NCBI GenBank assembly: GCA_004022145.1
Contig: RCNU01000002.1
Origin: Paecilomyces variotii
Lineage: Eukaryota
Reading direction: 5' to 3' (one strand)
Length of the DNA: 64,000 nucleotides
Shown: one piece after another, positions 1 through 64,000 of the stretch
How positions within the stretch are numbered: the stretch's first letter is position 1
Layout: every line of letters begins with the position of its first letter
Made by a program: the position numbers and the translations under genes
Notes under the pieces: model-generated
What the model was told of the DNA's origin: nothing
Seen by the model: the letters and a program-made list of their open reading frames with translations, nothing else
Database searches by the model: none

Positions 1-1241
1 CCAATAATAATTAATCCCAGAGGAGTAAGACGGCTGAAGGATCAGATCTAGCGTCGAGGACAGAGACGTGGACGCCGCATCGACCAGTCAAGCCAGATGG
101 CAGATGGCACAGTCTCGGTCCGAATCCGGGGAGAGAGCGGGCATCGTCGGTGATGCTTAACTTCTCCTCGGCTCGGGAGTGGATTATTTTATTATTATTA
201 GTTAGGCGGAGTTTGTCAGTCAGCGCGGAATCGGATGGCTAAGTTAACTATGATTGACTGCGAATGAGAAGGAGATTATTAATTAATAAAGTTCTCGCGA
301 GTTGAAGTGACAGATTCTTGTTGTTGAGGGACCAAACAGTCATTTCTCCTCTTCTTTCTCTTGCAGATAATTCCTCCATAATCCGTCTTGAAGGAGTACA
401 GTACAATATCAACTCTACACTCCCTTGAGAGACAAGATTCCTCAGACTGGATTGCTCGAGATATCATACACTGTCAATGAAAATAATATACCATCCTTTC
501 TATCGTCCATTCTAGTTCCAATTCTCTTTTCCTTTCGTTTAACTATCATTATTACCCCTCTTCTCTCCTCTCTTTTCTCTCTCTGCTGCATCTTTTGTGT
601 CCGTCCCTTTTGGCGTTCCTCCGTCTCTCGCTTAACCCACCAATCAGGACTCCCGTACACAACACCTCCCTGGACATATAAACCACTTTAAAGGTACAGC
701 TATTGCCTTCGGGCATTTGGTCAATTTGAAACGATACAGAGAAGATTAGCATGGCCCCTGCACTAAGGATGACACGCTCAATCAAAGAGAAGCTACCAGT
801 TTTTTTTTTTATTCTTTACAGATCAAAATTGGAGGTAGGAGTGCATGTCGCTTTCTATGGAGTGGAATGGCGGCTCGGGTTCGAAACGGCGGGTGGGAGA
901 AAAGAATTCTTTTTTTTTACGCCAGATAGAGACGGGTGTACATGTACACTAATTAACTGACAACGCAGGGTAAATACACTGTCAGTAATTCATTTAGATG
1001 CTGAATGGGTCTTGGAGAGTTATCACTGAGCGCCACTATTTAATTGTGGTTTTCCATGTCCGCTTGATGTGAGAAATATGGTATATGTTATGCTATACAT
1101 ATTTGCCACTGTTGCCTCCGCACGCCTCTTCTACACGCAACTGCCAATATGTTTATCTCAAAAAAGTACTGGAAGTCCCAGAGAAGATTCAAAGACGGCC
1201 TTTCTATTCACTGCAGAAAACATTACAGAATCATCTACTAA

Positions 1242-3110
1242 CTAGTACTGCGTAATGCCCGCCTCCAATGCCTTGATCTGCAACGCCAACAACCGCGAGT
1301 AATACCTCGCCAGAGCCAAATTGCCTCCCATGAACCAGAACCCAGGGTGTCCGCTTCGTCTCCAGATAGTTCGCACCTCACCCTCCTCGTTGAAGCCCCA
1401 GACACTCCCAACTCGGTCGGCCACTTCGTCGCCAAAAATCAGCCGAGTCGTCGATTTCATGTTCTGATACCCCGTCGCGAAAACAATTTCGTCAGCTTCC
1501 AACTGCGACCCATCCGCGAACTGGAGGCCCGTTGGAATGACCTTGGTGATTTCCTGGCCTTGCTTGACCTTGATCTTTCCATCTGCGATCAGCTGGCTTG
1601 CGCCCACGTCGATGTAATAGCCACCGCCACGTTGGAGATATTTGATAAGAAGACCGGCGTCCATGGGGCCTTTGTCGACCTTGAAACCGGCCTTATCTAG
1701 TCCTTCGAGAAGCTTAGCATCATTCTGGCGCATCGCCTCCGTCAATTTGACCTGCAGTGTCTTGAACAGCTCTCCTGGGATACTCCAGAGATACAGATCC
1801 GCGTCCTCAGCCACCGGGCCGGACTCCTCGTACAGTCCCTTCAGGCCGATATTCGTAATCGAACCAGAGCTAGCGACGTATGTCGAGCTGCGCTGGACCA
1901 TGGTGACTTCGTATCCCTTCTCGTAGTAGTCTTGAGCAATGTCGTGGCCTGAATTGCACGACCCAACCACCACAGCTTTCTTCCCATTGGACTCGGGATT
2001 GGCACCGGGAAACTCTGAGCTGTGGCAGAGTCGATCTCCCTTGAAGCTGTCGACCCCCTCAAAGTCCGGCACGTTCTTCTTGCCCGAGTGACCGGTGGCC
2101 TGGATGATGTGACGCGGGTAGAATGTACGAGTCTCAACGCTACCATCCTCTTTCCTCCGCTCGACGGTGACAGTCCACTGCTTCTTGCTCTCATCCCATG
2201 AGGAAGACTTAATCGTCGTCTTGACCCAGACATTCAGCTCCAAGAGCGTGACGTACGATTCGAAAAACTCCGCTAGTTTGTCCTTTGGCGTAAAGATCGG
2301 CCATGACGGAGGAAACGGTATATAAGGCATATGGTCGAACCAGACGGGGTCATGAAGGACGAGCTGGTGGTATCTGCGACGCCAGTTATCTCCCACTCTG
2401 TCCTCCTGGTCGATGACCAATGTATCAACCCCAAGCATCTTCAAGCGCGCAGCGGCAGTAAGACCCCCTTGGCCTGCGCCCACGATGAGCGCCGCGGGTT
2501 CCTTGTCGATGAAGTTTCTCTCTGCGGTCCGACGATCGAGCCAGTTCGTCCGGCCAAGATGTTCACCATGATGCGCACCAACGGGTCTGCGGTGGTTGAT
2601 AGCCTCTTCGTGACCCTTCAACTCGACAAGGGATGTGAATACCGTGAAAATCTTCCACTCGTTGAGACCCGCCAGTCTCACTATACCGTTTCCTCGTCCA
2701 ACGTTGGTTTCAACGCTGATGTAGAACTCGATGCCTTTTACTTCCCCGACAACATCGATAGGTCCATAATGCGGCGCTTTCCTAGCTGACGACCTGTCTA
2801 TGTGTACTTTGGCAGGCGACTGCCCTTCCGTTACGAATCGAGCGACGTTATCCCTGCCCTTGAGCGTGCGAAAGTCCCATGAGAAGCAGAGATGGTCGCG
2901 CCAGTAGCCGTCATCGACGTACAGCCGAGACAGCGCTTGGGCGTCTTTGTTCGCGAGAGCGCTGTTCAACTTGTCGATGACCTCGGTCGCGATCTTATCA
3001 GGATCATCGGGCACGATCGTGCTCGGGGGAGGGTATTTCCCGAGGGGGATGTTGATTGAGCCTGGTTCAGGTCGTTCGTGCGACTTGACTGCGACTTGGG
3101 CGGCGGCCAT
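1242..3110 (-). CDS. Flavin-containing monooxygenase with N-terminal extension (type II FMO-like), intronless, 622 aa
   Basis: FAD motif GAGQGG, NADPH motif VVGSCNSGHD, FMO fingerprint FKGDRLCHSSEF, DEIVFATGY, and a ~170-aa N-terminal domain containing YWRDHLCFSWDFRTL. Confidence 0.9.
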   Translation of the reverse strand: MAAAQVAVKSHERPEPGSINIPLGKYPPPSTIVPDDPDKIATEVIDKLNSALANKDAQALSRLYVDDGYWRDHLCFSWDFRTLKGRDNVARFVTEGQSPAKVHIDRSSARKAPHYGPIDVVGEVKGIEFYISVETNVGRGNGIVRLAGLNEWKIFTVFTSLVELKGHEEAINHRRPVGAHHGEHLGRTNWLDRRTAERNFIDKEPAALIVGAGQGGLTAAARLKMLGVDTLVIDQEDRVGDNWRRRYHQLVLHDPVWFDHMPYIPFPPSWPIFTPKDKLAEFFESYVTLLELNVWVKTTIKSSSWDESKKQWTVTVERRKEDGSVETRTFYPRHIIQATGHSGKKNVPDFEGVDSFKGDRLCHSSEFPGANPESNGKKAVVVGSCNSGHDIAQDYYEKGYEVTMVQRSSTYVASSGSITNIGLKGLYEESGPVAEDADLYLWSIPGELFKTLQVKLTEAMRQNDAKLLEGLDKAGFKVDKGPMDAGLLIKYLQRGGGYYIDVGASQLIADGKIKVKQGQEITKVIPTGLQFADGSQLEADEIVFATGYQNMKSTTRLIFGDEVADRVGSVWGFNEEGEVRTIWRRSGHPGFWFMGGNLALARYYSRLLALQIKALEAGITQY

Positions 3111-3795
3111 TCTGTTCGGGTTCGTAAGGATATACTATCTGGAGAGATTCCGTGTGATATAGTTCGTCAAAAAAAGAAAGATATGCAGTCAATACTTGGT
3201 ACCTGGATCGCTACCGTGAAGGTGCTCTCTCTGTCCGTCTGTTCTATTTCTGCCCATCAAAGCTAGAATCAAGGCTGGTTAAATATGATACGAATCTACA
3301 GCGGAACCACCGAGGCTAAGATCTCATTGCGTAGGTACATTACTAACCCCGCATCAGAGCTCGCAGGACTCCAGGAGAGAGAATAACCATGCAGTAGTGA
3401 GGGTGGGTTCGAAGCGGGGAGGACGAGGAGAAATGGACCCTCTGATAGTCAACCATCGGTCTCGGCTGATCTGCAAGCGCGCATTCCTCCTCATCTCTAT
3501 TCTATTTATCTTATTTTCTGTCCACGGTGCGGTATATGTATGGGAACTCTTAATCGAGGATTCAAGGGCTGCTTAGTTGGATTTGACCCGTTGGTTATTG
3601 TGAGCGCAATCCATGGATGAGGAGAAGACGTGCTCGTCCCAGGATGATTTCTTGGCTTTTCTCTTACAGGCATTCGAAATTTCCGATGGTTATATTTGAA
3701 TGGGTGTGGCTGGCTAGTATCTGGTTGCTGTTACTCGTAAGTAAGGGATGGTTCTACTCTAAGGATATACCATGTAGCATCGAACAACATATTGT

Positions 3796-3799
<4 letters not shown>

Positions 3800-3829
<30 letters not shown>
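3800..3829. repeat. (AT)n microsatellite
   Basis: Uninterrupted AT dinucleotide run of about 15 units. Confidence 0.95.
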
Positions 3830-3831
<2 letters not shown>

Positions 3832-4421
3832 TAGACCCCCCAGACCTGGAAATAAACCAAAAAGAACATATATTATTAACCGACTATATTCTTATTCTAA
3901 CAAGATCCGAAGAACCCCGTAGAAACGCCAAAGCGCAACAAGACAACGAGCCCTGTGCTTCCTGGCCGGTCACAAGCCGTAGCGCGGCTCCGCATCGGCT
4001 TTGTTCCACCTTGGATAATCGAGTCTCTCGGCTCCGCAAACCGCGTGGCCGAGGCAGTTCAGTTAGGCTTGATACATATATAGCTTTCTATAGCTTTCGA
4101 TTCTTCTTCAACATCTATCGTCTGCGGGTTTTATTCGTAGCCTTATGATTCGTGGCTGTGTAGTACAATACATCCCCGGTGATGTGATTGGCTCTTTGGA
4201 CATGATATCGTGTACTCAAGTATGTATGTACCCTTTGAAGACCCTCGATGGAACTGAACAATAGAGTAGCAGTCGGTTCGAGTGTGAAATCAATATCCAA
4301 CAGCGAAAAATAGGAGAGGAGACGGACCTGGTTTCTCTGTATGCGCTGCTTCATGTACGAGAATTTCCTCCAGTTTGGAGTTTCTCATAGAGCATAATAT
4401 CAGAAAACACTAATATCCCAA

Positions 4422-4493
4422 TCCGGTATGGTGTAGTGGCTAACATCGCTGTCTCTCACACAGCAGCCCGGGGTTCGATTCCCCGTGCCGGAA
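4422..4493 (+). tRNA. tRNA-Glu(CTC)
   Basis: Acceptor TCCGGTA/TGCCGGA; anticodon arm GCTGT-CTCTCAC-ACAGC; T arm CGGGG-TTCGATT-CCCCG; oligo-T Pol III terminator just downstream. Confidence 0.95.
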
Positions 4494-5785
4494 ATCCATC
4501 TCTTTTTTGTCCTTTTTGCCTCTGAGTAGTTGATTCCTAGGATCTTTCTTTTTTTTAACTATTTGATCTTTGGGTGTTCTTTAGTGGTAACTTGTCTATG
4601 GGATTAGATGGTCATTTCTGGTGTTGCCCCCTGAGAAATGAGAGGACTCGCATAACGAGCAAGCAAAGCTATATAGTAGTTTCTATATTGCCTACTTTTC
4701 AGGGCAGAGTCTCTTTTTACTGTACTCTTGTTCAAGGCGTTCTTCATTATAGTAGGTGTATATGTTGACGATTCTTTGTATAAAACTGCAAAGATCTAAC
4801 ATTGTAATTGCTTAATATCTTCTGTAGTCCCGCTACCACGTTCTTTTTAAACCGGACTCGTTCAACATGCCCGGCTATAGTTATATACCGTAATAATTGT
4901 AGGTACTTTAGTAGAATGAGCGTAGGATATGCACTATAATACACGAATTATATCAGATCCGGGTCTCTGTCGTCATGAGACACCTACTATCTGTTCTTTT
5001 ACTATATGGGGGCGAGAGAATGGGGGATGTATATATACTCTCGACACTCCTGGGTAGAGGAGAAGAACTCCAGCGCACTACAGATTCTATCTTGGTTATC
5101 TATAAAATTCTGCCCCTGCTTCTAAGTTATAGACGGAGCCCTAGATGGTGAGGACTTAATTGTCATACTGCGTCTGGCTGTCTGTGGGGAAACAGCAATA
5201 TAGACCATATGTCTCGACAGTCTTATCGAAGGATTTCAAATCAGACTATGTTTCCGTTCTACTAGTGAATATTCGACACACTGGAGACAGGTCTAACTAT
5301 CCATGGTGTTTTCGTGGCCGTCTATCCCCAGCAGACAATTAGTGTCGAGCCTATCAGCCATAGTACTTTTAAATACGGCCATACAATCCATCATTACCAC
5401 GATATCTCTGGCATAGGAGCAGCGAGGTACGGTGTATGTGTGCAACTGATGCGTCCTAAAAACATCTACTATATAGGTTCGCGGGTGATAGAGTATCTCC
5501 ATGAGGATATATATATGTAGACAGTAGTAACCAACAAAGACCATCTCTCTTATAGAAGTCGCATGGTCAAAGTAAGTTCCTAGATAAACCTATAGCACGC
5601 ATTGTTACTCCGGAAACGAGCCTTTAAATGCCAGCCCCGAGCCCAAGACTGTTTAGTTTCTCATCCAAAATTTTTCTCCTGACTCCTGCACAAGCAAGCA
5701 AGGCAGTAAGTTGATTGGCCGACTAAGCCGAACAGACATAGTTCAAGTCTATAAATCACACTAGTGGCAAGTTCTTCAACAAGAT

Positions 5786-5859
5786 GGCCGGATAGTCTAG
5801 TTGGTTATGACGTATCGTTAACACCGATAAGGTCCTGGGATCGAGCCCCAGTCTGGTCA
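5786..5859 (+). tRNA. tRNA-Val(AAC), copy 1
   Basis: Acceptor GGCCGGA/TCTGGTC; anticodon arm TATCG-TTAACAC-CGATA; T arm CTGGG-ATCGAGC-CCCAG; T-run downstream. Confidence 0.93.
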
Positions 5860-6637
5860 CTTGACATTCCTTTTTTTCGATCGCGATTTTTTTTTTTCAT
5901 GCCACTTAGCTATTCTAACCGAGTTAATTTTTTATGATCTTGTCTTCCTTAAAAGTCATACGGAGTCCTAGGTACTAGTAATGGTGCGAGGGTTCGGTGC
6001 CGTACTAAGTAGTTATATGCGCTATGCTTGGAAACAGCCCGTTTCGTTGTTAGTATAGAGTATACTTTACGCTAGGCGCGAGATTAGGAAGAGGTTCGTA
6101 GACGACTGAAAACTGATTAAGTAGACACACTCTTCTGGATAAGCATTATTGTCACTGTTAACGAAAGAGGTAGTTGTAGCAGATCTGATTATACCCTCTT
6201 GCGTCAAGCACTAGGTCGTTCCAGGTAGTCATAGACTCATCATACAGAAAAAGGGGAAATATTTACATTTTGAATCAATAAGCTTATCTCAATATCTGGA
6301 ATATCTAGCCTATGCTAACGGTAAAGGGAAAGCAGTAACCGGGGTGCAGACAGGTCACAGATGTAAGATAATGGAGAGCTAGCTTATTCCGTGTTCGAAA
6401 AGTTCGTGATCAACTTACAATCTAATATCCGGCTTTTGGAGACCAGATAGATGCAACTCATTCCTGCGGGATTTGTATGATTGAAACACATCTTGATGCT
6501 TTCAGGGCACTGCCTCTTGACGTTTCGGACTCATTAAGTCCCACGGCAGATCTCTCTCATTGAGCCAGAGTAATTTTATTCCGGCCCCCAACAACGAGGC
6601 AAAGGACCAGCCTCCGGTCGATATTACATCCTTTTGA

Positions 6638-7111
6638 AGACAGCAACAACAGGCGAACATTTACAATGCCGTGGCTGCTTGGTTATGATCTATGTGTTCT
6701 CCCGCATCGAACTGACGGATGCCAGGTCGGGTAAACGCCTATGTTTCTCACGTTGTATGCTTCCAAGTACTGGGATACAGCGTCTTTAAACCTTTGCCCT
6801 ATACATCTTGAATAAGCACTTTCCGCTGACAGAACGCTCTAATTAGCTAGAAGAAAACAACTTCTAGTTACTTCGCCCATGAGGCTCTTACATCCGATCG
6901 TTCTCTCCCCAGTTCCGGTCTTCTAGAAGCCATCAACGCCTACTCGGCTGACTTCTACGATGATGCGATGTGGGACCGGGTTCAAGATGATTATCAGAAC
7001 ATGGATGAGACGGCTTTGATCGCCATGGGGATCCTGTTGGAGGAGATGGCACAGGAATCTCTAGGCGAAACTGATGACTTGATCCTGGTCGAGGAAGAGG
7101 AGATTCGGTAA
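6638..7111 (+). pseudogene. Disrupted Rrn10-like (Pol I upstream activating factor subunit) gene
   Basis: Reads ANIYNAVA (6653-6676), a probable intron, then GRVNA. A segment with in-frame stops and frameshifts follows (~6800-6868), then an open YFAHEALTSDRSLPSSGLLEAINAYSADFY...MDETALIAMGILLEEMAQESLGETDDLILVEEE. This fits the NVYxA / LPxxDLLxAxHxYAS / DETALLxxGILL pattern I recall for Rrn10. Confidence 0.6.
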
Positions 7112-7902
7112 CATCCTTGACAGCGTGATCAAGAAGAAAAAGAAGCAATAGAAGAAGCCTCGTTTAGCAGCCAAGGCGATACCCACGGATATGGACACAG
7201 AAGGGGACACGACGATATTTCCTGGATATGGTAGCGAACTGTATACTAGGTAGAAAATAGAGGTGTCTATACGTAGGAATCCTTTTACTTGATTTGTTTT
7301 ATATAAGGGGAATATCTACGAAAAATGTAAGCTTTTTTATCTAAACTTAATCTATTATACCAGTATGTATTGTCGGAGCCTGCCTACAGGCAGGTCTCCT
7401 GTCGGGTTTCTCCTACGCCTTTCTAGCTCTACCAACAGAGATAAATAGGATGAGTTAGTTGCCACAGGATTCAAGCTCAGTTATAACTTCTATCCGTCAA
7501 GTTCTGTGTCGCTAATTGGCTATTTCTAGCTGTTAAACTATTGCCGCCTATCTTGCTTTATATCCTCATCTTAACCGCCTCGGTATATTCCGCCGTTTCC
7601 TTCTTACTGTACAGTATTTCGCGGTACTTAGTCTTCGCTTCTCGGCCTTAGTCTACTAGTCTTCCTTGTTTTAATCTTTATTTTCGCGTCTATATCGGAT
7701 CGTTGCTTATTACAGCATTAGTTTCATTTGCTCCAAGACATATCTCACGTCTCCCTTTGCGTGTCTCTTTGAGTATTTATATCGGTATGTTTACTGTCTC
7801 TAGCCGCTGTCAAGACTACCTAGGTAGTAGAGACAGTCAGGTCTTTTGTCTGAGAGAGTGTTGTCTAATAAATCGCACGAGTGGCCACTCTTCCAACAAG
7901 AT

Positions 7903-7976
7903 GGCCGGATAGTCTAGTTGGTTATGACGTATCGTTAACACCGATAAGGTCCTGGGATCGAGCCCCAGTCTGGTCA
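7903..7976 (+). tRNA. tRNA-Val(AAC), copy 2
   Basis: Identical 74-nt sequence to copy 1, followed by a T-run. Confidence 0.93.
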
Positions 7977-9289
7977 CTTGAAATTCTTTTTTTGATCGCA
8001 AATCTTTTCAGTGCCACCTGTTTTTATTCTCCTGGATAAACATCTCATATAGTTGTCCTAGAGCAGTTGTATTCTAATATTATTACCAAAGGGGCAAACA
8101 GGATAAGGGAATTCTTGTACATAAAGCCCTCAACGACATGTGCGCGAAAGGTTGAAAAAGCTTATTAACCTTGTTCCCTTTTAAATCTAGGGTCCGTTCT
8201 AAGATGTGGAGCTATATTCTGGAATTAGAGGACTAGAGGCTCATAAGATTCATTATCTTTGTGGTACATCTATAGTTCTTCTTTTATCATGGGGTTAGGG
8301 TTTTCACGGAATAGTGTTCGTTTCAGGACGACGTCTGCAAAAAAGCAAGACCTATACAAACAGTCCCACGAGTCCCTCATGCGTGTTATCCTCAAGGTAG
8401 GAATATAGTACATTACCAGGGCGCAAAAGAAAAGGCACGAGAGTCATTTGGTATCGTCTAAAAGGATGTGGTACCTATTTCGCAAACCTTATCCCGCTGT
8501 ACCCAAACCAAGGCTACAAACTCGCAACACGCCGGAGCCTCTAATGTGCGCGGTCTGCAAATTGGGAGGAATACCTGCTGCGTCTGTCGGAGGATGAACG
8601 AAGGGCCACGCAGAAAGAGGTCCAGATCCGCTGCGGAAACCGTGGGACTGAAGAATACCTCGATAGAAAACCAGGTGGACTGCGGGGACATCAAGGTACG
8701 TTATTCTCGTCCGGGGATGCAGAAGAGGCTCTGTTCATATGTTCCAGCGGACCCAAATATTGCCACCATATCAAAGGTTTCACTGAGCAAGAAATGGAAA
8801 GATCTCAAGCAAGCTGGTATCGACCCAATCGATCATCCTCGCAGGCCAGAGATAGTATGGTCACGTAAATCGTACCTTACGAATCGCAAGGAGTTGGAAA
8901 CGCGAAGAGACATACTTTTGGCTAATGAGGAGGGCTGAACTACTGAGTCAAGAGTTGAAGAAGAGGAACTTCAACTCAAAAAGAAGGCTGAAGTCTTAGG
9001 CAGCTGTCGACATAGGAAGGTTGTGCAGACTGCCCCCATCCCCTCGGGCCTGTATGCGGTACAAATTATGCTGAAGTGAAACCAGAGAAATTCCTGAGTT
9101 CTGTGACGAAAGAAACAATATGTCTAGGTTATTAGGCAGACTGCAGATAAAAAATTATAAGCATGCGGGTAACTAAGTCTAGTCGGTGGTAGCAATAGGT
9201 CAAGTTCTCCGCAGTTTTGTCCTAGCCATTGTACGGTCCATCATCGACTCGTAAAAATTCGAGATCGAAAAAAAAAAGAAATGTTCAAG

Positions 9290-9363
9290 TGACCAGACTG
9301 GGGCTCGATCCCAGGACCTTATCGGTGTTAACGATACGTCATAACCAACTAGACTATCCGGCC
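9290..9363 (-). tRNA. tRNA-Val(AAC), copy 3 (inverted)
   Basis: Exact reverse complement of copy 1; the A-run at ~9268-9277 is its terminator. Confidence 0.93.
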
Positions 9364-10047
9364 ATCTTGTTGGAAGCCTTGGCACTGCCGTGCTTTATCA
9401 GAAAGACCAATCTCTGGACAACAGACCTGACCGCAACACCGATAGGTCGCCGGATTAAGTCCGGCACTAGTTATTGCTTTTTGTATATTTCTGATATACA
9501 CTTATCCTATCGATACTATCTTTATTGTTAATAGTTTTTCCATTCTTATTGTAATATTAGTAACTTATTGTAAAACATAAAGAAATAATAAAAGCTCGAG
9601 AAAAAGGATTTAGTCGCTTCCTGGTCTATATAGAGTGTTTGCAGATTCCGTATCACAGTAGTTCAGGATCAAAAATGCAACGTCAAGTCGCACATGGAAT
9701 TTCTTTTGGCTGATCGTTATCTACCTCCTAACGATATATTTAGAACAGTGACTTTCAACGATTGGCCCTCGCATTCCAACAAGTATTATCTGGCGCCTGT
9801 TGGGATTTAACAGGGATACTCACAAGGTTAATGACAAATAACAATGATCCCTGATCAACTGAAACGGGTGTGCTGCGCCGCAGCGCTACGATCTATTGTT
9901 ATGGCAACATTCACGAGTCAGGAGTTATAAATGTACCTATCCTAGGAGCAGTAGCTTCTGTTTCGTTTTGTATTTGTTTGTATAATAATCATTTTTTTTT
10001 TTGATCGTGAACTCGCCATTCTTCTTATCACCCTCTGCAGATACACG

Positions 10048-13000
10048 ATGTCTCATACAACAGAGGACATGGCTTTGAACCAGTTGCAACAAGAACAGTC
10101 CAAGCTTCTAGACAAGATCGACGAGCTGCGCACGATCGGCGTCGGCGGTCTCGTGGAGTTGCCTCAACTGATCGTAGGTGGGAATCAGTCCAGTGGGAAA
10201 AGTTCTGTCCTCGAGGCTATCTCACGCGTGCGATTCCCGGCGAAAAGTAACGTGTGCACTCGATTTGCGACAGAGGTCATCCTGCGGCGGAGTCCATCAT
10301 CGAAAATCAAGATATCCATCGAGCCTGGTCCTTCGCGTAACGACGCGCAAGAACGATCGAAACTCCGGAGCTTTACCCACGAGGAGTTCTCTAACGGCAA
10401 TGACCTGCCTGCCCTGATTGAGAAAGCTCGAGAGCATATGGGTATTACAGAGTCTGTCAATTCAGGATTCAGTGATGACGTGCTCAAGGTCGAGATTTCG
10501 GGCCCAGACAAACCGGAGTTGACGCTGGTTGATCTACCAGGCCTGTATTACTCTACAAGCCAGGATCAGGGCTCTCAAGGAATCAAGATTGTCCGCACCT
10601 TGACGGAAAAATACATGCAGAACTCACGAAGCATTATCCTCGCGGTGATCAGCGCAAAAACGGATTATCATCTACAGGAGGTTCTGAATATTGCTGAACG
10701 ATTTGACCCGGACCGCGAACGCACACTCGGAATTATTACACAACCGGATATCCTGGAGGCGAATTCTGAGGAGGAAGACACCTATCTTCATTTTATCAAG
10801 AATCAGAAAGTCCATTTACAGCTGGGATGGCATGCCTTACGCAATCGATCATTTGAGACGCGAGACATCTCGGATGACGCCCGCGATGAGCGAGAGAAGG
10901 CGTTCTTCAACCAAGGTCGATGGAATTCGTTGCCGCGTGAATGTGTTGGAATCGACAGCCTGCGCCGTCGCCTAAGCAGTATCTTGCTCAAACATATCCG
11001 CCATAATCTACCAGGACTGATCACTGACATCCAGGAGAAGATCGCTGATCGGGAGCAGAAGCTTTCAAAACTAGGTCCTCCTCGTTCCACTCTTCAGCAG
11101 CAAAGAGGCTTTCTTCTCAACATCAGTAGCAACTTTGAGCGCATTACCGCCCAAGCTTTGAATGGGATGTATGCAGATGAATTTTTCGGTGGATTAGACG
11201 ATACAACAGATGTGGAAGACTTCAGACGAATTCGAGCTGTCATCCGGCAATTGAATGAATACTTCGCGGATGCAATGAGTACCCGAGGCTCTCGTAGGCA
11301 GATCCTCGATCTTCCTGCACCGTTTGGACATCTTGCCTCACACTTTCCCAGGAACCCTTACATGCACGATTGGAAACCAGATCTTGTGCGACGCGCTATT
11401 CTGGAACTAGAGGTCAGCAATCAAGCCCGCAAGAACCGGGGTATTGAGCTGCCAGGAAGCGCCAACCAACTTCTTGTTGGAAGCTTGTTTCGTGACCAGT
11501 CCAAACCCTGGGAAGCGTTAGCCAGAGAACACTTGATGAAAGCTTGGGAGTCGGCAAGATATTTCGTGTCGCTTGTTCTCCAGCACCTTACGGATGACCA
11601 CACGTACTCCTTGCTAGTTGGCTCAGTTCTTGAGCCCGAATTTGAAAAATTGAAGCAGGCGCTATTTCATAAACTGGACGAGCTTACGGCGTATACAAAG
11701 CGAGGCCATCCGCTACCCGTGGGCAACACATTTCTGACTCGCGTTCAAAAGGCTAGAGACAACCGTGAGCTAGATTTGCTGCGTGCACAACTGAAGTCCA
11801 CTAAACCTGAGAAAGACGATTTTGATTCTGTATTCTCCATCAGTGACATCAGAATAGCGACACAGAAGTTAGAATCGACTCGTGACGAGTTTGCAGCTGC
11901 CGATATCATTGACCAGATGCAAGCGTATTATGATGTGAGACAGGCACACCCTCCCTAATAAGCCGCAGATATATTTATTCATCTCAATTAAGACCTGACA
12001 TACTAATGACACGGCTATAGACTGCCATTGTGACCTTTGTCGATAATGTTGCAACTCTTGGCATCGAAAATTGCCTTGTAGATCCTCTTCAACGCATATT
12101 CACCAGCCAGGTTATTAATGACATGGAGGATAACAAAATCCAAGAACTTGCAACGGAACTGTCTTACATTAGCGAAGAACGAGATCGTTTGGATGCAGAG
12201 TTGAAGAAACTGCAAGCTGGTTTACGAGCTTTGAGTCTCTTCAACATCCAAAAGCCATTACTTGGTAATCCACCTGTCTTCGGTATGTCCCATGTCTTAC
12301 TTCTAAACAATAAAGGATGAAGAATAACCCCAATTTCAGTTAAAGAGCGTGAGGCAACACCATCAAATGATCCAAGCCAGCTCAAGAAACAGAGCAGTCC
12401 ACAGCCAGCAACTAGTACTTCGCTATTAGGATGTAGGTATATGCTCCTCCTTTGATGAACAGGATATAGCTAATCATTCTCAGCCGGGAAAAAGGTTATG
12501 GTTAGGCTACCAGAACGAAGCACACCTCAGTCACGCTCTGGATTTGATTCCGTGCGCACGACTTCTCCAGCTCCGAGTGCAGTTTCCGGGGGCTTGTTCG
12601 GTTTAAGTTCACATGACCAACAATCCTCAGGCTTTGGAGGAACAGCTTCAGTGTCTGGGGTCAAACCTTCATTCTCATTTGGACAACAATCTTCAAGCTT
12701 GTTTGGACCAAAACCTTCAGGCTCTGGAGAAAACACCCCAAGCTTTGGAGGATCATTTTCAGCCTCGAGTTTATTTAAGATGTCCGATAGATCTTCAGCA
12801 CAGGTCGGTGATAGTCATTCTAGCACCAATGGACTATTTGCACGGGTTTCGATTCCCGGGGAATCTGATGCAAACGACATTACTCCCCGTTTTGGAACAG
12901 ACCAGGCCAAATCTCCAAGTACGAAAGGTCAGAACCGGTAGGGGTCCGAAATTTCCTTTGTTTACCTCAGAAATATGAATGTACATATTCTCTTCAGCGA

Positions 13001-13336
13001 TTATTCCACAATATATTGGGGTTTCTTATCGTAACCTTCTATTAAGATAAACCGTTTCTAACACTTGCCTCTACTTGATAGGAATCCAATATTTGTAAAG
13101 CTGTCCGAGACTGAGTCCTCTACTTACTCGGATCACCTATCATTTATCCCTCCCTTTGATAAATATTCTCCAGAGGTTTGTTACCTCCTTGAGTTCCTTC
13201 CAATCCCTTCCCTTTCTTATGTGTATGGTTCTAGAAAAGGGCTAAAGTTAGCGATCAACAGGAGCTTCGACTCGGTGACTATGCTCGCGGTGACAAAGTG
13301 GCACCTAATCCATTAGTTGCTTTCGGGAAACGATGA
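10048..13336 (+). CDS. Mx-like dynamin-family GTPase with FG-repeat and GLEBS-like C-terminal tail. Exons 10048-11934, 12021-12282, 12340-12432, 12484-12937, 13082-13175, 13262-13336 (~954 aa)
   Basis: G1 GNQSSGKS, G2 CTRFATE, G3 DLPG, G4 TQPD; stalk motif RGIELPG; GED-like YYD|TAIVTFVDNV across intron 1. All five GT-AG introns join in phase. The dynamin core is secure; the tail exons are somewhat less so. Confidence 0.85.
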
Positions 13337-13755
13337 ATAGTCGAAATAATCATAGAGAAAGTACTCCTATACCCAAAATCTGTATATTGTTTCCGACATC
13401 TTGTTGCACCACATCCTTACAGCTTACGAGACATCTATGGCGTAGCTTTTCCGGATCCTACACCTGTCTTTAACGAGAATTAATGATTCTTTCGATTTAC
13501 CTAACATAATTCAGATGAATAACAAGCCTTTTATGCACGTCGAGGACTCCAAAAAAGAATTAGACACTACTATTAGCATGCTAAGAAGAAATATAGGCAT
13601 GGCCACCTCAAGTCCGCCGCCTTAGCCCAGAGAATGATATCATGCATACTGATTGCTAGACCAGCTGAACTGGCGATCTGTATCATCCCAGGAACTGACC
13701 ACGGTGCAAATTTCATCTCGACCAGCTGAGACTTTGTGTATGTCTCGATGACATT

Positions 13756-14879
13756 TCACGGGTATGTCTTGCCCTCTTCGCACACCTTCTTGAACACCTC
13801 CTCTGTGTGCTGCACCACCTTCTCTGCTGCACCCTGATCCCTTGTCCTCTCTAATTTCTTGTTTGGCGGAAACACCTCACCGTCCCAACTCACCCAGTAA
13901 CACCCACTCCCCTTCGTCCCATCGCTGCCAACTGCGACGTCCCCTTCCATGTGCTCTGCCTCGGCTTTCGGAGGATATCTCCCACTTGTCGCCGCAAAGA
14001 GATGCCGCTCTCCACTCTCCTCAAGGGGCACCATGAATGGTCTTAACAACGGCGTCAACACGGCCGACAGCACGCGCCCAGCCGGCAGTTCACGCAACAC
14101 GCCCGTGGACACGCCAGAGGGGTACGCGTGGACGAAGGAAGTATGTGGATTCTGCTGGGCCATGCTCTCCAGGAAGAAATCACCCATCAGACTAGCGTGC
14201 CAGCCGCATTTCTTGAGACTAAAGGAGTGCTTCAGACTGAGGTCTGAGTAGTCGAGCGTACCGGAGCCGCCAGCGCGGACGGAGACCATTGGGTCTAGGA
14301 CAGACACGACGCGGGATAATGGTCTGGCGTTGCCGTTGACGGAGGAGGAGTCCTGAGAGGCTGCGTTCAGGAGGGGAAGCAGGTTGGTAATAAACCGCAT
14401 CCGCGCGTAGTAATGCAGCACGAATTTGCGGTCCAGACCTTCGGCCGTCTCGTCCCGGCCTTTCAGCGTCATGTATCCCGGTGTCATGAACAGCAGATTC
14501 ACTTTTTTCTCTCTTGCTGCGATCTCAGCGCAGACGCTGTCGACATTTTTGAGAAGGGATATGTCGGTTTGGAGAAAGGTTGGCTGGGCGGAGGAATTGA
14601 TGGTTTTCATGGAGGCGATGGCAGCATCGGCGGCGGACTGGCTGCGGCCGATGAGGTAGATCTTGGGCGAAGGGGTGTGACGGGTGAGGGCGAGAGCGGT
14701 TGAGAGGGCGATGCCCGAAGTGCCGCCGACTGGGATGGGGAGTTAGTGAGATGGAACGCTTTGAAGAGAGAGAAGATGGCATGTTGGAGCAGATTGAACT
14801 TACCAAACACCGCGACGAGACCTGAGGTTAGGGATTTGAGAGTCGCATTGTGCGCCTGGACGGCCTGGAGGTTCACCAT
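13756..14879 (-). CDS. Short-chain dehydrogenase/reductase; exons 14879-14804, 14729-13756
   Basis: Spliced N-terminus MVNLQAVQAHN...VAVF|VGGTSGIALSTA (Rossmann Gly motif), KIYLIGRS, ETAEGLDRKFVLHYYARMRF, SFVHAYPSGVST. Confidence 0.88.
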
Positions 14880-16069
14880 TGCTGTTTCGATTGCTTCAAA
14901 GGATGTCAGATGCACACAGATTGGAAGAATACTCCGTGCGGAAACGGACTGGACAAGTAGGAGACGAACTATCCGATTGCTAGCGGCACTTGGGGAAGTG
15001 AAATGAGGTCTAGCAACCAGAATTGGAGTCCCTGTACTAGGTGCTTATCGCGTATATCAACCAAACACGCAGTGGAATTTGAGTTTGAACAATATCGATG
15101 GATTTCTCTATCCCGTGACACCAGAAAACAATGTTGCTGCCTGGAGTGGATTATGTTTGTGGTGATATGTATCTCCAATTCATCCCTGTCGCATTGCTGT
15201 ATACAGACAGCTGGCAATTGGTGTATATTGCTCGAGTAGAAATCAGGCTGGGCCATCAATGCATTGTGTTATGCTAAGTGGGGAAAGTGGCTGACTTGTG
15301 GTACTTTATTTTGGTTCTTTTAGTTGGGGGCGGAATTATTATTATGGCGACAAGTACGGAGTAGATAGATACATAGTCTTTGTTCGTGTCCATGGGGTTA
15401 AATGACCAACTTGATCCAGTCAGTGATCAAGTCTAGGAGAGTCTGGACTCTGGAGAGAGGCCATGTACTGTACATAGTTACTTACTGTACAGTACCTAAA
15501 TAATAATAATGAATTGGTCTGTGCACAGGTCACTGACCACTTCAATACAAAAGTACATAACTATGTAATAAGTATATCCTATCTTTTTTTTTTAGTTTTT
15601 ACTATAATTTCGAATTTGTCTACTAAGCTAAGGTGGTCGGTGGACTAGGTAGCTTAATCCTCATGCGTACTTAATCTTTATGATCTCTGTGACTGACAGG
15701 GATAAGCATATTCCATATTGAGTGCTTCGCCGACTTTCTAGCCCAAAACAGCTGAAACCCGCCTTTGCAGCTGCCTGGATTAAACGCAGCAAAGTAAGCA
15801 CGCAAACTAAGACACTCTCACTTGATGGGGCCAATAGATGGAAAGAGGTAATTTGGTGGCTGATATAGACAGCTGACAAGGCAATATGCTGCTTTATCTA
15901 ACAATGAGAACTCTCTGTGTCGTCCTCTGCTCCTGGAAGTTGACAATAACACCATACCACAGCAACCTATGGTCTACCTTTTCAGCTTCAGTCATACCTT
16001 CTTTACTACAGTCCCTACTACTTTCAGATTGAAGCGTATCGGCGAGATCAGACAAGGACACCTGCGAAG

Positions 16070-19000
16070 ATGAGCGCGGCGGGCAAGTTTGGGCCCAATG
16101 GCGACCGAGAGCTCGAAAGGGCAGAGGACAGCATCTCCAGCCTAGATGCGAGGGAAGCAGAGGTCCACAAGCTGGCCAGACAGTTCACGGAGCAGAGCAA
16201 TCAATCCATCGCTGCGCTGAATCCCTTTGCTGCGGAGCCTGAATCCAAGCTGGACCCCAATGGTGACAACTTCAATGCCCGCGCGTGGTGCAAGGCCATG
16301 CTCCAGATGTGCACTGAAGACAGCCAAGCACATCCACTCAGGACTCTGGGTGTGGCCTTCAGCAACCTGAATGTGCACGGGTTCGGTTCGGATACTGATT
16401 TTCAGAAGAGCGTGGGCAACGTCTGGCTAGAGGCTGTCGGTCTGGCAAGGAGGCTCATGGGTCGACAGCAGCGCAAGATCGATATTCTGCAGAACTTGGA
16501 CGGATTGGTCGAGGCAGGAGAGATGCTGGTCGTCCTTGGACCACCTGGCTCAGGATGTACGACTTTCTTGAAGACCATCGCTGGAGAGACATACGGCTTC
16601 CACGTCGACAAGAACTCGGGCCTCAATTACCAAGGTACGGGCGTTGTGATCCACGCTGTGGATTCCTGCTAATCATCGTTAGGCGTGAGCGCAAAGCAAA
16701 TGGCCAGCGCCTTCAGGGGAGAAGCCATCTATACCGCTGAGGTCGACGTCCATTTCCCAAAGCTCACGGTGGGCGATACCCTCTTCTTCGCTGCCCGGGC
16801 CCGCGCACCGCGATATATTCCCGGAGGAGCAACAGTGAACCAGTACGCCGCCCATATGCGAGACGTCATCATGGCAATGTTCGGTATCTCCCACACCAAG
16901 AACACTATCGTGGGAAATGAATTCATCCGCGGTGTCTCTGGTGGAGAGCGTAAGCGAGTCAGTATTGCTGAAGCCTGTCTGAGCATGGCTCCGCTGCAAT
17001 GTTGGGATAACTCCACTCGTGGTCTCGACAGTGCTAATGCCATCGAATTCTGCAAGATCCTTCGCATGCAGACGGACATAAATGGCACCACTGCCTGCGT
17101 TTCACTTTACCAGGCTCCTCAGGCTGCCTACGATCAATTCGACAAAGTCCTGGTCCTGTACGAGGGTCGCCAGATTTTCTTTGGTCGCACGGCCGCGGCT
17201 AAGAAGTACTTTATTGACATGGGTTTCATCTGTCCTGATCGCCAAACAGATGCTGATTTCCTCACCTCTATGACTAGCCCCCTCGAGCGGGTCGTGCAGC
17301 CAGGTCGTGAAAGCTACGTTCCCCGGACGCCCGATGAATTCGCCGCAAGGTGGAAGGCCTCGCCAGAGCGAGCGCAGCTTCTGCGAGACATTGAGGTCTA
17401 CAACGCAAAGTTTGTTCTCGGTGGTGAATCCCTGGACAAGTTCAAGCAATCCCGCAGGGCTCAGCAAGCCAAGGTCCAGCGTGTATCATCGCCCTACACT
17501 CTTTCATATGTTCAGCAGGTTGAGTTGTGTTTATGGCGCGGATACAAACGATTAAAGGCAGATCCCAGTGTCACAATCTCTTCTCTAATCGGAAATTCGA
17601 TCATGGCCCTCGTCATCGCCAGTATATTTTACAACCTTCAGCCTGACACCAACAGCTTCTTTCAGCGCAGTGCTCTCCTATTTTTTTCTGTTCTCATGAA
17701 TGCTTTCGGTTGTGGTCTTGAAATGCTCACGCTTTATGCTCAACGAGGGATCGTGGAGAAACACTCTCGATATGCCCTCTACCACCCATCTGCTGAAGCA
17801 TTCGCATCAATGCTGATGGATTTGCCCTACAAAGTCCTTAATGCCATCATTTACAACCTGATTCTCTACTTCATGACAAACCTAAGGCGAGAACCTGGGG
17901 CCTTCTTCTTCTTCCTGTTCACTTCCTTCATTCTGACTCTAACCATGTCCATGTTCTTCCGGTCCATTGCATCGCTGACAAGAACTCTTGTTCAAGCCCT
18001 GCCATTTGCTGCGATTCTGATCCTGTCTCTGAGCATGTACACTGGTTTTGCAATCCCAAGACAGTACATGTTAGGATGGGCCCGTTGGATTTCCCGTATC
18101 AACCCTATCAGCTACGGCTTTGAGTCTCTGATGATCAATGAGTTCCATAACCGCGAGTTCAAATGTCTCAACTACGTCCCGTCAGGCCCTGGCTACGCGG
18201 GTCTCAGCTCGAGCAACCATGTTTGCTCCACAGTCGGAGCTGTACCGGGACAGCCCTATGTTAATGGCGACAACTACATTGAGTCATCTTATGACTATCA
18301 CGCCTCGCACAAGTGGAGGAACATCGGCATTATATTTGCCTTTATGTTCATCCTCATGTTGGTTTATCTGGCTGCTACCGAGATCGTCACCGAAAAGAAA
18401 TCGAAGGGCGAGATTCTAGTCTTCCGTCGCGGACATGAAGCCCTGAAGAAGGACAAGTCAAAGAAGGATGTCGAAGGCGGTAGTGACCGCAGCATTGCCG
18501 TGGAGAAGAAGATCCGATCAGATAGCCTTGCCATCATCGAACGCCAGACTGCTATTGTCCAGTGGAAAGACGTTTGCTATGATATCAAGATTGGAAAGGA
18601 GAATCGCAGAATTCTTGATCGTGTTGATGGATGGGTGAAACCGGGTACCTTAACCGCGCTTATGGGCGTCTCTGGTGCTGGAAAAACCACGCTATTAGAT
18701 GTCCTGGCTACTCGTACCACTGTGGGTATTATCACGGGAGATATACTTGTTGATGGCAAGCCTCGGGATGCGTCCTTCCAGCGCAAGACTGGCTACGCTC
18801 AACAACAAGATTTGCATTTAAATACTTCTACTGTTCGCGAGGCCCTAACCTTCTCTGCTCTTCTACGTCAGCCCGCTCATATTCCTCGGCAAGAGAAGAT
18901 TGACTATGTCACCGAAGTTATTAAACTCCTAGACATGACTGAATATGCTGATGCCATCATTGGGGTACCTGGGGAAGGCCTTAATGTTGAGCAACGCAAA

Positions 19001-20500
19001 CGTCTCACTATCGGTGTGGAGCTTGCTGCCAGACCGGCTCTACTTCTCTTCTTAGATGAACCTACCTCTGGACTTGATTCTCAGACATCATGGGCTATCC
19101 TTGATCTTCTCGATAAATTGAAGAAGAATGGACAGGCTATTTTGTGCACTATCCATCAACCTTCTGCAATGCTGTTCCAGCGCTTCGATCGTCTCCTCTT
19201 CCTTCAGGCTGGAGGTCGCACTGTGTACTTTGGTGAAGTCGGTGAAAACTCACACATCCTTATTGACTACTTCGTCCGAAATGGCGGCGCCCCGTGCCCT
19301 CCTGATGCTAATCCTGCCGAATGGATGCTCGATGTCATTGGTGCCGCTCCCGGATCCCATACTGACATCGACTGGTTTGACACATGGCGCAAATCCCCCG
19401 AGTATGCTCGTGTCCAAGAGCATCTCGCCGAACTGAAGCATGAACGCTCTCAACTTGCCCGCACCAACTTGGACCAGAACCACGAGGACAAGGCCAGCTA
19501 CCGCGAATTCGCCGCTCCCTTCTATGAACAGCTCCGCGAAGTCCAGCTCCGAGTGTTCCAGCAAATCTGGCGCTCCCCCACATACATCTATTCCAAGACC
19601 TTACTGTGTGTTAGCTCAGCTCTCTTCGTTGGATTCTCTCTGTTTCGTACGCCCAATACGATTCAGGGGCTTCAGAACCAAATGTTTGCTATCTTTATGT
19701 TGTTGACTCTATTTGGTCAGCTCATCCAGCAAATCATGCCACATTTTGTTGCTCAGCGCGATTTGTATGAGGCTCGCGAACGTCCATCCAAAGCTTACTC
19801 TTGGAAAGCTTTCATCATATCTAATATCATTGTTGAACTGCCTTGGAACTCGCTTATGTCGGTCCTGATGTTCCTATGCTGGTACTACCCAGTGGGTTTA
19901 TACCGCAATGCTGAGCCTACTGACGCTGTCGCGCTCCGTGGTGCGCAAATGTGGCTTTTCATCTGGACCTTCCTCCTCTTCTCATCCACTTTTGCACACT
20001 TTATGATCGCAGCTTTTGAGAGTGCCGAGAATGCTGGTAATACGGGTAATTTGCTCTTCATACTTTGTCTGCTGTTCTGCGGTGTCCTGGCCACACCTAA
20101 GCAATTTCCCGGGTTCTGGATCTTCATGTACAGGGCTTCGCCATTCACGTACCTTGTCAGCGGTATGCTCTCTGTCGGCATCTCCAACACAAAAGTCTCA
20201 TGCGCAGCGAATGAATACTTGCACTTTGACCCGCTCAATGGTACCTGCAGCGACTACATGAAAGCATATCAATCTACGATGGGCGGCTATATTCAAGATG
20301 GTAGCGCGACCTCAGACTGCAGCTACTGCCCCATTAGCGACACGAATGTGTACCTTACTTCCGTCTCATCCCATTACTCAGACGTATGGCGAAACTTTGG
20401 CATTATGTGGGTCTACATCGTCTTCAATATATTTGCGGCGTGTTTGCTGTACTGGTGGGTGCGTGTGCCGAAGGTTAAGGCTCCCAAGAACAACGTCTGA
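16070..20500 (+). CDS. PDR-type (ABCG) full-size ABC transporter, OblD-like by context; intron 16635-16682
   Basis: NBD1 [21 protein letters not shown] and [12 protein letters not shown]2 GVSGAGKTT and [27 protein letters not shown] order; lies beside the sesterterpene synthase cluster. Confidence 0.95.
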
Positions 20501-21272
20501 GATCGCAACTGATATTATCATACCTTTGCCTCGAATTGGGTTCGTGATTGGTAGCCGCAGGATTTCTTTATATAAGATTTAGAGCCCCTCTTAGTTTCTC
20601 ATTTTCGTTAACATTTCGTGGCTTGAGCATAACTAGCTAGCTCAAGTCGGTTTTAACTAATTCTTTCAAATAACAATCCCTCCTCAGTTACTTACTCGAC
20701 CGGCCTCTTCTTATTCTGGTATAGCTTTGTTTAGTATAGATTTGTCTCAAGCGTTACTGAGTAAACCAAATCTGGACCTACTACCGTAACTTAGTTAGCT
20801 GCGAAGCTTACGAGAGATCGTAGCGTAGGAACTCAGCCCTGTCAGCCCTAGGAGCAAGGAGAGGGTGGATAAGGGGCCGGTTGCTGCTGATCAGGAACCC
20901 GCTGACAGCGATCCTGCGGCTGATGTTGAGCAAATTGGGACATTGCTGGAGAATGAGTGTGGGGATGAGGATTGCGGACTTGCCGAGAAGTGCAGGAAGG
21001 CTTCAACGCACTAGACCTATGTGATGGAACAGAATACGCTCCTTCAGGAATCGGTAAGTCGCCCAATCCGGCGACTCCCCGTGAGAGCTCAGGGCCATTG
21101 TCAGAGCTTCTGAGTGACAGAAGATGACAGAATACGGCCTGTTCTCTTCTCATCTAGCAGGGTCTTGGACTATCAGTTAAAATGCAATGGATCTCCCCTG
21201 AGAGAGTATACAACATCGACTCACCTTCAGCCTCGTCATCGTCTTCGCCCTCTTGATCGAACGGATTTAGAG

Positions 21273-22727
21273 ATGTATCGCATATCCTCCTTTGTGGCGC
21301 TTTCTGCCTGTCTCCTGGCGCCGACTGTCGTTGCTGCTTCGAATTCATCTTCAGCGTTTGATCAGGGGAAATTCCAACCCCAAGACATCATCACACGAGA
21401 TGTGGCTATCATCGGTGGCGGCTCTGCAGGCACCTACTCCGCCATAAGCCTCAAGGACAAAGGCAAATCAGTCATTGTTATTGAAAAGAAAGACAGAATA
21501 GGTGGCCATACCGAGACATATATTGATCCCGCGACCGGAACTCCTATTGATGAGGGAGTCATGATCTTCCACGATATTCCCGTTGTACAGGACTACTTCA
21601 AACGATTCGACCTGCCGCTCGACAATTCTTCTGGGTTCTTTCACTCGTTGCTCAACTATGATTTTCGCACCGGGAAACAAGTCAATCTATCGTTTACTCC
21701 ATCGGAAGCGGAGATATCTGCAGCCTTCGCGACCTATTCAGCGCAGATCTCCAAATACCCCAAGCTGGACGATGGGATATTCCTCCCAGACCCAGTTCCG
21801 GAAGAGTTGTATATGCCCTTTGGGGACTTCGTAAAGAAGTATGGGATCCAAGCAGCGGTTCCCTCGATGTACAACTATAATCCAGGCGTCGGAAACATCC
21901 TGGATATCCCGACGCTCGAACAATTCCGATACTGGAGTCTGCAATTCGTGCAGTCCTTTACGAATGGCTTCCTGATGACCGCCCACAGGAACGCAAGCGA
22001 ACTGTACTCCAAAGCCCAAGCAGAGTTGTCTTCGTCATCGAGTCTTCTCCTCGAGTCCCAGGTCGCATGCGCGGATCGAGGCGAAGACGGCGAAGGGATC
22101 AAACTCATTGTTAGCACTCCGAAAGGCAACAAGCTGATTCTCGCAAAGAAGCTTCTCATCGCTATTCCACCAAAGCTGGACATCGTGGCCCCGCTAGACC
22201 TCAGCAACAACGAGAGGAGTCTCTTTGGAAAATACATTGACGCGGGCTACTACGTCGGCATCATAAAGAACACGGGATTCCCGAATAACGCGAGCATCTC
22301 AAACGCAGGCCCAAATACAGAGTACAATTTTCCTTATCTCCCCGGAGCGTATAGCTTCGCCCCGGCCGGACTCGACTCATATCAGATGGTCACCTACGCC
22401 ACGCCGCAAAGTCGCAAATCCTTTCCCCTGGCTGATCAGACCATCAAGGCGGACATAGTCCGGACTGTCAAGTCACTTCAGAAGCAGAATCCGGACAAGT
22501 TTGCCAGCCAAGGGGAGCCGGAATGGGTCGATTTTCGATCTCATGCACCGTATTCTCTTCAAGTGACGGCTGAGGATATCAAGAATGGGTTTTATAAGAA
22601 GTTGTATGCTCTGCAGGGTCAGAGAAATACGTACTGGACTGGCGCTGCATTCATGGCGGAGGATAGTAGTTTACTCTGGAAATATTCGGAGGAGATAGTG
22701 CTGCCACAGTTGATTGCGAGTCTGTGA
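21273..22727 (+). CDS. Secreted FAD-dependent oxidoreductase (amine-oxidase superfamily), OblC-like by context
   Basis: Signal peptide [35 protein letters not shown]...[10 protein letters not shown] dinucleotide fold; C-terminal [14 protein letters not shown]; several N-x-S/T sequons. Confidence 0.85.
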
Positions 22728-23287
22728 ACGAATCCTCCCTGGATTAAGGAGGAGTTAAATTGACACTCTGCATTCAGGGGGCTGGTGATGGGGCTTCTGT
22801 CTTGGAAGTAGCTGGATTTAGGGAATTTTGTACCCCACTAGAAAATTCAATTGACATTCCTTATTGACTATATCTGAGTTAGCCCAGCAAGTTAGCATTG
22901 GATTTTATTTTTAGATCTCTTGGAGGAAAGAATAGAGTCGTAGCACGTTGCCAGATTCAAATCCTAAGTCCTTCGGCCTCATTGACAGTAACTTAGATGA
23001 GTCTTCCATTGGTATTTCTGTCGGAAATATCTTTATAGATTCACGTATTCAACGCCTTACTGCACAAGATGCGAAGATTTAGTGGTGAAGAACGAAACAA
23101 GACAGCAACACAGCGTTGGTCTGGTTGCGTGCCACGGCCTGCTGATCTGGCCAGACTCTGTACTACTCCAAGTCAACGCCAATTCAACACCAATATCTGC
23201 TAACAAGAATAATAGAATGATATTGTATTAGTGACATCACTGATCTACCCTTCTACTCCTTAACTAGGCCCCGGTACCAGGACAGTC

Positions 23288-25754
23288 CTACACCTTGAGC
23301 ATCTCCAACATCACCCTCAATAAGAAGTTCTCTTCACCAAACTTATCTTCTAACCTGCCGACTTCCTTTTGCAATTCGTCATGTAACTCCCTGAGGACGC
23401 TGAGTGTGTACTCCAGACTTTTTGTCTTCTTCATAATCGCCAACACCTCTCGCTTAGCCTCATTGCTGAGCTTACCGTCAAGTCTCCTCTTCATAAGGAA
23501 TGCGCGCAACTGCATCGCATCACCCGCAAACCTGGGCTCTGACTCCACGGCCTGGAGGGAGTAGATGAGTGTGAACGAGAATTTCCCTTCATCGAGGTCT
23601 TCAGCGAAGCCCTTTTGCTTAGCGTAGTCAGCCGACGCGAGGTTCTGGTAGTCGTCGCGGATTTGGAAGAAACGCCCGATGAGACAGCTCAGCTGGTTCA
23701 GAGCATCGTCCGACACGGACATGCTCTTGCTGACGGGGCTTTCGGCGACCATCAAACGTGTCAACAGGCGAAAGAGACTGCCTGTTTTCATATCGACCAT
23801 TTTCAGGTACTCCGACATGGACGGGCAGAGTATGTTATGCGTCCAGTAGAGGTCATAGCTCTGTCCCACGTAGAGCTGTTGCACCTCTTCGACGAAGATA
23901 CGAAGGCATGCCGGGTTGCTGAGCTCGGCTGCCAGACCTGTCGCTTCGGTATACTGGTATGTTGCGCTGTTAATTGTCTGGGCGGTGCCATAGATACTAT
24001 GGGTAGAGGGCTTGCCACGGCGAAGCGGTGAGCCGTCCTCAATGTCGTCGAGCCTGGGCAACGTTAGCGGGTTGATCGACGGGAGCGAATATAAGCAGAC
24101 AAATACTAACATGAGGGATGCACTATGTAGCATCTTGATAATACTCTTGATCGTCTTGGCCGATGCCGAAGGCACCTTGAGCCATGTGTTTAGGGAGTCT
24201 ATTGCCTGGTCACGGAATCCCTTCGAAGGGAGAGAGGTAAGGTATCGATAAGGTTCGAGAACGACCTGATGGTCAATATCAGTTTAGAAGGCCCAACGAT
24301 ACGTCTGGCATTCGGAGGTGAATTTCAAAACTCACATTATCGCTCAAGTTTAGTAAATTCTGATCAAGGGCCAGAGCCACTACATCAGAAAGAACGAATG
24401 AATCCCGCGAGCCAAGTGCCGGTTTCTTGAAATCATTGACACCGTTCACACCATTGGTACCATTCATTCTTGTGTCGCCATTGTTGTTGTCCCTCTTCCT
24501 CTTGAGGCCGTTCGTTTTGGTCGGCTCATAATGACCATTACCGTTAACGACGGGCTCCTTGCGTTCGGCCTTGATGGAATGGCCGTTGGTTGCGTCCTTC
24601 GGCGGCCACCTTGCTGGGTATTTTTCCAGGCCATGCTTGGCTCTCAGCAACTGCAACTCATTGAACTTGGTTGGCCCATTGTATCTTGGACAGTTAGTAC
24701 TCCAAGCCGCGTTGGCGGAAAGGGTATACTGCATGGTGTCAATGTATCTCTTGAGCTCATCACTAACGTCCGTCCGCGTCTGGATTTCCTTGACGTTACG
24801 GACATATTTCGCACATTCGATGCGGATGCGCTCCTTACAAACCTCCCTGGCTTCCTCTTCACTACAGCCGTGCTCCCTCATGACCACCAAGACGGCGTTT
24901 TGAACGTTGACGTCTCCGCGTTCCTTCTCAAAAGAAAATAGGTCGTTGGTGAGGGAGGCAGTGAACAAAGCAGGTGTGATAAGCCTCGTCGCCTCCTCGG
25001 CCTCTTCATCTGGGATGGTAATAGCGCAACCAAATAAGACAAGGCCATGCCAGAGCCTTGATAGGAAGAGAAGTCAGTCCCAGTGGACAGGCGTGATCTA
25101 GGATAGGTGCATGAGAGACTCACATATATCCCACGTCAAAGGCCCTGTACGGGAGGTACTCCTCAAGAGTATTGAACTGTGCGTCTTCCTGCCTTCTACT
25201 TGAATGCCCAACTCCAGCAGCCCAGCTCTTGGCGACAGTCATTGCTCGCTCAGTGTCAATTACCATCATTTCGCGGAGAATCTGAGCCAATATCTTCTTC
25301 TTTCCAGATGCGCCTTTCTCTTCGATCTGGCCGCTCTGACCGCCCTGTTCCAAGGCATTCTCTATTTCGTCCAAAGAGGCATCGTGGATCTCTTTGTCGA
25401 TAACGTCTGCAGTAATCAACTTAGCCTGCATGCAAGGATATCCGGCACAGGCCTCATGGACAATTAGCACATACCGTCATGAATGAAACCGAACTCAAGC
25501 GCGTAAGAGACGATCTCTATTCTCTCTGGGAGGCACTCTGGCACCGCAGCAGTAACGAAGCTGAAGTCGGGACCCAAGAGACCGGCATACGGCTTCTCCA
25601 AGGGCCCAACGAAACGGCGCCAGTCTTCCTGGGCTCTGAATGCCCCAACTTCTTCAAGGTCGCCGGCAACATGCTTTCTGAGATCGATTCCAGGGCAAAG
25701 ACCTTCCTTGTCGTACAAGGAAGAGTCGATGAGTGTTGAATACTTGAAGGCCAT
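23288..25754 (-). CDS. oblA: Bifunctional terpene cyclase/prenyltransferase sesterterpene synthase, ophiobolin F synthase-like. Exons 25754-25475, 25406-25124, 25056-24336, 24265-24111, 24053-23288
   Basis: Cyclase domain DDVID (split by intron 1), NDLFSFEKE and WSTNCPRY; prenyltransferase DDIED, RRGKP, GQSYDLYW and DDYQN. The N-terminus KYSTLIDSSLYDKEGLCPGIDLRKHVAG closely resembles Aspergillus clavatus ophiobolin F synthase as I recall it. Confidence 0.9.
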
Positions 25755-26420
25755 GTTATATGCCGATGGCCAAGTCTGCTCCGATAGCGGCCACTGGGTC
25801 GTAGAAACGGTATATATTATAATACAGGAACACGTACAGGCTCAGCAACAGCAGATGGATAACGATGACGTCTACAATTGGAGAAATTGCTTTCAACATA
25901 GGGAATGTCTCGGCGTCAATGGTCTGGTTTTCGAGGCGATTCGGAAGGCGCCTCTAGGAGCGATCAGCTTCTCTTAAATGCTTCATTTGCTTCTACTACT
26001 ACTACATTTCCGAATGATAAAAATGGAGCCAGCTATCGTGGGAGAGTATTCGGACGGGATATTCTTCTTCTGGTAACCCGCCCAAAGGGTAAGACAAGGC
26101 TGCTAGCTAACAACCCATAATCTCAAGAAAGGCCCCCAGAAACGTTATCTGCGAAGGCCAGCTGATGAAATGGGGGATGTTCCGCCGTTGGTCAGCAAGC
26201 CACTCATCTTTGCAGCTGGGTGGCTATATCTAAGGATGGGATATTGCCGTATTGGGCGAATCACCGCACCACGTCTGCCTCAGACTGCGACTGAGTCAGA
26301 AAGGCAATACCGGCAAGAAAGTTTGGTGATTCTTGAAACCCTTATAAATCATGTTCAGGAAAAGACACTTCTCTTGACTCTTTGCAACTGGTACGTTGTT
26401 GTTGTTGTCCAAAATTCACC

Positions 26421-53103: not shown

Positions 53104-54948
53104 TTATCGCGGCCCATGTCTCTCAGCCGGCCATGCTAAGTATTGGACCAACTGCTGGAAAACCCCGCCGGCAGTTTCCATATCGATTTCAGAATCCGCT
53201 AATACGGAAGTCATGGCAGAGCAGATCTCACGCGAAATATCTCGAACAGCACGCACCACAACGGTATCATTGGCGACATGTTTCGGAATAAAGCGTTCCT
53301 GACAACGATAAGTAACAGACTCCCAATCACCAATATCACTATAATCAATAAAAGGCTCGAGCTTGCGTTCCAGCTCCTCGCGCAGAGCCGTCACGGACGG
53401 AAAGTGGCCCCTGGCCAGTCTGCGTAACTCCTCAGAGTACTCCGCCATGATCATATCGACTACGGATTGCCAATCAAATGCATGACGCGATGGATCTCGC
53501 GTTAGGATCATGTGGGTGATATCTTCCCTGATCGGCTGCAGTTCTTCCGTCGAGAGATGGTCTAGACGTGGTAGGGTAGAGTTATTGGGAAATAGGTCCA
53601 GGTCATAAGTGTATGCAGTGACGAAGTGTTCGAAATCGATAATCACTCGATGGCCTGCAAGGTCGTTGTAGCGCGGTCGTCCTTCCCTTCTGTGGTCCTT
53701 GTGCTTGGGACCGTGTCTGCGTTCGGGGTCTGTCGATGGAGTATCAGGCTTATGCTTCCCTTGTCGCTTGTCCTCGCGAGGCCCTTTACCTTCTGCCTTT
53801 CTGTGATCCATTTGCTGTCCATGCTTTTCTCGAGAGAACTTCCCTTGATGCTCGCGGTCTGATGACGGGGTATCGAATTTATGCTTTCGTTGCTGTTGCT
53901 GCTTCTCTTCTCGATGCCCTTTGCCTTCTCCCCGTCCGTGATCGTTTTGCTGCCATTCCTTCTCTTGACATAACTTCCCTTGCTGTTCGCGCTCTGTCGA
54001 CGGGGAATCAGACTTGTGCTTTCGGTGTCGCTTCTCATCTCGAGGGCCCTTGCCTTCTTCGTCTCCATGATCCTTCTGCCGCCATTCCTTTTCTCTCGAT
54101 GACTTCCCTCGATGTTCGCGACCTTTCTGCGGCATCGTGCGAGTAATATACTCAACTTCCAAATCCCGTTCGAAGTTGCAAAGGATAATCTCAAAGTCAG
54201 CCTCAGTACGAATCAGCCCATCAATGCGATCATTCCAGACCTCCTTCGCCATTTTACAAGCCAGGATCGCACGTTCCTGTTCGTCGGGCGGTCCACCAAT
54301 CCCTGTCTCTCGCATCATCCGAGACTCACTACCTATAGTATCATTGAATAAAATCCGATCTTGCGCATCGAGCGCATGACCCCTCATTCCCGACTCGCCA
54401 TCAAGATAGAGTAATCGTAGATCTCTCGCCGTCACGTAGGTGTGTAAATATCCTCCAGCAGTCTCGCCATCATCTTCTTCTTCTTCATCAGAGCCCAAAG
54501 GTCGCTGAGCCGCGTTCTTCCCAGTATGGCCATCATATCCGCCCCGCTGGTCCTGGTCCTGATCCTGATCCTGGATCGGGAAACGAGGACGTCCATGCTG
54601 TTCACTCCTATGCGCGAAACCCAGAGCATGTTCTGGCTCAAAAGCTAACCACTCCACGCCCGTGACGGGGGTAGAGTTTCCCGAGCCGTGGTAGAACTGC
54701 GTGCCTTTTGGCACTGTTGCAAGGAAGAAAGATACACCGTTTGGATAGAGTGAGGACGCACGATGTCTCATTGATGCGTAGATGGTGTTGAAAATATGGT
54801 TAGAGTTTAGTAGAGGAGCTGTGGATCCATCATCGTTGTTCTTGTTGATGTTGATGTTGATGTTGTTGCTGGGTGCTCCAACCACCAGTACAGGTAGGAA
54901 GGACCAGCCCAGCGAAAGGACGAAGAGATTGATGAATGATAGCATCAT
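53104..54948 (-). CDS. Secreted protein of unknown function with an internal charged repeat insert, 614 aa
   Basis: Signal peptide; conserved-looking blocks QFYHG, EWLAFEPEHA, GYLHTY..LRLLYLDG, DGLIRTEADFEIILC, DWQSVVDMI; intronless ORF. Confidence 0.85.
   Translation of the reverse strand: MMLSFINLFVLSLGWSFLPVLVVGAPSNNINININKNNDDGSTAPLLNSNHIFNTIYASMRHRASSLYPNGVSFFLATVPKGTQFYHGSGNSTPVTGVEWLAFEPEHALGFAHRSEQHGRPRFPIQDQDQDQDQRGGYDGHTGKNAAQRPLGSDEEEEDDGETAGGYLHTYVTARDLRLLYLDGESGMRGHALDAQDRILFNDTIGSESRMMRETGIGGPPDEQERAILACKMAKEVWNDRIDGLIRTEADFEIILCNFERDLEVEYITRTMPQKGREHRGKSSREKEWRQKDHGDEEGKGPRDEKRHRKHKSDSPSTEREQQGKLCQEKEWQQNDHGRGEGKGHREEKQQQQRKHKFDTPSSDREHQGKFSREKHGQQMDHRKAEGKGPREDKRQGKHKPDTPSTDPERRHGPKHKDHRREGRPRYNDLAGHRVIIDFEHFVTAYTYDLDLFPNNSTLPRLDHLSTEELQPIREDITHMILTRDPSRHAFDWQSVVDMIMAEYSEELRRLARGHFPSVTALREELERKLEPFIDYSDIGDWESVTYRCQERFIPKHVANDTVVVRAVRDISREICSAMTSVLADSEIDMETAGGVFQQLVQYLAWPAERHGPR
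53728..54120 (-). repeat. Three tandem intragenic repeats of 129/135/129 bp (43-45 aa)
   Basis: Units start at 54120, 53991 and 53856: RE(H/Q)xGKxxxEKxxxQxDHxxxEGKGxRxxK...KHKxDxPSx. Confidence 0.9.
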
Positions 54949-56678
54949 GGTAGCGAATATGCGATCATCGTCAATAATAATAAAAAGGTCAAGCGAATCG
55001 AAGAAACCTTGGTGGTGTCCAGTTTTTGTCCAGTTTTATGGTATCATTATCCATGCTGTCCCGCGACACATCATCGGGAGGGTTTTCTAAGTACTTAACG
55101 AGAAACACATGCGCCAATATCCGGATAATCAACCGTTGCTTCTTGACTTGCTATGCTATTATTATTAAGTGCGTATATACTCTCCATCGAAAGTCACTAA
55201 CTAACTATATCAAGAAGCGGAAAATAAGAACGAACAAGAACGACTACTGACTCTTCGACACTACTTACGCTAAGTAACTACTTAACCCCGATATGTTATG
55301 AGTTTACGAGCCGCCCCAGTGAAAGTCCCCATCAACGTTGCACCGATAAATTAGGTACTCAAGATAGAGTTCTGATGTAGTAGTTATCTAGCTTGAATTA
55401 CCAGTGTGGAAAAAATGTACGGAGGACTTCGTTAAGTAGATTCATTTAAACCAGGATGATAATCTCAATCGTGACATCCTGGACATGATACCAGGATAAA
55501 CTCAATCCGGTAAGTAGATACGACTATCTACCGGTTATTTAAATTACTTCTCAAGGGCTGCAACTGGGGTACTCTGGAAATTGGCAGTTGACTACTACAG
55601 ATCAATGACTTGATCGACATCCAACACTGTCGGCCGCGCGGCTTGGTCGACTGAGAATCAGGCTCGACAGATACTTACTTATCTTTGCAGGGATCGCGAA
55701 CTTTTCACGACAAGCACGTACTTTTGCTCCTCGAACAAATATGAGCCCATGACCTATATATAGGTAGTCAGTAATAGTATACCAAAGATTTATCCTGCTC
55801 TTTTTTACCAGTGGAGACCGCGATTGGAAGATGTATCGTGGTGCTGGTCTCGGGCCATACTTAAGGATGCCGTATCCATTACATTAGTGCCATAGATAGG
55901 TATCTGATTTCTTTTACTTCTTTGCGATTGCGACAAAGCACGAGTCTGTTCGATTTCTCAGAGTCTGTTCACCTCTATTAACCACAGAGGAGTAGGGACG
56001 AGCCGCAATATGAGATAGTATAATAATTGAAGTACTTGTAGTGAAAAAGCTACGCTAGCTAGCGCACAGCCAGTTTATCTTGGTACAGCACGGGAGGAAG
56101 CCCAGAAAAAAGGAAATTGAACGCAAAGTAGAGACTGTAGGAAAGGGAATTTGATATCTAAAGCGGCCTATCCCGGTGAGGATTCGGCTGCCAGCATTAA
56201 TTGCGCTGTTGATACAGATAAGAATCGCCCCAAAGCCAGCAGAATATCCGAGGGCGACGCTGAATTCTGACAGGAATGTCAGTGGAACTAGGTTCCCGCT
56301 ACTTAGCCTGCAGCAATGCTGTGATAGTCGACAGGAAGAATACCGGCTTCTTGGCTATTTCAAGGTCGATGCGTGTGCGCCGTCTACTGATGAATCTCGA
56401 GGGATTAGTTGCGACCACGATAGGAAGTGGGATCAGAAGCGTAAAGAAACATAGAAAGCGTAGCGTCCAGCGTATTCCGACTTTTTATAGTAGTGTCTGA
56501 ATCAGGAGTGAAAAAACTACTTGCTCCAGGACCAGCTCCTAAGGCTGTAATCATGATAAGACTTCTACATATGTAGCAAGTATAGATCTTAGCTCGGCGT
56601 ATTAACTTTGAAAATACATATCCATCAAAAAGAAGATAAAAACTGGCGCAATAGCACTGCTTCTGAAACGTGAGATCA

Positions 56679-58496
56679 CTAGCCATCGTCGTCCGTTACA
56701 GGGTTTGATTTATTCCCACTCCTCAACGGGTGTGACGGATGGACTCTTTTCATATGCAAGTTCAAATTCCACGTGCGTGTGAAACCATCGGTATGTCTAC
56801 TGCAACCCTTCACAGGACACACAAGATCCTTCTTGCGGTGCTCTCCTTTGCCTTTGAACGGCCTTACAGCGCTCTGCTCTTCACCGTCCTCTTTCGCAAC
56901 TACAGACGCTGCTCGACTGCTCTCTCCTTTGGTAGACTGCGCGCGGGACCGCGTACGTTTGAGCTTGGGAGCAGGCGGCTCTTCTTCTTCGCTGGCCGAA
57001 TACTTCCATAGATCTCTTCCATCCGTAGACTTCGTCTTCCGTACGGCTCCTTCGCTCAATGTCTGGAAAGTCATGTCCTCGCCGAATAAATCAGCACATC
57101 GTCGTGCGGCGCGCATTACCACTTCGGAAGGCCACCCGGTCATGGAAGCGATTCCGAGAACATCGCTCCAATCCCTTATAGCGAGTCTTGCTGACCGCCC
57201 TCCAACCCTTGAACGACTTCGTGACAAGGAGACCGGTGTCCTTGTCGACTCTCGCTTTGAAGGACGTGAAGTCTCGGAAACAGACGAATCAGACTCAGAA
57301 GAGTCTATCGCATATTCTGGAGCCTCTTCGGGGTTTGAGGCAGCTCTTTTTCTGCTTTTGCTGCGAGAGGATGCACGAGCTCGCTTTCTCCCTCTTGATT
57401 GACTCCTTTCCAGTGTGCTTGTCCCTCTCCTCTTTCTGGGTGATGATAGACGAGAAGCCAAGCTCTCTGCCTCAGACTGTCTCTCGCTGGCAGAACTCTC
57501 GTCTGGGACCATACTAGCTTTCCGCGCGTGGTGTAAACTCATTAGAAGTGAGTCTAACCGACTCAAAATTTGTCGTGTCAGAGGCCGTAGTTGTCGTCGA
57601 GACATCTCATCGTCCGCTTGAACTACTGGGCGATATTGGATACCTTCTGCAGTATCCGGTTCACTCTTCCAGCCGCCTTCATTTCCAGATGCCTCCGTAG
57701 TATCGTATCCACGAGAACTCTCTCTCTTGTGCCAAACATAACTCTTCGGCATCTCTTCCCTAGCTTGGAACCGTTCCTTCGAAATCTTCAGCATCACGGC
57801 TATGAGAGATTCTTCTAACGGAGCACTTGGTCTGATATCCGGCGCTCTTTTAATCGTGTATGGATCATCGTTGTCGTTGATCAGCGATTCATCCAACCTG
57901 GGAACTTCCTCAGGTGGCATAGGCCATGCTGTCCACAGCTTGCCTGGGACAAACGCCGTCTCTTCCTCTTCCTGGCTGCCATTTTCAGCAATTCTCTTTC
58001 GAATCTCTCTGGCCCGTCGTTTCAGCGCATGAGCATTGAACAGATGAGCTGAGAGATCTCTGGCACGTATGATCTCCAGGGATTCAGCAACTTGACGCTC
58101 TTTCTGAGTCCATAAGCGCCAAGTAGAGGTAGGACCATGGTACCTATTTGGTCGATGCACAGGTGGTGACTCCGAACGATAAATGTCTGTATCACTATAC
58201 GAAATGGGCGCCTTGTATTTTGCTTTCTTCTTTTCCTTGGCTTTGTTTTCCACCGTACTGCGCCTCTCAGGAAGGGGCGCGTCTTCGTCACTCGCGTCGT
58301 ATGTCGCATCATCAGAGTCATCACCCATAGGAGGTAGCTCCTCATTTAGTACATCTTCGATATCCACGTCATGGTCAGACTCTCTGGCCTCGTCATGTTC
58401 AATAGGCTGACTGCTCGATCCAAATATGGAACGATAGGGTTGAGCCGATTGGGGAGGATATTCATGATCTGGACGTTGCTGCGACGACGCGGACAT
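56679..58496 (-). CDS. RRN9: Rrn9-domain Pol I UAF subunit with C-terminal C2H2 zinc finger
   Basis: RPNRYHGPTSTW..ARDLSAHLFNAHALKRRA..WTAWP (Rrn9 domain); DWSDVLGIAS..RCADLFGE; CPVKGC..FTRTWNLNLHMKRVH. Confidence 0.8.
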   Translation of the reverse strand: MSASSQQRPDHEYPPQSAQPYRSIFGSSSQPIEHDEARESDHDVDIEDVLNEELPPMGDDSDDATYDASDEDAPLPERRSTVENKAKEKKKAKYKAPISYSDTDIYRSESPPVHRPNRYHGPTSTWRLWTQKERQVAESLEIIRARDLSAHLFNAHALKRRAREIRKRIAENGSQEEEETAFVPGKLWTAWPMPPEEVPRLDESLINDNDDPYTIKRAPDIRPSAPLEESLIAVMLKISKERFQAREEMPKSYVWHKRESSRGYDTTEASGNEGGWKSEPDTAEGIQYRPVVQADDEMSRRQLRPLTRQILSRLDSLLMSLHHARKASMVPDESSASERQSEAESLASRLSSPRKRRGTSTLERSQSRGRKRARASSRSKSRKRAASNPEEAPEYAIDSSESDSSVSETSRPSKRESTRTPVSLSRSRSRVGGRSARLAIRDWSDVLGIASMTGWPSEVVMRAARRCADLFGEDMTFQTLSEGAVRKTKSTDGRDLWKYSASEEEEPPAPKLKRTRSRAQSTKGESSRAASVVAKEDGEEQSAVRPFKGKGEHRKKDLVCPVKGCSRHTDGFTRTWNLNLHMKRVHPSHPLRSGNKSNPVTDDDG

Positions 58497-59228
58497 AGCC
58501 TTTATCTGAAATCTCTGTTCGAGGGATCACCTCCCGCTCTTTCTTGTCGAATGCAGGAGGCTATCATCACATGGACGATTGTAATATCTGCAGAGTACTT
58601 TCGACAAAGAGCGCTCGTGTCAGCAGACAGCCAATAGCGATGTTCAAATTCTCCCCCAAAATTATGCCGTGTCGAGGAGGATTGGACAGCGGCTTGAAAC
58701 CTGGCTTCCGCGAAATTTGACGAGTATGGCTGGTTCCTGAAAGGTATCCTTACTACTGTACAAGAAAGGAATACCACCGCTCATCTAGAATCTTATGGTG
58801 TTAGCTCCAAGGTGCTGAAGTAATTGGACAATATTACGATCCGGTGGAGTCGGGCGAAAATTACGGGTCACGTGATTTCAGTTACCCTTTCGAGGATATC
58901 ACTGCTTTCAAAACCAAATTTCTTTTACAAGTGCGATTTGAAGAGCGCGTGATGAGGTTACTTCTCAAATGTTGCTTGGATTTGTATGTGGGAGCTTTCA
59001 TACTGGGTTACTGAGAAGCCATCCGGTCAAAATCAGTCCAACATATATACAAACTCCCATTGGCCGTGTGAGTACCTACATCTAGATTTTCTAATGTAAC
59101 TACTAACACACGAGTCTCTGCGAAGATTATTACACGAATAAGTTTATGCTATAGCATTTACATTTCCGAACCTTCTACTAGTCACATGTTTTGATATTGT
59201 GTGGAAAAGAAGTACATACTGGATATGT

Positions 59229-60501
59229 CTATTTATTATGGGTATCATCGTCGTCGTCATAAGTCGTTTTCCAGCCCCGATCAAGACCCAGCACCTTTCC
59301 AGTGATAAGACCCTTTATAGTCAAGATATGCTCTATTATCCACATCACAACAAGCATGATCAGCAGGGCCGTCGACCAGACTTTGAAGGCTGGTGAATCG
59401 AGAAGTAGCCCCAAGTGGACTGCAGCGTTGGTGTAAACTCCCTAGTTTCTTGGTTACTATGAACCTGCCCTCTCCGCAACAATGGATGTGACTTACCCAT
59501 GGGAAAATCAAGGCCCACGCGGACATGCTGAACTTGGTTTTTCTCCAGCCGCCAGGCTGAGCGATTACAGTATGCACGATACTGATGATAGCAAAGCACC
59601 ACCAGAACGTCCCGTATCCCCATGAAAGCAAGCCAGCAAACTGACTTGCAAACGCTATTGGAGTGGCCGAGTTCGCAGTCAAGAATTCTCCTTTATTGTA
59701 CCTCGCGAAGCTATTTCTCGACACAGCGTGGCCGAGTATCTCCAGCGCGAAACTTGCTTGTCCAAAAGGACCGCATAATATCATGTCCTGATAGATCTTT
59801 TCGATATCTGGAAACGACTTGTTGAAGAGTCTTGATAAAAATATGGTATCAAAACTCATCGCTAGTGGAATCCCAACTCCCATTTCCAGGTATGCCACGA
59901 CAATAACTGGGACTTGGAGCCGGTCGCTGATGGCACCATACCTGCATATGATACCTCCTCCAGCGGCTGAAGTGAGAGCTGCAATAAGAGGTAGCAGAAT
60001 GGACGGGGTAACTGCATGGATTCCTGGGGGTTGTAATTTCACAAATACATAGGGAATTCCTATACATGAGACAACCGCCATGGCTGTATCGGTCCACCAC
60101 AGAACATAAGCGACAATGCCCCAGGCCGGTCCCCAGTCATGCACTATCGACAGTGCGATCATTTGAATTATTGTCTCGAAGCTGATAGAAATGCTAGCCA
60201 GGCATGATGTCTCGATAATGCTCGTTCGCAGCCGATTGGCCACATGTCTCGGGTACAAAAGAATCCTGAGCAGGTAGAGAAAGACAAAGGACGACAGCAG
60301 CACAATCGTGTATACCCAGACTATTTGTGATATGGTTTTCAACCCGTGGAATTGATAATCCAATTGGTGAAGTGTCACCGCAATTATTCCTGTGCCTTGC
60401 GGAACTAGGAACCACTGCGAAGAGAAATTCCACAAAGCCAGAGCTGCTGGGTTTGATGGGTGTTGCAGTGCTCGTCTTTGACTCCCACCGGTTTCGCTCA
60501 T
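59229..60501 (-). CDS. TDT/SLAC1 family anion channel (Ssu1/Mae1-like); exons 60501-59497, 59441-59229
   Basis: About 10 TM segments; FSSQWFLVPQGTG, CGPFGQASFA, WGYGTFWW, WALIFPW|GVYTNA. Confidence 0.9.
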
Positions 60502-60786
60502 TTCTGCGATCCCTTCTTCCAACGCGGTCTTCCCATTTACTGTATATAATATTTACAGTGATTTTTAGCCAAGCGCACAAAGCTTAGCGGATCGCGTCGG
60601 CTTCGCATTCCGACCCATTAAGTGATGTACGTGCGTCGCATTGACATCACGTTCCAAGAAAATGTCAGGAATTAATTCCCCGCGTTTCGGGATCTCCGCG
60701 GGACTGTTAGTTTTATGAATACCTGGTAACTTATTTGCTGAGAGCGCTCGCCCGATTATTGCTCTGGCGGCATCGGTGAAGCAAAT

Positions 60787-63700
60787 ATGGTTCCCTATTA
60801 CCAAAGCAGAAATTCAATTGAAGATATCTGGGGCTCTCGACAGCCCTATAAACACCAATGGCCTCAAAGAGAGGATGCATATCTTTTGGATGAGCCTGAT
60901 AAATGGGTGCAGAGTGCTTGCGTTCTGTGCAGGTTGAACTGTCAATCTAATTGTGCACAGTATTGTCTGAGTGTGCTGACTTTTACCATAGTAATGGATG
61001 TGGATTAGACATTGGAGTCAAGGACGGAAAAGTAGTCGGTGTAAGAGGACGTGTTGTTGATCGAGTCAACAAAGGCCGTTTAGGACCTAAGGGGCTGAAT
61101 GGGTAATTGAATCGTTTTCAAGTCGACTTGAGGGTAGTGCTAATCTGTGTACAGATGGACAGCTATCAATCATCCAGATCGTCTTACCCATCCATTGATA
61201 CGGAAGAATGGGAAACTCGTCAAGACGTCCTGGGATGAGGCAATGTCACTTATTGTGGAAAAAGCGAAAGATATTCGTCGACGCCTGACCAGCCATGGAA
61301 TCGCCTTCTACACGTCTGGGCAGCTTTTCCTCGAAGAATATTATGCCCTTGCAATGATTGGAAAGGCAGGATTAAATGCACTTCACATGTAAGTCGTAAC
61401 TAGTATATAATTTATCAGTGCAGCTGACTGCGTATATAGGGATGGGAATACCCGTCTGTGCACCGCTACTGCAGCTGCTTCCATGCGAGAGTCTTTCGGA
61501 TCCGACGGGCAGCCTGGATCGTACGCAGATGTTGATTATACGGACTGTCTATTCATAGTCGGCCACAACGTGTCTGCTACACAAACTGTTCTGTGGGCGC
61601 GTATCCTGGATAGGTTGGACGGTCCCAATCCACCGAAGCTGATTGTTGTCGACCCTAGAAGATCTGAAACGGCAAAAAGAGCTACTGTTCATCTAGCGCC
61701 CAAAATTGGCACAAATGTCGCTCTATTGAATGGTATCGAACACCTGATGTACAAAAACGGTTGGATAGATGACGACTGGGTCACAAAACATACAGTCGGC
61801 AGCCAGGAACTTAAAGAAACAGTTGAAAAGTATACCCCAGAGTTCGTTGAGCAGATAACTGGTGTCCCGAAAGGAAAGTTGGAGGAAGCTGCTCAGATAA
61901 TCGGCACAACAAAGACGATGTTGTCCACTGCCCTGCAGGGAGTCTATCAATCGAACCAAGCAACTGCAGCCGCTTGCCAGATTAACAATATTAATCTTCT
62001 CCGTGGCCTCATCGGCAGACCAGGGAGCGGGATACTGCAAATGAACGGCCAGCCAACAGCACAGAATAACCGCGAGGCCGGCTGCGATGGGGAATTTCCA
62101 GGCTTCAGGAATTTTCAGAATCCGAATCATATCAAGGAAATTGCCGACGTGTGGAATATAGACCCTCTACGAGTTCCGCACTGGGCGGAGCCGACCCATA
62201 TAGAGAATATGCTGACGTACATTGACGAAGGGTCAATCGAGATGTTCTGGGTATCAGGAACGAATCCTCTCGTCAGCTTGCCAAATCTTACCATGGCACG
62301 AAAATGCCTTACAAAGCCGGATCTGTTTGTAATCTGCCAGGATATTTATCTCACTGAAACTGCTCAGATCGCAGATGTGGTCCTACCTGCAGCGCAATGG
62401 GGTGAGAAAACTGGCTGCTTTACGAACGCTGACCGGACAGTACATCTGTCGCACAAGGCTGTCAATCCTCCAGGAGAGGCGAGGGCTGACTTGGATATCT
62501 TTCTCGATTTTGGGAGGAGAATGGACTTCAAAGATAAGGATGGCAATGACCTGCTACCTTTCAGTACACCAGAGGAGGTCTTCTGTGCCTGGAAGAAGCT
62601 GTCTAAAGGTCGCCCATGCGACTACAGTGGTCTGTCATATGAAAAGCTGACAGGAGGCTCTGGCATCCAGTGGCCCTGCAACGACACCTACCCTTACGGA
62701 AAAGAAAGATTATTTGACGACGCCGTCTTCTTCACTGACATTGACTATTGTGAAAGCTTTGGTCACGACCTCGAGACAGGTGCGCCGCTTTCCAAAGAAG
62801 ACTACCAATCGATAAATCCAGGCGGTAGAGCGATTCTCAAATCAGCAAATTACTTTCCTGACCCAGAAGAGCCCAATGAGAACTATCCAATTCGATTGTC
62901 GACGGGACGCAATGTCTACCATTTTCATACGAGAACCAAAACGGGGAGATCGAAACCGCTGCAGGAAGCTTGTCCCGAACCTACTATCCGTATTTCCAAA
63001 GACGATGCTGTCAAGTTCAATGTTCAAGATGGAGATGAGGTGGTGGTCAGATCGAGGAGGGGAGCGGTTGAGATGAGAGCCTCAGTTGGGGATATCGCTC
63101 CAGGACAAGCTTTCATTCCCTTTCACTTTGGATATTTTGATTCTACAGACGGAAAATCCAGGGCAGCGAATGAGTTGACAATAGGTCAGTTTTCCACACC
63201 AATATGATTGAGTCCTACGAAAGTCTAACATCAACGCTCCAGAACGATGGGACCCAATATCGAAGCAACCAACCTTCAAGTCGGGGGCAGTTCGCATCGA
63301 AAAGATCGAGCCAGGACAGGTTAAGATTCATGCCCGAGAGCAACACTCTGCATCTGTTCGGAAAGTCCAGACGGAAAAACCAACGGTACAATTGGTAAAG
63401 CATAAAGTGGAGAGGACACGCAGGCTTGAGCTGTGGCTCGGGACAATTTTCGAAGCCATCCAGATCCTGAAGGAGATCTGTTCTCAGCTGATACCCACGC
63501 TCATCCATGACATGGAAATCCCTGGCGGGATGAAAGTCATGGAACGCATAGCTGAGTCTATACAGGAACGGCTCGCCCCAGTCATCGATACATACAAGGA
63601 ACAAAAAGTCTTCGGTGAATCCGTATCACGCAGAGTTCGCGACAACCTGTTTCCAGCACTAGATCGCAACAGTGACCACGAGCCGTACGAAGCCCTGACT

Positions 63701-63970
63701 GCTCTGCAAGCTTTCTATATGTATCTCTGCCATATCGATGGCCACCTCGTTGCACTGCACCCCGCGAGCCAAGCGATGTGGGACGAGAACTTCTTCGAGG
63801 CAGTCAAATTCTCTCAACAACAAATCACGAGGATGAAGAGTTGGACTACGCAGCAAATGAAGACTAAGTCCCCGCAGAGACTGCTCGTGCCAATGGACCC
63901 TATCGACGAGACTGTCGGAAGCGTCTTTGAAGAAGATGCGCGCAAACTAGCAGACTCTTTGCGTGCGTAG
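60787..63970 (+). CDS. Bacterial-type molybdopterin (DMSO-reductase family, NapA/NarB-like) oxidoreductase with fused C-terminal helical domain. Exons 60787-60932, 60992-61102, 61155-61388, 61440-63184, 63243-63970 (~987 aa)
   Basis: CVLCS|NGC Fe-S motif, DRLTHPLIR, SGQLFLEEYY, MDGNTRLCT (Mo-ligand Cys), GQPTAQNNRE, DVVLPAAQWGEKTG, STGRNVYHFHTRTKT, AANELT, DPISKQPTFK. Four in-phase introns. Confidence 0.9.
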
Positions 63971-64000
63971 GATCATACACTAGATCCCATGCTACTTGAG

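What the first reader, a model, noticed from the sequence alone, without database searches (positions are those of the whole stretch)
60787..63970. Intron-containing DMSO-reductase-family (bis-MGD) molybdoenzyme in a fungus
Seen: a full NapA/NarB-like catalytic subunit with four spliceosomal introns, so it is a domesticated fungal gene rather than contamination. No signal peptide is evident. Established: bis-MGD enzymes are classically prokaryotic and need MobA. Fungal assimilatory nitrate reductase NiaD belongs to the unrelated sulfite-oxidase family. Inference: an old horizontally acquired oxyanion-redox enzyme implying a fungal MGD-cofactor route. The substrate is unknown and nitrate is only the nearest label.
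Basis: partly seen in the sequence, partly recalled or inferred. Interest (0 to 1): 0.75.

Follow-up and report, generated by a model that had tools for sequence, protein, structure and literature searches.

The report
Fungal bacterial-type molybdoenzyme with cofactor genes
A mould splices a gene of bacterial origin for a molybdenum enzyme that sits beside the two genes needed to build a form of the molybdenum cofactor thought to be confined to bacteria and archaea; what the enzyme acts on is not yet known.

Summary
Confirmed and extended. The gene has five exons (987 aa). RNA contigs skip all four introns at the predicted ends. Just past the window edge lie a stand-alone moeA and the genome's only mobA match. 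The trio recurs in other fungi and is under purifying selection in the one pair tested.

The enzyme is neither NapA, NasA/NarB nor FdhF. It belongs to a separate prokaryotic clade sister to NasA/NarB, with three iron-sulfur cysteines (fourth replaced by Gly), Cys-Thr at the molybdenum ligand and a ferritin-like partner, here fused at the C-terminus. Fungal copies nest inside this clade (AU p=0.022).

Fungal 'napA' homologues are published (75 of 712 genomes), but that paper never mentions mobA, and a 2018 survey credits eukaryotes with no DMSO-reductase-family enzymes. This scan already reported the same cluster in another fungus (e1-7709586).

Best reading: a domesticated bis-MGD module (about 85%) whose enzyme acts non-assimilatorily on nitrate/nitrite under stress (about 45%). 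A Fusarium fujikuroi strain that carries the gene still cannot use nitrate without NiaD. Neither cofactor nor substrate is shown.

The parts
60787..63970 (+). Molybdoenzyme gene, 5 exons, 987 aa: FeS domain (C45-x2-C48-x3-C52, Gly80 in place of the fourth Cys, Lys82 kept), Mo ligand Cys171 followed by Thr172, NapA-type Arg375, dinucleotide-binding domain, ferritin-like C-terminal domain
60933..60991 (+). Intron 1 (59 nt); splits the FeS motif; weak donor GTTGAA; spliced in X2, retained in the contigs of X10 and X14
61103..61154 (+). Intron 2 (52 nt), spliced in X2, X10, X14
61389..61439 (+). Intron 3 (51 nt), spliced in X2, X10, X14
63185..63242 (+). Intron 4 (58 nt), spliced in X2, X10, X14
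63404..63910 (+). Ferritin-like helical bundle (aa 800-968), homologous to the ~155-aa partner gene of prokaryotic relatives; candidate metal ligands replaced in fungi
63971..64000 (+). Start of the 3' UTR; the cluster continues beyond the window. In L007 (G000:C12:4031001-4041000): poly(A) site near 1198; palindromic double NirA-consensus site 1291-1300; intronless stand-alone MoeA, 479 aa, 1857-3296 (+), in addition to the gephyrin-type gene on C78; intronless MobA-like guanylyltransferase, 233 aa, 3282-3983 (-), overlapping the moeA 3' end by 15 bp
59229..60501 (-). Divergent TDT/SLAC1 (Ssu1/Mae1-type) anion channel, 405 aa, one intron 59441-59495 spliced in X2 and X10; found beside the cluster in 0 of 80 metagenome loci, so it may be a chance neighbour
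60694..60701 (+). CTCCGCGG, matching the NirA consensus, in the 285-bp divergent promoter; weak evidence
60642..60649 (+). CRE-like TGACATCA in the same promoter; CRE-like sites recur upstream of cluster genes in other fungi; weak evidence

Best explanation
A three-gene module of bacterial origin, long domesticated in filamentous ascomycetes. (1, shown) The enzyme gene is spliced, and the genes are conserved and clustered. (2, inferred, about 85%) The host pathway supplies molybdopterin, the clustered MoeA inserts Mo, and MobA adds GMP to give Mo-bis-MGD, which is loaded into the cytosolic enzyme through Cys171. (3, inferred, about 65%) Three cysteines bind a [3Fe-4S] cluster in place of [4Fe-4S]; the ferritin-like domain, which has lost its candidate metal ligands, is structural. 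(4, inferred, about 45%) The enzyme transfers an oxygen atom on the nitrate/nitrite couple outside assimilation, as a redox-balancing or nitrite-handling step in stressed or dormant cells. The direction is open: the funnel resembles nitrate reductases, while a high-potential [3Fe-4S] would suit nitrite oxidation. The confidence given is for the whole statement including step 4.
For: MobA and MoeA are adjacent. Of the 16 loci longer than 6 kb among the 32 best MobA-anchored metagenome loci, 13 hold a close enzyme homologue, about 5 distinct lineages; none of the other 48 loci does. Enzyme and MobA accessions are 1-2 apart in 4 named fungi (3 of these pairs were pre-selected by equal contig length). 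dN/dS is 0.06, 0.18 and 0.12 for enzyme, MobA and MoeA in one pair of fungi. Enzyme and MobA look degraded together, with no MoeA found, in L042-L044/L047-L049. A Curtobacterium plasmid has the order enzyme, partner, HPP, NTP transferase, DUF6457, MoeA-like. The clade is sister to NasA/NarB, support 1.0; the best fold match is D. desulfuricans NapA, TM 0.92 of target; Arg375 is kept in 53 of 53 rows. HPP proteins adjoin or are fused to the partner in 3 bacterial loci (their nitrite transport is recalled). NirA-consensus sites lie before the enzyme and moeA, as before niaD in this genome. Stress links: CRE-like sites, 7 against about 1 expected; M. smegmatis narB and the gene after it depend on SigF; stress genes adjoin Arthrobacter and Staphylococcus members.
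Against: No cofactor, activity or substrate was measured. MobA and MoeA score below all NCBIfam cut-offs. F. fujikuroi IMI 58289 carries a homologue, yet its niaD deletion cannot use nitrate and resists chlorate (whether that strain has mobA was not checked). The Met that follows the Mo ligand in nitrate reductases is Thr in 53 of 53 rows. NirA sites occur in only 1 of 11 upstream regions of other fungi, which is chance level, and more than 800 A. nidulans genes carry one. The anion channel was beside the cluster in 0 of 80 loci. Intron 1 is retained in the contigs of 2 of 3 spliced runs, which truncates the protein. No electron donor or acceptor gene is linked.
Confidence: 0.45

Rival explanations
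1. The same bis-MGD module, but the enzyme acts on another substrate: sulfite or another oxyanion (selenate, tellurite, perchlorate), or an S- or N-oxide formed under oxidative stress.
For: The Cys-Thr pair and three-Cys motif differ from the nitrate reductases compared here. Knock-outs show no nitrate role. The neighbouring channel family exports mainly sulfite. 5 of 11 prokaryotic genomes with this enzyme also hold a separate Cys-Met NasA/NasC-type enzyme. The neighbourhoods are stress-like.
Against: Sister to NasA/NarB, with the NapA-type funnel Arg kept; HPP neighbours; no S-oxide-reductase-like score (bisC family 116 bits against a cut-off of 1018).
Confidence: 0.35
2. A cytosolic formate dehydrogenase or CO2 reductase.
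For: The top NCBIfam score is Fdh-alpha (501 bits); the top PDB sequence hit is an FdhF; one database label says so.
Against: Below the 666-bit cut-off. The His after the ligand and the Arg of the LRGQ motif are both absent. No FdhD in the genome, while 8 of 14 controls ring. The tree places it away from the Fdh branch.
Confidence: 0.07
3. A back-up assimilatory nitrate reductase, or the missing respiratory nitrate reductase of fungal denitrification.
For: Database labels; counted as a denitrification gene in 2018; NirA-consensus sites in this genome.
Against: The host has a NiaD-type gene. The niaD deletion is not rescued in F. fujikuroi. napA, nirK and p450nor co-occur in only 18 of 167 p450nor genomes. 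No membrane or cytochrome partner is linked.
Confidence: 0.07
4. Contamination or an inactive relic without MGD.
For: Decayed copies exist; intron 1 is often retained; the FeS motif is incomplete.
Against: It lies on a 4.56-Mb contig between RRN9 and NOP7, with host-like GC, spliced introns at positions shared across fungi and dN/dS of 0.06-0.18. The three-Cys motif is also the norm in prokaryotic members.
Confidence: 0.06

Closest known systems
Fungal 'napA' of Higgins et al. 2018 (PMC6161760)
   Same: Very likely the same family (inferred from database labels; their sequences were not compared): 75 of 712 genomes, role called intriguing.
   Different: The main text has 0 hits for mobA, moeA, molybd or cofactor, and the one held supplement 0 for mobA or molybd. 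It treats the gene as NapA, which it is not.
Periplasmic nitrate reductase NapA of D. desulfuricans (2NAP/2JIO)
   Same: Fold (TM 0.92 of target, 31% identity), Cys ligand, Lys by the cluster, funnel Arg.
   Different: Fourth Cys is Gly, Met after the ligand is Thr, no export signal, fused ferritin-like domain, score far below the cut-off.
Assimilatory NasA/NasC/NarB
   Same: Sister branch; cytosolic; Cys ligand.
   Different: A separate clade on a long branch; no Cys-Met; three Cys; co-occurs with a canonical-type NasA/NasC in 5 of 11 genomes.
M. smegmatis 'NarB' MSMEG_2837 with MSMEG_2838
   Same: Actinobacterial members of this clade have a downstream ferritin-like partner; narB and the next gene are SigF-dependent; narB is dispensable for nitrate.
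   Different: That subclade swaps the cysteines for Ser/His/Asp; fungi keep three Cys and fuse the partner. The M. smegmatis sequence itself was not examined.
AioA/IdrA ([3Fe-4S] MopB enzymes)
   Same: A three-Cys N-terminal cluster, described as high-potential.
   Different: They have no amino-acid Mo ligand; here Cys171 is invariant; score 134 bits against a cut-off of 359.

Membership tests
DMSO-reductase (MopB) superfamily | Fe4S4 + Molybdopterin + Molydop_binding domains and fold | tested here: met
   All three Pfam cut-offs passed; model pLDDT 87.6, Foldseek E 9e-56 to NapA
DMSO-reductase (MopB) superfamily | Amino-acid Mo ligand at the conserved position | tested here: met
   Cys171 in 53 of 53 aligned rows; aligns with the NapA and FdhF ligand
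DMSO-reductase (MopB) superfamily | Bound Mo/W-bis-PGD | not testable with these tools
   Inferred from the adjacent mobA and moeA
NapA | Export (Tat) signal | tested here: not met
   No twin Arg or hydrophobic leader in the N-terminus (by inspection and hydropathy only)
NapA / NasA / NarB | Four-Cys [4Fe-4S] motif | tested here: not met
   Gly80 in 51 of 53 rows, Cys in none; outgroup NasA keeps Cys
NapA / NasA / NarB | Met after the Mo ligand | tested here: not met
   Thr in 53 of 53 rows
NapA / NasA / NarB | Funnel Arg after GQP | tested here: met
   Arg375 in 53 of 53 rows
NapA / NasA / NarB | NCBIfam cut-off | tested here: not met
   NapA 340 of 904 and 322 of 931; NasC 422 of 1100
FdhF-type formate dehydrogenase | His after the ligand, Arg in LRGQ, NCBIfam cut-off | tested here: not met
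   Thr; MNGQ; 501 of 666 bits
FdhF-type formate dehydrogenase | FdhD sulfurtransferase in the genome | tested here: inconclusive
   0 matches, 8 of 14 controls ring; the assembly may be incomplete
AioA/IdrA | No amino-acid Mo ligand | tested here: not met
   Cys171 invariant; definition
MobA | NTP-transferase domain with LAGG..K, GPxAG, CDxP and NxN motifs | tested here: met
   PF12804 70 bits against 27; motifs conserved in 35-43 of 43 rows; 9 of 10 PDB hits are MobA
MobA | NCBIfam cut-off; GTP rather than CTP (MocA) specificity | tested here: inconclusive
   Below all cut-offs; MobA models E 3e-19 to 9e-6 against MocA 1e-4
MoeA | MoeA_N + MoCF_biosynth + MoeA_C without a G domain | tested here: met
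   below the NCBIfam cut-off, 232 of 440
Ferritin-like (YciE/YciF, DUF892) domain | Helical-bundle fold | tested here: met
   Z 17.9, rmsd 2.9 A over 155 residues to 7tmv; the top four Foldseek rows are YciF-like but only at E 0.02-0.03
Ferritin-like (YciE/YciF, DUF892) domain | Glu/His/Asp metal ligands | tested here: not met
   Candidate E, H, H, D kept in 30, 30, 27 and 31 of 31 prokaryotic partners; the commonest fungal residues there are Leu, Ile, Met, Ala or Thr (43 sequences)

The most novel reading that the evidence does not exclude
Fungi, and possibly a non-fungal eukaryote (L055), make Mo-bis-MGD through a horizontally acquired private MoeA-MobA branch, and use it in a [3Fe-4S] molybdoenzyme of an uncharacterised stress clade that oxidises nitrite (or sulfite) rather than reducing nitrate. 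This would add the DMSO-reductase family to eukaryotic molybdoenzymes and give a reaction to a widespread, mislabelled prokaryotic family.
Probability: 0.2. Interest if true: 0.9.

Novelty: new variant of a known kind. Interest (0 to 1): 0.68.

Why it matters
A survey of 250 eukaryotic genomes states that eukaryotes have members of only three molybdoenzyme families: sulfite oxidase, xanthine oxidase and mARC. A spliced DMSO-reductase-family gene clustered with mobA and a second moeA makes eukaryotic bis-MGD synthesis directly testable with three single deletions in a tractable mould. It also addresses the open role of fungal 'napA' (about a tenth of genomes), and warns that counting it as a denitrification gene is unsafe.

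Tried and rejected
MoeA with MobA complex prediction: no verdict, score 0.00 in both runs, alignments not used, controls not folded; no evidence either way.

Paper searches for a published fungal bis-MGD or MobA system found nothing relevant. Searches gave 0 papers. One search listed 20 papers, judged from the listing, of which the relevant ones were Higgins 2018 and a NapA structure paper. One search gave 1 unrelated paper. The library lacks most subscription papers, and the figshare data of Higgins were not seen.

The anion channel as a conserved fourth member: 0 of 80 loci; the genome has about six such genes.

NirA motif as a conserved feature: 1 of 11 other upstream regions against 0.46 expected; 5 in the whole window against 5.6 expected. 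The wider CRE pattern (12 sites against 1.3) was set after looking at the sequences and is not counted.

Origin of the clustered MoeA from gephyrin: not rejected with 38 sequences (AU p=0.07), rejected with 48 (p=0.008). Only one gephyrin was included, and most added rows are unnamed and assumed prokaryotic.

Donor lineage: unresolved (support 0.14-0.19 at the relevant nodes). The Bacillota upstream gene shows no similarity to the ferritin-like partner. Foldseek gave no match at E<=0.001 for the C-terminal domain. The sigma-70 scan was uninformative. The 'Aspergillus oryzae Pcr' phrase in PMC12769810 was not taken as a fungal perchlorate reductase; from recall it refers to the bacterium Azospira oryzae. 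Contig cover over the intronless moeA and mobA does not show transcription.

Full report
Observation. The window holds a five-exon gene at 60787-63970 encoding 987 aa. The four introns (59, 52, 51, 58 nt) have GT-AG ends and branch sites. Of four RNA runs laid on the region, X2 skips all four introns at the predicted ends, X10 and X14 skip introns 2-4 but retain intron 1, and X4 is unspliced; X10 ends in a poly(A) tail about 230 bases past the stop codon. These are contigs, so levels cannot be read. Retaining intron 1 gives a stop after 73 codons. The gene lies on a 4.56-Mb contig between RRN9 and NOP7, with GC 0.49 like its neighbours. The host is Paecilomyces variotii by the source names of the adjacent MoeA.

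Neighbours. The only PF12804 match in the 30-Mb genome lies 2.3 kb past the stop codon (L007:3282-3983, minus strand). It is a 233-aa intronless MobA-like protein. It keeps the LAGG..K, GPxAG, CDxP and NxN motifs, and 9 of its 10 PDB hits are MobA, but it scores below NCBIfam cut-offs. Between it and the enzyme is an intronless stand-alone MoeA (L007:1857-3296), separate from the gephyrin-type gene on C78. A TDT/SLAC1 anion-channel gene is divergent upstream. No FdhD was found. A NiaD-type nitrate reductase is present elsewhere.

The trio is conserved. A metagenome scan with the fungal MobA alignment kept 80 loci. Among the 32 best-scoring, 14 hold a close enzyme homologue, 18 a MoeA and 8 all three. 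Of the 16 longer than 6 kb, 13 hold the enzyme, collapsing to about 5 lineages. None of the other 48 loci holds a close homologue, and none of the 80 holds the channel. The enzyme and MobA hit lists (120 each) share 8 exact contig lengths against about 0.1 by chance. Accessions are 1-2 apart in Colletotrichum truncatum, C. orbiculare, Helicocarpus griseus and Aspergillus egyptiacus (three pairs were chosen through), and one merged C. orbiculare model joins enzyme and MoeA. Introns 3 and 4 fall at the same codons in L026, L028, L033, L043 and L047, and introns 1 and 2 in L026, L028, L033 and L035. Between L026 and L033, dN/dS is 0.06 (enzyme core), 0.17 (C-terminal domain), 0.18 (MobA) and 0.12 (MoeA), with dS above 1. 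In one lineage the enzyme carries stops and frameshifts, the MobA match is partial in some copies, and no MoeA was found.

What the enzyme is. Domains and fold are those of the DMSO-reductase family; the closest solved structure is D. desulfuricans NapA. It meets no NCBIfam cut-off. In 53 aligned rows the Mo ligand Cys171 is invariant and followed by Thr, not the Met of nitrate reductases or the His of formate dehydrogenases. The fourth FeS cysteine is Gly in 51 rows. The NapA-type Arg375 is invariant, and the formate-dehydrogenase Arg is missing. Prokaryotic relatives at 44-62% identity occur in Bacteroidota, Pseudomonadota, Actinomycetota, Bacillota, Chloroflexota, Deinococcota, a cyanobacterium and an archaeal bin, and in 18 of 301 genomes of the Arthrobacter phylum sample. 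They form one clade (support 1.0) sister to NasA/NarB. Fungi form one branch inside it, and monophyly of the prokaryotic members is rejected (AU p=0.022, 43 of 72 sequences used); the donor is unresolved. Five of 11 such genomes also hold a canonical-type Cys-Met NasA/NasC.

The C-terminal domain has no Pfam match, folds as a ferritin-like bundle nearest YciE/YciF stress proteins (Z 17.9) and is homologous to a ~155-aa partner gene. That partner was found at 31 of 38 prokaryotic clade loci (7 were in the profile; the misses are 6 Bacillota and one contig end) and at 0 of 15 outgroup loci with short flanks. It is fused in Massilia, Halomonas and the archaeal bin. Its candidate metal ligands are replaced in fungi.

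Origin of the cofactor genes. Fungal MobAs form one clade among prokaryote-like MobAs (no proper outgroup). The clustered MoeA does not group with the host gephyrin; a joint clade was not rejected with 38 sequences (p=0.07) and rejected with 48 (p=0.008). A Curtobacterium plasmid carries enzyme, partner, HPP, NTP transferase and MoeA-like genes in a row, so a transferable unit exists. An intronless, GC-rich, eukaryote-looking contig has the enzyme divergent from a MobA-MoeA fusion.

How it most likely works. Established (recalled) chemistry: MoeA inserts Mo into molybdopterin and MobA adds GMP to give bis-MGD. I infer that the module gives the fungus a private branch to bis-MGD (about 85%), that the three-Cys motif binds [3Fe-4S] as in AioA/IdrA (about 65%), and that the enzyme is cytosolic. 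For substrate I commit to the nitrate/nitrite couple outside assimilation (about 45%). For this: ancestry and funnel; HPP neighbours in 3 bacterial loci; a channel family that exports sulfite and nitrate; NirA-consensus sites before the enzyme and moeA. Against: the F. fujikuroi niaD deletion is not rescued and resists chlorate although the strain has a homologue; M. smegmatis narB is dispensable; the NirA sites are not conserved.

A stress role is suggested by CRE-like sites in 5 of 11 upstream regions of other fungi against 0.5 in shuffles, and 7 sites in all 14 regions against about 1 from real non-coding background; these regions are not all independent, and the AtfA meaning of the motif is recalled. 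It is also suggested by the SigF dependence of M. smegmatis narB and by catalase and general-stress neighbours. I confirmed that Ser/His/Asp actinobacterial members with a partner fall in this clade, but did not see the M. smegmatis sequence.

What is known. Higgins et al. 2018 (passages; one supplement searched) counted fungal napA homologues in 75 of 712 genomes without mentioning the cofactor. Peng et al. 2018 (passages) list three eukaryotic molybdoenzyme families only. Wells et al. 2023 (passages) has 0 hits for 'fung'. Other papers were seen as passages: PMC4694148, PMC7816997, PMC5348485, PMC3020322, PMC4635503, PMC12769810. Searches found no description of the cluster, within a library that lacks most subscription journals. 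This scan noted the same cluster in another fungus (e1-7709586).

Verdict. Real, expressed and conserved. The gene family is known; the cofactor cluster, the clade's anatomy and the case against the NapA label were not found in print. New variant of a known kind, interest 0.68.

Noticed in passing
L055 and L056 (metagenome contigs, GC 0.64): Intronless enzyme with fused ferritin-like end, divergent from a MobA-MoeA fusion; CA repeats and long insertions suggest a eukaryote; basal to the fungal MobA and MoeA clades; lineage not identified.
   Followed up: partly
L042-L044, L047-L049: Decaying copies: stops and frameshifts in the enzyme, partial MobA match in some, no MoeA in about 20 kb.
   Followed up: partly
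window 60933-60991: Intron 1 has a weak donor, splits the FeS motif and is retained in the contigs of 2 of 3 spliced runs; possibly a point of regulation.
   Followed up: partly
L019:5527-5955, L020, L022, L024, L132: Bacillota members have a different conserved ~143-aa gene upstream instead of the ferritin-like partner; no similarity found.
   Followed up: partly
   Followed up: partly
L083, L084, L099: Bacterial mobA-moeA pairs near the fungal ones in the MoeA tree lie convergent with a distant, YdeP/FdhF-looking molybdoenzyme.
   Followed up: no
L017:1933-4890: An archaeal bin has the fused enzyme beside a flavin/FeS (HdrA-looking) gene.
   Followed up: no
window 53104-55035 (-): 643-aa open frame with a hydrophobic N-terminal stretch and charged repeats, no Pfam match.
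   Followed up: no
window 51420-52706 (+), 56679-58526 (-); L007:4371-9121: Ordinary flanking genes: aldehyde dehydrogenase, RRN9, NOP7/pescadillo, PIG-U and a GNAT acetyltransferase.
   Followed up: no
P0127, P0132; P0262, P0269: In Fusarium a HET-domain gene adjoins the enzyme and gets merged into it; Colletotrichum MobA proteins are labelled as MoaC-type in databases.
   Followed up: no
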